Positions 1 to 64,000 of a stretch of 64,000 bases of DNA are shown in pieces. The DNA comes from an uncultured Gammaproteobacteria bacterium (GTDB lineage: Bacteria > Pseudomonadota > Gammaproteobacteria > DRLM01). The stretch is taken from positions 32,001-96,000 of the forward strand of contig CAVSNY010000005.1 of NCBI GenBank assembly GCA_963729605.1, written 5' to 3'. Positions within the stretch are counted from its first letter, which is position 1. Each line of letters starts with the position of its first letter. The position numbers and the translations under genes were made by a program. The notes under the pieces are model-generated. The model did no database searches, was not told where the DNA came from, and saw nothing but the letters and a program-made list of their open reading frames with translations.

Positions 1-600
1 TAACACCTCCAGCAAAGACGCGCGCACCATGCGCGACAACACCGCCGCCAGCGCCGTGCCCAAGGTCAGCGCCGGCAACACCAGCGAACTCAATTCATCG
101 CGGCCGCTCACCGGCAACCAGCCCAGCCACACCGAGAACACCAGAATCAGCAACGGCCCCAACCAGAAATTGGGCATGGACACGCCGAGCAGCGACACGC
201 CCATCGCGCCGTAATCCCACGCGGAATCTTTGCGGACCGCGGCCAGCACACCGAGCGGAAAGGCGATGAGCACCGCCACGCCCAAAGCCGCCGCCGCCAA
301 TTCCGCCGTGGCGGGAATACGCTCCCACAACATCTCCGTGATAGGGCGTTTGGAATGCAGCGAAGTACCCAAGTCCAATCGCAGCAGACCTTCCAAAAAA
401 TGCAGCAGCTGGGCCCAAAGCGGCTGATTGAGACCGAGCGCCTGCCGCAGCGCCTCGCGGTCGGCGGCGTGCGCCGATTCGCCCAACATCACCTCGACCG
501 GATCGCCGGGGACCAGATGCAGCAGCAGAAACACCAGACAGCTCACGCCCAGCAGTACCACGGCGGCGCTCAGCAAACGGGAGATGATGAAGACAGGCAT
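1..600 (-). CDS. Peptide/nickel ABC transporter permease (DppB/OppB/NikB-like), 3' end runs off the window
   Basis: Manual translation from ATG at 600: MPVFIISRLLSAAVVLLGVSCLVFLLLHLVPGDPVEVMLG...DLGTS...GVSMPNFWLG...LVLPALTLG...SRMVRASLLEVL, the typical BPD_transp_1 pattern; lies downstream of a family-5 binding protein. Confidence 0.9.
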   Translation of the reverse strand, partial: MPVFIISRLLSAAVVLLGVSCLVFLLLHLVPGDPVEVMLGESAHAADREALRQALGLNQPLWAQLLHFLEGLLRLDLGTSLHSKRPITEMLWERIPATAELAAAALGVAVLIAFPLGVLAAVRKDSAWDYGAMGVSLLGVSMPNFWLGPLLILVFSVWLGWLPVSGRDELSSLVLPALTLGTALAAVLSRMVRASLLEVL

Positions 601-616
601 GGTAGGTTGATGCGCC

Positions 617-1108
617 TTATTCGGTGATGATGACCGGCGTGCCCGCCGGCACGCGATCGAACAGCGCGATGATATCGCTGTTGCGCATGCGCACGCAGCC
701 GCGCGAACCCGGCACGCCCAGGACAACGTGGTCGGGCGTGCCGTGCAGATAAATGTAACGGCGCATGCTGTCGACATCGCCCCAGCGATTGCGGCCCGGC
801 TCGCGACCGCTCAGCCACAAGATGCGGGTCAGTATCCAATCGCGGCCGGGAAAACGCTCGCCCAGTTCGCGGCTGTAAATCTCGCCGGTGGGCCGGCGGC
901 CGACCAACACCGTGCCAGGGGCGCAACCGCCGCCGATTTTGGCGCGAATGATGTGCTCACCACGCGGCGTGCATTCGCTGCCCTGCCGTTCGCCGGCGCC
1001 GTTCTTGGCGGTGGACACCGGCACGTCCATCACCAGCGCGCCGTTCTCCCAATAACGCAGCCGCTGTTCGCCGATGTTGATCTCGATACGCGTCGGTTGA
1101 TTCATCAT
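617..1108 (-). CDS. L,D-transpeptidase family protein (YkuD domain)
   Basis: IEINIGEQRL, VSTAKNG, TPRG and IYLHGTP...GSRGCVRM (HxxxxxxxxxxxxSxGC catalytic motif). Confidence 0.9.
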   Translation of the reverse strand: MMNQPTRIEINIGEQRLRYWENGALVMDVPVSTAKNGAGERQGSECTPRGEHIIRAKIGGGCAPGTVLVGRRPTGEIYSRELGERFPGRDWILTRILWLSGREPGRNRWGDVDSMRRYIYLHGTPDHVVLGVPGSRGCVRMRNSDIIALFDRVPAGTPVIITE

Positions 1109-1146
1109 CCGCTACTCATCTTTATGGTCACTCTATCCATCCACCA

Positions 1147-1349
1147 CCCCTCTCCCTCGCCCTCTCCCGCAAGGGGAGAGGGATAGAGGCCGGCAAACAA
1201 ATCGGCCCGGCATCATCGCCGTCGCCCGTATTAAGAACCTCTCTCCTTCGAAGGGAGAGCGCGGCGAAAGGGGCGAAGCCGCTTGCGGAGAGGGTGAGTC
1301 AATCATCAACGATACTGTCATTCGTCCCTCTCCCGCCCGGGGCGAGGGA
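1147..1349. repeat. Cluster of family-B palindromic repeats (CCCTCNCCCCNNCCCTCTCCC-loop-GGGAGAGGG)
   Basis: Full copy 1147-1182, inverted longer variant 1238-1298 and partial copy 1325-1349, all intergenic. Confidence 0.75.
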
Positions 1350-1354
1350 CGTTG

Positions 1355-2875
1355 TTATTCCGCCGTCCGCCGCACGACGGTCAACCCATCATAATTGCCG
1401 TCGACGGCGGGCGTATAGCCGGCGATGGTGCGCCGCGCCACGAACACCTGGTCTTCGTACCACAAGGGCACATAGGGCAATTCCGCCAGCAAAACGGCCT
1501 GCAATTGCCGGTAATACGCGGCCTGCCGCACCGGGTCCTCCTCACCGGCGGCCGCCTCGATCAATTCATCCGCCGCCTTGCTGCGAAACCGGCCGCGGTT
1601 CGCCCCGACCGGCGGCACCTGGCTGCTGTGAAGAGCATAATGAAAAATGTCCGGCGTTTTCACTCCCACCCAGGCCAGGCTGAACATTTGAAAACGGCCG
1701 GCCTTGATGTCGCCGTAAAACGTACCCCAATCGTAGCTGCTCAGTTCGACGTCGATGCCCACCTCGCCCAGCTGTTGCTGAATGATGGTGGCGAGGCGCA
1801 GACGGAAGGCGTCGCTGGAGGTTTTATATTCGATGCGCGGCCGTTTTCCCTCGCCGTAACCCGCCTCCGCCAGCAAGGCCCGCGCCCGCACCGGATCGTA
1901 AGCCAGCAAAGGCAGCGCCGGATTGCCCGCCCAATGTTCCGGCGGCAATAAGGCGCTGGCGGGCCGCGCCGCGTCGCCCAAAACATAGTGGATGATGGCC
2001 TCGCGGTCGAGGGCGTGGGCGATCGCTTCGCGCACCGCGTGCCGGCTCACCAGCGGGTCGTCCATATTGAAACCGAGGTAGGCGAAATTCGAACCGCGGC
2101 CGCGTTGCACGCGCAACTCGGGCCGCGCCTCGGCGTAGCGGATCATCTCCGGCGGCAGATCGTTCTGCACCATGTCCAGTTCGCCGCGCTGGAGTTTGAG
2201 GATGCGCACGGTCGGGTCGCGCACCTGCAAAAATTCCAGACGCTGGCCGTCACTCACCCGCCGCAATTGCAGACGGCCCGGCTCGGGCCAGGCGACGAAA
2301 GCATAGGGGCCGCTGCCCAGCGCCGCTTGGTTAAAAATATGGCCCGCGGCGATGGCCGCGGCGGGCAAGATGCCGATCACCAGCCGGCCGGGGAACAACA
2401 CGTCCGGCCGCGATAAATGAAAATCCACGGTATCCTCATCGATCACCGCGATGGACGCGATCATCTCCAGACTGCCGCGATGTGGCGAGGCGGTTTTAGT
2501 GTCGAGCAAACTGTCGTACGTCGCCTGCACATCGCGCGCGGTCAGCCGACCGCCGTCATGAAAACGGCGGCCCTCGCCGTTCAGCAAATGAAAACGGTAG
2601 TGCAGCGGCGCCAGCCGCGTCCACTCCGCCAAACCGGCGACGGGTTGCTGCGCCGCGTCGAACTCCACCAGTTGCCGGTAGAGCAGCCGGTTGATGCGCG
2701 CCGAGGTGGCGTCGGTGGCGAAACGCGGATCGAGGGTCACCGGCGCGCTGGCCAAGCCGAAACGCAAGCTGTCGGGCGCGGACTTGCCGCCGCAGCTCAG
2801 CAACGGCAGCGCGCCTATCAGCAACACGAGAAACATGCCGAGACGGCGCGACACCAATCGCCGTATGACGTTCAA
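1355..2875 (-). CDS. ABC transporter substrate-binding lipoprotein, family 5 (peptide/nickel)
   Basis: Lipobox-like LLSC, TLDPR, FHDG..LTARDV, GSGPY, YLGFN, VREAIAHALDR motifs. Confidence 0.92.
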   Translation of the reverse strand: MNVIRRLVSRRLGMFLVLLIGALPLLSCGGKSAPDSLRFGLASAPVTLDPRFATDATSARINRLLYRQLVEFDAAQQPVAGLAEWTRLAPLHYRFHLLNGEGRRFHDGGRLTARDVQATYDSLLDTKTASPHRGSLEMIASIAVIDEDTVDFHLSRPDVLFPGRLVIGILPAAAIAAGHIFNQAALGSGPYAFVAWPEPGRLQLRRVSDGQRLEFLQVRDPTVRILKLQRGELDMVQNDLPPEMIRYAEARPELRVQRGRGSNFAYLGFNMDDPLVSRHAVREAIAHALDREAIIHYVLGDAARPASALLPPEHWAGNPALPLLAYDPVRARALLAEAGYGEGKRPRIEYKTSSDAFRLRLATIIQQQLGEVGIDVELSSYDWGTFYGDIKAGRFQMFSLAWVGVKTPDIFHYALHSSQVPPVGANRGRFRSKAADELIEAAAGEEDPVRQAAYYRQLQAVLLAELPYVPLWYEDQVFVARRTIAGYTPAVDGNYDGLTVVRRTAE

Positions 2876-2932
2876 GGGAAGCCATCCGTCATGATCGCCC
2901 TTTTCAAGAGCGGCCGTCCCGCATCACCGGCA

Positions 2933-3406
2933 TCAAGGCCGCCAATCTTTATACGGGTGTTTGACCAGGCAGACGTTGTAATAACGCGGATCGTAAGACA
3001 CCTCTGCACCCGCCCAGGGCGGTTTCTCAAAAACCTCATCCTCGCTGCCCAATTCGATTTCGGCGACGACCAGACCCGCGTTGTCGCCCGCGAACACGTC
3101 CACCTCCCAGACATGGCCGGCGTATTCCACTTCGTAACGGGTCTTTTCAATCAGCGGACCGTCGCAAAAATGGTCCAACAACTCGTCGGCATCCTTGGTC
3201 GGGATGGCGTATTCATATTCGCGGCGGCTCACCCCCAGCGTCGCGCTCTTGATATTGAGGAAGGCCTGCGCGCCTTGTAAACGCACGCGAATGGAAGACT
3301 GTTGACCGCCGCTCAAATAACCCTGGCGCATGAAAATCCCCGCCGCCGCCTGCGGCCGCCAACGTTCATCCAACACCAAAAACTTCCGTTCAATTTCGGT
3401 CGCCAT
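2933..3406 (-). CDS. CYTH domain protein (triphosphate tunnel metalloenzyme)
   Basis: MATEIERKFLV (ExExK), QGYL, IEKTRY, WEVDVF, VVAEIEL; GGAG RBS upstream of ATG at 3406. Confidence 0.92.
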   Translation of the reverse strand: MATEIERKFLVLDERWRPQAAAGIFMRQGYLSGGQQSSIRVRLQGAQAFLNIKSATLGVSRREYEYAIPTKDADELLDHFCDGPLIEKTRYEVEYAGHVWEVDVFAGDNAGLVVAEIELGSEDEVFEKPPWAGAEVSYDPRYYNVCLVKHPYKDWRP

Positions 3407-3864
3407 GCTCGCCTCTCTCCAACCGCCACCGACCGGTGGCGCCGATGGTCGGGAATTGTACACCACCCGGCGTCCATCGCCTTTATGGCATCATCGTCCA
3501 CGGAGTGATCGACTTCCCGCAAAAACGCTACAGCGGTCAAACGCTGCTCGACCGCGATCGGCGGGCATGCCGAGAATTGCGCCGCCGTTACGCCCGCTCG
3601 ATCTCTCGCGAGCGCGAGGCCCTGCAAGACGGGGCGGAAATCAGGATCAACAACGTGATCGCCGCGCAACGGGAAGTCCGCGCGGGCGCGCTGAGACGCA
3701 CCGCGCCCGCGTCTCGGAAAAAATGCGGGCCGCGTTGCGCTCGGCTCGGATGCACATCGTCTCGCCGCTAAAAACCCCCCGGCGCGCTGAACATTTCCGA
3801 CTTGCGCATTCCGCCGCCACTCTTGCTACACTCGCGGTAGGTGATAGGCAGGAGGAAGCCCTTC

Positions 3865-4866
3865 ATGAAGGCCATGGTGATGACGGTGCCTGGCGCGCCG
3901 AAGGTATTGCAGCTGCATGAAGTCCCCACCCCCGCGCTGAGCGGCGGACGCCAGCTATTGGTACGCTTGCACGCCGCCGGCGTCAATCCGGTGGACACCA
4001 AACTGCGCGGCCGCGGCACTTATTTTCCCGAGCGTATGCCCGCCATTCTCGGTTGCGACGGCGCCGGGGTGGTGGAAGCCGCGGGACCCGAGGCTCAGGA
4101 TTTCCAAGTCGGCGACGCGGTGTATTTCTGCAACGGCGGCATCGGCGGACATCCGGGCAATTACGCGGAATACGCGGTGATCGACGAACGATTGGCCGCG
4201 CCCAAACCCCGCACCCTCAGCTTCGTCGAAGCGGCGGCGGTGCCGCTGGCGCTGATCACCGCCTGGGAAGCCCTCCACGACCGGGCTCACATCCAAGAGG
4301 GACAACAAGTATTGATCCACGCCGGCGCCGGCGGGGTGGGCCATCTGGCGATCCAATTGGCCAAGTTGCACGGCGCCCGGGTCTGCGCCACCGTGTCCAG
4401 TCCGGCCAAGGCGGAATTGGTAAGCGAACTCGGCGCCGAATTGGCGGTTGATTATCGTAAGACGGATTTCGTCGCGGCGGTGAATGAATGGAGCGGCGGC
4501 CGGGGCGTGGACATGGCCTTGGACAGCGTCGGCGGCATCACCTTCGCCCGCACGATGAGCGCCGTGCGCCACTACGGCGATCTGGTCACCTTGCTGCAAC
4601 CGGGCGCAGACCTAGATTGGAAAGAGGCGCGACTGCGCAATCTACGCGTCAGTTTCGAGCTGATGTTGACTCCCATGTTATATGGCCTGATGAATGTCCA
4701 ACAACATCACGCCGATATTTTACGTCGCGCCGCGGCGTTGTTCGACGCGGGCACATTGCATATTCATATCAGCCACACCCTGCCCTTGGAACAGGCGGCG
4801 GAGGCGCATCAACTCATCGAGGCCGGTGGCGTCACCGGCAAAATCGTCCTCACCATCGCCGAGTGA
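3865..4866 (+). CDS. MDR-family zinc-type alcohol dehydrogenase-like / quinone oxidoreductase
   Basis: AAGVNPVDTK, ILGCDGAGVV, IHAGAGGVGH Rossmann motif, GKIVL; AGGAGG RBS before ATG 3865. Confidence 0.92.
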   Translation: MKAMVMTVPGAPKVLQLHEVPTPALSGGRQLLVRLHAAGVNPVDTKLRGRGTYFPERMPAILGCDGAGVVEAAGPEAQDFQVGDAVYFCNGGIGGHPGNYAEYAVIDERLAAPKPRTLSFVEAAAVPLALITAWEALHDRAHIQEGQQVLIHAGAGGVGHLAIQLAKLHGARVCATVSSPAKAELVSELGAELAVDYRKTDFVAAVNEWSGGRGVDMALDSVGGITFARTMSAVRHYGDLVTLLQPGADLDWKEARLRNLRVSFELMLTPMLYGLMNVQQHHADILRRAAALFDAGTLHIHISHTLPLEQAAEAHQLIEAGGVTGKIVLTIAE

Positions 4867-4884
4867 ACGGCGCCTAGGATCAGC

Positions 4885-5313
4885 ATGATCAGCAACAATG
4901 TCCCTTTCGTATTTTTTTACGGATCCTTACTGGTCGGCACCGGCGACCGCCGCTTCGACGCCTGGCTGCGCGGGGCGATTTATCCTTGGTCGGAAGGTTA
5001 TATCCAGGCGCAGCTCTACGACTTCGGCACCTATGCGGCGGCGGTCACCTCCAATCAAAAAAACGACAAAGTGTACGGCACGGTATTCCGACTACGACGC
5101 CCCGAATTTCTCGACCGGATCGATCGTTACCAACTTTATCGCCCGGACGCCCATCACCACAGCGAATTCATCCGCCGCCTCACCCAAATCACCCAGTTGC
5201 CGAGCGGCCGCCCATTTACCTGCTGGGTATATTTCTACAGTGCCGTCGTAACCGGTCGTCCCCGCATCCGCCATGGTAACTACCGGGCCTTTCTCGCGAC
5301 ACAACGGCGTTAA
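4885..5313 (+). CDS. Gamma-glutamylcyclotransferase (AIG2-like) family protein
   Basis: FFYGSLL, LYDFGTY, VYGTVF, LDRIDRY, CWVYFY motifs. Confidence 0.8.
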   Translation: MISNNVPFVFFYGSLLVGTGDRRFDAWLRGAIYPWSEGYIQAQLYDFGTYAAAVTSNQKNDKVYGTVFRLRRPEFLDRIDRYQLYRPDAHHHSEFIRRLTQITQLPSGRPFTCWVYFYSAVVTGRPRIRHGNYRAFLATQRR

Positions 5314-5578
5314 TCCCGCGGCCGGTTGGAGCGGCTATGGAAGAACTCCATTTTCTTGGCCAATGGAACAGGCTGCGTCAAATGCCCCCGGCATAGCCGG
5401 TGGCTACTGGTGGCGCTTTAAAACACCGGCCGCTCATGACGGCCGTTGCACCGATGACTCTATTTTTGATGAGCGGCGACTCCGAAGAGGGCGCGCCAGA
5501 AAGCAGCCACACGCTCACTTTGTGCGCAGCTATCATTTCTTCCGCTTTGCGACCGACCCCTCGTGGCGATAAAGCAAA

Positions 5579-5623
5579 ACCACCCCGGCCCTGCGGGCCA
5601 CCCCTCCTTATGAAAGGAGGGGA
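5579..5623 (+). repeat. Family-A double-hairpin repeat (solo copy)
   Basis: ACCACCCC-GGCCC tgc GGGCC-A-CCCCTCCTT atga AAGGAGGGG. Confidence 0.9.
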
Positions 5624-5645
5624 TAAGCTCCCAAACAATCGACCG

Positions 5646-5729
5646 CCGCACCCATCACCGCACCCATCGCCGCACCCATCGCCGCACCCATCACCGCACC
5701 CATCACCGCATCCATCGCCGCATCCATCG
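5646..5729. repeat. 12-bp tandem repeat CCGCAYCCATCR x7
   Basis: Counted directly; gives the PHPS/GDGC repeats in the ORF track. Confidence 0.95.
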
Positions 5730-5890
5730 CCGCGCCTCACCGCGCCTATCACCACGTAAACAGCCTTGCGGGTGTCGCGGCCTCAGGAAACGATTCGCGC
5801 CTCGGTGCGGGAATTGACCTCGGTCTCGCGACGTTGATTCTTGTGCGCCGATGGCCTGCGTGCGTTCGATGCGCTGCCGCGCAACACATC

Positions 5891-6248
5891 AATGACTGAC
5901 GCCGCTTCGCATCTATCTCGGACTTCTCGCGCTGACATCGTCTCCCTTGACTCGTCGCGCATCCCCCGGCGGGGGTCGGGGTCTACCTCCATGAATTAAA
6001 TTGGCTGACTGCGCGGAAGGAATCCCCGCGCTTGTTCAAGGAGGAGAATCGCGACCGCCTCGCTACGCTAATGACCGACGCCGCTTCGCATCTATCTCGG
6101 ACTTCTCGCGCTGACATCGTCTCCCTTGACTCGTCGCGCACCCCCCGGCGGGGATCGGGGTCTACCTCCATGAATTAAATTGGCTGATTGCGCGGAAGAA
6201 ATCCCCGCGCTTGCTCAAGGGGGAAGATCGCGGCCGCCTCGCTACGCT
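5891..6248. repeat. 179-bp tandem duplication (2 near-identical units)
   Basis: Units start AATGACYGACGCCGCTTCGCATCTATCTCGG at 5891 and 6070 and both end CGCTACGCT. Confidence 0.95.
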
Positions 6249-6320
6249 CTCCCCTCCTCGCATCCCCTTCGCCTGGTCCAGCGGCTTGCCGCGGGGACTT
6301 TCAATAAGATTTAAACCGGC

Positions 6321-7646
6321 TCATGCCTGTTCGAACAACGCGATGCACTCGACATGAGTGGTATGAGGAAACATATCCATCACCCCGGCTTTGCGCAGAC
6401 GATAGCCGTGCTGCTGCACCAGCTCCGCCGCGTCGCGGGCGAAGGTGGCGGGGTTGCAACTGACATAAACGATGCGCGCCGCGCCCAATTTGGCGATGCG
6501 CCGCACCACTTCTAGAGCACCCGTACGCGGCGGGTCCAATAAAATTTTATCGAAGCCCCGCGCCGCCCACGGCCACATTGAAAGCGGATCACCGAGATCG
6601 GCGGCGTGAAATTCGGCGTTTTCGATAGCGTTGCGGCGGGCGTTGTCGCGGGCGCGCGCCACCAACTGCGCATCGCCTTCGACACCCGTCACCCAGGCCG
6701 CGCGGCGCGCGATCGGCAGGGTGAAATTGCCGAGCCCGCAAAACAGATCCAACACCCGTTCATCGCCGCGCAGGTCCAGCAGTTCCAGCGCGCGTTTGAT
6801 CATGGCGCCATTGATGTCGCCGTTGACCTGGGTGAAGTCGGTGGGGCGGAATTCCAGTTCCACATCGAACTCCGGCAAGCGATAGCTGAGCCGCGGGTCC
6901 GCCGGCCATAACGGCGTCACACTGTCCGGCCCGGCCGCTTGCAGATAGATGTAAAAACCCCGCCGCTCGCCGAAGGCGCGCAGCGCGCTGAGGTCGTGTT
7001 CGCTCAAGGGATCGAGATGCCGGAACACCAGACCGACCGCCTGATCACCCGCCGCCACTTCCACTTGCGGGATGCGTTGATAAGCATCCAACCCGCGCAG
7101 CAGCTCGCGCAACGCCACTAAATTTTGGCCGACCTGGGGATGCAAGACCTCGCAGCGGCTTAAATCGGCGAGATAGGCGCTGCGCTTTTCGCGGAAACCG
7201 ACCAGCATCGCCGATTTTTTCTCGACGTATTTGGCGCCGAGCCGGGCGCGGCGCCGATAGCCCCAATGGGGACCGGTGAGCGGCGGCAGGATTTCCTCGG
7301 GCGTCACACCGCCGATGCGGCGGAGATCGTCCAAGAGGATCTGCTGTTTCATGCCGATCTGCGCCTCGGCATGCAGGTGTTGCAGACTGCAACCGCCGCA
7401 CAGACCGAAGTGAACGCAGCGCGGCGTCACCCGCTCCGGCGCGGCGCGGATCACCTCGCTGACCACGCCTTCGTCGTAGCGCTTGTGGCGCGCCACCAAG
7501 GTGAAATCGACTTCTTCGCCGGGCAAGCCGCCTTCGATGAAGGTGGCCTTGCCGTCGATGCGCGCCACGCCGCGGCCATCGTGATTCAGCGTATCGATGG
7601 TGGCGCGGAAGGTGGCGCTGGGCAGGGGTTTGCGCTTGCGGGACAT
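6321..7646 (-). CDS. rlmD: 23S rRNA (uracil-1939-C5)-methyltransferase
   Basis: TRAM domain, CxxxxxCGGC Fe-S motif, FTQVN, VLDLFCGLGNF, LDPPRTG, YVSCNP, DMFPHTTHVE. Confidence 0.96.
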   Translation of the reverse strand: MSRKRKPLPSATFRATIDTLNHDGRGVARIDGKATFIEGGLPGEEVDFTLVARHKRYDEGVVSEVIRAAPERVTPRCVHFGLCGGCSLQHLHAEAQIGMKQQILLDDLRRIGGVTPEEILPPLTGPHWGYRRRARLGAKYVEKKSAMLVGFREKRSAYLADLSRCEVLHPQVGQNLVALRELLRGLDAYQRIPQVEVAAGDQAVGLVFRHLDPLSEHDLSALRAFGERRGFYIYLQAAGPDSVTPLWPADPRLSYRLPEFDVELEFRPTDFTQVNGDINGAMIKRALELLDLRGDERVLDLFCGLGNFTLPIARRAAWVTGVEGDAQLVARARDNARRNAIENAEFHAADLGDPLSMWPWAARGFDKILLDPPRTGALEVVRRIAKLGAARIVYVSCNPATFARDAAELVQQHGYRLRKAGVMDMFPHTTHVECIALFEQA

Positions 7647-7683
7647 CGACTTCTCTTCGTAAATAAAGCGGGATGAGCGCGCT

Positions 7684-8481
7684 TCAGCGCGCCGGGGAAG
7701 ACAAGGACGGTTCACGCCACGCAGCGAGAAATTCCTGTAAATGCGGCCGCGGATCGGCGGCCAAGGTGCTGCGCAGCAGCGCGCACTCGCGCTGATAGGC
7801 CTCGCGGTCGAGATGGCCGCGCATCAGTTCGAAACGCAGATATACCAGATAGGTGTTCAGCACATCGGTCTCGCAATAGTTGCGGATGCCGGCGAGATCG
7901 CCGGCCAGGAAGTGATCCCACACCTTGGCGCCGCTCATGCCCATCTTGCCGGGAAAACCCAGCAGGCTGGCGATTTGATCGAGGGGCGCGTTGGCGCGCG
8001 GCTGATAACCGGCCAGCACGTCCATCAGATCGATATGCCGCCAATGAAAGCGACCGAGGTAATTGCTCCATTTGAACTCGCGATCGAGTTCGCCCACGTC
8101 CCAATAACGCGGCGCCGACACACCGTGGCGCAAGGCGCGGTAGTGCAGCACCGGCAGATCGAATCCGCCGCCGTTCCACGACACCAGGGTGGGCACGTAT
8201 TTATCCAGGCCGTCGAAGAAGCGCTGGATGATTTCCTGTTCGGAGGCGTCCAATTCGCCCAAGGACCATACCTTGAGCTGCTCGGCGCTGCGAAATACCG
8301 CCGAGATGGCCACCACTCGCTGTAAATGCAGGCGCAGAAAATCCGAATCGCCGGTCTCCTGCCGCCGCATGTGATGCATGACATCGGCCACCTCTTTGTC
8401 CGACAGGCCGTCGAGGTCGTACAGACGGCGCCCGCCTTCCACGTCGGGGATGGTTTCGATGTCGAAGACTAAAACGTTCAT
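7684..8481 (-). CDS. PolB-like 3'-5' exonuclease family protein
   Basis: VFDIETIPD (ExoI), SWNGGGFDLPVL (ExoII), YCETDVLNT (ExoIII); usual cysM-exo-rlmD neighbourhood. Confidence 0.9.
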   Translation of the reverse strand: MNVLVFDIETIPDVEGGRRLYDLDGLSDKEVADVMHHMRRQETGDSDFLRLHLQRVVAISAVFRSAEQLKVWSLGELDASEQEIIQRFFDGLDKYVPTLVSWNGGGFDLPVLHYRALRHGVSAPRYWDVGELDREFKWSNYLGRFHWRHIDLMDVLAGYQPRANAPLDQIASLLGFPGKMGMSGAKVWDHFLAGDLAGIRNYCETDVLNTYLVYLRFELMRGHLDREAYQRECALLRSTLAADPRPHLQEFLAAWREPSLSSPAR

Positions 8482-8674
8482 GACGCAGTGGACCTCTTTT
8501 CTTATTAAAGCCTATCTCAAAATTGGGACTTCAAACTGGTTAACCATCCGCGTTCCATATCAGTATTTCTCGGTAAATAATCAACGTTCATAGGCGTCAT
8601 ACAGGGCGAATACTCTTAAAATCAATGTTGAGATAAATTCTAGTATAGTGCTTCGCCTATTCAGAAACAGAAAT

Positions 8675-8810
8675 CTCCCCTCCTTGAATAAGGAGGGGTG
8701 CCCCGCAGGGGCGGGGTGGTGGTGCGTTGCAGTAAACGCCCGCTCTTGCACCTCGCTGCGACCACCACCCCGGCGCTCGCGCGCCACCCCTCCTCAAAAG
8801 AGGAGGGGAG
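8675..8810. repeat. Inverted doublet of family-A repeats (L 8675-8720, R 8764-8810, 43-bp spacer); REPIN/MITE-like
   Basis: Same L and R variants and orientation as the pair flanking the DUF559 gene. Confidence 0.9.
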
Positions 8811-8901
8811 TGACAAATAGTTTGCTCTTTATCGCAGAGCCAATATCCCATCCAGTGCGAAGCGCTGTACCCATCCGGTCAGTCGGTGACTCGCCGCCCG
8901 T

Positions 8902-9792
8902 TCACGGCGGGAAGACCCCGGTGGACAAATAACGGTCGCCGCGATCGCAGATGATCACCACGATCACCGCGTGGCGCACCTCGTGCGAGAGACGCAGCGC
9001 GGCGTGCACCGCGCCGCCGGACGATATCCCGGCGAAGATACCCTCGCGCGCGGCCAAGGCGCGGGTGGTCTCCTCGGCGTCCGGCTGACTGACGTAGAGC
9101 ATGCGGTCGATCCGCGCCGGGTCATAAATAGCAGGCAAATATTCCTCCGGCCATTTGCGGATGCCGGGAATCTGCGCGCCCTCGGCGGGATGGACACCGA
9201 CGATTTGCACCTCGGGCTTGCGCTCTTTCAGATAACGCGAGGTGCCCATGATGGTACCGGTGGTGCCCATGGCGCTGACGAAGTGAGTGATTTTGCCGCC
9301 GGTATCGCGCCAAATTTCGGGACCGGTACCTTCGTAATGGGCGCGCGGGTTGTCGGGATTGGCGAATTGATCGAGCACCTTGCCCTCGCCCGCGGCCTCC
9401 ATCTTGCGCGCCAAATCGATGGCCGCCTCCATGCTGCCTGCTCGGGGCGTGAGGATGATCTCGGCGCCGTAGGCCTTCATCACCGCGCGCCGTTCCACGC
9501 TCATGTGTTCGGGCATGACGAGTATCAAACGGTAGCCTTTGATGGCGGCGGCCAGGGCCAGGGCGATGCCGGTGTTGCCGGAGGTGGCTTCGATCAAGGT
9601 GTCGCCGGGCCGGATGTCGCCGCGCTCCTCGGCGTAGCGGATCATGCTGAGGGCGGGTCTATCCTTCACCGAACCGGCGGGGTTGTTGCCCTCGAGTTTG
9701 GCGAGCACCACATTGGTGGTTGCGCCGGGCAGACGCTGCAGACGGACTAAAGGGGTGTTGCCGATGAAGTGTTCTATGGTCGGGAAGTGCAT
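8902..9792 (-). CDS. cysM: Cysteine synthase B
   Basis: IGNTPLVRL, KLEGNNPAGSVKDR (PLP lysine), EATSGNTG, MGTTGTIMG, ICDRGDRYLSTGVF. Confidence 0.96.
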   Translation of the reverse strand: MHFPTIEHFIGNTPLVRLQRLPGATTNVVLAKLEGNNPAGSVKDRPALSMIRYAEERGDIRPGDTLIEATSGNTGIALALAAAIKGYRLILVMPEHMSVERRAVMKAYGAEIILTPRAGSMEAAIDLARKMEAAGEGKVLDQFANPDNPRAHYEGTGPEIWRDTGGKITHFVSAMGTTGTIMGTSRYLKERKPEVQIVGVHPAEGAQIPGIRKWPEEYLPAIYDPARIDRMLYVSQPDAEETTRALAAREGIFAGISSGGAVHAALRLSHEVRHAVIVVIICDRGDRYLSTGVFPP

Positions 9793-9865
9793 GGCGGGAT
9801 TGTAACCGAAAACCGGCAAAACGCGGCGAGTCGCCGGGACCATTCTCTCGTCCGCCGCGCCGGCT

Positions 9866-10756
9866 TTACCCGCCGTTTAAGCTCGCCGTGAGCCCTTTGA
9901 GATAGCGGGCGAAATCTTCCTTCAATACCGGATGACGGAGGGCGTATTCCACGGTGGCCTCCAGGTAACCCAGTTTATCGCCGCAGTCGTAGCGTTTGCC
10001 GGTGAACTGGTAGGCCAGCACCTGCTCTTCCATCAACAAGCGTGCGATGGCGTCGGTGAGCTGGATCTCGCCACCCGCGCCGCGCGGGGTGGTTTCCAGC
10101 AGATCGAATATCCGCGGGGTGAGAATGTAACGCCCCACCACCGCCAGGTTGGACGGGGCGTCCTGGGGCCGGGGCTTTTCCACGATCCCCTCCAACAGGC
10201 CGAGCCGCTCTTCCATCGGCACCGCTTTGCAGATGCCGTATTTATCAGTCTCGCTGGGCGCGACTTCCTGCACCCCCAGCACGCTGCACTTGTGGGTGTT
10301 ATAGATGTCGTGCATCTGCCGCAGACAACAGGGGCCATCGACCGCGATCAAATCGTCGGCCAGAATCACCGCGAAGGGTTCGTTGCCGACCACTGCCTTG
10401 GCGCACAACACGGCGTGACCGAGACCCAAGGCCTCGGGCTGGCGCACGTACACGCAGGACACCCCCTCCGGCACCACCTCGCGCACGATGCTCAACAGCT
10501 CCTGTTTACCGGCGCGCTCCAGCTTGTCTTCCATTTCGTAGTTTTTATCGAAGTGGTCTTCGATAGCGCGCTTGCTGCTGCTGGTGACGAAGATCAATTC
10601 CGAAATACCCGAGGCAATGGCCTCTTCCGCCGCGTACTGAATGAGCGGCTTGTCGACGATGGGCAACATTTCCTTGGGATTGGCCTTGGTGGCGGGCAGA
10701 AAACGGGTGCCCATGCCGGCCACGGGGAAGACAGCTTTGCGCAATTTCAGGGTCAT
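9866..10756 (-). CDS. galU: UTP-glucose-1-phosphate uridylyltransferase
   Basis: [44 protein letters not shown]. Confidence 0.97.
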
Positions 10757-12648
10757 GCGTTGTACCTGTTGAGATGAATGACGTTCTCATGCGCCGCATC
10801 GACGAATGCCGTGCGGATCTTTTCGTCGGCGGCCCACAGTTCGGGCACCAATTCCTGCAACAATAGGCGCTGCGCATCCTGATCATAGGCCTGGCAGGCC
10901 TCATCCATTTTCTCCATGAGGCGATTCAGGCGCTCCCATTCCATGGGTGACGAATGGGCGAGCAAGATTTTATCGTTGGCGGTTTTACTGAGCTGCTCCT
11001 GAGAGTAGAACAATTCTTCATAGAGCTTTTCACCTGGACGCAAGCCGGTGAAGACGATGTCGATATCCTTGCCCAGGGTTTTGCCGGACAGCCGGATCAG
11101 CTGTTCGGCCAGATAACGGATCTTGATCGGCTGCCCCATCTCCAACACGAATATTTCGCCGCCCTCGCCCATGGCCGCCGCCTGCATGATCAATTGGCTG
11201 GCCTCCGGCAGCGTCATGAAATAGCGGGTGATGTCGGGGTGGGTGACCGTCACCGGGCCGCCGGCGGCGATCTGCTGCTGGAACAGCGGCACCACGCTGC
11301 CCGCCGAACCCAGTACATTGCCGAAACGCACGGTGATGAAACGGGTCTGGGAACGGCGGCTGAGGGCCTGACAATACAATTCGGCCACCCGCTTGCTGGC
11401 ACCCATCACATTGGTGGGGTTCACCGCCTTGTCGGTGGAAATCATCACCACGGTCTCCACGCCGAACTTATCCGCCGCCAAGGCCACGATGCGCGTACCG
11501 ATGACGTTATTGCGCACCGCCTCGCGTGGTTGTTCCTGCAACATCGGCACGTGTTTGTAGGCCGCCGCGTGGAACACCACCTGCGGCCGGTGGCCGTTGA
11601 ATACGTAGTCCACCGCGGCGGGATCGGTAATGTCGCCCAGATGGGCGCTCATGATCAATTCCGGAAAGTTACGCCGCAGCTCGAACTCGATGCTGTAGAG
11701 GTTGAACTCGCAACGTTCGAAGATCACCAATTGGGTGGGTCCCACCTTCGCGATCTGACGGCACAGCTCCGAACCGATGGAGCCGCCGGCGCCGGTCACC
11801 AACACGGTCTTGCCTACCAGCGCGGCGCTGATCTGCCGCCAGTCGAGGGCGATGGGATCGCGGCCCAGCAGATCTTCCAAAGCCACTTCACGCAATTCCA
11901 GCACACTGGCGCGTTCCAACATCAAATCATCCAAACGCGGCAGGGTACGGAACGGCAGGCCGGCCTGTTCGCAGCGCTCCACTACCCGCCGCATCTCACC
12001 GGCATTGGCGGAGGGAATGGCGATGACTATGATATCCGCCGCCACCTGGGCGGCGACCGCGGGCAGTTCGTCCACCGTGCCCAGCACCGGCAGGCCATGC
12101 ACCTTGGCGCCCCGCAGGCGCCGCTGATCGTCGACGAAGCCGATGGGCAGATAGTCATCATCGCGGTGCATATCGCGAGCCAGCATTTCACCGGCACGCC
12201 CGGCGCCGACGATCAATACTCGCTGCCGTCCCATCACCTTGCTGATATTCAACCGGTAATCCTTCCACAGCCGGTAAAGCGCGCGCGGGGCGCCCAGCAG
12301 GAAGATCAGCAACAAGGGGTACAACGCGAAACTGGCGCGAGGAATACCGGTGAAGCGATTGATGAGAAACAGCACTAACCCCGCGGCCAGCACACCGAGC
12401 AATACAGCGCGGATGATATTCCACAGATCGGGGAGGCTGGCGAAACGCCATACGCTGCGGTAAAGCCCGAAGCGCCAGAACATAAAGCCCTGCGCGATGA
12501 GGACCACCACCAGGCTCTTGCCCATGGCCAGCCATTCATTCGGCCCCATCGCGAAGTTGTAACGGATCAAATAAGCGAACAACCACGCCAGCGCGACCAT
12601 CCCCAGATCATGGAGAATAACCGCGGCTCGAAGAGTGAAGGCTTTCAT
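10753..12648 (-). CDS. Membrane-anchored UDP-GlcNAc 4,6-dehydratase (WbpM/PglF/CapD family)
   Basis: N-terminal TM helices, [62 protein letters not shown]. Confidence 0.95.
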
Positions 12649-12661
12649 GGATGATGAATTA

Positions 12662-13693
12662 TCAGGACTGCGTTTTTCCAAAACGATGCTGAATCGCTCT
12701 CCATACGAACCCACCCAGGAGCACCACCCCCGGTATGGCAAGGCCCATCCACATTGGATGGCGCGCGACAAGCCAGGCTATCGGCGCCAACAACACAAGA
12801 TTCACCAGTAACACGCCGCTCGTCACTCTCGCATGAGAAAATCCGAGTTGTATCAAGCGCTGATAAGCATGCGTGCGGTGCGCATTATACCATTTCTCCC
12901 CGCGAATTACCCGATTCAATAGGGTAAAGGTGGCATCCAACACGAACACCGCGAGTAATATCATCCAAACCATCAACGGCACGGCAGCGGCCTTCTCGCT
13001 GGCCAGGGCGAGCACCGCGAAACAATATCCCAGCAAACCGCTGCCCACATCGCCCAGGAAAATCGTGGCCGGCGGCCAATTCCACCACAGAAACCCGCCG
13101 CAGGCCGCGGCGAACAAGGCCGTCACCAACGCCAATTCCACCGCCCCGCTCAACCATAGCAAGCCCGCCGCCGCCAGCGCAACCGTCACCGCCTCGCCGG
13201 CGGCCAGACCGTCGATGCCATCCATGAAGTTATAGAGGTTGATCAACCACACCACCCCGATCACCGCCAGCACGTGGCCCAGCCAACCCAGCGGCAGTGT
13301 GATTTGTCCCAGATTGATACTCGGAAATCCGCCCAAACAAAACACCGCCCACAGCGCGGCGGCGAAATGCACCAGGATCCGCCAGCGCGCCGCCACGGGA
13401 CGGTGGTCGTCGAGCCAGCCGACACCGGCCACCAGCAACCCGCCGCCGATCAAGGCGGCGCTCAATGACGCGGGCAGGATATCGAGCATCACCAGCAAAG
13501 CCACCGCCGATAAAAACACCACGCCGACAGCCAAGCCCCCACCGCGCGGCGTCGGCATCACATGGGAACTGCGCTCATTGGGAACATCGAGTAAGGAGCG
13601 CAGGGCGTATCGGCGCACGACGGCGGTCATTAGAAGCGAGGAAACGAAGGCGAGACAGAGGATGGCGGCACTCAAGGGCAGTGTGATCATCAT
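12662..13693 (-). CDS. Polyprenyl-phosphate sugar-1-phosphate transferase (WbpL-like, MraY family)
   Basis: PNERSSH..PTPRGGG, GWLDD, NLYNFMDGIDG, IFLGDVGS, HRTHAYQ. Confidence 0.93.
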   Translation of the reverse strand: MMITLPLSAAILCLAFVSSLLMTAVVRRYALRSLLDVPNERSSHVMPTPRGGGLAVGVVFLSAVALLVMLDILPASLSAALIGGGLLVAGVGWLDDHRPVAARWRILVHFAAALWAVFCLGGFPSINLGQITLPLGWLGHVLAVIGVVWLINLYNFMDGIDGLAAGEAVTVALAAAGLLWLSGAVELALVTALFAAACGGFLWWNWPPATIFLGDVGSGLLGYCFAVLALASEKAAAVPLMVWMILLAVFVLDATFTLLNRVIRGEKWYNAHRTHAYQRLIQLGFSHARVTSGVLLVNLVLLAPIAWLVARHPMWMGLAIPGVVLLGGFVWRAIQHRFGKTQS

Positions 13694-13901
13694 GACAGAA
13701 ATATGTGGCCCAAGAGTTCACCTATCCACGAAATCACACCAAGCCAGCCCTCGAAGCGCCAGCGATCTTCGTTGCTAATGCGGCGGGCCCATGACAGCGC
13801 CAATTGACGCGATGATACGAGACAAGCAAAGGTGGCTGCAATAACCGTGGTGAGATGCCCGGCCCCACGCTCCACAGGCAATCAGCTCGACAGCACCAAG
13901 C

Positions 13902-14777
13902 TCATGACGGCAGGTCCTCGGCTTCAAGCCGGAAGGGTCTCGGGGAGAAACCCAAATCCCGGGTCGCCTCGGCATGATCAAACACCAAATCACGATTCAT
14001 CCGTTCCGCCATCGCTATCGAGCAATGTCGATAGCGCGGTAACAAACGCAGACATTTTACGGCAACTCCAAAACTCCACAGCGGCACACTCAACAGCAAT
14101 GGCCGACGCCCCAGGGCGGCAAAAACTCTGTTAACCATCTCACGATAAGTCAGCGTTTCACCGCCTGAAAGATTATACGCACGAGACGACGCGCTTTCAG
14201 TTTCCAACGCGGCAAGACAAGCCCCCGCCACATCCTCGGCATGCACCGGCTGACGTAGTCCAGTGGCCCGACCCAGCAAGGGGAAGAATTTGAATCGGCG
14301 TATGAAGCGCGCAATCTCGGCAATGTTCTTGTCACGCCCCCGGCCATAGATCAGCGTGGGCCGGAGGATCACATACTCGACACCATTTTCATCCGCCCAC
14401 GATTGCAGGCGCGCCTCACACGCGGCCAAACGCCGAGCAACGGTTTGTTCCTCACTATCGGAGGAATCCTCCTTGGTAAATCGGCTGGTGGAGGACAGCG
14501 CCACGACACGCCGCGCACCGGACGCTTTCAGCCAGTCGAAGTAGTCGGGCAGCACCCAGATCGGTGCGACGCAGATCCAATTTCCAACCCCCTCTCCCCT
14601 GGCGTGAGAGGGTTGGGGAGAGGGGGCAATCTGTTTCCAGACTATATCCGGCCCCATCCGATCAACATGCCGCCGCGAAAACGCGGTCACTTGCCACCCG
14701 GCCCGAACCAACAACGGCAACAGGAATTCCCCGACTAAACTCGTCGCCCCAAGCACTCCAATTCGCCGTTCATCCAC
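13902..14777 (-). CDS. NAD-dependent epimerase/dehydratase family protein, carrying an in-frame palindrome
   Basis: GVLGATSLVG, LRPTLIYG, QPVHAEDVA, AYNLSGGE. Confidence 0.88.
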   Translation of the reverse strand: MDERRIGVLGATSLVGEFLLPLLVRAGWQVTAFSRRHVDRMGPDIVWKQIAPSPQPSHARGEGVGNWICVAPIWVLPDYFDWLKASGARRVVALSSTSRFTKEDSSDSEEQTVARRLAACEARLQSWADENGVEYVILRPTLIYGRGRDKNIAEIARFIRRFKFFPLLGRATGLRQPVHAEDVAGACLAALETESASSRAYNLSGGETLTYREMVNRVFAALGRRPLLLSVPLWSFGVAVKCLRLLPRYRHCSIAMAERMNRDLVFDHAEATRDLGFSPRPFRLEAEDLPS

Positions 14778-15729
14778 GAGTCAAACCCAAGCGGCGCCCC
14801 GCGTGACGCATGCCGTGATAAGACGCCAACACCGCGAAACGCGACCACACCCCCACCGCCACCAGCCACATCAGTGCACCGGGATATTGATCGCGGAAAA
14901 ACTTGCGGTAAAAACGCATCATGCCCTTGTGCTTATGCCATTCCACGAATACCGGGCGCGACTTGCTGCATGCACCTTTATAATGTATCACCTTAGCATC
15001 CGGCACGAATATGATCTTCCAGCCGTTCTGCCGAAAACGCATGCACCAGTCCAGATCTTCGCAATGTAAAAAATAGCCTTCATCCCAAAGGCCCACATCT
15101 TCCACAGCCTCACGCTTAACCAACATGCAGGCGCCGGAAATGGCCTCGACCTCGACCGGGTGCAAGGGTAATGGTTGCTTGTGCAGATGATAATCAAAAA
15201 ACAATGTTGGCCAGCGGCTTGAAAAGCGATTCAAACCCAAAACCCGTACCAAGGACCGCCATGGCGTTGGGACAGCTCGACGTCCGCCTCCCTGCTCAGA
15301 ACCATCTTGATTGACCAGCAACCCTCCCACCATTCCTATTATTGGATCAGATTCCAAAACCTCTAACAATTCGGAAACTACTCCAGTATCCAGCCGGCAA
15401 TCAGGATTTAGAAACAACACGAAATCTCCCCTAGCTTGGGAGAAACCGATATTACAAGCGGCGGCAAAACCAATATTGGTATCGTTTCGAACGATACTGA
15501 GCCGTGGTTCATCGGCAAACTGTCGCGCACAGTTTTCGATACTCGAATCGTCAGATGCATTATCAACAACCAGAACTTCGCTCACCTGGGGCAAGGCGGA
15601 GCTGACACAGTCAGCCAGGAGTGGTCCGGCGTTGTAATTAACAATGATGGCTTCGCAATCAGACGAGGAGACCAGTTCCGGCAAATCGAGCCTCCCATGA
15701 GTTATTTTCTCTGAATGCATGAATTTCAC
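14770..15729 (-). CDS. Family 2 glycosyltransferase (WbbL-like); start codon uncertain
   Basis: IIVNYN, VVDNAS.D, GFAAACN, FLNPD, ISGACML, EDLDWC; the ORF-track start overlaps the upstream gene by 71 bp. Confidence 0.88.
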   Translation of the reverse strand: MKFMHSEKITHGRLDLPELVSSSDCEAIIVNYNAGPLLADCVSSALPQVSEVLVVDNASDDSSIENCARQFADEPRLSIVRNDTNIGFAAACNIGFSQARGDFVLFLNPDCRLDTGVVSELLEVLESDPIIGMVGGLLVNQDGSEQGGGRRAVPTPWRSLVRVLGLNRFSSRWPTLFFDYHLHKQPLPLHPVEVEAISGACMLVKREAVEDVGLWDEGYFLHCEDLDWCMRFRQNGWKIIFVPDAKVIHYKGACSKSRPVFVEWHKHKGMMRFYRKFFRDQYPGALMWLVAVGVWSRFAVLASYHGMRHAGRRLGLTRG

Positions 15730-16768
15730 TTACCTCTGCCTGATATGTCAGTGCAACGTCAATTAGTGTATTAACCTTATTAACATTCTCAAGCTGGTCA
15801 ATATGAAATACGCCGGGTTCATTCTTGTGAAACCGCATTTCACCAAATGAAGATGAGATCACAGGCAAGCCCAGTGCACGATATTCGTAATACTTAATGG
15901 GATCGACGGATTCAGTCAGTCGAGTTTGCTTGAATGGGATCAGCCCAACATTAAATTCCTGCATGGCGGCAATCGCAGCGTCATGTGCACATGGCGGCAA
16001 AACCTCCACATTTTCAGGAAGGCTGTCTGGTGCTGGAGAAAACACAGGGCCAATTAGCCGAACTTGCGTCGTGGGTCTGGCTCGTGCAATAGAAAACACC
16101 AACTCCCAATCAAACCACTGCCCAATCGTGCCGACATAGCCGAGAATCTCGTGCGGTTTTGGCTTCAGAATCTCATCAACTGATGGAAGCATTTCTACGT
16201 CGCATGCATTTCGCACGAGCGAGACATTTTTCTTCTCTCCCCAACGCGCAAACAATTGAGTTGAAGAGACCCAAACCTCTGATACGCCATCGACGGTCAG
16301 ATTTTCTCTTTTCGCCATAGCAGCGCGGGACAGTCCATTGTAAAAGGCCGGAAAGTCATCCATGGCATCATAAAAAGAACGCTCAAATTTACCTGCTGAT
16401 AGCAGTCGCAAGGCCATTTCTGAAGGTTTGCCAATACCAAGGATAGTTGGGCCTTTAGACAAGATTATTTCCACTGCCTCGAAGATATCCGTCCAAAGAA
16501 GCCTATTGATAACACCAGATGCGGGGAATGGCTCAATGGGGAACGCGCGGGGCCTAATGACCGTAATTCCATTGGCAGGCGCATCATATTCTAACGAAGC
16601 GCCGTCTCTTCGACGACCAATGTCATCCCACACAGGTAGCCGCGTCGGGTAGGGATCAATCCACAACACATGGCCGCCAGTCTTACTCTGAAACCACTCA
16701 ACAAATTTATGTGGTCGTTGAGCAAAACTGCTCCATGGTACCGGCGAAAGATAAACCAACTGCATCAT
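15659..16768 (-). CDS. GT-B (GT4-like) glycosyltransferase
   Basis: QRPH, YDAMDD, GYVGTIGQWFD, DPIKYYEY..GLPVI, NSWEARF. Confidence 0.85.
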   Translation of the reverse strand: MMQLVYLSPVPWSSFAQRPHKFVEWFQSKTGGHVLWIDPYPTRLPVWDDIGRRRDGASLEYDAPANGITVIRPRAFPIEPFPASGVINRLLWTDIFEAVEIILSKGPTILGIGKPSEMALRLLSAGKFERSFYDAMDDFPAFYNGLSRAAMAKRENLTVDGVSEVWVSSTQLFARWGEKKNVSLVRNACDVEMLPSVDEILKPKPHEILGYVGTIGQWFDWELVFSIARARPTTQVRLIGPVFSPAPDSLPENVEVLPPCAHDAAIAAMQEFNVGLIPFKQTRLTESVDPIKYYEYRALGLPVISSSFGEMRFHKNEPGVFHIDQLENVNKVNTLIDVALTYQAEVSEIHAFRENNSWEARFAGTGLLV

Positions 16769-17868
16769 GCAAAGTGCTCTCGCAGCACATTCACAATTCG
16801 TTCCGCAGCGCGACCATCACCATAGGGAGAAATTCCCCGTGCCATTGCCCGATACGCTAGCTCATCGTCCAACAGTAGTTGTGCTTCTTCCACAATCCGG
16901 TCGTACTTGGAGCCAACCAGCTTTACCACACCCTGCTCAACGGCTTCAGGGCGTTCAGTTTCATCCCTCAATACCAGCACAGGTTTCCCTAAGGCAGGCG
17001 CCTCTTCTTGTACCCCCCCTGAGTCACTGATGATCAGGTACGACAGCTTCATGGCAGCAACAAACGGAGCGTAATCCAGTGGTTCACAAAGGTGAATGTT
17101 CGGACAACCTCCCAGCATCTCATAGGCCACTTCCTTCACATTTGGATTAGGGTGTACCGGATAGAGGAACTGAACATCCGAATTACGCGTCGCCAGCGTA
17201 TGTAATGCCCGACAGATATTGCGGAACGGCTCGCCAAAATTTTCACGGCGATGAGATGTAATTAAAACAAGTCGCTTCTCAGGATCCATCTCAATCCCCA
17301 GTTCCAAACTTCTAGCAGCTGCCATCAGGAGCGCATCGATCACGGTATTACCGGTAACAACAATATCCTTGTCCGGAACACCTTCACGGAGCAGATTTTT
17401 TCGTGAGTTAACCGTCGGTGCAAAGTGCCAGCGAGCCAACCTACCAGCAATCACACGATTCGCTTCTTCCGGAAAGGGGTTCTGCATATCCCAAGTGCGC
17501 AAACCCGCTTCAACATGACCAATAGGGATCCTATGATAGAAACAGGCCAGCGCCACGGCCATCACCGTGGTGGTGTCACCCTGGACAAGAACCACATCAA
17601 GCTTCTCGGCTTGCAACACATCATCCAAATCAAGAAGCAGACGAGCAGTCAGCGTGGTGAGCGCCTGATTGGGCCGCATAATATCGAGATCGATGTCCGG
17701 TTCGATCCCGAAGAAGCTCAACACTTGGTCCAGCATGTGGCGATGTTGGGCGGTAGCAAGCACACGAACCTCGACCCATGGCTGCTGTTTCAAAGCAAGA
17801 ATAACTGGGGCCATTTTTATTGCTTCGGGGCGCGTACCGACAACACACATTATTTTCTTTGTATCCAT
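16765..17868 (-). CDS. wecB: UDP-N-acetylglucosamine 2-epimerase (non-hydrolysing)
   Basis: GTRPEAIKMAP, VQGDTTT, GHVEAGLRT, PEEANR, HRREN, DSGGVQEEAP, PYGDG. Confidence 0.96.
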   Translation of the reverse strand: MDTKKIMCVVGTRPEAIKMAPVILALKQQPWVEVRVLATAQHRHMLDQVLSFFGIEPDIDLDIMRPNQALTTLTARLLLDLDDVLQAEKLDVVLVQGDTTTVMAVALACFYHRIPIGHVEAGLRTWDMQNPFPEEANRVIAGRLARWHFAPTVNSRKNLLREGVPDKDIVVTGNTVIDALLMAAARSLELGIEMDPEKRLVLITSHRRENFGEPFRNICRALHTLATRNSDVQFLYPVHPNPNVKEVAYEMLGGCPNIHLCEPLDYAPFVAAMKLSYLIISDSGGVQEEAPALGKPVLVLRDETERPEAVEQGVVKLVGSKYDRIVEEAQLLLDDELAYRAMARGISPYGDGRAAERIVNVLREHFA

Positions 17869-17870
17869 CT

Positions 17871-19460
17871 TTAAGTTTGACTCAGTTCCATCGCTAACAT
17901 CCGACCAATTCGGTCCGCATTTGCCATTATTGTTAAGGTGTGAGATTTCTCTGAAAGAGTTGGTAGGCAAGCTCCATCGACAATAAAAATCCCGTCAAGC
18001 CCCTCAACCTCCCCACGCGGCGACGTCTCCCCGGGCGACGGCGACTCTCGCATCGGAAGAGTGCCCGCATAGTGGATATCGCCCCCAGGACGGCCAATCG
18101 TAAAACTGCCCGGAAGTAACACGGCACCCAGGCTTAAATATGCCTTGCGTAGCTTCTTGGCGGCCTCATCCATAAGTGGCGAGACAGTATCGCAATATTT
18201 ACCCGTCACGCCTAGGGAAGCATCCGTCTGTAATTCGGCCACCGCAGCAGTCAAATGGCCTGGCAGGAAAAGATTCCCCACTACACAAGAACTCAATAGC
18301 CCACGCAGCAGATCAATACCATACCGCCGACGAAGTGGCACGTGCCGCACGAACTCCGATAACGAAATACCTGTCGTTGCAAAGGTGGAGCCAAAAGCGG
18401 TGGTGCTGTATTGGATATCCAATGAGAAAGACAATTGCCCCAATCCAAACCCAGGCGACCTCGAAACACCTAGTAAGCGCGGTATCCAAAGCAAGAACGC
18501 AGCAGTCGGGCATGATAGCAAGGGAACGGGACGCCGGTGATTCAAGGTTTTTAACACTATTCGGGTAGTAGCCAGTGTGCCGGCGGCCAGAACAATCTTG
18601 CTTGCAGAAATCGATCTTCTCTCGCCGTCTGAAGTTGTTTGACCCACTACAGCCCGATAGCCGTCGTAACGGGTCAACCCATCCACTACAAAGCCAGAAA
18701 GTTCGCTAAAATTTTCATGCTTGCGGAGTTCTGGTAGATCGTCTGTTGAGGAATACATCGAGCGCCTCCGGCATCCCCATAAGCAGTTCCCTGAGAGATT
18801 ACAGGCCTGACGACCAGCTACGTCTTCACTTAGCACAGCAACTCTCGACCGCCCTAGCCTGAATCCAAGTGAATTAAGTTTTATTCTGCAGTTCAAATAC
18901 CTCTGAGATAGGTATGTATGCAGCGCATCCAACGGTATCGGCGGTTGCGAGTATTCATCTAGCCCGAAGTAGTCTGACATATCATCATCAACTCCGCCGC
19001 TGATGCCCATTCGTTGACTGATCCTTGCATAAGAAACATCTAGCTCAGTTGCGGAAAATGGAAAATCAGCCATTTCTTCAGCAGAAAAACGCGCAACACC
19101 ACACCCCCAGGCATTTGACAATCCGCCTGTCGCCAACGAACCAGCCGTGATGAAATTTTTTCCTACGACTTGGTTTCGTACCTCGAACTCTTCAAAAGCA
19201 TAGGCATGCGAAGGCGCCCGCAGCTTAGGCGAAACAGCATCACGCTTTTTCAGTGCATGAAAGTCCTCGCCGACCATCCACTTCCACTGCTCAGCATCAT
19301 GCGCACGCGCCGAAAGAAAATCCTTCTCTAGTGGCAGCACGCCGGACTGCTTGCCCCCATCCACCATTAGCACCTGCAAGCCAGCCTCGACCAGCGGGAA
19401 GGCTGCCGAGACACCTGCCGGACCACTGCCGACCACGATGACATCAAAGTCAGGATTCAC
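17871..19460 (-). CDS. GMC-family FAD oxidoreductase
   Basis: VIVVGSGPAG, GGLSNAWG, C..SGNCLWGC, LAAG, HYAGT, FIVDGA; GTG start overlaps upstream TGA. Confidence 0.85.
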   Translation of the reverse strand: MNPDFDVIVVGSGPAGVSAAFPLVEAGLQVLMVDGGKQSGVLPLEKDFLSARAHDAEQWKWMVGEDFHALKKRDAVSPKLRAPSHAYAFEEFEVRNQVVGKNFITAGSLATGGLSNAWGCGVARFSAEEMADFPFSATELDVSYARISQRMGISGGVDDDMSDYFGLDEYSQPPIPLDALHTYLSQRYLNCRIKLNSLGFRLGRSRVAVLSEDVAGRQACNLSGNCLWGCRRRSMYSSTDDLPELRKHENFSELSGFVVDGLTRYDGYRAVVGQTTSDGERRSISASKIVLAAGTLATTRIVLKTLNHRRPVPLLSCPTAAFLLWIPRLLGVSRSPGFGLGQLSFSLDIQYSTTAFGSTFATTGISLSEFVRHVPLRRRYGIDLLRGLLSSCVVGNLFLPGHLTAAVAELQTDASLGVTGKYCDTVSPLMDEAAKKLRKAYLSLGAVLLPGSFTIGRPGGDIHYAGTLPMRESPSPGETSPRGEVEGLDGIFIVDGACLPTLSEKSHTLTIMANADRIGRMLAMELSQT

Positions 19461-20740
19461 GAAACACTCTTTGCCCGCACCATGCACAAACGAAGCATTG
19501 GAGAGACAAATACACGCGTCAGTCGCCAGAATGCCTCGCCCACCAGTGCAATCATTATCAAAAGCATGCTATGTGGCAGCCCATGCCTGCGGCCAAGTCC
19601 CAGAAAGCGGCCAGCCCCCGCCGGACTTGCCTCGGCCAGCATGGTCGCCGCGTCCAGTCGCCAGATGAATTCCTCACCCGCAGCGGCATCAGACCACGAT
19701 GCCTTGCTGAGCAGCGACAACAGGATCGGATAACTCAGAAAGATTCTGGGCAATCCGAATTCTCGCCCCCCACGCAAGGCTTCAATGGCTCGCACGTAAC
19801 GGCGCAACACGGCACTACCCGGCTGTGCTTTCAATATATAAATCAACAGTGCTTGCCCCTCACGCAACAATCGCCTTCTTCTATCATTACCAGACGGGTG
19901 CAGCCCGGTCGGTAAAGGACGCAGCGTCAGTCCGAGTTGATTGAGATCAGATGCAGTTGCCATTACTGGCAGATCAAATAGTGAACGCAAGCGATCTAGT
20001 CCCAGCCGTGCTCGCCATGTCGCTCCTAGCAGAGCAACAAAAAAATTGATAGCCACGACTGGCACAGGCACAAAAACGCGTCTGGAACGCAGACGTGACT
20101 TTGCAATTTCACTAAGAAAGATTGAAAAAGAAATGGGTACCGATGTCGCAAGATAATACACGACGGACTGAACTTCACCCCGCTCGGCAATGCGGAGCAA
20201 GCCCTCTGCAAGATCATCTACATGTATAGGTTGCACTTGGGGTGCAGGCATGAACGCCGGCAACAACGGCAATTTCTGCACGATCTTAACCAGCGTACCG
20301 TACAGCCCGCGCAATTCGCCGCCATAAACCTGCCCAGGTCGAATCACACAGCCCCCGGCAGACAATACATCGTTCTCAATACGCCATTTGATCCGCCCAT
20401 AGGCAGTAGGTGCATCAGCGCGCGCCGTCTGGCTAGATACAAAAATAAATCTCGCGCCCGCTTTGTGGGCCGAGTTGATTAGCCTTTGTGCAGCGGCCAC
20501 CTCGCCGACCTCATCCAACGAATTGCTTTCCCCTGTATTCGCTGCCAAATGCACAACGACATCCGTACCCGCAGGCAGTGCAACAACTTCACTTGAGGCC
20601 AGATCAAAATGAAGCCATGATGCGCCGGAAGATGCTGGCTGCTGGCGAGATGCCATTACGACATCGTATCCTCGCTCAACTGCCAAAGATGTAAGGCTGT
20701 TACCGATATAGCCAGTGGCACCGGTTATCACCATTCTCAT
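19457..20740 (-). CDS. NAD-dependent epimerase/SDR with C-terminal extension
   Basis: ITGATGYIG, VHLAA, YGRIK (YxxxK), QPIHVDDLA. Confidence 0.82.
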   Translation of the reverse strand: MRMVITGATGYIGNSLTSLAVERGYDVVMASRQQPASSGASWLHFDLASSEVVALPAGTDVVVHLAANTGESNSLDEVGEVAAAQRLINSAHKAGARFIFVSSQTARADAPTAYGRIKWRIENDVLSAGGCVIRPGQVYGGELRGLYGTLVKIVQKLPLLPAFMPAPQVQPIHVDDLAEGLLRIAERGEVQSVVYYLATSVPISFSIFLSEIAKSRLRSRRVFVPVPVVAINFFVALLGATWRARLGLDRLRSLFDLPVMATASDLNQLGLTLRPLPTGLHPSGNDRRRRLLREGQALLIYILKAQPGSAVLRRYVRAIEALRGGREFGLPRIFLSYPILLSLLSKASWSDAAAGEEFIWRLDAATMLAEASPAGAGRFLGLGRRHGLPHSMLLIMIALVGEAFWRLTRVFVSPMLRLCMVRAKSVS

Positions 20741-21150
20741 AAACCGGCTCCGGCAGAGTCTGTTTTCTTCAACTGAGTCTGCTGTCTGGCAAAAATGAAA
20801 TGCTTGCTAAGCAAGTAGGTCAATCCGACACAAATGACATCTGCAATGAACTTTACTGTAACTGGCTTGGGAATCCACAACAGCAACAATGCAAGAATCG
20901 CCGAAGCAACTGGCACATTCAGCGCCAGAAGTATAACATACCGGATGGCCTGCCCCCTTGCAGCAGAACCTTCAGTAACACGAAATGTGAAGTGCCTATG
21001 CGCAACGAAAGCAAAAAGACCAGCTGTAAGTTTGGCCACGATATTGGCCCCAACAGGCCCGACCGCGCCTGTGAAAAGCACAACCAAGAACATACCCATA
21101 TCAATGCCATAGGCCAGCAGCTGAATTGCGATGTAGCGGAGAAAAGTCAT
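20737..21150 (-). CDS. GtrA-family polyprenyl-P-sugar flippase
   Basis: ~137 aa, four TM segments, FLRY..., HRHFTF, SKHFIF; ATGA-coupled to upstream gene. Confidence 0.82.
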   Translation of the reverse strand: MTFLRYIAIQLLAYGIDMGMFLVVLFTGAVGPVGANIVAKLTAGLFAFVAHRHFTFRVTEGSAARGQAIRYVILLALNVPVASAILALLLLWIPKPVTVKFIADVICVGLTYLLSKHFIFARQQTQLKKTDSAGAGL

Positions 21151-21941
21151 AGCTCCACTCTGCGAATGATAATCACATGATGTAATGCAAACCACCTTTT
21201 GAATGGCGAGATCAGCGTTTCCAGCAAGCCGACAATCCCAGTGCAGGAATCCGGGAGAAGCTGCCGAAAATTTAGACCGCCGGAAAGCAGATACTTCAAA
21301 TAGTTTCCTGCGAGTTCCTGACGCACGATCTTGAGAGAGGGAAATCTTTTCTCATATAGCTCTCTATCGCGAACAAATACGATATAACTCAGCGCCTGAT
21401 TTGCGCTACTCATCGGACCAATCGCTGGGGTCTCCCAAGAGGGATAAGTCTTGTCGAAGCCTTCCGTCCGGAATAACCGCTTGTACAGAAAAGTGGCGAA
21501 CGGCCCATAATATGGCTCAAGCAAGATCGCCCCTCCGCCTGGCACCAATACCCTATCCAGCTCGTAAAAAAATCGGTCTGGATGCGGGAAGTGGTGAAAA
21601 CAATTCTGCCCGTAGATCACCTTGACAGACTGGTCTGTAAAATCCATCGCTTCCGCATTCACCACCTTGTCTAGATGAGGCGCATCCACAATATCCGTTG
21701 CCAACACTTCAGGATAGGAATCACGCATCGGCGAGATCCCGGCGCCCAACTCGACTTTTGCACCTTCACCTGAGAGGAACTGCTGCTCCAGCCTCCTAAA
21801 CAAATGATGAAATTCTATGAACACTTCGCGCAACATGCGTTTTTTCTCCAGCATCTTGCGATGTAATTCCAGCCGATTTTCACCATCAACGTCCATACCA
21901 TCGAGAAGCGGATCGCGCAGCCAATCGAGCAGCAATCTCAT
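21147..21941 (-). CDS. Class I SAM-dependent methyltransferase
   Basis: VELGAG, FHHFPHP, RVLVPGG. Confidence 0.85.
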   Translation of the reverse strand: MRLLLDWLRDPLLDGMDVDGENRLELHRKMLEKKRMLREVFIEFHHLFRRLEQQFLSGEGAKVELGAGISPMRDSYPEVLATDIVDAPHLDKVVNAEAMDFTDQSVKVIYGQNCFHHFPHPDRFFYELDRVLVPGGGAILLEPYYGPFATFLYKRLFRTEGFDKTYPSWETPAIGPMSSANQALSYIVFVRDRELYEKRFPSLKIVRQELAGNYLKYLLSGGLNFRQLLPDSCTGIVGLLETLISPFKRWFALHHVIIIRRVEL

Positions 21942-22957
21942 TTATCTGCCCCCTTCACCGATATGTCCCACGCACGGAACGCTTTATGCCTTGGCCTGCG
22001 CGGCACGGAACCAATGTCATGACCCAAGAAGGCCAATAGAAACTGCAAACCCATCAGAATGGGAAGCGCCGCCAGCATTACTGTCCCGGCCGACGTAACC
22101 GCGTTCTCCTGCGCCGAGTCGTACCAGCTGTACAGCCCAAACCCCGAGCCAAACAATAGGAGCAACAAACCCAGCGGCAGCTCGATGGATGCCAACGACA
22201 GATCACGAAGATAATAGTTGTAGAAGATGCGCTTGAAGAAATTCCGCACATGCTTGAACAAGAACTCGCCGATGATCTTTGATATCTTCAGGCTGCTCAC
22301 CTCTTCACCGTATTTCGCGCTCATGGGCACATCGACCACCACCGCCCGGAGTGTGTTGAGGCGGAACAGGATGTCGGTCTCGAAGAAATAACGTTTGCTG
22401 ATCTTAGTAAACGGCAAGTGCCGCGCAACATCTGCATGGATAGCGGTATAGCCATTGGTAGGATCGAACAGATCCCAATATCCGGTTGAGATCTTGGCCA
22501 TCAGTGACAGCACGGCATTGCCGAACAAGCGCACGCCTGGCATAACGCGAATCTCTTCGAGGTCAAAAAACCGATTTCCCTTCGTATAATCTGTTTCTCC
22601 AGCCAAGATGGGCTCAACAAAATTGGAGATAAGGCTTGGGTCCATTTGCCCATCCCCGTCCACCTTAACAATAACTTCCGCACCATCTTTAATCGCTACA
22701 CGGTAGCCAGTCATTACCGCTCCACCAACCCCCTGATTTTGCGGGTGGTACAGCACACTCACTCGATCATCTCGTACGTTAGCTTCGATAAATTTACCCG
22801 ATCCGTTAGGACAAGCGTCATCGATCACATATATACGCCAAACAAAGGGCGGAATAGCGGCTATCACATCGGCAATATGACGCGTCACCTTGTATGACGG
22901 AATGACTACGGCAATCCGCGCACCTGAAAATGGCTTCTCTATCAAATTAGAACTCAT
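21938..22957 (-). CDS. GT2 polyprenol-phosphate glycosyltransferase (GtrB/DPM-synthase-like)
   Basis: VVIPSY, IDDAC, NQGVGGA, KVDGDGQMD, KGNRF, two C-terminal TM helices. Confidence 0.9.
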   Translation of the reverse strand: MSSNLIEKPFSGARIAVVIPSYKVTRHIADVIAAIPPFVWRIYVIDDACPNGSGKFIEANVRDDRVSVLYHPQNQGVGGAVMTGYRVAIKDGAEVIVKVDGDGQMDPSLISNFVEPILAGETDYTKGNRFFDLEEIRVMPGVRLFGNAVLSLMAKISTGYWDLFDPTNGYTAIHADVARHLPFTKISKRYFFETDILFRLNTLRAVVVDVPMSAKYGEEVSSLKISKIIGEFLFKHVRNFFKRIFYNYYLRDLSLASIELPLGLLLLLFGSGFGLYSWYDSAQENAVTSAGTVMLAALPILMGLQFLLAFLGHDIGSVPRRPRHKAFRAWDISVKGADK

Positions 22958-25398
22958 TGTTTGAATGACACCTCGCTAACAGTGATGGGTATGCCGGTGT
23001 GGCCCGTTGCATAGACAATCGCAGTTATCGCACCAAGCGGAGCAGCGATTTCCATTGTGTGCGTTGTCTCGGTTGGCGTGCAGTCGAATACTTGAATATC
23101 CGTGCTTATGAACGCAGATCTTGAGTCAAGCCAGTTCACCTGTACTCGGCCCTGCGTTGGTTGGTCCTTGCAAAGCGCCGTTACGGAACCTTGATAGCGT
23201 CGGCCCCCTGTAACAGACACCGACTGCGATGCTGGCGCCCCCACAGAAACCGAAATACTGCCGGCCTGTTGCTCAGAATGCATATTGGATGGCAACGACC
23301 ACCCTTCATAAGACCAAAAATCAGGGTTCTTCAATAACTCAGTTTGAAAATACAAGCTTCTTTTTAGCCTGCGAACGGCAACTGACCCCTGTGCGTTAAT
23401 GATTTCTGTTGCATCTTCGATAATCATCCGCTTATCTGCGCTGCCCCAATTGCTGTCGATAATTATGTAATAAACGCCTTTATCCATGAGCAGTTCAGCC
23501 ACATGGTCTGATGTTGTAGCCCCCGTTACTTTTGACTGGAATTGGTAGTTGTACCAGTTTGGGTAAAGCCCATCCGAGCCAAGACCTGCTGTCAAGGGAG
23601 AAGCAAAAACCGCGACAGGGGCACGCGCCGTGTTGAGCTGGTTTACCAGCTCGACTGCATTTCTGATGGGCAGTCGATTGCTGAGGTAGTTCTCTCGACC
23701 CGAATGGCTCAACAATGGCTGTAGTGACAGATCCCCATAATATGTCCCCGACCTGAAAAACAACACGTTCAGAAAGACTGTCGCCCCTCCAACCATGTAC
23801 AGGATTTCTCTGAAGAATCCGGCGTTCATTTGTACCGTCGACAACGCCACACCAATAGCTGCAGCACCCCACGCAAACGAAGGGAAGACATAACGCAGGT
23901 AAGAAATTGATTGAAAGGTCAATGCAATGCAAAATACGGCCACTAAAAGCAGGATGACACCTCTACGCCGCCGGGAAAAAAGCAGAATCAACAGCGCAGG
24001 GAACAAGAGAAGCAGCCAAATAAAGCCTGGCGCTCCAGGTCTACTTTCCAAGAACCTCTCGGTATGGAAAGTCGCTTGATAAATCACATCCCAGGTCAGC
24101 CCTTTACCAAAGACGGCAGGCGCTTCGAATGCCACTGCAGGCCAAAATGGAGATCTGAAGAATTGGTTGAAGAATGGGAAAACAGGGTTACCTGTCAGAT
24201 ACCACGCGGTAATGTAAGGGATGGCGCCCACGGCCAGAAATAAAATCAAGCCCAACGTAATCGCGGTGAGTAAGCTGCGCTGCGCCCAATTACGATAACG
24301 CAATAGCAGTAAGAGCAGGAGCACCGGCAGAATCGTGAGTGTCACTGCCTTCGCTGCCGATGCAGCGCCTAGTAGCAAGCCGGCTACAGGCAGGTGCGCT
24401 GCTTTGTTCCCGCCTGTCTGGATTAACTTGAAAATCGATAGTGATCCTGCAACAACAAACGTTGCCCAGACAGACTCAATAAACAGGCTACTGCTTTCTG
24501 TGAAAGTGAGCGGGGTTGTCAAAAACAGCAGTACCGCCCACCTCCCGCCTTGTGCAGTTCCGCCTGCCCATATCACCAAGTCACGCACGAGCCAGGCCAA
24601 CACAAAGATGAAACCGACATTAATAAGGCGTGCAGCCGTCTCTCCCGCCAGCATGTAACCAATCGCAAATATCCAGTCACCCATCATCGGCATGACCGCC
24701 CAAACGTAGGTATTTACATCAAACCCCCATTCATGGCGTGTCGCCAGATGTCCTGGAATGAAAAGATGCATGGCAAGCGCATCATGCCCAACCTCCGGCA
24801 TAAGTGCCACGGTAAAGTGGATAAGCGCAATGACGGCGATACCCAAATCAAACCATTTTGATTCGGACGTGTGGTTCATCTTCAGCTTAATTGAATGTAT
24901 CGCGTCATATACGGAACGCCACCCCAAAACAATTGGGGCGGCCAACGCGACTCCATAGACGCCTGGATAATTGATCTGAAAATGCGCGGCAAGCCCCACG
25001 GCTGTCCCATATACGGCTCCCCCAACCAAGGCGGCGGTGATGCCTGAAATTTGCTCTTTATCTATCTTCAAAAAAGTGAGTATGCCCCTGCCCAGTATGA
25101 AAGAGGCAAAAGCAAACCATATAGTGACCAGTAGGGGCCAGATCGTGCCGGTAAAAATGGTAATTGCGAAGGCGATTACAACGCCAGCGGCCAATCGGTT
25201 AACCTTTAGCCAAGAAGAAAATGTGACAAGCACAACAAGACCAGCAGCAAGAAAGAAAAAATAACGAAATACTGAGTCCCATGCGAACGGCGACGCCGTT
25301 GGCCAGGGCATTTGCGAAAGGCCGAATAAGGTCACAGTCACCCCAATGATGACGGACATCAAGACCAAAATACTCCTAAGCACGCTCACCAACGGCAA
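22954..25398 (-). CDS. Large polytopic membrane protein, probable GT-C glycosyltransferase with C-terminal soluble beta-rich domain; exact start uncertain
   Basis: Many TM segments, HDALAMHL acidic loop motif, TGNPVFPF, RYVFP; next to GtrA/GtrB-like genes. Confidence 0.7.
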   Translation of the reverse strand: MPLVSVLRSILVLMSVIIGVTVTLFGLSQMPWPTASPFAWDSVFRYFFFLAAGLVVLVTFSSWLKVNRLAAGVVIAFAITIFTGTIWPLLVTIWFAFASFILGRGILTFLKIDKEQISGITAALVGGAVYGTAVGLAAHFQINYPGVYGVALAAPIVLGWRSVYDAIHSIKLKMNHTSESKWFDLGIAVIALIHFTVALMPEVGHDALAMHLFIPGHLATRHEWGFDVNTYVWAVMPMMGDWIFAIGYMLAGETAARLINVGFIFVLAWLVRDLVIWAGGTAQGGRWAVLLFLTTPLTFTESSSLFIESVWATFVVAGSLSIFKLIQTGGNKAAHLPVAGLLLGAASAAKAVTLTILPVLLLLLLLRYRNWAQRSLLTAITLGLILFLAVGAIPYITAWYLTGNPVFPFFNQFFRSPFWPAVAFEAPAVFGKGLTWDVIYQATFHTERFLESRPGAPGFIWLLLLFPALLILLFSRRRRGVILLLVAVFCIALTFQSISYLRYVFPSFAWGAAAIGVALSTVQMNAGFFREILYMVGGATVFLNVLFFRSGTYYGDLSLQPLLSHSGRENYLSNRLPIRNAVELVNQLNTARAPVAVFASPLTAGLGSDGLYPNWYNYQFQSKVTGATTSDHVAELLMDKGVYYIIIDSNWGSADKRMIIEDATEIINAQGSVAVRRLKRSLYFQTELLKNPDFWSYEGWSLPSNMHSEQQAGSISVSVGAPASQSVSVTGGRRYQGSVTALCKDQPTQGRVQVNWLDSRSAFISTDIQVFDCTPTETTHTMEIAAPLGAITAIVYATGHTGIPITVSEVSFKQ

Positions 25399-25820
25399 CC
25401 TTTCTGCGGTAAAAAAGCTCTGTATTCATAACTCCGATGGATTGTATATCCTCGCGCTCATACCCGACTTCAAAACCCAAGCTCGTCAAGAATGCTTGTA
25501 GTTTTTTCCATAGTTCGATACGCCAAAACCACACCCCAAATCAGCGGTAATATCTGGCAGTTTTTTGTCGATCTTCAACAAAAAAGAGTTGATCTACCTC
25601 GCACATAATAGGCGAAACCAAACCGTATGTTGAAAAGCAATCCCGCTTGGAGTCCCCTCTATGTTGAAATTTAATATCTCATCCAAATAAAACTCCTCGG
25701 AATCCGCAGGAATCGCTGGAAGGAGCCTTTTTCAGGGAACTTCGATGTGGCGGCTGAAGGCGTATCAATAAATGTCAGCGCTTTAATTAAAGTTCGTCGA
25801 AGGAAATTTTTTATTTTCAT
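25376..25820 (-). pseudogene. Eroded methyltransferase remnant
   Basis: ATG at 25820 coupled (ATGA) to upstream stop; broken frames include ITADLGCGFG (SAM motif I) and a C-terminal segment WKKLQAFL...VGERA* overlapping the next gene start. Confidence 0.55.
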
Positions 25821-28800
25821 GACTTAGTATCCTTGTAAGCATGAGGCACCCACGCCCCCCACTTGGCCTCATAAATTTTCTTGTTGTCTTCAAACAATTT
25901 TTGCCGATCTTGCTGCTTCAGTTTGTCGAATGATGCCGAGAGTTGGTGATGAATAAACACATCTTCAGCACAAACCACGCGTAAACCGAGCTGTTCTATA
26001 CGGCGACAGTAATCGTCATCTTCAAAGAATCCACGGCCAAAGGCTTCATCCAATGTGCCGACGCGTTCGCAGGTTGCGCGGGGCATCATGACGCAGAAAA
26101 AAGCGGCAGTTCTTAGCGGGTAGGTTTGCCCAATACGTCGGCGCGTGTAGGTAGCCGACTTCAGGCGCATCTCGTCCATGCCATCGTAGGTAATATCTAT
26201 CTTGGCTTCATTGCCGATATTGTTCGTTACCGGGCCGATTAAACCGATGGTTTTATCTCGTTGAAGATGCCGAACGAGAGTACGAATCCAGCCGAGCGTA
26301 ACGTAGGTGTCGTTGTTGAGCAGTACCAAGTACTCGCCGTTAGCGACAGCCAGCCCCTGGTTGTTTGCCGCAGCGAAACCCCGATTATCGTCGTTGAGGA
26401 TCAGCCTTCGGTTCTGTCCATTCGCAACCCACTCGGACAAGAATTCCGGGGTGCCATCATTGGAGGCATTATCAACCACAATGATTTCCAAAGGTTCGTA
26501 TTGACTATATTTATCGATGCTTTCAAGACACGCGTGTGTGAGATCTATGTTGTTGTAGGTTACAACAATGACGCTTACTTTGACGTCGCGGGTAACCGAC
26601 TCGGCTTGCTCAATGAGCGCTTTGGCTCGGCGTTGCCAGGTTTGCCCTTGCGCGAAGACTTTGCGTTTTTGCACTAGAGAATCGGGCTCCGGTTGACTTA
26701 ATACTTTACTCACTGCGGCGAGGAAAGCATCTTTACCTGCCACTGCGTATACCAGGCCGTCAAACTGCGCCATCTCCGGCAAATCAACGGCGACAATGGG
26801 TTTACCAGAGCCCAGATATTCGTAGGCTTTGACAGGATTCGTGGCCAAGGTAAGCGGGATAATCTTAAATGGCAACAGACAGACATCGAAGCCATGTAGA
26901 TAATGCGGCAGCTCACTGTAGGGCACTTCACCCGTGAAAGTGACGTTATCTAGCTTTGCGAGCCTTGACTTCGCATTAACGGTATCCGCACCGACCAACA
27001 ACACAGAACAATCCGGATGCTGCCTGGCGACGGACTCAACCAGATCCAGGTCAAACCACTCGGCAATTGCACCGTAGTAGCCAATAACTCGACGCCCCCA
27101 CGGATCGTGATAGATGCTATCTGGCACTTTTGCAAAGTGCTCGTATTCACCTGCATTGCGGATCAGCGCACGATACTTGGCATGGGGAGTGATGGCGTCG
27201 TCCAGCCAGGTGGATGTGGTAATGGCCAGTTCCGCTTCGCTCAATAGTTGTTTCTCTAACTGCAGCAAGGATTCGGCATTATTGCCAAAGCCTTCGTGAT
27301 AATCCATGCAATCGTAGACCAGTCGGCTGTTGGGCAGCACAGAAGCCATGTCGTACCAAAAGGGATGATTAACCAGTGAAATGATCTGCCTACAATCCGC
27401 CCAGTCCAACACTTCACCGATGCTTCGTCTGAGCTGAGCAATGGTTTCCAGACTCGGGGCATCCGAATAAATGGGAGGTGCCCCCTTGGCAAACAACTTG
27501 ATCTGAAAAAGCTGGCCCGAAGCATCCAACGCCTCAGCCTCAAAGCCGGCACGTTTGTCATCCACCAATGCTGGTGAAATGTAGAAAACCCGCCGGCCTG
27601 CTGCAGCCAAAGCCAATGCTAATTGCTGAGGTCGCTGATGACGAAAATTCCAGTCGATGACGCCCCAAACAACATAGTCCGGCTTGTCGAATTGTTGAAC
27701 GCCCGGAATAAGCGTCGGGGCGTTGAATTGCAAAACCAGAGATGGACTACTTTGAATTGACCGGATGGTTTTAAGAACCAACTGATGATAGAAAAAACTT
27801 ACCTGTTTTTTTACAGGTGGGGACAGTGGTAGTTGGTGGTACCGATTGCGTAATGTTTTGGTTATCTGCCTTTGATCTTCGCTTGTGAGCCCGTAACGAA
27901 ATAGGCGAGCAACAAATCGCAAGGGCCGGGTAAGCCGCCAAGAGGCACTTTGCTTGATCAAACTAGCAAGTGCTACAGCACTGTCTCGCTCTGCCATAGC
28001 ACTGTCTCGCTCTGCCATAGCACTGTCTCGCTCTGCCATAGCACTGTCTCGCTCTGCCACAGCACTGTCTCGCTCTGCCAATTGTCGCAAACTCGCCACA
28101 TAATAATGGCGGTACGTTTCATCCATCAACTTACGGAAAACTAAGTCAGCCGCGGATTGGTCCATCTCACTAACTGGCGGGCTTATGGGAGAAAGGTGCT
28201 CACGTGTAGCAATTACAAATTGTCGATAATGGGGCGCATTGAAGTCAAGCGCATAGAGATCCAAATTAAATCTTTCACTTGCTTCCAAAACAATATTTTT
28301 AAGAACTGGAACATTCCATGCACAAACCACAAAGCCAAGAAGTTCCTGCAACCAAGGCGCATGACCATGGCCGATTGTTTGGCAATGCCAACCTAATCGG
28401 CCAAGATGCTCAACTACCCCAGCAAGAGAAGGGAGTCCAAAACTGCGGTGCTCCTCTAGCCAAGAATAATCACGTCCGAAAATGGTGCGGTATTGATCGT
28501 CAATAGCTTTGTCGGTCTCTAACGCATCAGATGAATCCGAAGTGGGGAAACCGAGAATTAAAGTGTTTTTGCCTAGTGACGACATCCGCTCCAAGAATGT
28601 CTTCCGATGTTCGGAAGGCACATGTTCCAAAACATCTACCGCAGACACGCAATCAAATAATTGACCGTCTAATTCACTGGCAAATACGTTGCCTGTAATT
28701 TTCCCCTGTCCGGAACCCCGTGGGATCAGAGGATCAACGTAATTCATCGAGGCATCCGGCATGAATTGGCCGAACAAGCACTCTGGACCACTGCCAATAT

Positions 28801-28885
28801 CGAGAATGGTATTGCCCGCAACAAAGCCCGTTTGGCGAAGCAAATCCGAGCAGGCTTTATAGCGGCTATATTGGTCGAATATCAT
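25817..28885 (-). CDS. Multidomain methyltransferase + coiled coil + GT-B + GT2 protein
   Basis: ILDIGSG and DVLEHV (methyltransferase); (AERDSAM/V)x5 heptads; QRPQQLA, YDCMD, NPVKAYEY (GT-B); VIVVTYN, GFAAANN, LLNND, EDDDY (GT2). Confidence 0.9.
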   Translation of the reverse strand: MIFDQYSRYKACSDLLRQTGFVAGNTILDIGSGPECLFGQFMPDASMNYVDPLIPRGSGQGKITGNVFASELDGQLFDCVSAVDVLEHVPSEHRKTFLERMSSLGKNTLILGFPTSDSSDALETDKAIDDQYRTIFGRDYSWLEEHRSFGLPSLAGVVEHLGRLGWHCQTIGHGHAPWLQELLGFVVCAWNVPVLKNIVLEASERFNLDLYALDFNAPHYRQFVIATREHLSPISPPVSEMDQSAADLVFRKLMDETYRHYYVASLRQLAERDSAVAERDSAMAERDSAMAERDSAMAERDSAVALASLIKQSASWRLTRPLRFVARLFRYGLTSEDQRQITKTLRNRYHQLPLSPPVKKQVSFFYHQLVLKTIRSIQSSPSLVLQFNAPTLIPGVQQFDKPDYVVWGVIDWNFRHQRPQQLALALAAAGRRVFYISPALVDDKRAGFEAEALDASGQLFQIKLFAKGAPPIYSDAPSLETIAQLRRSIGEVLDWADCRQIISLVNHPFWYDMASVLPNSRLVYDCMDYHEGFGNNAESLLQLEKQLLSEAELAITTSTWLDDAITPHAKYRALIRNAGEYEHFAKVPDSIYHDPWGRRVIGYYGAIAEWFDLDLVESVARQHPDCSVLLVGADTVNAKSRLAKLDNVTFTGEVPYSELPHYLHGFDVCLLPFKIIPLTLATNPVKAYEYLGSGKPIVAVDLPEMAQFDGLVYAVAGKDAFLAAVSKVLSQPEPDSLVQKRKVFAQGQTWQRRAKALIEQAESVTRDVKVSVIVVTYNNIDLTHACLESIDKYSQYEPLEIIVVDNASNDGTPEFLSEWVANGQNRRLILNDDNRGFAAANNQGLAVANGEYLVLLNNDTYVTLGWIRTLVRHLQRDKTIGLIGPVTNNIGNEAKIDITYDGMDEMRLKSATYTRRRIGQTYPLRTAAFFCVMMPRATCERVGTLDEAFGRGFFEDDDYCRRIEQLGLRVVCAEDVFIHHQLSASFDKLKQQDRQKLFEDNKKIYEAKWGAWVPHAYKDTKS
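27977..28080. repeat. 21-bp coding tandem repeat x5
   Basis: AGCACTGTCTCGCTCTGCCAY repeated five times, encoding AERDSA(M/V). Confidence 0.95.
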
Positions 28886-29703
28886 GCTGGCAGCACACGA
28901 TTAATCTTATTTGAAAAATCTTCGACGTAATATCTAACTTCTTGGATTTGTTGTTCAGTCATTAAATTACGATACCCCCCTATTGATTGCGTATCTATAC
29001 TGCGGCGCGGGTTGGTTTCACCAATCGCAATTCCGTTTTCATCAAGCTCTGCATGAGGATGCTCGGGATGGCTAAGTAACGAGTCGCTCCAGCTCACCCC
29101 CAAGAACTGGACAAGTTTTAGTAACTCACTTTTTGGTGACCCGACCAAGGATTCATATCTGATCGCATAAGCGGGTTTATTGCGATCAAGCAAATCAAAA
29201 AATCCTTGATTCTTGATTTCCCAATAAAGCGCACCTACCAAATGAACAGGTAGTCCATGACGCTCTAAAGCCATATATTTTTTCTTGTATAAAGCACTGA
29301 TACTTGGGCGTTGAATCAACGCCTGAAGAATACTGCGGCCATATCGGTTTATCCAAGAAGCTCCATCCAGTGCTTTTAACCTCATCATTGATCCAATGAC
29401 ATCTAAAGCATTCCTATAGATATGAATAACTTTTTGATCTTTATAAAAAGAAGGAAATGCGCCATAGTCTGGATCGCTAAACTCCGACCACGTTAATTGC
29501 TCTGTAAAACGCGGAATTTTAAACCCCAGTAGCGCGGCCCCATTTTTAACAAGGAATTCGCTACTCTCGCCTTTTGACTCACTCACAAGAAGGTCGTAAC
29601 CAGCGGCCTCGTCGAAACACTGAATAGAAGGATGCGACTCAAGTATCAATCGGAGCATGGTTGTCCCAGAACGCTGGCAGCCAGCAATAAAAAAGCGATT
29701 CAT
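28882..29703 (-). CDS. Sulfotransferase family protein
   Basis: FIAGCQRSGTTMLR (5'-PSB loop), IYRNALDVIGS (3'-PB), IRYESLV. Confidence 0.85.
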   Translation of the reverse strand: MNRFFIAGCQRSGTTMLRLILESHPSIQCFDEAAGYDLLVSESKGESSEFLVKNGAALLGFKIPRFTEQLTWSEFSDPDYGAFPSFYKDQKVIHIYRNALDVIGSMMRLKALDGASWINRYGRSILQALIQRPSISALYKKKYMALERHGLPVHLVGALYWEIKNQGFFDLLDRNKPAYAIRYESLVGSPKSELLKLVQFLGVSWSDSLLSHPEHPHAELDENGIAIGETNPRRSIDTQSIGGYRNLMTEQQIQEVRYYVEDFSNKINRVLPA

Positions 29704-29735
29704 TAACCACCTCTAAAATTTTGCACAGCGCTCTC

Positions 29736-31118
29736 TTAAGCCAAAATAGAAAACTTCGTTGCCAATCGAATTGGTGTAAAAATTTTCTGGGTTGTCGTTA
29801 CTTCAAAAACAAAAGCATTCAAGATACGGTCTTGAATAATAGGCCCATCGCTTTCTGGAATTGATGAAACGCTAGGGGTCAATGAATAGTGGCCTGGATG
29901 TAACATGGGAACTGTGATCTCAATCGAAACTCGAAGCGAGTCACCTTGTGCTGGCGCAAGCATTTTTACCGAGTCAAACCATGTACTCGTACTTGCGATC
30001 TCAATTCCTTTATTATCACGCACAATATAACCACAACCAATATTTTGTCCGGGCGGGAAATTTTTATTTTTTATCTCTAACAGTAGACAAATCACCTCAT
30101 TCCAGTCGACTGTGCTAGTTGGCAGACCATTCACGTTAGATAAGCTCATGCCGGTCATTTCCAACTTTTGCTCCCCACAACGACCATCACCTATTGGTAG
30201 ACTTAATTTTGTTGCTGGATTTTTTCCTTCCGGAATAACCACAGCATGATTAGAACTATCTGAGTTGCTATATTTTTCGTTAAGACCAAACAAATATTGA
30301 AGGTATGCATCTGTTACAGCCGTAGCATTACCAACTAAAGTTAAGTTTCCATCTTTCAGCCACAATACCCTACTGCATAAACGCTTAACGGAGCTGGCGT
30401 CGTGGCTGACGAATATGATTGTTGTACCTTTTCTCTGAAGATCGTGAAAACGTGCCATGCAACGATGCACAAAATAGGCATCTCCTACGGCCAAGGCCTC
30501 ATCGACGATCAGAATATCAGGGTCAATATTGGCTTGAATAGCGAAGGCTAGCCGGACATACATGCCACTCGAATAGGTTTTCACCGGCCGGTTGATGAAG
30601 TCGCCAATATCTGCAAAGGCGGCAATGTCATTGAAGCGCGCATCCACTTCTTCCCGACTCAAGCCGAGCACGGCGGCATTCATGTAAACATTCTCTCGCC
30701 CGGTAAATTCCGGATTGAAGCCAGAGCCCAACTCCAACAGGGCGGCAATACGGCCACGGGTTTCCACAAAGCCCCTGGTAGGTGCCAGCGTCCCGGTGAT
30801 GATCTGCAGCAGGGTGCTCTTCCCGCTGCCGTTACGGCCGATGATGCCAACGGTTTCGCCTTTCTTGACCTCGAAGGAGACATTTTTCAGCGCCCAGAAT
30901 TCGCGGAAATACTGTTTGGGCGGCAAGCCGACAATGCGCTCCAGGCGCGGCAGTACAAACTGCTTGAGCCGATCCCGGGGTTGGTCGTAGATCTGATAGC
31001 ACTTACTCAAGTTTTCTACACGAATTGCAATGCCGTCCGTACCCGTTGCGGGCATATCTCCCTCACCCCGACCCTCTCCCGCCAGGGGAGAGGGTGAAAG
31101 ATTCATCTCAGAGGACAT
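29736..31118 (-). CDS. wzt: Polysaccharide ABC transporter ATPase with C-terminal Wzt_C domain
   Basis: GRNGSGKSTLL, YSSGM, ILIVDE, VSHD; MSSE start overlaps the wzm stop. Confidence 0.95.
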   Translation of the reverse strand: MSSEMNLSPSPLAGEGRGEGDMPATGTDGIAIRVENLSKCYQIYDQPRDRLKQFVLPRLERIVGLPPKQYFREFWALKNVSFEVKKGETVGIIGRNGSGKSTLLQIITGTLAPTRGFVETRGRIAALLELGSGFNPEFTGRENVYMNAAVLGLSREEVDARFNDIAAFADIGDFINRPVKTYSSGMYVRLAFAIQANIDPDILIVDEALAVGDAYFVHRCMARFHDLQRKGTTIIFVSHDASSVKRLCSRVLWLKDGNLTLVGNATAVTDAYLQYLFGLNEKYSNSDSSNHAVVIPEGKNPATKLSLPIGDGRCGEQKLEMTGMSLSNVNGLPTSTVDWNEVICLLLEIKNKNFPPGQNIGCGYIVRDNKGIEIASTSTWFDSVKMLAPAQGDSLRVSIEITVPMLHPGHYSLTPSVSSIPESDGPIIQDRILNAFVFEVTTTQKIFTPIRLATKFSILA

Positions 31119-31950
31119 CAGCGAACCCCTTCCTTGTCTTCTGAAACCACGCAAAACCGAGCGAGGCAATACCCAGAGTCGCTATCCAGTAGATAGCCAG
31201 CATAAAAAAGTCCGGCGCCTTTCCCCAGAACAGAACATCGCGCATCTGCTCGACCACCGGCGTCAGCGGGTTGAGATAGAGCAAATAGCGGTAGTTCTCA
31301 GGAAACGCGGTGACCGGGTAGAAAATAGGGCTCAGGAACATCAACGCGGTTGTCAGTACCCCGATGAACTGCGAGACGTCACGCAGAAATACCCCCAGTG
31401 AAGCCAAGGCCCAACTCAAGCCCATGAGGAACAGACAGAACGGCAACAGCACCAGCGGCACATAGAACACGGTGGGGTGAGGAATTCCAAACAGCAATGC
31501 GTAGGCAGCCAGCCAAACCAGCAGGCTGATCGATGCGTGAAACAGCGCCGACATCAAACCAACGAAAGGAAGAATCTCCAGCGGAAAGACGACTTTTTTC
31601 ACGTAGTTGGTGTTTGAGAGGATCAAACCCGGCGCCCGGCTGATACATTCAGCAAAGAGGTTGAAGACGATCAAGCCGGCGAACAACACGAGTGCAAACT
31701 CGGTTTTCGATCCGCTGCCCCCGCCCCAGCGCGCCTGAAAGATGACGCTGAAGACGAAGGTGAAGACCACGAGCATAAAGAGCGGGTTGAAAAACGACCA
31801 CAGCAGCCCCAGGGCCGAACCACGATAGCGCCCGAGCACTTCGCGCTTTGCCGAGGCATGAATGAGGCCCCGATTGCGCCAGAGGCTGGCGAACATCTCG
31901 ATCGGCGACGTCGGCTGCGGCGCATGGGGGTTGATGGCTTGTTGATGCAT
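31108..31950 (-). CDS. wzm: Polysaccharide ABC transporter permease
   Basis: RYRGSALGLLWSFFNP, NYVKKVVFP, LSPIFYP, NPLT, FADVL. Confidence 0.95.
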   Translation of the reverse strand: MHQQAINPHAPQPTSPIEMFASLWRNRGLIHASAKREVLGRYRGSALGLLWSFFNPLFMLVVFTFVFSVIFQARWGGGSGSKTEFALVLFAGLIVFNLFAECISRAPGLILSNTNYVKKVVFPLEILPFVGLMSALFHASISLLVWLAAYALLFGIPHPTVFYVPLVLLPFCLFLMGLSWALASLGVFLRDVSQFIGVLTTALMFLSPIFYPVTAFPENYRYLLYLNPLTPVVEQMRDVLFWGKAPDFFMLAIYWIATLGIASLGFAWFQKTRKGFADVL

Positions 31951-31963
31951 GGCTATCTTGGCT

Positions 31964-32162
31964 CTATTTCTCAACCTTCATCATCGCGGCGACAAACGCA
32001 TGAAAATCGTTCAAGCGCTGCTCCACTATCGCGCGCATCACAAGAAGGCTGAGTTTCTGATAGGGCCACGCCCACCGCCTGGGAACCAAAAACATAGATC
32101 GCCACTACGTCCGGCAAGGCATGTCGAATCTTTTCGTACAATTTCGGGAAATCAGGATTCAT
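31964..32162 (-). pseudogene. Deletion remnant of an MNT-HEPN (MntA/HepT-like) module
   Basis: MNT N-terminus MNPDFPKLYEKIRHALPDVVAIYVFGSQA joined near 32064 to a HEPN/DUF86-like C-terminus YQKLSLLVMRAIVEQRLNDFHAF in another frame. Confidence 0.7.
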
Positions 32163-32176
32163 ATGCGCTTGACACC

Positions 32177-32539
32177 TCAACTTTCCACCTTCGTTTCCGG
32201 TGTCACCTTGGCCATCACGGCTTCCCGCTGGAGGCGCTCGATCTCTCTCTTGATATCCTCGTACTCCGCCAGCTTGCGCTTGAGAAATCGGGCAGTAACC
32301 TTCGCCTTTTCCTCGGCACCCTTGGGGGTCAGGTAATAGGCATAGACCCGCTTGTTGGGATTATTAGTGAAGTTCTTCACTTTGACCCATCCCCGGTCCA
32401 TGACGGCACGCAAACAATAATTCACCTTGCCGAGACTCACTCCCATCTCATTGGCCAGTTCGCGCTGACTTAGCTCGGGCTTGCTTTCAAGCAGCTTCAG
32501 GAGGCGGTAGCGGGTTTCGTCGTCAAGTGGCGGCGGCAT
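32177..32539 (-). CDS. EPS-associated MarR-family transcriptional regulator
   Basis: PELSQRELA..MGVSLGKVNYCL, YAYYLTPKGAEEK, FLKRKL.EY. Confidence 0.92.
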   Translation of the reverse strand: MPPPLDDETRYRLLKLLESKPELSQRELANEMGVSLGKVNYCLRAVMDRGWVKVKNFTNNPNKRVYAYYLTPKGAEEKAKVTARFLKRKLAEYEDIKREIERLQREAVMAKVTPETKVES

Positions 32540-32707
32540 GGGCTCATGTTCAATTGATGAACGACGGTATTTAAGCGGTTTGAGCGGTGAGAGTCAATAG
32601 TCTTTGACCATATCAGATACACTCTTCCCCACTCTTTTCCCATCAAAGGAGAGAGGAAGATCATGGACTTCATTGAGCTGGCGATAATGGCAAAAGATTT
32701 CAACTGA

Positions 32708-33613
32708 TCATTGTGGCAGAGTTTGCTGTGCGATTTTCTGAACGACTTCTTGAAGAGCATCGCCCCAAAAACGTGGCGCTACTCCAAAAGCCCCTCGTAT
32801 CTTCGCGCAATCCAGCACGGAATTGGCGGGCCGTTTGGCGGGTGTGGGATAGTCGGTTGTGGTGATGGGGCGCACTGGTACTTTTCGTCCACCATACGGC
32901 TCCGCTGCGGCAAGTATGGCCTCGGCGAAACCATGCCAGGTGGTTGGCCCGTCACCACAGTAGTGATACGTGCCCCACTCTACTGCTTGGTTATCCATGT
33001 AGCGAGCGACGATAGACAATATCACCTCAGCGATATCACCCGCCGCCGTGGGACAGCCCCACTGATCGGAGACCACGCGCAACTCGTCGCGTTCTTTAGC
33101 AAGCCGCAGCATGGTCTTGACGAAGTTATGACCATGCACGCCATACACCCAGGCGGTTCTGAGGATGATATGCCGCGCCAGTCGTTCGCGGACTGCTCGT
33201 TCACCGGCCTCCTTGCTGGCACCGTAGACGCTGACCGGACACACGGGATCGTCCTCGGTGTAAGCGCCTTTTTTGCTGCCATCGAATACGTAGTCGGTGG
33301 AGATGTGTATAAGCGGTATAGCGGCTTCTACGCAGGCCTGAGCAAGATTATCCGGGCCCTCGCGATTCACTGCGTAGGCCTTTTCAGGCTCGGACTCCGC
33401 TTTGTCGACGGCGGTGTAGGCGGCGGCGTTGACGACGACATCAAAGGCACCTTTTTGCACTTGCGCGGCCACGGCCTGCGCGTCGGTGATATCCAGCTCG
33501 GTGGAAGTCATGCCGATGGCGGTCACGCCGAAACGCTCGGCGCGGCGCATCAGTTCCCAGCCGACTTGGCCGTTGGCGCCGGTCACTAATATTTTAAGTT
33601 GAGAATTAGACAT
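32708..33613 (-). CDS. rmlD: dTDP-4-dehydrorhamnose reductase
   Basis: TGANGQVG, NAAAYTAVDKAE, HISTDYVFDG, YGASK, PTPAKRP. Confidence 0.96.
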   Translation of the reverse strand: MSNSQLKILVTGANGQVGWELMRRAERFGVTAIGMTSTELDITDAQAVAAQVQKGAFDVVVNAAAYTAVDKAESEPEKAYAVNREGPDNLAQACVEAAIPLIHISTDYVFDGSKKGAYTEDDPVCPVSVYGASKEAGERAVRERLARHIILRTAWVYGVHGHNFVKTMLRLAKERDELRVVSDQWGCPTAAGDIAEVILSIVARYMDNQAVEWGTYHYCGDGPTTWHGFAEAILAAAEPYGGRKVPVRPITTTDYPTPAKRPANSVLDCAKIRGAFGVAPRFWGDALQEVVQKIAQQTLPQ

Positions 33614-33668
33614 GTTTATTCACACGTAAATCGACACTGGCATGGGTATAAGTTTAGTCAAAAGATTA

Positions 33669-33715
33669 ACCACCCCGTCCGCTGCGCGGCCACCCCTCCT
33701 TGAAAAGGAGGGGAG
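33669..33715 (+). repeat. Family-A double-hairpin repeat (solo copy), followed by a degenerate ~18-bp tandem repeat at 33735-33818
   Basis: ACCACCCCGTCCGC tgc GCGGCCACCCCTCCTT gaa AAGGAGGGGAG. Confidence 0.9.
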
Positions 33716-33941
33716 ATTGATATTCCCATGCACGTCTCTATTTCCCAAGGTCTTTCTCTTTCCCGAGGCTCCTCTATTTCCCGAGGCTCTTATATTTTCA
33801 GGCTCTCCTATATTTGCATACGCTTCGAGGAAGAACGTACTAATAAAGTGACGCGCATGAATAGGACGGTATGAAGAGAAAGATAAAATCTATCGCTTTA
33901 TCCATGTTGGTTCCCGAATAAATCATAAACTGGCGCGATAA

Positions 33942-34505
33942 TTAACTGGCGCGGTAATTCGGCAAACGCTCAGCCGCGATTTCCGATAAACGCAAACCTG
34001 CGGAATCTTTGGCTGACAGCTGGGGCGACTCATTGAATGGCCACTGGATACCAATATCCGGATCGTTCCAAATGATGCTTACCTCGGCTTTAGGCGCATA
34101 ATAGTCGGTGCATTTATAAACAAACAGGGCCACGTCACTTGTCACCACGAAGCCGTGGGCGAAACCCGGCGGCACATACATCTGCCGCTTGTTGTCGCTG
34201 GACAATGTCACGCCCACCCATTTGCCAAAGTTAGGCGAACCCAGCCGCACGTCCACCGCCACATCGAACACCTCGCCCTGCAACACCTGTACGAGTTTGC
34301 CTTGCGGATTTTCATATTGAAAATGCAACCCGCGCAAAATGCCCCGGCGGGAAAACGAGATATTGTCCTGCACAAAGGGCCCGGCGATGCCCGCCTCGGC
34401 ATAACGTTGGGCCTGGTAGCTCTCCAGAAAATAGCCGCGCTCATCGCCGAACACCTTGGGCTCGATGATCACTACACCGGGCAATGCGGTTTCAATGATT
34501 TTCAT
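33942..34505 (-). CDS. rmlC: dTDP-4-dehydrorhamnose 3,5-epimerase
   Basis: [33 protein letters not shown]. Confidence 0.97.
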
Positions 34506-35380
34506 GTCGGCGTACCGCGCTGCAAAAGATTACGGAGATAATCGCCATAACCATTCTTGCTATATTGCGTGGCGATCTGTTCCAACTGTGCCGCGTCGAT
34601 CCAACCGCCGTTGAAAGCAATTTCTTCCGGGCAGGCAACTTTCAAACCCTGCCGCGCCTCGATGGTTTCAATAAAATTCGACGCCTGCATCAATGATTCG
34701 TGGGTGCCGGTATCCAGCCATGCCACACCGCGCCCGAGTTTTTCCAACTTCAATTGGCCTTTTTCCAAATAGTGATTATTGATGTCGGTGATCTCCAACT
34801 CGCCACGCGGCGAGGGCGTGAGGGTGGGCGCGATATCCACCACTTGGTTATCATAAAAATAAATGCCGGTCACCGCATAATTGGAACGGGGTTGCTTGGG
34901 CTTTTCCTCGATGGCGGTCACCCGCCCGGTATCGTCAAACTCCGCCACGCCGTAACGCTGCGGGTCTTTCACCCAATAACCAAACACCGTGGCGCCCTCG
35001 CGGCACTGCGCGGCGGACAATAAAAGCTCGGTCATGCCGTGACCGTAAAAAATATTGTCGCCCAACACCAAACAGCAGGTCTGATCGCCGATAAACTGCC
35101 GGCCGATGATAAACGCCTCCGCCAAACCCCCGGGGACTGCCTGCACCGCATATTGAAGGTTAATACCCCATTGACGGCCGTCACCCAATAATTGCTGGAA
35201 CAACGTTTGATCGTGCGGTGTGGTGATAACCAGGATATCCCGGATGCCGGCCAGCATCAGCGTGGACAAGGGATAGTAGACCATCGGTTTGTCGTATACA
35301 GGCAGCAATTGTTTGCTGATCATTTGCGTCAACGGATAGAGCCGGGTACCGGATCCGCCGGCGAGGATGATGCCTTTCAT
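34502..35380 (-). CDS. rmlA: Glucose-1-phosphate thymidylyltransferase
   Basis: [40 protein letters not shown]. Confidence 0.97.
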
Positions 35381-35451
35381 GCTTTTTCCTTCACTCTTGT
35401 TTTCAAGAGGGTCGAGATGAAACGGGCCAAGCCCGATGGATTAAATACAAA

Positions 35452-35496
35452 ACCACCCCGGCCCTACGGGCCACCCCTCCTTATGAAAGGAGGGGA
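35452..35496 (+). repeat. Family-A double-hairpin repeat (solo copy), near-identical to the 5579 copy
   Basis: ACCACCCCGGCCC tac GGGCCACCCCTCCTT atga AAGGAGGGGA. Confidence 0.9.
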
Positions 35497-35730
35497 TAAA
35501 ATCCCAAACAACAACGTGATCATGAATCCAATTCCGGAAGTGTCGCGATGTTTCGCGGCCCTCAGTAAACAATTCGCACCTCCGTATGCGAATTGAACTC
35601 GATCTCACGATCTTGATTCCTTTTGCCCAACATCCTGCGTCCGCCCCGATGCGCTATTACGCGGCACGTCAGAGGGCTACCACAATGACTGACGCCGCTT
35701 CGCGGCCTACCGCGGGCTTTTCGCTTCGCC

Positions 35731-36165
35731 TCGTCCCGCTTCGCCTCGTCCCGCTTCGCCTCGTCCCGCTTCGCCTCGTCCCGCTTCGCCTCGTCCCGCT
35801 TCGCCTCGTCCCGCTTCGCCTCGTCCCGCTTCGCCTCGTCCCGCTTCGCCTCGTCCCGCTTCGCCTCGTCCCGCTTCGCTTCGTCCCGCTTCGCTTCGTC
35901 CCGCTTCGCTTCGTCCCGCTTCGCTTCGTCCCGCTTCGCTTCGTCCCGCTTCGCTTCGTCCCGCTTCGCTTCGTCCCGCTTCGCTTCGTCCCGCTTCGCT
36001 TCGTCCCGCTTCGCTTCGTCCCGCTTCGCTTCGTCCCGCTTCGCTTCGTCCCGCTTCGCTTCGTCCCGCTTCGCTTCGTCCCGCTTCGCTTCGTCCCGCT
36101 TCGCTTCGTCCCGCTTCGCTTCGTCCCGCTTCGCTTCGTCCCGCTTCGCTTCGTCCCGCTTCGCC
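35731..36165. repeat. 15-bp minisatellite TCGTCCCGCTTCGCY x29
   Basis: Counted directly: 9 C-ending units, 19 T-ending units, then 1 C-ending unit. Confidence 0.97.
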
Positions 36166-36374
36166 CTCCTTGGCTCGTCGAATGCACGCATCTAATTCAG
36201 ATGACGCGCGAACAGAGGCCAAGAAGTATTACCTCTCAAAAATCGGCATCCAAGTCACTCCGCGACTCATACTCGCCTCTTGCCAGTCCTGACTCGTGAT
36301 CGCCTCGGTAAATCCACAACTCGCCGATTACCTTGGAGCGCTCGCGATAAAGTCATTCAGCACACTATCGTGGA

Positions 36375-37442
36375 TTATACCCCTTCGCCGCCCGCCACCC
36401 CTAACCGCTCACCGCGATAGCTGCCGTCCAGCACACGTTGCCACCAGCCGCGATGGTCCAGATACCACTGCACGGTCTTACGCAAACCCGATTCGAAGGT
36501 CTCATGGGGACGCCATCCCAGCTCGCGTTCGATTTTGCCGGCGTCGATGGCGTAACGCCGGTCGTGACCGGGGCGGTCGGTTACAAAGGTGATGAGCTTG
36601 GCGTGCGGCGCATGCGATGAACCGGGCACCAATTCATCCAACAAAGTGCAAATCGCCTGCACCACTTCCAAATTGGTGCGCTCGTTGTGCCCGCCGATGT
36701 TATAGGTCTCGCCCAACCGCCCTTTTTCAAGCACCAGGCGTAAAGCGCGGGCGTGGTCGTCCACATACAGCCAGTCGCGGATATTGTCGCCCTTGCCGTA
36801 CACCGGCAGCGGCTCGCCGCGCAGGGCCTTGATGATGACCAAGGGAATCAATTTCTCGGGGAAGTGATAGGACCCGTAATTATTCGAGCAATTGGTGGTG
36901 ACAACCGGTAAACCATAGGTGTGATGCCAGGCACGCACCAAATGATCGGAGGACGCCTTGCTGGCGGAATAAGGCGAATTGGGTTGATAAGGCGTCTCTT
37001 CAGTGAAGAAGCCCTCCGCGCCCAGCGAACCGTAAACCTCGTCGGTGGAAATGTGGTGAAAACGGAAGCCCTGCTTCCGATCAGCCGGTAATGCCGCCCA
37101 ATACTCCCGCGCGGCCTCCAGCAAAGTGTACGTGCCGATGATATTGGTCTCGATGAATTGGGCCGGCCCATCGATGGATCGATCGACATGGGACTCGGCG
37201 GCGAGGTGCATTACCGCGTCCGGTTGATATTGCGTAAACAATCGTTGCAACGCCGGGGCGTCGCAGATATCCACCCGCTCGAAGTGATAACGCGGATTCG
37301 TCGCCACCTCCGCCACCGATTCGAGATTGCCGGCATAAGTGAGCTTGTCAACGTTGATGACCGTGGCCTCGCTCTCGGTGATCAACTGCCGAACGACCGC
37401 GGACCCGATGAACCCCGCGCCACCTGTAATAAGTATTTTCAC
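36375..37442 (-). CDS. rmlB: dTDP-glucose 4,6-dehydratase
   Basis: [52 protein letters not shown]. Confidence 0.97.
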
Positions 37443-37570
37443 AAATTCATCTCTTTATTTCGGTTCATGCCTGTGCTCCGCTTTGCCTCAAACCGTTTTC
37501 ATCCAAATCACTCTTTCCGGCATTCGGGTAATTTCTGGGAAAGTTAAACCACGCCGTTCATCAAGGCCAA

Positions 37571-38148
37571 ACCACCCCGGCGCTGCGCGCCACCCCTCCT
37601 TGGCAAGGAGGGGAGTAATTTGTGGTTGCACTGTCTCATCAATACTAAACCTGCTTATGTCGTTCCGGTCGTGGTTGCTCATCTCTCGTCTATTTCTTTC
37701 ATGTCGGCACCTTCCCGCACCGGCGCGTCTTCCCGGCCTGGAAAGGCTCAACCACCCCGGCGCTGCGCGCCACCCCTCCTTGGGAAGGAGGGGAGTAGTT
37801 TGTGGTGGCATTGCCTCATCAATGCTAAATCTGCTTATGTCGTTCCGGCCGCGGCTGCTCGTCTCTCGGCCATTTCTTTCATGTCGGCACTTTCCGCACT
37901 GGATCGCCTTCCCGGCCTGGAAAGGCTCAACCACCCCGGCGCTGCGCGCCACCCCTCCTTGGGAAGGAGGGGAGTAATTTGTGGCTGCATTGCCTCATCA
38001 ATGCTCAACCTGCTTATGTCGTTCCGGCCGCGGTTGCTGGTCTCCCATTTATTTCTCTCATGGCGGCACTTTCCGCACCGTCTTCCCGGCCTGGAAAGGC
38101 TCAACCACCCCGGCGCTGCGCGCCACCCCTCCTTGGGAAGGAGGGGAG
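37571..38148 (+). repeat. Tandem array of 4 family-A repeats with mutually homologous ~130-135-bp spacers (periods 180, 179, 174 bp)
   Basis: Repeat starts at 37571, 37751, 37930, 38104; spacers share CATCAATRCT, CTGCTTATGTCGTTCCGG and CTTCCCGGCCTGGAAAGGCTCA. Confidence 0.93.
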
Positions 38149-38279
38149 TAATTTGGGATCTCATTGTACTTATCGCTCACACCACAGCTTCTCATTCATC
38201 GTTTATTCTTTGTATGGCTCTCATGTCCATTGCTTCCGCAGCCGCGTTTGTCGCGATGGTGTTTTTTGTAGCGGATATC

Positions 38280-38838
38280 CTCCCCTCCTCTACGAGGAGG
38301 GGTGCCCCGTGAGGGGCGGGGTGGTGCGCTACGAAGTAAAGTGCTCGCGAATTACCACCAATACACCTTCCAAATTTTCCATGACCTCACGATTCTCAAA
38401 CCGCAGCACCCGCAGCCCCTGGGTCATTAAATAATTTGTCCGCGCGCTATCTCGCTGCCAAGCCTTCTCGCTATCATGTGCCGCACCGTCCAGCTCAATT
38501 ACCATACGCTCACCAGGACAGTAAAAATCCACGATATAGGGTCCGATGCTGTGTTGGCGGCGAAATTTTCTACCTGCAATCCGCCCACCTTGTAATTGTT
38601 TCCACAATCGCGCCTCGGCCGGCGTGAGCTGGGCTCGCAAAAATCGACGAACTGGCTTTAAGCTCTGTCGATTGTGAATCTTCATTTCATTCTCAAGTCT
38701 TCAGGCTACTTATAGTTCAGTAAAAGCAGAATGATTCCGCTCTATCCGCTAAATCGCTTTGGAAAGACCCGCATTACGGCAGCACTCGAGCAAACCACCC
38801 CGGCGCTACGCGCCACCCCTCCTTGAAAAGGAGGGGAG
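38280..38838 (-). mobile_element. Putative DUF559 element: L repeat (38280-38325) - endonuclease gene - R repeat (38794-38838)
   Basis: Inverted family-A repeats bracket the gene, 3 bp from its stop and 108 bp from its start; mobility is inferred, not shown. Confidence 0.6.
38329..38685 (-). CDS. DUF559 endonuclease-domain protein (Vsr-like, PD-(D/E)XK superfamily)
   Basis: LR...TPAEARLW..L, KFRRQHSIGPYIVDFYC, VIELDG..H, RD..R..YL..G.RVLRFEN. Confidence 0.92.
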   Translation of the reverse strand: MKIHNRQSLKPVRRFLRAQLTPAEARLWKQLQGGRIAGRKFRRQHSIGPYIVDFYCPGERMVIELDGAAHDSEKAWQRDSARTNYLMTQGLRVLRFENREVMENLEGVLVVIREHFTS

Positions 38839-39420
38839 AATTGATGGAGTAGGATTCCTGCGCCATCTTTACTCCTCTCTCCTCTCCTCTCCTCTCCTCT
38901 TCTTTTCTTTACTCCCCTTCTCGTCTTTACTCCCCGCGTCTATGAACATTGATTATTTCCCGAGAAATAATGATATGGAGCGCAGATGGTTAACCGGCTG
39001 GAAAGCTATATCCCAATTTTGAGATAGGTTCTAGATCAATGCTAAACCTGCTTAACTTTCTTTGCGAACCGCCCAAAACCTGCTAACTCGTCTCTTAATC
39101 CGCGCCAAGCTACCATCATTCCGCCATGCACGTCCTTACCCCGGAAGAAATGCATACACTAATCTGGGCCGTACCCAATCATTCTTCCGCCATCATCCTT
39201 GCGGCATTCTTGCACCATGCATTTTTCCACCATGCACGCTTATCTCTTATCCTGCCGTGCCTATATGCCATCGTCCTACTTGTTCCCACCGTCACGTCTT
39301 CAAACGGAGCGCGTCACTCGGGAGCAGTCACGCGGGTTGGTTTTCTCGCCGTATCGTCCTACTTGTTCGCACCCCGTCGCGTCCTCAAACTAACGAGGGC
39401 GGCAATTTGATGCCGCACGC

Positions 39421-40906
39421 CTACTTGCTCGCACCCCGCCCATACACATCCTCGAATCGCACGATGTCATCCTCGCCGAGATAAGCTTCCCGACTGCACC
39501 TCGATGATCTCCAGGGGCAGGCTGCCGGGGTTTTCCAAGCGGTGTTGCACACCCAGCGGGATATAGGTCGATTGGTTTTCGGTGAGCAGAAACACTTCTT
39601 CGCCGCGGGTCACCCGCGCCGTGCCGCGCACCACAACCCAATGTTCGGCGCGATGGTGATGCATTTGCAACGACAGCGTGGCGCCAGGCTTCACGATGAT
39701 CCGCTTCACTTGAAAACGCTCGCCGGCGTCGATGCCTTCATAACTGCCCCAAGGCCGATAGACGCGGCGGTGGGTCAGGCGTTCGCTGCGATTCTCCGCC
39801 TTGAGCCGCTCGACAATTTTTTTGACGTCCTGCGTCTGGCTTTTGTGGGCCACCATCACCGCGTCGGCGGTCTCCACCACCACCATGTCTTCCAGCCCTA
39901 CCCCGGCCACCATCCGGTATTCGGAAATCAGCAGGCTATTGCGAGTGGCGTGGGTATACACATCGCCCTTGGTCACATTGCCGTCGATATCGGGCATGCC
40001 CACCTCCCATACCGCCGACCAGGCCCCCACATCCGACCACCCGGCGGCCAACGGCACCACCGCGGCCCACAAACCCTCCACCGGCTGGCTGGTCAATTTC
40101 TCCATCACCGCGTAGTCGATCGAATCGCTGGGGCATTGGCTAAAGGCCTTTTTGTCCACCCGATAAAAATCCCGGTCCTGCACCCCACCCTCGTCGGCAC
40201 GCCGGCACGCCGCCAGGATATCGGGCCGGTATTGCGCCATGGCCCGCAGCCACACGGCGGGCTTCATCACGAACATACCGCTGTTCCACAAATACTCGCC
40301 GCTCGCCACATAACCCTCGGCCGTGGCCCGGTCCGGCTTCTCGACAAAGGTCGCCAGCGCACGGGGCGCGACCGCCGTCGAGCCGTCGCGCGAAGGGCGC
40401 AGCGTATCGCCCACTCGAATATAACCGTACCCCGTCTCCGGCCCGCTGGGTACGATCCCGAAAGTAACCAGTGCGCCCTCCTCGGCCAAGGCCACCGCTT
40501 CGGCCATCGCGACCCCGAACGTCACCGGATCGCGAATCACATGATCGGCCGGCATCACCAGCATCACCGCCTCATCGCCGTTTTTCTCAAGCGCCAGGGC
40601 CGCCAGCGTCAGCGCCGGCGCGGTATTGCGGCCCGCCGGTTCGAGGATGATGGTAGCGTCGGACACACCCAATTCCCGCACCTGCTCGGCCACCATAAAA
40701 CGGTGTTCCTCGTTACACACCAGCAGCGGCGTACCCATGACGAAGGGCGGGATCGCCTTTCCCAGGCCCTCCATCCGCGACACCGTTTCCTGCAACAGGG
40801 AACGGCTGCCGAGAAAGGCCAGCAGCTGCTTGGGATAATGTTCACGGGACAGGGGCCAAAGGCGGGTGCCGGAGCCCCCGGAAAGAATGATGGGTTGCAG
40901 CTTCAT
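39421..40906 (-). CDS. manC: Mannose-1-phosphate guanylyltransferase / mannose-6-phosphate isomerase, with +1 frameshift near the 3' end
   Basis: ILSGGSGTRLWPLSR, GRNTAPA, WNSGMF, SIDYAVME, RPWG, LSLQMHHHRAEHW; removing one base at 39483-39484 restores EVQSGSYLGEDDIVRFEDVYGR to TAG at 39421. Confidence 0.93.
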
Positions 40907-41116
40907 ATTATTTTCCGATGAGTCACAAAGCCAACGCGACCAAGCCTCTAACGGACCAGGGCGACAGCGCAACTATAACAAAAGAAGATCAAAGCCGTAC
41001 ACCAACAGCGGTTAAGTCTTCATCAAGGCTTTAAACCACCGCTCCTCCACTATCACACTCACTTGAGCGGGAGTACTGAAGAGGCAAATACACTGCGTCA
41101 AACCCCGCGACCGAAT

Positions 41117-41676
41117 CTCCCCTCCTTATCAAGGAGGGGTGCCCCCGAAGGGGGCGGGGTGGTTCGCGCCGTGCCTTTAAAAAACACCACCCCGGCGCTA
41201 TCGCGCCACCCCTCCTCGCTTGAGGAGGGGAGTGAGGAGACATGCGATCTTCATCGCGGGGGGAAGGCTCAACGCAGCAATTGCGAAACACCCCCTGAAA
41301 TCACAAAACACCGTCTGAATCTGAAAGGGGCAAGTACACTGCGTCAAACCCCGCGACCGAATCTCCCCTCCTTATCAAGGAGGGGTGCCCCCGAAGGGGG
41401 CGGGGTGGTTTACGCCGCGCCTTTAAAAAACACCACCCCGGCGCTATCGCGCCACCCCTCCTCGTTTGAGGAGGGGAGTGAGAGACAAGCAATCTTCTTC
41501 GCGCGGGGCGTCTGAAGCTGAAGGGGACAAGTAACAGTGCGTCATAAACCCCGCGACCGAATCTCCCCTCCTTCTCAAGGAGGGGTGCCCCCGAAGGGGG
41601 CGGGGTGGTTTGCGCCGTGCTTTAAAAACACCACCCCGGCGCTATCGCGCCACCCCTCCTCACTTGAGGAGGGGAG
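41117..41676. repeat. Three tandem inverted doublets of family-A repeats (BIME/REPIN-like array)
   Basis: L/R pairs at 41117-41232, 41363-41478, 41563-41676 with 20-22-bp spacers and homologous flanks; a truncated fourth unit resumes at 42964. Confidence 0.93.
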
Positions 41677-41715
41677 TGAGGAGACTTGATCTTGATCGCG
41701 GGGGAAGTGTAGTGG

Positions 41716-42923
<1,208 letters not shown>

Positions 42924-43066
42924 TCACCCAGAATCAGGTGGCCAAATCGACTATGCCACTACAACCCCTCCTCGCTTGAGGAGGGGAGTGAGGAGACAAA
43001 CGATCTTCATCGCGGAAGATGGCGGGGCAGAATGGCGGGAGAGAATACTCAGCTATTGCGAAACGA

Positions 43067-44170
43067 CTAAACCTGCCCGCTCGACTCGGCGGCGGGGGCA
43101 GTAGTGTTTACGGCCTTTGCTTCCACCTGCTGCTGCTCGGCCCAGACCACCTTCGCCAAATAGTTCAAGGCCAGCACATACAGCCCGAAAAGGCCCAAGA
43201 AACTGAGCAACATCACCCCATCCGATAATTGCCCGGTGTGGCCGACTATCCCGACGATGGCGAACAACAAACCCAGCGCCCAAATCAGCATGGTCGTTTG
43301 CTTCACCGAATAACCCGCCGCCAGCAGGACATGGTGAAGATGCTGCCTATCCGCGGAAAACGGCGACTGCCCCGCCATGAGCCGGCGCAACATCACCGCC
43401 ACCGTATCCATCAGCGGCACGGCGAATATCCACAACGCGATCACCGGATGCATGATCCGATGGTCGCCTTGGGAAAACTCGATCAGGAAACGGGCGATGA
43501 CGAAGCCCAGGAACAGACTGCCGGCATCCCCCATGAAGACCTTCGCTCGCTTGCGCCACGGACTGCGGGCATTGAACACCAGGAAGCCGGCCACACAGGC
43601 TATCAGCACCATGAGCACATCCAAGTCCTGCGACATACCGGCGTCATAAGCCAGATAGGCCAGCGAACCCAACGTGATCAGGACCAGCCCCCCGGCCAAC
43701 CCATCCAAACCGTCGGACATGTTAACCGCGTTGAGCACGCCCACCGTGCAAAAAATCGTAAAAGGTATGGCCAAGGCCCCCAACGAGAGTATCTCCCCGA
43801 AGGACAACCACCCCAAATCCTCCAGCGCGACACCACCCACCAAGGTCAACAATAAAGCGGCAACCACCTGCGCCAGAAAGCGCACACGCTTACTGAGTTC
43901 CTGCAAATCATCCAACATGCCAATGACCACCAGCAAAAATCCGCCGGTGATAAGGGCTGGAAATCGTTCCCAAGGGGCATAGATCAGGCTCAAGCCCACA
44001 CAGAATCCGATGAACATGGCCAGGCCGCCCACCAGCGGAACCTGCCCCACATGCAGCTTCCGCGCGTCCGGCTCGTCCACCAGGCCAATCCGATTGGCCA
44101 ATAGGGGAAGAACATAAACCATAGCCATTACCACGGCCATGACCACCAGCGCAGTAAACACTATCCCCAC
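43067..44170 (-). CDS. wecA: Undecaprenyl-phosphate GlcNAc-1-phosphate transferase
   Basis: GLVDEPDARKLH.G.VPLVGG, GMLDD, NAVNMSDGLDG, VFMGDAGS, ADRQHLHH. Confidence 0.9.
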   Translation of the reverse strand: MGIVFTALVVMAVVMAMVYVLPLLANRIGLVDEPDARKLHVGQVPLVGGLAMFIGFCVGLSLIYAPWERFPALITGGFLLVVIGMLDDLQELSKRVRFLAQVVAALLLTLVGGVALEDLGWLSFGEILSLGALAIPFTIFCTVGVLNAVNMSDGLDGLAGGLVLITLGSLAYLAYDAGMSQDLDVLMVLIACVAGFLVFNARSPWRKRAKVFMGDAGSLFLGFVIARFLIEFSQGDHRIMHPVIALWIFAVPLMDTVAVMLRRLMAGQSPFSADRQHLHHVLLAAGYSVKQTTMLIWALGLLFAIVGIVGHTGQLSDGVMLLSFLGLFGLYVLALNYLAKVVWAEQQQVEAKAVNTTAPAAESSGQV

Positions 44171-44561
44171 TGTGCCTCCTAATCCCGTTTATTAAATTCC
44201 TTAAGTATTCCTAGTAGCGTCCAGGCGACTCCATAAAAGCATTGTTTCTAGAAATACCATAATCAATCTTGTGTAATTTTTTGCAAACACCCAAACTAGA
44301 AAATCATGTATTACAAACAGGAGGTTACACGGACTTAAGTTCTCATACAAGTCATAAGATAACCCATTTTACAAATTTACTTCTCAGACATCAGATGGCA
44401 GAAACGACTGAATTAAAACTTAATTAATAGCAATTTAAGGAGGTTTCCGAACGTTAATGTAAGCGCTCATTCACAGACAACTAAGGCGGGCACATACATC
44501 GAGCAAAACATATGCCACTCAAAATTAGTCAGCTACACTGCAAAACTTCCAGAAAATATCG
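44171..44561 (-). promoter_or_regulatory. AT-rich intergenic region, probable promoter region for wecA
   Basis: 390 bp, visibly AT-rich, no ORF; GGAGG RBS before the wecA start; no specific promoter boxes assigned. Confidence 0.4.
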
Positions 44562-45728
44562 CTATTGATATTTTTTAATATTTAAATCGGATATAACAGA
44601 CAAATATTGATCAATGACAATCTGCTCATCAAATTCCCGTTCCATTTTTTCTCGTCCCCGGTGTCCCATCTCTGCCCGCGCCTCAGCTGAGAGCGTTATC
44701 ATTCGAATCATTTTCTCCGCCAAATCATTTGCATTTCTTACTTCGCACAAAAAACCATTCATTTCATCTTCTACTACTTCACGACATCCCACTGCATCCG
44801 TAGTGATGATAGGGCGCCTCAGCGCCGCGGCTTCCAGCAATGCGCGCGGCACACCTTCCCGAAAAGACGGCAACACCACGCAATCAGCGGTCTCGATGTA
44901 AAGCCTCACATCGTCACTTACACCGAGATAATTCACCACGCCTTCATCAACCCAGCCCTGCATTTGCTGCCGCGAGATCGCTGCCGGATTCTGCACGTCC
45001 AAAAAACCCAGCAAACAGAACTCCACCGCGGGATAATGACGCCGGACCTGCCGCGCCGCCTCCACATATTCCCCCACGCCTTTATTCCACAACATTCGCG
45101 CAACCAACAGAAAGCGGAAAGGTCCATCCTTCCCCCCTCTCCCGCGAGCTGGAGAGAGGTCGGGGGTGAAAGTGTTCGGAATTTCCACCATCGAAAACCG
45201 CTCCAGATCGATCCCCGATCCGGGTACGCGATCCGTCATCTCTGCCCGCACCAATCCACTCTCCACAAATAAACGCCGATCATCCTCGTTCTGAAAAAAA
45301 ACCCGTACCGAACGGCCCAATGCCAATCGATAAAGACCGCATACCACTTTAGTCAACCAACCATCTCGAATAAACACCGCGCCCAACCCAGCAATGTTAT
45401 TAATTACTGGAACACCCAAGGTATGGGCCGCCAGCGAACCATAGATATTGGGTTTTACTGTATAACCGAGAAACACGGTCGGGCGCTCTTTCCGCAACAG
45501 GCGATAAAAACGCCACAGCAGTAACATATCCCGCCCTGGATGCGTGCCCTTGTTGTCCATGGGTAACGGTACATAACGGCAGCCGAGTTCAATAAGCCGA
45601 GGTGCGTATTCGTCGTACGGAGCGACAGCCACGACTTCATACCCTTCCGCCACCAGGGCACGAATCAAACCGGCGCGAAAGTTCACCAGATTCCAGGCCG
45701 CATTGAGCGCGATCATCACCTTTGGCAT
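44562..45728 (-). CDS. GT4 glycosyltransferase (CapM/WbnE-like), carrying an in-frame palindrome
   Basis: NFRAGLI, YTVKPNIYG, FFQNEDD, GSGIDL, LPSFREGVPRALLEAA; TGATG overlap with asnB. Confidence 0.92.
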   Translation of the reverse strand: MPKVMIALNAAWNLVNFRAGLIRALVAEGYEVVAVAPYDEYAPRLIELGCRYVPLPMDNKGTHPGRDMLLLWRFYRLLRKERPTVFLGYTVKPNIYGSLAAHTLGVPVINNIAGLGAVFIRDGWLTKVVCGLYRLALGRSVRVFFQNEDDRRLFVESGLVRAEMTDRVPGSGIDLERFSMVEIPNTFTPDLSPARGRGGKDGPFRFLLVARMLWNKGVGEYVEAARQVRRHYPAVEFCLLGFLDVQNPAAISRQQMQGWVDEGVVNYLGVSDDVRLYIETADCVVLPSFREGVPRALLEAAALRRPIITTDAVGCREVVEDEMNGFLCEVRNANDLAEKMIRMITLSAEARAEMGHRGREKMEREFDEQIVIDQYLSVISDLNIKKYQ

Positions 45729-47680
45729 CAGACCCGTTGCTCCTCGAGCCATGCCTGGAACATCAACACATCCCACAGGTGATACTGCCAATTACGCTTC
45801 CCTGAAAGATGCTCAGTCCATTTTTGCCGAATCGGTCCCGGATGAAAATAGCCCTCTCTCTTCAACCGATCTTCGGCCAACAAGCTCTCTGCCCATTCAC
45901 GCAACGGTCCGCGCAACCAACTATCTATCGGCACCCCAAAACCCATCTTGGGGCGATCAATTAACACCTTGGGCACATACTTGTAAAGCACTTGCCGCAA
46001 AATCCATTTGCTCTGCCCATTGCGTATTTTCATCGACAAGGGCAAACGCCAAGCAAACTCCACCACCCGGTGGTCGAGCATCGGCACGCGTGTTTCCAAG
46101 CTTACGCCCATGGCAGCGCGGTCTAATTTCACCAGAATATCGTTGGGCAGATAGCTTATAGCATCCAGAACCATCATGCGGTGCTCAAGGCCATCCACAG
46201 CAGACCAAGCATCCGTCAAGGTTAACGCCGTTGGCGGCTCGTTGGCTCCGATAACGATATCAGTGGGGTTCTTCCAGTGCGACACCACGCCGCGATAAAT
46301 TTCCTCTACACTCGCCGCTCCCAGAATTTCCGCGAGCTTGTGCATCTTGTCGCCCGGCTGTGTAAACCTCGCCTTGGCGGGCAACAGCGACGCGATCAAC
46401 CCATACCAGCGATTCCACGCTGCCGGCGATGCCGCCAATAGCGCGCAGGCCATACTGCGCCGTACTCCCATAGGCAAGACACTCAGCTTCCTCCAAATTC
46501 CGCTGACCATCAAATAGCGATTATACCCACCAAATACCTCATCCCCCGCGTCCCCCGATAGCGATACAGTCACATGCTGTCGCGTCATCTTCGAAACCAG
46601 AAACATAGGAATTTGTGACGAATCAGAAAATGGCTCGTCGTAAAGAACTGGCAAAGACGGAATCACCTCGAGTGCTTGCTGTGGCGATACATACAACTCC
46701 GTGTGTTCTGTACCCAAATGCTGTGCTACTGCCTTAGCGTACTCCGCCTCATTGTAGCCTTGTTCATGGAGTCCTATGGTAAAGGTCTTCACAGGCCGAT
46801 CGGATTGCGCCTGCATTAACGCCACGATAGTGGACGAGTCCACTCCGCCCGAGAGAAACGCCCCAAGCGGCACATCCGCCATCATTTGCTGTCGGACCGC
46901 ATCCCGCAGCAGCGTATCCAGAGCAGATACCGCATCAGAGTCCGATCCGCCATAAGGGCTATTCTGCCCCTGGCTTGCTACTTGCCGCAAAGACCAATAA
47001 GGAACTGGCTGCCCAGCCGCAAAGGCCCCTAAGCTGGGATCAATGCGCAACCATGTTCCCGGCGGCAGCTTAAAAATATTTTTGTAAATTGAATATGGTC
47101 CAGGGACACAATTGTGGCGCATTAATAATGTCAGCGCGTCACGATTGATCTCTCCAGCAAACGCCTGGTATGTCCGCAGTGCCTTTAATTCCGAACCAAA
47201 AAGAAATGCGCCATTTTGCCAGCCGTAATATAGGGGTTTTTCGCCAAAACGATCTCTAGCTAAAACGAGATAGCGTTGCTCCCTGTTCCATAGCGCAATG
47301 GCAAACATCCCAACACACTTTTTTAACGTGCGCTCAACGCCCCATAATTCAAAGCCCGCCAGCAGCGTTTCAGTATCCGAATGTCCACCCCATTCGAAAC
47401 CTATCAATTGCTTACGCAATTCCTGGTGATTGTATATCTCTCCGTTAAATGCCAGCACAAAACGACCGGAGGTCGACACCATCGGCTGATTGCCAGCAGG
47501 CGATAAATCAAGAATCGCCAACCGACGATGAACGATTCCGATACCGGCAGCCACATCACACCAAATACCTTCACTGTCCGGTCCACGATGAGCAATCCGA
47601 TCCCCCATACAACTCAAGGAGCGTCGCAGTGCTGCATGATCCGCAATCCTATCGGCAATGAGTCCAGCGAACCCACACAA
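45728..47680 (-). CDS. asnB: Asparagine synthase-like glutamine amidotransferase (sugar amidation)
   Basis: MCGFAG, HRGPD, FNGEIYN, RDRFGEKPLYY, LSGGVDSS, LSGDAGDE. Confidence 0.93.
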   Translation of the reverse strand: MCGFAGLIADRIADHAALRRSLSCMGDRIAHRGPDSEGIWCDVAAGIGIVHRRLAILDLSPAGNQPMVSTSGRFVLAFNGEIYNHQELRKQLIGFEWGGHSDTETLLAGFELWGVERTLKKCVGMFAIALWNREQRYLVLARDRFGEKPLYYGWQNGAFLFGSELKALRTYQAFAGEINRDALTLLMRHNCVPGPYSIYKNIFKLPPGTWLRIDPSLGAFAAGQPVPYWSLRQVASQGQNSPYGGSDSDAVSALDTLLRDAVRQQMMADVPLGAFLSGGVDSSTIVALMQAQSDRPVKTFTIGLHEQGYNEAEYAKAVAQHLGTEHTELYVSPQQALEVIPSLPVLYDEPFSDSSQIPMFLVSKMTRQHVTVSLSGDAGDEVFGGYNRYLMVSGIWRKLSVLPMGVRRSMACALLAASPAAWNRWYGLIASLLPAKARFTQPGDKMHKLAEILGAASVEEIYRGVVSHWKNPTDIVIGANEPPTALTLTDAWSAVDGLEHRMMVLDAISYLPNDILVKLDRAAMGVSLETRVPMLDHRVVEFAWRLPLSMKIRNGQSKWILRQVLYKYVPKVLIDRPKMGFGVPIDSWLRGPLREWAESLLAEDRLKREGYFHPGPIRQKWTEHLSGKRNWQYHLWDVLMFQAWLEEQRV

Positions 47681-48640
47681 TTATGCAAGCCCTCGACGAA
47701 TCAAATCCTCAAAGTATGCAATTGTTGGCGGCAAACCTTCCTGCAAAGAAATGCGGGGACTCCAATCCAACTTGGATTTCGCTAGCTCGATATCAGGCTG
47801 TCTTTGCTTAGGGTCATCCTCTGGCAATGGACGATGAATTAACTTAGAGCGACTCCCAGTAAGATCAATGACCATTTCGGCCAACTCGCGGATTGTAAAT
47901 TCGTTTGGGTTCCCGATATTCACTGGACCAGTAAAACCGTCATGCCGCATTAACCGCATGATCCCTTCGATCAAGTCATCGACGTAACAAAATGACCTGG
48001 TCTGCAAACCATCACCATAGAGAGTGATTGGCTCATCACGTAGCGCTTGCATGATGAAATTAGAAACCACTCTACCATCGGCAGGATGCATTCTAGGACC
48101 ATAGGTATTAAAGATACGTGCAACCCGAATCTCCAATGAGTGTTGTCGATGGTAATCAAAAAACAATGTTTCGGCACAGCGCTTTCCTTCGTCATAACAA
48201 GCCCTCACGCCGATTGGATTAACTGAACCCTTATAAGATTCGGGCTGCGGATGAATTTCCGGATCACCGTAAACTTCACTGGTCGACGCCTGAAAGATAC
48301 GACAGCGAATTCGTTTGGCCAACCCAAGCATATTGATTGCGCCGTGCACACTCACCTTAGTCGTTTGCACTGGGTCAAGCTGATAGTGAATGGGAGATGC
48401 CGGGCAAGCTAGATTCCAAATTTCATCTGTTTCTACGTAAAGTGGAAACGTGATGTCATGTCGTATTGCCTCGAAATGAGGGTTCTCGAACAAATGCAGC
48501 AGATTCTCTCGACTACCCGTAAAGTAATTGTCAACACACAAAACATTGTGGCCATCAGCAATCAAACGATCACATAAATGGGATCCTATAAAACCAGCCC
48601 CTCCTGTAACTAACGATGTTTTTCTCAAACTATTTCTCAT
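47681..48640 (-). CDS. UDP-glucuronate decarboxylase (UDP-xylose synthase)
   Basis: [52 protein letters not shown]. Confidence 0.93.
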
Positions 48641-48657
48641 TTAAGCTTCCCCATTCA

Positions 48658-49461
48658 TCACAAATGATGCAATCTAAGTGTTCGGGACCCCATTTCCCGC
48701 CAAAGATTTACCGCATCCCCCATCGACACGTCCTGCAACACACAGCGAAACCGCTCATTCAAATCGCGTTCAACACATAGCCACCAACGCGAAAAATTTT
48801 CACGCAAATCAACAGGCATTGTCTTGGCCAAAGCTTTCAATGACGCCAAATTATCGTAATCAATTCGGTTAATTTTAAATCCAGCATCTTTTACCAATTG
48901 GTCAATTTCGGATGCGATCACGCGTTGTTGATACTTTTCTTGCCTACCTAAAGCAGCCATAGCCGGTGAAACAATGGTGCGGACTTTGGCGCGAAGAGCA
49001 GGCGACCACGAACCTATATCCGATAAATCTAACTCGTTTCTAAAGTGGCCATCATCATAATTTAGATAGAAAACGCCATCCGGCGCCAGAAGTCGTTTTG
49101 CATCCTTCAAATATGCAACCTTATCTACTACATGCTCGAATACGCTAAAACTAACAATGTAATTAGCTAAAATACTAAGTCTATTAATGTCATTACCTCC
49201 GAATATTTCGGCATCGCAATCTTGCAGCCTTTTCTTTGCGATACGACATGCTACATTACTAGGTTCAAAGCCTATTAGTTTGATTTGGAGATTTTCGCGA
49301 AGAATTGTTGGCCAATCACCCCCATCTCCACACCCAAAATCAAACACAACAATATTTTCACTACCTTGAGATGCATGCGAAGACAAGATTTCTTCAATGA
49401 TACGTGTCTTCGCGGCATTCCCATGCCAGTATAGCTTTCTGCAATCTCTGTTCATGAACAT
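48658..49461 (-). CDS. Class I SAM-dependent methyltransferase
   Basis: FDFGCGDG, SVFEHV, LAPDG. Confidence 0.82.
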   Translation of the reverse strand: MFMNRDCRKLYWHGNAAKTRIIEEILSSHASQGSENIVVFDFGCGDGGDWPTILRENLQIKLIGFEPSNVACRIAKKRLQDCDAEIFGGNDINRLSILANYIVSFSVFEHVVDKVAYLKDAKRLLAPDGVFYLNYDDGHFRNELDLSDIGSWSPALRAKVRTIVSPAMAALGRQEKYQQRVIASEIDQLVKDAGFKINRIDYDNLASLKALAKTMPVDLRENFSRWWLCVERDLNERFRCVLQDVSMGDAVNLWREMGSRTLRLHHL

Positions 49462-50564
49462 TCCAGATAAATGGTCTTGGTCTGTGACACCATTTTTTCC
49501 AGTGTAAACAATTCCAATGCGCGCCGATTTCCAGCAGCACCAAAAACTTCCCTAATATCGTCTTTTTCCATTCTCAGAAATGCCTCTCCCAACGCTTGAG
49601 CATTATTCACATCACATAAAATACCCGTCTCGTTATGCGTTACCACTTCTGGAATCGCACTAACGGCCGTCGCCACTATTGGTTTTGAGGCGGCCATAGC
49701 TTCAAGTAAAACAAGACCAAATCCTTCATAGATAGAGGTTAGTGCAAAACAGTCGATTGTATTCATCACTAGAGGAATATCTTCCCGATAGCCTGCCCAA
49801 ATCACCTCATCCGAGATACCCAACTTTTTGGCCAACTCCTTAAGCTCTTCCTCAAGAGGACCACGCCCAACCAATAACAAACGAGCAGGCTTTGTAGCAT
49901 ATTTTCTATAATTAGCGTATCCCGTGAGCAAAACATGCAAAGCCTTTTGTGGGACAAGTCGCGCAACAGTTCCGACCAGCCAGGCATCGGATGGCACGCC
50001 CCACTCCGAACGCACCGCCAAAATCGCATCGTTGGAGAAAGTTTTGTATGGCACCGGATCGATGCCATAACGAATGGTCACAACTTGTTCCGATGCCAAG
50101 CGAACATACTGCCGCACATAGGCATTCACAGCGTCTGAAATAGCAATTATGCGACTTGCACGATCTGCAACAAACCGGCTAAGCCATCGTGCCCCAACGC
50201 CACGATAAAATGGCTCATCGTTATGCTTGCTGATTACCAAGGCTGGCCTTCCAGAACTTGGTAACATCAATGCAATCCTTACATATAGCTCGGCTGGCGG
50301 CATGTGCGCATGCACGATAGAAGGATTAAAATGATTAATTAGACGACACAACCTTAGCGCTGGACCTAGCTCACCATAACGACGAAGCGCAAGGCACTCA
50401 ACCGAAATACCCATCTCCTTAAAGGCGCGTTCCCAATAACCATCACCTTTAAGAAACGCGACGGAAACCTGAAAACCATCTAGCTTTTGATTACGGACGA
50501 GATCGACAAGATGATTTTCCGCACCTCCACGGTTTATGGTGGTAATAACATGAAGTATTCTCAC
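49452..50564 (-). CDS. GT4 glycosyltransferase
   Basis: GGAE, VARLVPQK, EGFGLVLLEAMA. Confidence 0.92.
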   Translation of the reverse strand: MRILHVITTINRGGAENHLVDLVRNQKLDGFQVSVAFLKGDGYWERAFKEMGISVECLALRRYGELGPALRLCRLINHFNPSIVHAHMPPAELYVRIALMLPSSGRPALVISKHNDEPFYRGVGARWLSRFVADRASRIIAISDAVNAYVRQYVRLASEQVVTIRYGIDPVPYKTFSNDAILAVRSEWGVPSDAWLVGTVARLVPQKALHVLLTGYANYRKYATKPARLLLVGRGPLEEELKELAKKLGISDEVIWAGYREDIPLVMNTIDCFALTSIYEGFGLVLLEAMAASKPIVATAVSAIPEVVTHNETGILCDVNNAQALGEAFLRMEKDDIREVFGAAGNRRALELFTLEKMVSQTKTIYLECS

Positions 50565-51844
50565 CCCAGGCCTCTTTCAATTATCAGTTGAAAAGATCTT
50601 CGACGCAAACCCGCGTTAAGTAGCAGTCCGTATAATATCGCATTTAAAAATGTAATTTGAAATCCACGATATATACCGATATCTATCGATGAAAAAGAAA
50701 AGATTAAAATAAATAAACAATAAGAAAATACAACAGGGCTGCTAATCCGTTTCTTCAATAGAAGGATTAAAAAGCATGCCGGCAGCAATACAAAAAACCC
50801 CAATTCCGCAGCCAGCGTAAAGTACAAATTATCCGAAAAGGCATTCGACCCGGGATGCAATATTCTATCGGTTGGAACAAAGTCGAAAACGTATGTCGAA
50901 AGCGACGTCATGAGACTAAATAGTCCATGACCAAGTCCGCCCACTGTGACAGATGCACCAAACCCCAAGTATTCTGAATTCAACATAACAAAGGGGGTAG
51001 ATATAACTAGCAAAACTCTCATATACATGTTGCTTGCGTCCTCAACCTTCTCACCAGATGCAAATAGCGAAATTTCAGAAAGCTGGGATGACACGCCGGG
51101 GTTTACCCAGGAAGCAATTTGCAAAATAGGAATGAGGGCCACCAAAATCAAAATAAACCATTTAAGCCGGTCTACTCTTAGTGATCGCGCGACAAGTAGA
51201 TATCCAAAGGCAATAAAAAAGGCTATAACCGCTCCTTTCTTTGGAAAAAAAATAACCGCAAGAAGAAAAAATAGTATAGATGTTACTTGAAAAATAAACT
51301 TTGTCTTCTTTGAAAATCGATCATCAATTATCGCGCAAACAAGAAAAAAGAAAGATGCAAGAAAAAAGCCGGCAGAATATATTTTTGAATCTCCAGAAAA
51401 CGCGTCGATCATAAAAATCGATACAACGGCACCAGATATTGCCGCCAATATAAATGGCAAGGTTTTAACAGAGTAAGAATATGCAAATAGAAAAATAACA
51501 AATGCCTCTACTATTTTTAGTATAGATTTGAATGTATCAATCGGCGACGCACTGAATGAAACTGAGACTATCGCCACGACAAAGTATGAGAAAATAAGTT
51601 TCAACTCCGGAGCAATGCTACGCAAATTTCTACCACCTTCCTGAATCAATATTAAAAGGCAAATAAATGCCAGAATATCAATTACTCCTATGTTGAAATT
51701 TCCAGAGCCGACACTCATCGAATTATTCTTTGGAAGAAAAGAGAAAAAAACAATTAAGCAGATGAGTAAAGATGGAAAAGTCATTCTCGTGTTACGCTTT
51801 TCTGGCGACGCCAACTTTGATACCTCTGCGGCACAGTGACTCAT
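50561..51844 (-). CDS. wzy: Probable O-antigen polymerase (polytopic membrane protein)
   Basis: About 11 hydrophobic segments, periplasmic loop S...R...GFG...DNLY...AELG, low GC, near wzx. Confidence 0.65.
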   Translation of the reverse strand: MSHCAAEVSKLASPEKRNTRMTFPSLLICLIVFFSFLPKNNSMSVGSGNFNIGVIDILAFICLLILIQEGGRNLRSIAPELKLIFSYFVVAIVSVSFSASPIDTFKSILKIVEAFVIFLFAYSYSVKTLPFILAAISGAVVSIFMIDAFSGDSKIYSAGFFLASFFFLVCAIIDDRFSKKTKFIFQVTSILFFLLAVIFFPKKGAVIAFFIAFGYLLVARSLRVDRLKWFILILVALIPILQIASWVNPGVSSQLSEISLFASGEKVEDASNMYMRVLLVISTPFVMLNSEYLGFGASVTVGGLGHGLFSLMTSLSTYVFDFVPTDRILHPGSNAFSDNLYFTLAAELGFFVLLPACFLILLLKKRISSPVVFSYCLFILIFSFSSIDIGIYRGFQITFLNAILYGLLLNAGLRRRSFQLIIERGLG

Positions 51845-52605
51845 GCTTTTTTCAAAACCGCCACAATGTGATATCCGTTGCTCTTATCAGCATAACGGCA
51901 TCGCGCCCATAGTCTCCGCCACACAAATCGCCTGAGAAATATCGGCTCAAATACCCAATATTTATTAATTGTCAACTTTAAATATAACTTCAGCCACAAC
52001 GGTTCTCTGTAAATCCGATCCATTGATAGATCGCTATAGGCAACACCTGCCGATATCAACTGAAGTTTTAGCAGGTCCTCTGTGTAATGACGATAATGTT
52101 TTTTATTTAATGGAAGAACTGTAGATGGAACGGAAATAATCACATGTCCGCCATCCCTCACCTTGGTAAATAGATATTTTATAAATTCGACAACGTCATG
52201 GTCAGGAATATGTTCGAGAACTTCGATAGCAACTGCAACATCTGATACATCGCTGATATCTCTTTCACCCACGCACAAAAACTCTACCTCACTATTGAGC
52301 GCCTTCGCTAAGTTAATGGCTCTAGGTTCAAGATCAATTCCTATTTTCTTCTTAATTGAGCTAAGGCTTCCAATGAATCTACCATCACCACAACCAACGT
52401 CTATGACCGACTGAGGCGAAAGGCTTTCAACAATTAATCTTATATGTTCCTGGTAGCAAAGATATTCCAAACCCCAGTTCAGGCTTTTGTATCGAACACC
52501 TGCACCTTTTTCATCAAGCCAAGGGATATAGTGATACGGATAAAGATACTGCCTTGATTGAAAGTTGAGCTTACTACTAATAGATTCTGAAATCTTCTCA
52601 TGCAT
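51841..52605 (-). CDS. Class I SAM-dependent methyltransferase
   Basis: IDVGCGDG, EVLEHIP, ISVP, HYRHY. Confidence 0.85.
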   Translation of the reverse strand: MHEKISESISSKLNFQSRQYLYPYHYIPWLDEKGAGVRYKSLNWGLEYLCYQEHIRLIVESLSPQSVIDVGCGDGRFIGSLSSIKKKIGIDLEPRAINLAKALNSEVEFLCVGERDISDVSDVAVAIEVLEHIPDHDVVEFIKYLFTKVRDGGHVIISVPSTVLPLNKKHYRHYTEDLLKLQLISAGVAYSDLSMDRIYREPLWLKLYLKLTINKYWVFEPIFLRRFVWRRLWARCRYADKSNGYHIVAVLKKA

Positions 52606-53878
52606 TTACGAATCTCCACAGCATAAATCTGTAATACATCGATACTCCACAATAGTTAACTAATATTCCCAGTGGTGCACCAATCAGACCCAGCTCTTCG
52701 GTGAAGATATACACAAACGAAACAGTTAAGGCGATAGAAATGACATTGGCATATAACGTAATAGCTGGATCTGTTGCGAGTGAAAAAGGGCGGCCCCACC
52801 AGAGTTGCTGAGCCATGAAAGAAGCAATCACCATTACACCAAAAGCCAAATACTGTTCACCTGTTAGATTTAAGTTATTCCATTCACTATAAAGGCTAAG
52901 AAAAGGTGCGATGAAAAAAAGCAACAGTGCAAATCCCTTCATCAATGAATTGTTGGCGTGAGCAACAGTATCTCGAATGGTCTCCGCCTTATTCTCAATC
53001 ATTGCCTGTACAAAGCGAGGATATATCTGAGCCGCATATGGCCCAGCGAGCATGCTCATGGGACTAAGGAATTGTTTAAATAAATTATAAATCCCCACAT
53101 TGGTAGGATTGGTCAAATAACCCAGGATAACCGTATCAATGTGCTGATTCCCTGCCTTCAAGCTAGAAGATAAAAACGTACTGAGACTGAATCTAGCGTA
53201 GTTACCAAGATGCTGCCTTGGTATACGCACAGCGCGCAAATTACTGAACAATTTATGAAGAGGAAAACCATAAACGACAACTGTTACAAATATCGAAGGA
53301 ATCAGCATAACCCACACGATGTTCTCAAAGCTGAGCTCCACCCCTAAATAGACCGCAAGAGCCAGCAATACGACTTTCAACATCTGTTCTGCAACATTCA
53401 GGCTATTTATAAAGCGGAAACGTTCTTCGGCCACCAGCAGGCCAAGCGCCGTTCCCCGCAAGAACGTTGCAAGCATGATGCCGGAAAAAATGGCGACTCC
53501 AGCTTGCGAATTGATTTCCTTGAGAAGAACTTGCGCGATCGTTGGCGCCATTATTTGCACCACCAAGAACAATATCCCACCCATCAGCAGATCCAGCATC
53601 AATCCAACCATAAGTGAAAGCCGACACAGTCCGGGATCATTCTCAACTTGCCCTCGCTTATAAAAGTTAATCACAGCTTCATTGGTACGAAACGTTATGA
53701 GATTAGTGAGAACACCAGCCAGCGCGGCCATCATGGCGATCCTACCGTAAACATCAATACCTGCGTATCGTGTGATTATCGTAATCGAGACAAATCCAGC
53801 GCCAAGCGTCGCCAATTGAGCGCCATAGCTAAAAAGAACGTTGCTTTTAAACCGGGAATCGATAAGGCTACGTTTCAC
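52598..53878 (-). CDS. wzx: Oligosaccharide flippase
   Basis: About 12 TM segments, ITRY.G...YG, IDTVILG...VGIY, YPRF. Confidence 0.82.
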   Translation of the reverse strand: MKRSLIDSRFKSNVLFSYGAQLATLGAGFVSITIITRYAGIDVYGRIAMMAALAGVLTNLITFRTNEAVINFYKRGQVENDPGLCRLSLMVGLMLDLLMGGILFLVVQIMAPTIAQVLLKEINSQAGVAIFSGIMLATFLRGTALGLLVAEERFRFINSLNVAEQMLKVVLLALAVYLGVELSFENIVWVMLIPSIFVTVVVYGFPLHKLFSNLRAVRIPRQHLGNYARFSLSTFLSSSLKAGNQHIDTVILGYLTNPTNVGIYNLFKQFLSPMSMLAGPYAAQIYPRFVQAMIENKAETIRDTVAHANNSLMKGFALLLFFIAPFLSLYSEWNNLNLTGEQYLAFGVMVIASFMAQQLWWGRPFSLATDPAITLYANVISIALTVSFVYIFTEELGLIGAPLGILVNYCGVSMYYRFMLWRFVNA

Positions 53879-55062
53879 GCTAGTGTTTCCTTATCAGCGT
53901 TCTGCTCAAATTTGGTAGCAGTTAGCATTCTCCAATCGTGCATCCAAGAAAAAATATTTTCGGCCCTCTTATTCCACGTGTATGCGTGAACGTCTTGCCA
54001 CGCTTGGTCAACGATAGCGGAGCAATCGTTATCAAATATCCATTGAATTTTCTTTGCCAGATCTTCTGGATCATCTGGATTAAATAAAATGGCATTTTCA
54101 CCGTCGCGGAGGATCTCCTGCAATGACGGGATCCTGGAGGCAACGATCGGTTTTCGTGCCGCCATGTACTCAAATAACTTGAGCGGTGAGGTATACGCGC
54201 TCATCGGATCTTTGGAAGAATTCGGCAACACCAGCACATCGGCGGCATCCAAATAACTACGAACTTCGCTCCTTGGTTTGTAACCGAGAATCTCTATACC
54301 TTTCCGCCCTTCCACATATTTTCTGAACGCGGGCAAGGTATCGGGTGAACCGCCAAGAAAAACGACCTTACAATTTGACGGTAGATACTCAATGCAATCC
54401 GCAAGTGTATGAATACCTTTCCACGGAAAGAGGTTGCCTGAATATAGAACGACCTTGTTTCTACGATTTGATTGTTTTTCGCTGAAGATTAATTCATCTT
54501 TCTTCACACCGTCATGCGCGACCAGTACATTTGTGGAGAATCCTTCGTAGAGCATCTTTAAATGGTTATTGATCACCACAATGCCGTTCACATGTTTAGC
54601 GTGCCGCGCCTCCCTCACCGAGAACTTGTGTGCCTCGAAAAATACTTTTTGCTTAATCAGGCCAACTTTTTTTCCGAAAGCAAGCGCAGACAATGTTATG
54701 CTGTCACGAACGAAAACATAGCGATCTTCCGGCGCCTTCATTAAACTTAAAAAGCAAATTATCGAAAAAGAAAGGGCTTCGATTTGAAACCACATGCGAT
54801 CAGATATTTGCCGAACCCATGGTAGATCAATGGATAACAAGCGCTTCAATTTAAAATTTTGGACAACGCCATAATCAAGGAAAGTATTATTAACTGGGTC
54901 AGATAAAGCGCTCTTCGCAGAGTAGTCCCCTCGCCTCGACGGATGCCAAAACTCAACCGAACTAAACAGACCTGCAAAAGCCTCGCACATACAGAAAGAT
55001 TGATAGGTGTTAGCCTTTCTCGATGGTATTTGAGTATTCGAGATATAAATAAGGTCAGCCAA
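53875..55062 (-). CDS. GT4 glycosyltransferase
   Basis: YSGNL..WKG, TSPLKLFEYMA; TTG start at 55062 with AGAGG RBS. Confidence 0.88.
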   Translation of the reverse strand: MADLIYISNTQIPSRKANTYQSFCMCEAFAGLFSSVEFWHPSRRGDYSAKSALSDPVNNTFLDYGVVQNFKLKRLLSIDLPWVRQISDRMWFQIEALSFSIICFLSLMKAPEDRYVFVRDSITLSALAFGKKVGLIKQKVFFEAHKFSVREARHAKHVNGIVVINNHLKMLYEGFSTNVLVAHDGVKKDELIFSEKQSNRRNKVVLYSGNLFPWKGIHTLADCIEYLPSNCKVVFLGGSPDTLPAFRKYVEGRKGIEILGYKPRSEVRSYLDAADVLVLPNSSKDPMSAYTSPLKLFEYMAARKPIVASRIPSLQEILRDGENAILFNPDDPEDLAKKIQWIFDNDCSAIVDQAWQDVHAYTWNKRAENIFSWMHDWRMLTATKFEQNADKETLA

Positions 55063-55696
55063 GTGCGTTCCTCTTCTCGAAAACAACTCCGACATAAGCT
55101 GATAGTCGATTCAACCTAGGCAGTGAGATGCCAGGGCCTTTCATGAAAGCAACCTCAATCGGAACCAAACCAAGGTTGTTCCCGTGACGAAGCATCCCCG
55201 GCAAAAGTGGAAAATGCAAATGATCGCGCGCACCCAAGAACTTATTGATAAAACTGCCAGCGGTAACATCCGAAACAAGTAAATAACTGATTAGTTTTTG
55301 AATAGCGTAGGGATTCGGGAAAGTAATGATGTATCGTCCTCCTAACTTGAGCGAACGGGAGCAATTTTCGAACGCCAACCATGGATTATTCAAATGCTCA
55401 ATCACCTCACACATCACGACAATATCGAAAATATCTTTATAAAGAGCGTCACCACCCAGATCATAAACTGATTTCTTCCGATAGATTATCGATCCATCAC
55501 TAATATAGTTGCCAATCTTTTCAGAGGTATCGATACCGACAATTTCAGATTGGGCCGAGAAATTATTTAAAATCGCATTATGGATAAATGGCTCTGCATA
55601 TTCGCCAATAAACCCGACATCTAAGATACGTGATTTAGCATTGGCTCTGAAAATACTCGCTATTACAAAGTCTACTCTTGATGTATATTTAGCCAC
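55055..55696 (-). CDS. Methyltransferase domain protein
   Basis: ILDVG, VGID, EVIEHL.NP, LKLGG, TFPN; GTG start at 55696 with GGAG RBS avoids overlap with the upstream gene. Confidence 0.75.
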   Translation of the reverse strand: MAKYTSRVDFVIASIFRANAKSRILDVGFIGEYAEPFIHNAILNNFSAQSEIVGIDTSEKIGNYISDGSIIYRKKSVYDLGGDALYKDIFDIVVMCEVIEHLNNPWLAFENCSRSLKLGGRYIITFPNPYAIQKLISYLLVSDVTAGSFINKFLGARDHLHFPLLPGMLRHGNNLGLVPIEVAFMKGPGISLPRLNRLSAYVGVVFEKRNALG

Positions 55697-55713
55697 GCAC
55701 GTCTCCAATGAAT

Positions 55714-56421
55714 TTATTTCAGTGGCTTTTCGAAGACCGCGAGAATATCGAGTGCATATCGTTCCGGCACGGAATAACCGTCGATGCGTGGTCTTATCGA
55801 TATCAGGCGATCTAGAGGTGTCAGTAAAAGATATAGGACAGTGGATCCTAATGGCCTTAAAAATGGCGGAAGGCAGATCGATGGCAAACGAGTACCGACC
55901 CACGTTAAAAGACCCTCTCCTACCGCTTCCATATGGATGCATTGAAGACCGGAACGAGACCATAACCTCTCCATGGTCTTATGAGTGAACCGCCAATAAT
56001 CATTTGGATCACCATGATACTCATGAATAAATGGCACGCTAACGAATAGCCGCCCACCCGGCTTTAAAACTCTGTAGATCTCCAATGGCGCGACCGTCAA
56101 ATCGTATACATGCTCGAATAGGTGGAACGCCAATACCGCATCGAATGAATCGGAATCCAAAGCGAACGGCTTTTCCACATCGAGCGCAACCACACCCTCG
56201 CTCGCAAATAAATCTGTTTTCAATAGCGTCGAATCAGAAGAAATCCGCAAAAAATTAAAATAAGAATTCTTCCCAGATTTTCCACCTATCTCCAAGATGG
56301 CACCATTAACACTGAATTTAGATAAAGAAAGATTAAAAAGCGTTCGAGACAAACTTTTGCCGTGCAAGAGTTGTCTAGCAACACCAATTGGAGAATGGAA
56401 TTTATGCGTTAATCCGGTCAT
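55714..56421 (-). CDS. Methyltransferase (type 11-like)
   Basis: ILEIGG, LFEHV, RVLKPGG, VPF...H..P.DYWRFT. Confidence 0.85.
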   Translation of the reverse strand: MTGLTHKFHSPIGVARQLLHGKSLSRTLFNLSLSKFSVNGAILEIGGKSGKNSYFNFLRISSDSTLLKTDLFASEGVVALDVEKPFALDSDSFDAVLAFHLFEHVYDLTVAPLEIYRVLKPGGRLFVSVPFIHEYHGDPNDYWRFTHKTMERLWSRSGLQCIHMEAVGEGLLTWVGTRLPSICLPPFLRPLGSTVLYLLLTPLDRLISIRPRIDGYSVPERYALDILAVFEKPLK

Positions 56422-57494
56422 TTTCCATCCAAAGGAAACGCGTTAATAAGTTTTCCAGTCAGCGCATCGAGTGAATGATCCTTCACCACAATCGAACGCA
56501 TCGCATCTCCTAAAGCTAGTCGATCCACGACCGGCATCTTTGCAATCATCGCTATTTTTTTTGCCAACGTCGCGGGATCATTTTTGGGAATCACGAGGTC
56601 ACTAGAAGCCAGCCCAAAAACATCTCGAAAAGCAGCATTGCTCGTAATTACCACTAATCCGCAACTCATAGCTTCTAACACTGCCTTGTCAATACTGTCG
56701 GTATCACTACTGTTAATGAAAACATCCGCACCATGGTATGCCTCGTGGACCCTATGGAAGGGAAAAGCTTGGTGAAAAGTGACAACCCCGGCGAACGATA
56801 ATTCCTCTGCTTGCTGACGTAGTTGGCGTGCGTAAACTTCCGCCGCTTTCCCTGCCGGATCACCCACGTAGCGCAATTCCAATCTCTGCTGTACCTCGAA
56901 AGGCAGCATGGCAAGAGCCTCTAGAGCTACTTCCAGCCGTTTAACCGGTGATAGGCGACCAACAGTGAGTAGCACGAGTTTTTCTTCGCTATTCTTACGC
57001 GCCATTTTACTCGGAGAGAAACGAGCAACATCGATACCATGCCCTATAAACTGAACCTTATGGGTATTAATCTGAAATCCACTTTTGCTTGCAGACACAA
57101 CTCGATCTACCAACTGCGTGGCCAAACGTAGCAATAGAGAAACGTGCGAATGGGTGTACCAAAGTACAACCGGAATGTTTCTAGATTTCAATAATGGCCA
57201 ACCGAGCACTGCAAATAACGGCATCATGTGAGCGAAGCAGACATCTATTCGCTCAGCACGTAGAACGCGCCAAAGAATCCGGTAGAATTCCAGCAGGCGG
57301 CGAAACTCAGAATATCCTTTCTCTTTACCAACACTTAAAACTTTGACGTTGCCTGCCACCGACAAGCGCCCCTTCATCATCGTAATAACGAAAACTTGCT
57401 CACATTTTTTGGAAAGAGCGTTAATCCAATCGGTTGTAAACCCGAGAACAGAATCGTCAGCGTCTGTTTTTAGGTTAAATATAAGGAGATTCAT
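56418..57494 (-). CDS. GT4 glycosyltransferase
   Basis: GHGID, VGRLSPVK, DKAVLEAMSCG. Confidence 0.88.
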   Translation of the reverse strand: MNLLIFNLKTDADDSVLGFTTDWINALSKKCEQVFVITMMKGRLSVAGNVKVLSVGKEKGYSEFRRLLEFYRILWRVLRAERIDVCFAHMMPLFAVLGWPLLKSRNIPVVLWYTHSHVSLLLRLATQLVDRVVSASKSGFQINTHKVQFIGHGIDVARFSPSKMARKNSEEKLVLLTVGRLSPVKRLEVALEALAMLPFEVQQRLELRYVGDPAGKAAEVYARQLRQQAEELSFAGVVTFHQAFPFHRVHEAYHGADVFINSSDTDSIDKAVLEAMSCGLVVITSNAAFRDVFGLASSDLVIPKNDPATLAKKIAMIAKMPVVDRLALGDAMRSIVVKDHSLDALTGKLINAFPLDGK

Positions 57495-58662
57495 TTCGCC
57501 GCCCACATTCTTACTAGCGAATCAGCCAGACGCTCTCTGCCAAAAAGTTTTCTGACATATTGGCAAGCTGCTTCGGCAAATTGGTGACGCTTCGAACCAT
57601 CGTTCAACAGGGCTAAGATTCTACTCACCAGGCATTCTCGATCGCCGGGCTGACAGAGATACCCCGTTTTCCCATCCACAATTATATCCTCAGGACCAAT
57701 ACAGGCAGTACTTACCACTGGAAGCCTCGCCATATTAGCTTCGACGATGACCCGACCGAAGCCTTCATAATGAGAGGTAAGTAAAAAGAGATCAGCTGCG
57801 CCATAGACCTCCGGAAGTTTTTGATAAGCGACATTACCAAGGAAAACGAAAGCCGCTGCCAGTCCTTTGCTTTGCACCCGATTTTGAATTTCTTTCCTCA
57901 GTGGACCATCCCCAGCAATGAGAAAACGGGTATCCGGCGCTCGTGCTAAAACTTGCTGAGCAACATCGATCCACAAGTGCATATTTTTCGGAGCATAAAG
58001 ACGACCGACAAATAGCACAACCTTGTTTCCAGACAATGACGGGTGAATGGCAGCTTTACAAAATTCTTTCTCTTCCTTAGTCGGACTAAAACTGACACCA
58101 ACCGGAATGACATGTATAGATTTTACAGGCACTCCGATATTTTCGACGAGCTTACGCTTTTGCTCCTGCGATACCACCCGAACTGCGTCGGCTTTTTTCA
58201 GTAGGCTCGAAGCAATACGCCGGCGCACCGCGTTTAGACGATTTTCTTTGAGCCAGTCAGCGGAGAATAGATCAAAGTGCAGTTGAGGAATGAAACGAGC
58301 GCGGTATCGTCTCGCCAGCCATAAACCGAGCTGACCATCTTCATACGGTTCTTGAGTAGTGATGACCGTAGGCGCCCAACCATCAACACATACCTCGCGC
58401 GAGGCACGAAGAGCATCGATAACAAACAGGGCTCGATGAGCCGATGCGGTACCATATATTTTGAGGTTTGAGACTGGATTGATAAACTGCTGTGACACGA
58501 GCTTCTTGGTATAAGTGAGAATGCGCAATTCGCTGCCAGGGACGTATTGGCTTAAGCTCTCAGCGTAGTAAATGTGACGTTGAAGTGTATCCCCGAATCC
58601 ATTCTGGTTTTCCAGCAGCGTCGGATCTTCGAAAGAATGAGCACACGCAGAGGAGAGTTCAT
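57491..58662 (-). CDS. GT4 glycosyltransferase with a -1 frameshift near the 5' end
   Basis: FVGRL...K, EGFGRVIVEA; ATG at 58662 gives MNSPLRVLILS, which joins the main frame DPTLLENQ... if one base is added near 58628. Confidence 0.82.
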
Positions 58663-58667
58663 TGAGT

Positions 58668-59870
58668 TCACGCAGCGCGAGTATGTTGTGAAGTTGGTGT
58701 GGTTGTCTTATTGGAATTTAGCAGTCGCGTTAGCGCATTCTCATAGGCGAGAAAACATTCTTCTTCGTCAAAATGTTTCTCCAACATACGGCGAGCATTG
58801 CTTGTCAGACGATGACAGGTATCAGAGTTACTTAGTAACTTATGAATAGCATTCATAAGACCTTCGTTGTCGCCATAAGTAACCAACAAGCCGGTTTGAT
58901 CGTGCTTGACGACTTCGCCAGTACCTCCGACATCGGTCGCAATGACGGGGACACGAGCCGCCATTGCCTCCAATACAACGTGCGGCAGTCCTTCATAGCT
59001 AGAATTGAGAATAAAAAGGTCAGAAGTCTCCAGCAGAGCACGCACCTTTGACTTGGATATCTGCCCCAGAAAGATAACTCGGTCGGCAATCCCATAACTC
59101 AGAGCCTGCTGTTGAAGCTTGGCCTGCTCGGGGCCCTCACCCGCAATCACCAATCGTGTATTGGGAAGATTGTGTAAAGCTTCTATAAGTCGATCCACGC
59201 CTTTCCATGGCACTAGACGGCAAACAGTAGTGATTGTTTTGCCATGGTACGCGGGAAGAGTGAGTTCATCTGCCGGCTGATCGAGTTGGGTTGAATTGTA
59301 GATGATCTGAAGCGCCCTGTTATTCGTATTCCAGCCGCTGACAATTTTGGCCAGGTAATGACTGGGGGTGATGATGAGGTAAGCGCGAGCAAGGGAAGTG
59401 TCACGGAGTTTATCGAGCAGGCGAAATCGCAATGATTTCGATAAATGCTGATAATCATCAATGGTGCCAGAATACCATTTGCGGACGCGAGCGATTTCCC
59501 AAGCACGGTCACCTACTACTTTGTGCAACTCTGGCTTCCGCAATAGCGTCGCTGCTATACGTGTTTCAAGATCAAGGCCATTAGCAAATACAATATTTGC
59601 AGATTTTCCTAGCTTGTAGATAGCAGAGATGGTGGTCACCAACCGCTTAAGCCGAGACCCACGACGGAGAATGCGATGGACTTTAAAAGGATAGCAGGTG
59701 TCATCATGATCGATGATGTCACTCCAGCAGACAACTTGTACCGTATGCCCTCGTTGCGTTAGCCAATGAGAAATGCGTGGCACAAAGTTGGCCGGGCCAC
59801 CTATATCGGGCGGAAAAATACCGGATAAAATAAGAATGTTCAATCGTGATGTTTTCACATATCTATACAT
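58668..59870 (-). CDS. GT4 glycosyltransferase
   Basis: FPPDIGGPA, RLVPWKG, YEGLPHVVLEAMA. Confidence 0.92.
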   Translation of the reverse strand: MYRYVKTSRLNILILSGIFPPDIGGPANFVPRISHWLTQRGHTVQVVCWSDIIDHDDTCYPFKVHRILRRGSRLKRLVTTISAIYKLGKSANIVFANGLDLETRIAATLLRKPELHKVVGDRAWEIARVRKWYSGTIDDYQHLSKSLRFRLLDKLRDTSLARAYLIITPSHYLAKIVSGWNTNNRALQIIYNSTQLDQPADELTLPAYHGKTITTVCRLVPWKGVDRLIEALHNLPNTRLVIAGEGPEQAKLQQQALSYGIADRVIFLGQISKSKVRALLETSDLFILNSSYEGLPHVVLEAMAARVPVIATDVGGTGEVVKHDQTGLLVTYGDNEGLMNAIHKLLSNSDTCHRLTSNARRMLEKHFDEEECFLAYENALTRLLNSNKTTTPTSQHTRAA

Positions 59871-59872
59871 AG

Positions 59873-60827
59873 TTAGTTGGACATAGTCGTATCGGCGCGT
59901 TTTCTCTTAATGGATGAAAATATTACTGCGAACAGGATGCTCATTAACAAGCCCGCAGCAAACCCCATCGCAACAATCATTTTTCGATCCGGTTTACTTT
60001 TCGTCTCAGGCACCACCGCCCGATCGATTATGTTGAATGCATATTGATCCCGCGCGTTGGCGAGCATGATGTTTTTTGTTTGAGCCTCGATCAGTCGATA
60101 GATTGATTGCTGCATTTCCAACACGCTAGTCTTAGCTAATTGATCCTTGAGATAGGCAAGACTCTTCTCAGCCTCTGTAATCGCGGCCTGTTGCTCATGC
60201 CAGTTCAACCGCTCCACCATGAGGTTGGCCCAGAGTGCCGCTTGCTGGGGATCCTTCCACTCGATAGCCAGAGTGATCAGTCCAGTCTTTTTGTCCTGTG
60301 TGATGGTACGGATGTTGTTATCAAAGATTTGATAGGCTTTCCGCAATGTCGGTGTATTTTTGGGATCCTCTACTAGCCATGTTTTATTCTGCGGATCCCA
60401 TATGTCACTAAACAACACTGGTAACAACTTCTCGTCCTGGATAAAGGCATCGGTAAATGCTCGCGACTTCAAAACTGCAATAACCCTGTCCACAGAATTA
60501 CCACCCGAACCGATGTTAATGCCCGCTAATGAGGCGATTCCGCCCAACTCCCCTGCGAGAGCGGACAACCGGCCACCTTCTTCAGGAGAGTACTGGTGCC
60601 AAAGTAACCTCAGCACGATAAATAGGGGGCATCCACCAGGCAATTGCCGCCGACGCGGCCGTCGTAACTAATGTTACTGCTAGAATTAGCCACTTGAACG
60701 AGACCAACACGCGCCACAAATCCAACAAGTTGACCTCATCCTCCGCAACTGCCTCCTGCGGTTGAAGGTAGTACACCACCTGAGAGGGTTCAGCGCTCTT
60801 TGTTGGGCCTTGCTCGTTCATTTGCAT
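59873..60827 (-). CDS. wzz: Polysaccharide chain-length determinant, split by a frameshift near 60588
   Basis: DEVNLLDLWRVL + TM + PPIYRA in 60582-60827; LKSRAF, coiled coil, IDRAVVP..KP + TM in 59873-60643. Confidence 0.85.
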
Positions 60828-60852
60828 ATCCAGGGTATATCTTGTCTATAAC

Positions 60853-60933
60853 TCATAGATAATTGCATTGTAGTTCTACATCAAATCGAAGCATCGTGGA
60901 CTCGAGTTTTTGCGCAATCACTTCCCTATCCAC
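60853..60933 (-). pseudogene. Truncated HEPN (HepT-like) toxin N-terminus
   Basis: GTG-DREVIAQKLES overlapping the MNT stop, then unrelated sequence and a stop after 26 codons. Confidence 0.6.
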
Positions 60934-61319
60934 AGTTGCCTCCTGTGCGCGAGAATGCGGTTGCGATAAGGCAGGAAATCCGCATGGTCGAAGACATGTC
61001 TGCGAATCAATTCGCCATACTGCGTATCACTGCCGAGGATTCTTTTACCATACTTTAATACTTGTCCAAGCAGGGGCTCGCCGACGGCACGGATGTCCAC
61101 CAAGTCGACCGGACGGCCGGTTTCCCCCGCCAATTCGGTAATCAACTGTATTTTTTCTTCCGTCGTAAGACGACGGCCCGCATCTACCGCAAGATCAAGA
61201 TCGCTGTCCGCGCGTCCTTTACCTGCCGCCAATGAGCCGAACAAGATCGCCAGGCGTATTTGGGGATACGCGCTTAAGACGGCTAGCAGAGTTTGGTTTA
61301 GTTCGGTGTCGGTGGTCAT
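60918..61319 (-). CDS. Minimal nucleotidyltransferase (MntA-like antitoxin)
   Basis: LFGSLA.G....DSDLDLAV (GSx10DxD), RPVDLVD. Confidence 0.88.
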   Translation of the reverse strand: MTTDTELNQTLLAVLSAYPQIRLAILFGSLAAGKGRADSDLDLAVDAGRRLTTEEKIQLITELAGETGRPVDLVDIRAVGEPLLGQVLKYGKRILGSDTQYGELIRRHVFDHADFLPYRNRILAHRRQLWIGK

Positions 61320-61410
61320 GTCGTAGTAATGAATCTCGCCAAGGCGCTTCGCCCCAGGCATTGCTATGTTCCACTTCCCTGCCTCTCTCCCGAGAGGGGA
61401 AAGAACAGCA

Positions 61411-63906
61411 CTAGAGTACACCCACGGCATTCCAGGCCGCGATGGCCAAGCCGAATTGATAGACGATCTGGCTCACGCTGGTCCATAAAGTGAGCGGACG
61501 CAAGCGTTCCACATCCAAGGGCACCACGATGGTATCGCCGGGTTTTATGTGCACTGAACTGCGCTGAAACCACTTGCTGGACTTACTCGCTATCACCGCG
61601 CCGTTGGCGCGCACCACATAAATGCGGTCGTCGTCGGCCTTTTTGGTCAGGCCGCCGCTGGAATTGATGTATTCATCCCGTTTAAGCCCGGCGCGGTACA
61701 GATGCGAAGTGGGATGAAACACTTCGCCAATTACCGTGACCTCTTGCGTGAAAGGCGGAACCACCAAGGTGTCACCTTCTTTTAAGACCACATCGGCTTC
61801 TGGTTTGCCCGCGACTACGGCGGGCAGATCGATCACCAAACGGCCGGCGGCCTTGACCCGTTCCAGTTGGCTGGACAAGTCTTTCATGATTTGCAGTTCT
61901 TGTAGTTGATCGGCCTTGGTCTCCACCTGCATCTGTTGCAGGCTGAGGCTCGCCAAATCCTCCTGCAAGCGTTGCTGCAAGGTGTCCAACTGCTCCTGTT
62001 CACGCCGGCGCAGTTCTTCGCGCATGAATACCGCGCCGTCGGCGTAGGCGTAATCGGTGAGCCCGCCGGCGCGGGCGATCACGCTGCTGAGGGTTTCGCC
62101 GCGGCGAATCGGATAAGTGCCGGGAAAACGCACCTCTCCGCTGAGTTTTATTTGTCCTTGCGCCGCCCACTGCGGCACTTCCTTCACATTGAGATGATCG
62201 TGCGGATGCAGCGCCACGTCCGCGCCGGGCTTGCCGGCCAGAGCATCACCCAAATTGATCTTTTGCAGTTGCACCTCGCGGTATTCGCCGTTGACCACGC
62301 CATAACGGGTCAACTCGGCCTCCAGGGAGTAGGCCGCCTCACCCAGTTGTCCGCCCGCCCGCAGCAAATCGCTGACGCGCATATCGGCTTCCAGCGGATA
62401 TGTGCCGGGAAAACGCACATTGCCATCTACCGTCACTACCGGTGACGGCTGTTCCAAACTCGCTTGTTGGGTAAGCTGGTCCACTAGTTCCTCGATCACC
62501 TCGCCCCGGGCTTGGGTGGCGCCGAACACCAACACTTCATCGCGCGGGGCCAACCGCACGTCGGCGGACGAGCCCGGCTGATCCAAGGCTTTGCGCAAAC
62601 TGGCGGAGAACACCAGGATGCGCCGATCCGGCTTCAGCTCGCGCTTGATCACCAGGTAATCCAAGTCGGGCTTGGGCATCAATTCGTCCGGCGAGGCGAT
62701 CAAATTACTCAAGCGCATGCCTTCCCGCCATTGATACCCGCCGGGGCGCTGCACGTGGCCGGAGAGCAAGACGACGCCTTCCATATTTTCCAATATGGAA
62801 TGGACTCGTAAGACATCGCCATTTTGTACCGGCGTGGCGAGCACGGCCGGCGCGCTTAAATTCACATCCAGCAAGGTCCGTTCGCGCTGATTGTTGATCC
62901 GCTCCAATTGAGCGCCGGTCGGATACGCCGTGGAGAGCAGGCCGCCGCTGAAGGCGAGCGCCTCCCCGAGGGTCTTTTCGTGTTTCATTTCGTAAATCGC
63001 CGGACGCTTCACCTCACCCGCTACCCCGACCGTGGCGCCGATGGGCGGGACGAAGATGACGTCGCCCGGTTGCAGGCGGGCGTCGGCGCGGGTATCGCCG
63101 CGCAACAGGAGATCGTAAAGATCCAGGCGGGTGATTATTTCGCCGTTGCGTTTGAGTTGTATGTCGCGCAGCGACCCGATGGGTTTGACGCCGCCGCTCA
63201 CGAGCAAGGCATTGGTCATGGTGGACAGGCCGCTCACCGTGTAGGAGCCGGGCTGTTGCACGTCACCCAGCACGAAGACGCGGATGGAGCGCAGCGGGCC
63301 CAGGCTGATGTTCGCCCGCACGCCGATCAATTGCTGCTCCACCCGCTGCATGAGGTTGTCTTTGAGTTCGGGGAAACGCAGTCCCGCCACCGGCACCGGC
63401 CCAATGCCGGGGAAATTCAAGGTGCCGTCGCGACCCACCGGCAGGGTGTATTCAGCGTTGTCCTTGCCGAATAATTGCACTTGCACCATGTCGCCGGGAC
63501 CGACGATGTATTCGGCGGGCACCGGAATGTCGGTGGCCGGGGCAAAGGTGGTGGGGGAACCGGCGAAGAGATCGTAGCCGAATTGTTTGAGGCTCTGGCT
63601 ACTCTTTTGAGTTTTTTGTTTCTCGCTGAGCGAGGACTCATCCGCCGTTTTGCTTGCCTCCTCCATGGGAGAGGTCGGCTGCGTCGTGCGCGGTTTGGTT
63701 AATTCGGGAAATGCCGGCGCGGCTTGGGTCCGGCCCGCGCCCTCCCGTTGGTTGAGCAGCTCCTGGGCCTTGGCCTGCTCCTCCGGGGACAACTGCTGGA
63801 ATAGCTGGCGCTGTTCGGGGGTGAGCTCCACCGCCTGCACGGCCCATGCGAACCCGCAGGTCAGCACGACTCCCAATACGCCTTGAAAGACTTTCCTAGA
63901 CTTCAA
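61411..63906 (-). CDS. SLBB-domain polysaccharide export protein (KpsD/OtnA-like)
   Basis: Signal peptide, FGYDLF, YIVGPGD Poly_export motif, repeated G.V..PG.Y SLBB units, PGDTIVVP and C-terminal helix. Confidence 0.92.
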   Translation of the reverse strand: MKSRKVFQGVLGVVLTCGFAWAVQAVELTPEQRQLFQQLSPEEQAKAQELLNQREGAGRTQAAPAFPELTKPRTTQPTSPMEEASKTADESSLSEKQKTQKSSQSLKQFGYDLFAGSPTTFAPATDIPVPAEYIVGPGDMVQVQLFGKDNAEYTLPVGRDGTLNFPGIGPVPVAGLRFPELKDNLMQRVEQQLIGVRANISLGPLRSIRVFVLGDVQQPGSYTVSGLSTMTNALLVSGGVKPIGSLRDIQLKRNGEIITRLDLYDLLLRGDTRADARLQPGDVIFVPPIGATVGVAGEVKRPAIYEMKHEKTLGEALAFSGGLLSTAYPTGAQLERINNQRERTLLDVNLSAPAVLATPVQNGDVLRVHSILENMEGVVLLSGHVQRPGGYQWREGMRLSNLIASPDELMPKPDLDYLVIKRELKPDRRILVFSASLRKALDQPGSSADVRLAPRDEVLVFGATQARGEVIEELVDQLTQQASLEQPSPVVTVDGNVRFPGTYPLEADMRVSDLLRAGGQLGEAAYSLEAELTRYGVVNGEYREVQLQKINLGDALAGKPGADVALHPHDHLNVKEVPQWAAQGQIKLSGEVRFPGTYPIRRGETLSSVIARAGGLTDYAYADGAVFMREELRRREQEQLDTLQQRLQEDLASLSLQQMQVETKADQLQELQIMKDLSSQLERVKAAGRLVIDLPAVVAGKPEADVVLKEGDTLVVPPFTQEVTVIGEVFHPTSHLYRAGLKRDEYINSSGGLTKKADDDRIYVVRANGAVIASKSSKWFQRSSVHIKPGDTIVVPLDVERLRPLTLWTSVSQIVYQFGLAIAAWNAVGVL

Positions 63907-64000
63907 GCTGCGGAACCCCTCTGTTCATAGCCATCGTAGTCATGCCGTCAGCATCTCCTTCGCCAGTAAGGACCGAAGAAATCTACCACAATACAAGCAG

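What the first reader, a model, noticed from the sequence alone, without database searches (positions are those of the whole stretch)
38280..38838. DUF559 endonuclease bracketed by inverted double-hairpin repeats: candidate RAYT-independent REP-like mobile system
Seen: an intact 118-aa DUF559 gene sits between an L repeat ending 3 bp from its stop codon and an inverted R repeat 108 bp upstream of its ATG. The same ~45-bp repeat occurs 17 times in full plus once truncated in this window (5579, 8675, 8764, 33669, 35452, 37571, 37751, 37930, 38104, 38280, 38794, six in 41117-41676, partial at 42964), as solos, inverted doublets and tandem arrays. Established: this solo/doublet/array organisation is what REP, REPIN and BIME elements show around RAYT (HUH Y1) transposases. 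No RAYT is present in the window. Inference: the Vsr-like nuclease recognises and nicks the hairpin and spreads it, giving a selfish nuclease-repeat system. I recall palindromes beside DUF559 genes in other genomes but know of no mechanistic description.
Basis: partly seen in the sequence, partly recalled or inferred. Interest (0 to 1): 0.88.

Follow-up and report, generated by a model that had tools for sequence, protein, structure and literature searches.

The report
Nuclease gene paired with triplex repeats
A small DNA-cutting enzyme gene sits between two inverted copies of a repeat shaped to fold into a three-stranded DNA structure, and across many bacteria the enzyme type matches the repeat type scattered through the genome, which makes it the candidate enzyme behind a repeat family unexplained since the 1990s.

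Summary
Observation confirmed: an intact 118-aa DUF559 gene (38329-38685, minus strand) lies between inverted 47-bp repeats. The window has 17 full copies plus one truncated; the genome has 77.

The repeat is not a REP. It is a hairpin plus a mirror copy of its purine arm, the BoxC/PIT/TM intrastrand-triplex design, here with a second hairpin in the linker; the third strand co-varies with the stem.

Evidence for pairing:
- 186 of 202 DUF559 genes have such a motif within 250 bp (26-fold over distant flanks).
- Repeat type follows protein clade.
- In 300 genomes, 45 of 81 with the gene carry a dispersed family versus 6 of 219 without.
- 1 of 35 Y1/RAYT loci has the motif; this genome's RAYT has a GTAG REP.
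- Caulobacter VsrA, a DUF559 protein with a published DNA-damage phenotype, ends inside such a repeat.

Against: repeats persist in some genomes lacking the matching gene, no target-site duplication was detected, and cutting or movement is not shown.

Best reading (0.55): a Vsr-fold nuclease nicks at folded triplexes and host repair spreads them. This scan noted the pairing before on other DNA; my ten paper searches found no account.

The parts
38329..38685 (-). DUF559 (YcjD-like) Vsr/EDxHD-fold endonuclease gene, 118 aa, intact; putative catalytic E24, D53, E64, D66, H70, D79
   Evidence: pN 0.044 vs pS 0.159 against the 92% identical L066
38280..38326 (+). Downstream repeat, C-subtype. On the + strand: pyrimidine arm 38282-38290, loop, purine arm 38294-38302, T, inner hairpin 38304-38317, third-strand tract 38318-38326 pointing at the stop codon
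38793..38838 (-). Upstream repeat, T-subtype, inverted. Purine motif on the - strand: main hairpin 38816-38836, inner hairpin 38802-38814, third-strand tract 38793-38801 pointing at the gene
37571..38148 (-). Four tandem T-subtype copies at a 174-180 bp period; the relative G001 has two here
41117..41676 (.). Three inverted T+C doublets in a BIME-like array; not seen at the matching place in G001 or G002
42964..42988 (-). Truncated copy (main hairpin only) abutting the end of an IS3 element
8675..8810 (.). Inverted T+C doublet with the same end arrangement as the gene cassette, 45-bp spacer
5579..5624 (-). Solo copy
33669..33715 (-). Solo copy between rfbD-like and rfbC-like ORFs, shared with G001
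35452..35497 (-). Solo copy

Best explanation
The gene and its two repeats are the autonomous part of a chromosome-bound nuclease-repeat system. SHOWN by comparison: the repeat is built as a purine-motif intrastrand triplex (hairpin, linker, antiparallel G/T third strand); its stem code is matched to the clade of the neighbouring DUF559 gene; the gene occurs in 1-4 copies per genome examined here while its repeat reaches tens to hundreds; gene and repeats have moved together between unrelated sites. INFERRED: when the purine strand is single (lagging strand, transcription, incoming DNA) it folds, and the Vsr-fold enzyme binds that fold with clade-specific read-out and nicks next to it. The enzyme has no HUH/tyrosine or DDE chemistry, so it cannot join strands itself; host break repair (template switching, gene conversion, end capture) copies the ~50-bp motif, T+C doublets and, rarely, the whole cassette to new sites. 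Repeats outlast loss of the gene.
For: 186 of 202 genes have a motif within 250 bp, 4.1 vs 0.16 per kb in distant flanks. Both flanks are the same class in 89 of 102, shuffled mean 30, max 49. Tree changes: 47 vs 95 shuffled for stem class, 25 vs 54 for linker class. In 300 evenly drawn genomes, 45 of 81 with the gene vs 6 of 219 without carry >=5 B/C-type repeats; CMH within 14 families p=8e-8. The window's repeat type has >=11 copies in 10 of 17 hosts of its clade, and 0 copies in 20 of 20 B-clade hosts and 19 of 19 gene-less genomes. Starting from the repeat, 8 of 127 metagenome loci hold a DUF559 gene, the largest recurring protein cluster. This genome has both pairs, each gene with only its own repeat type. 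Third-strand covariation and purifying selection. In-frame cassettes in BioF, HsdM, HsdR, PglX, IcmF; free cassettes beside unrelated genes. The VsrA orthologue ends inside such a repeat.
Against: No biochemical or in vivo test. Repeats without a matching intact gene: G002 61 copies (contig breaks at this locus), G012 19, G020 12, G141 39 B-type; G360, G369, G373 have 9-18 B-type copies but only an A-type gene. 7 of 17 hosts of the window's clade have 7 copies or fewer. No target-site duplication signal and no clean filled/empty allele pair between close relatives, so no insertion event is dated or bounded. Gene and own flanks co-vary by linkage alone, and kin are not independent. E. coli ycjD is single-copy at one site (3,378 of 5,426 genomes), and some ycjD-less strains keep 11-19 BoxC places. 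16 of 202 genes have no motif.
Confidence: 0.55

Rival explanations
1. Domesticated triplex resolvase. The enzyme cuts or unfolds triplex roadblocks and is kept because the genome is full of them. Repeats spread by their own instability, and the gene's flanks are inherited or regulatory.
For: Low copy number, purifying selection, rarity on plasmids (48 of 72,556) and phages (3 of 50,697), fixed single site in E. coli. PIT elements block polymerase in vitro (PMC4666352, passage).
Against: Does not explain why gene and repeats move together into coding genes in frame, or why some hosts have the gene with only its own 1-4 flanking copies. Genomes with many repeats and no gene found exist.
Confidence: 0.22
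2. Solitary very-short-patch (T:G mismatch) repair enzyme working with a cytosine methyltransferase, as proposed for Caulobacter VsrA. The repeats are incidental.
For: Vsr-like fold and active-site residues. VsrA causes an SOS response only when ScmA is absent (PMC12907096, passages). None of the 80 repeat matches listed for G531 contains YGCCGGCR, read by eye, so that phenotype is not obviously repeat-mediated. Several cassettes lie in or beside DNA methyltransferase genes.
Against: Gives no reason for 26-fold motif enrichment, clade-matched stem codes or genome-level co-occurrence. The paper states VsrA's activity and specificity are unproven. No methyltransferase adjoins this gene.
Confidence: 0.11
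3. Passive cargo. The repeats are ends of a MITE-like or IS-derived unit moved by another transposase (RAYT/IS200, ISL3 or other), and DUF559 is a passenger.
For: Inverted ends extend a little beyond the hairpins (4.4 vs 3.5 shuffled). T+C doublets look like gene-less cassettes (30 of 31 inverted neighbours are unlike subtypes). An earlier scan note called such a cassette ISL3-type (not reproduced here).
Against: 1 of 35 Y1 loci has a motif within 700 bp. G001 has 28 copies and no Y1 gene found. No other protein family recurs beside the repeat. No target-site duplication. Dispersed copies share only a median 7-10 bases beyond the core.
Confidence: 0.09

Closest known systems
BoxC / PIT / TM_ECO intrastrand-triplex repeats (Holder et al. 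2015, PMC4666352; earlier work cited there)
   Same: Class II purine-motif design (Y arm, R arm, antiparallel G/T strand), intergenic, solos and inverted doublets of two unlike subtypes. The genome's second family matches the TM_ECO consensus 44 times. E. coli ycjD has one TM_ECO 168 bp past its stop.
   Different: Stem code CCCCTCC instead of CCCTCNCCC, and a 13-16 nt hairpin in the linker, longer than the 1-6 and 0-10 nt loops of the two published searches. The paper reports no linked mobility gene; 'ycjD' and 'nuclease' occur 0 times in its main text.
REP / REPIN / BIME with RAYT (REPtrons, TIRtrons)
   Same: Low-copy chromosomal enzyme gene bracketed by repeats that occur in tens to hundreds elsewhere; solos, doublets of unlike subtypes, arrays; rare on plasmids.
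   Different: The enzyme is a Vsr-fold hydrolytic nuclease, not an HUH Y1 transposase; no GTAG or CGTC tag; three-stranded design; the gene also relocates and enters coding genes in frame.
EDxHD homing endonucleases (I-Bth0305I, PDB 3R3P) and Vsr
   Same: Same fold (Foldseek E=6.6e-5 to 3R3P, 0.016 to 1VSR) and the same set of acidic and His residues; selfish use of this fold is established (PMC3239194, passages).
   Different: No NUMOD/HTH DNA-binding domain, no intron or intein, no adjacent methyltransferase; paired with a dispersed repeat.
Caulobacter VsrA (CCNA_02930) and E. coli YcjD, Neisseria NGO0050 (PDB 3HRL)
   Same: Same Pfam family; 3HRL is the best structural match (E=9.5e-8). The VsrA orthologue's stop codon lies inside a double-hairpin triplex repeat followed by an inverted copy.
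   Different: Different clades with different stem codes. In the passages read, published work treats VsrA as a mismatch-repair enzyme and YcjD as unknown, with no mention of the repeats.

Membership tests
DUF559 / PF04480 (YcjD-like) | Score above the curated cut-off over the whole domain | tested here: met
   112 bits vs 20.6, profile 7-106 of 109; below the E. coli YcjD equivalog cut-off, 87 vs 218
Vsr/EDxHD nuclease fold | Fold and conserved E...D...E-x-D-G-x-x-H...D residues | tested here: met
   Model pLDDT 93, matches 3HRL, 3R3P, 1VSR; E24, D53, E64 in 202 of 202, D66 199, H70 201, D79 201 (numbering there is one lower)
Vsr/EDxHD nuclease fold | Nuclease activity and substrate | not testable with these tools
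   needs purified protein
BoxC/PIT/TM triplex repeats | Hairpin plus antiparallel mirror of the purine arm (class II) | tested here: met
   9 of 9 triads in both flanking copies; 314 of 425 asymmetric arms reach >=8 triads antiparallel vs 107 parallel and 75 with swapped flanks
BoxC/PIT/TM triplex repeats | TM_ECO sequence consensus with 3-nt second loop | tested here: not met
   no match in the finding's locus L002; matches only family-B copies
BoxC/PIT/TM triplex repeats | Physical triplex formation | not testable with these tools
   ViennaRNA shows only the two hairpins; shown in vitro for TM_ECO, not supported in vivo (PMC4666352)
REP/REPIN with RAYT | HUH Y1 transposase flanked by the repeat | tested here: not met
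   the genome's one Y1 gene has a GTAG REP and no A or B motif; 1 of 35 Y1 loci from 11 genomes searched has a triplex motif within 700 bp
REP/REPIN with RAYT | Terminal GTAG or CGTC tag | tested here: not met
   3 and 8 of 77 copies have such a word within 14 bases
REP/REPIN with RAYT | Solo, doublet and array organisation around a low-copy chromosomal gene | tested here: met
   23 solos and 31 inverted neighbour pairs among 77 copies; 48 plasmid and 3 phage records
IS / MITE (DDE, incl. ISL3) | Target-site duplication | tested here: inconclusive
   73 cassettes: direct match 3.73 vs 3.44 shuffled (max 3.75); 3 of 73 have >=7 bases; old insertions and uncertain ends weaken the test
IS / MITE (DDE, incl. 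ISL3) | Transposase in the element and shared long ends among dispersed copies | tested here: not met
   only PF04480 and MTES_1575 hit the ORF; median shared flank 7-10 bases
EDxHD homing endonuclease | Separate DNA-binding domain and residence in an intron or intein | tested here: not met
   118-aa single domain, intergenic; no Rfam match near gathering score
Vsr very-short-patch repair | Linked cytosine methyltransferase gene | tested here: not met
   neighbours are an NAD-dependent dehydratase (rfbB-like) and manC; an unlinked partner, as in Caulobacter, was not tested

The most novel reading that the evidence does not exclude
DUF559 proteins are structure-reading nucleases that recognise intrastrand DNA triplexes by a stem code and propagate them: a second REP/RAYT-like system built from a Vsr-fold nuclease with no transposase chemistry. 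It would account for BoxC/PIT/TM repeats across many phyla, for proline/glycine-rich repeat-derived inserts in proteins, and possibly for part of the VsrA phenotype.
Probability: 0.5. Interest if true: 0.92.

Novelty: categorically new. Interest (0 to 1): 0.82.

Why it matters
BoxC/PIT/TM repeats have been known since the 1990s, are tied to local genome instability, and have no known mobiliser (PMC4666352). DUF559 is a widespread nuclease family with no shown substrate. Pairing them gives both a testable partner, in E. coli K-12 (ycjD) and Caulobacter (vsrA) where mutants are easy or exist. If true it would show bacteria making and reading triplex DNA in vivo, a route of repeat spread without a transposase, and a 118-aa structure-specific nuclease with natural specificity variants. 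The class 'categorically new' applies to the gene-repeat pairing; both parts were known separately, and the layout parallels REP/RAYT.

Tried and rejected
RAYT or IS200 as partner: rejected.

Target-site duplication: not detected.

Clean empty site: the rfbB-manC gaps of G004 and G005 hold other triplex-type repeats (C and B type) and are too diverged to bound an insertion; G002's contig breaks there. ycjD-less E. coli alleles carry a TetR/RND (eef) operon, so they are not empty sites (PMC12817139 passages). bioF alleles give states, not boundaries.

ScmA sites inside Caulobacter-type repeats: none seen in 80 listed matches (by eye).

Structured RNA: two Rfam hits far below gathering score. 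tRNA site: none. Promoter or terminator role: one weak promoter-like hit at chance level; 8 terminator-like hits vs 2.0 shuffled, 6 of them on three tandem copies, not evidence of function. Defence gene: only weak PADLOC hits.

Single-sequence structure prediction failed (pLDDT 47); the alignment-based one was used. The CIR paper (PMC166474) is not held, so CIR identity with these repeats is untested. The neighbour-gene control for pN/pS failed to anchor. No complex prediction was run.

Full report
1. OBSERVATION. The ORF 38329-38685 (-) encodes 118 aa and scores 112 bits on PF04480. It lies between an rfbB-like dehydratase gene and manC in a polysaccharide cluster. The repeat at 38280-38326 ends 2 bases before the stop codon; the inverted one at 38793-38838 starts about 108 bases upstream. 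The window has 17 full copies and one truncated copy beside an IS3 end. The genome (3.48 Mb, 94% complete) has 77 full copies in 39 clusters, 23 of them solo; three shuffled genomes give none.

2. WHAT THE REPEAT IS. On its purine-rich strand it reads: pyrimidine arm, loop, purine arm, T, small hairpin, then a G/T tract that mirrors the purine arm (G against G, T against A). That is the class II purine-motif intrastrand triplex described for BoxC/PIT/TM_ECO (PMC4666352; I read the abstract, the first part of the text, sections 15, 18 and 19, and passages). The name was first recalled, then checked there. Two tests support the third strand. In this genome the ninth stem pair and the ninth third-strand base change together: 43 copies A/T/A, 26 C/C/G, 8 other, of 77 (two subfamilies, so not independent events). 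Across 425 asymmetric hairpins near DUF559 genes, picked without a third-strand filter, 314 have 8 or more antiparallel triads, 107 parallel, and 75 on average when flanks are swapped between hairpins. The inner hairpin has 31 sequence variants; all but 2 (5 copies) keep a 4-7 bp end-to-end stem in my simple test. The motif does not match the TM_ECO consensus, and its linker is longer than the loops allowed in the two published searches. Inverted neighbours pair unlike subtypes in 30 of 31 cases and same-direction neighbours like subtypes in 7 of 7, as Holder et al. report for TM_ECO types A and B. Dispersed copies share a median of only 7-10 bases beyond the core, with 25 or more in 6 (5') and 11 (3') of 77, so the usual unit is the ~50-bp motif.

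3. THE PROTEIN. The alignment-based model (53 sequences, pLDDT 93) matches 3HRL, the homing endonuclease I-Bth0305I catalytic domain and Vsr; the profile search finds 3R3P at E=1e-4. E24, D53, E64, D66, H70 and D79 are kept in 199-202 of 202 homologues. pN is 0.044 and pS 0.159 against L066. No HUH or DDE family is hit and there is no separate DNA-binding domain.

4. GENE-REPEAT LINK. Of the 80 closest relatives (best of 546 confirmed), 77 have a pyrimidine/purine hairpin within 250 bp. I then pooled 281 loci: those 80, the top-scoring loci regions I picked from their lists, and others held. They gave 218 near-full hits and 202 after removing duplicates. 186 of 202 have a three-part motif within 250 bp, 112 on both sides, 16 on neither; density is 4.1 vs 0.16 per kb in distant flanks. 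In 73 of the 112 the third strands point inward, as here. Both sides share a class in 89 of 102 classifiable pairs. On a FastTree of 105 columns (weakly resolved) stem class needs 47 changes against 95 shuffled (minimum 86, 181 rows) and linker class 25 against 54 (186 rows). The window's protein falls in a 15-row clade whose members all carry its repeat type. Linkage alone can give this, so I counted genome-wide copies.

5. GENOME-WIDE COUNTS. The window's type has 11-115 copies in 10 of 17 hosts chosen for this flank type, 1-7 in the other 7, and none in 20 B-clade hosts or 19 genomes without a DUF559 hit. The B type has 10 or more copies in 19 of 20 B hosts and occurs in 1 of 19 gene-less genomes. 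The short-linker A type has 10 or more in 14 of 14 Hymenobacter hosts, and also occurs in 3 of 20 B hosts that hold several DUF559 genes. In an evenly drawn set of 300 genomes, 45 of 81 with a strong DUF559 hit and 6 of 219 without have 5 or more B/C-pattern copies (odds ratio 44; CMH over 14 families p=8e-8). I transcribed these tables by hand, and the pattern misses other stem codes. Starting from the repeat, 8 of 127 metagenome loci contain DUF559 and the next protein cluster covers 3. This genome holds both pairs: this gene with A repeats only, and a B-clade gene inside bioF plus a remnant with B repeats only. Its RAYT carries a GTAG REP, and 1 of 35 Y1 loci has a triplex motif within 700 bp.

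6. AGAINST. G002 (61 copies; contig breaks at this locus), G012 (19) and G020 (12, a broken remnant) have the window's repeat with no intact matching gene found; G141 has 39 B copies and no gene; G360, G369 and G373 have 9-18 B copies but only an A gene; 6 of 14 Hymenobacter genomes hold 2-15 long-linker A copies. No duplication signal was found at 73 cassette ends. E. coli ycjD is single-copy in nearly all of 3,378 of 5,426 genomes and has a clear TM only downstream. In a spread sample, 18 strains with that locus have 13-27 BoxC places and 12 without have 1-19, which is confounded by phylogroup. Cross-phylum labels in the clade come from MAGs; L083 and L092 share neighbours and may be mislabelled. 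Kin are not independent.

7. MOVEMENT. Cassettes of this clade sit between uvrC and uvrA, between BREX brxC and pglX, after a DISARM-like helicase and between dehydrogenases; other clades are read in frame within or fused to BioF, HsdM, HsdR, PglX, IcmF, RecO and MurB (17 of 202 lie in ORFs of 330 aa or more). At the bioF site within one family, 3 genomes have the cassette, 1 a solo repeat, 1 a decayed one, 1 an apparent deletion scar and 5 nothing, of 11 read. The cassette at this locus is shared with G001, with two instead of four tandem copies. The family is rare on plasmids (48 of 72,556) and phages (3 of 50,697), as the abstract of PMC5581495 describes for RAYTs in being housekeeping-like (outline and abstract only).

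8. A LINK TO A PHENOTYPE. PMC12907096 (passages and supplement look-up) shows that the DUF559 protein VsrA causes an SOS response in cells lacking the methyltransferase ScmA, and proposes mismatch repair without proof of activity. Both published vsrA primers match locus L283 in G531; the gene's stop codon lies in the third strand of a double-hairpin repeat followed by an inverted copy, and that genome has 80 matches to two related patterns. None of these contains the ScmA site (read by eye), so the phenotype need not run through the repeats. The scan's notes held nothing on this link.

9. MECHANISM. Most likely (0.55) the enzyme binds the folded single-stranded motif, nicks beside it, and host repair copies the motif, doublets or the cassette. 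The pairing and the co-movement are shown by comparison; binding, cutting and copying are inferred. A T opens 66 of 83 long linkers and could form a T:G pair with the first G of the third strand, the lesion Vsr reads; this is speculation and short-linker forms lack it. Rivals: domesticated triplex resolvase (0.22), solitary VSP repair (0.11), cargo of another transposase (0.09).

10. NOVELTY. Ten library searches (DUF559, ycjD, COG2852/PF04480, BoxC/PIT/triplex, RAYT/REP, CIR, Vsr with palindromes) listed no paper whose title or abstract joins the gene to the repeats. Most hits were seen as listings only; I read passages of PMC3239194, PMC1189080, PMC3733652, PMC12817139 and PMC2229807. Subscription journals, bioRxiv supplements and the supplements of PMC4666352 were not seen and could bear on this. 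This scan recorded the pairing on other DNA at least eight times; those notes came after my own note of the triplex reading and are not independent support. One calls the cassette ISL3-type, which my duplication test does not back. One of the 202 loci (L021) and one of the 61 genomes come from the unpublished genome G050; no claim depends on it.

11. VERDICT. Real, non-random and general: a Vsr-fold nuclease family paired, clade by clade, with triplex-type repeats. It is organised like REP/RAYT but meets the defining tests of no known mobile family. Interest 0.82.

Noticed in passing
L001:718-2535 (G000:C7): bioF carries an in-frame B-clade DUF559 cassette with repeat-encoded Pro/Gly linkers, 605 aa against about 390; relatives show full, solo-repeat, scar and empty states.
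   Followed up: partly
L003:1450-1725 (G000:C3): Remnant of a DUF559 gene (C-terminal 31 codons) between B-type repeats; full genes with near-identical downstream flanks occur in G003 (L017).
   Followed up: partly
window 41708-42963: IS3-family element, three copies in the genome at 99.9-100% identity; its two flanks do not rejoin to one repeat, suggesting an adjacent deletion.
   Followed up: partly
window 1148-1182, 14590-14625, 31060-31094, about 45120-45160: B-type (TM_ECO-like) repeats; some are read in frame in an ABC-transporter ATPase N-terminus and a glycosyltransferase.
   Followed up: partly
window 35546-35750 and 5773-5957: A second dispersed ~170-200 bp element, with further copies on C3, C4, C7 and in G001 and G002, often next to the T-subtype repeat; unexplained.
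   Followed up: partly
window 38937-39034: A ~97-bp dispersed element with 6 further hits in the genome at 83-92% identity, several close to A-type clusters.
   Followed up: no
window 35720-36165, 27971-28101, 5634-5748: Long minisatellites (15-bp unit about 30 times; 21-bp and 12-bp units); two of them lie just beyond solo repeats, which may mark local instability.
   Followed up: no
L005:16-565 (G000:C7 start): RAYT-like Y1 gene with a GTAG REP just downstream; only 6 matches to my REP pattern in the genome.
   Followed up: partly
L072, L077, L098, L152, L204, L216, L257, L260, L020: DUF559 cassettes lie often in or beside restriction-modification, BREX and DISARM genes; enrichment was not tested.
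   Followed up: no
L045, L170, L171: In E. coli, ycjD and the eef efflux operon occupy the same fabI-sapF site as alternatives.
   Followed up: partly
L457 (G368:C39): The one Y1 locus with triplex motifs nearby: three F-type copies and one A-type copy 190-410 bp from the match.
   Followed up: no
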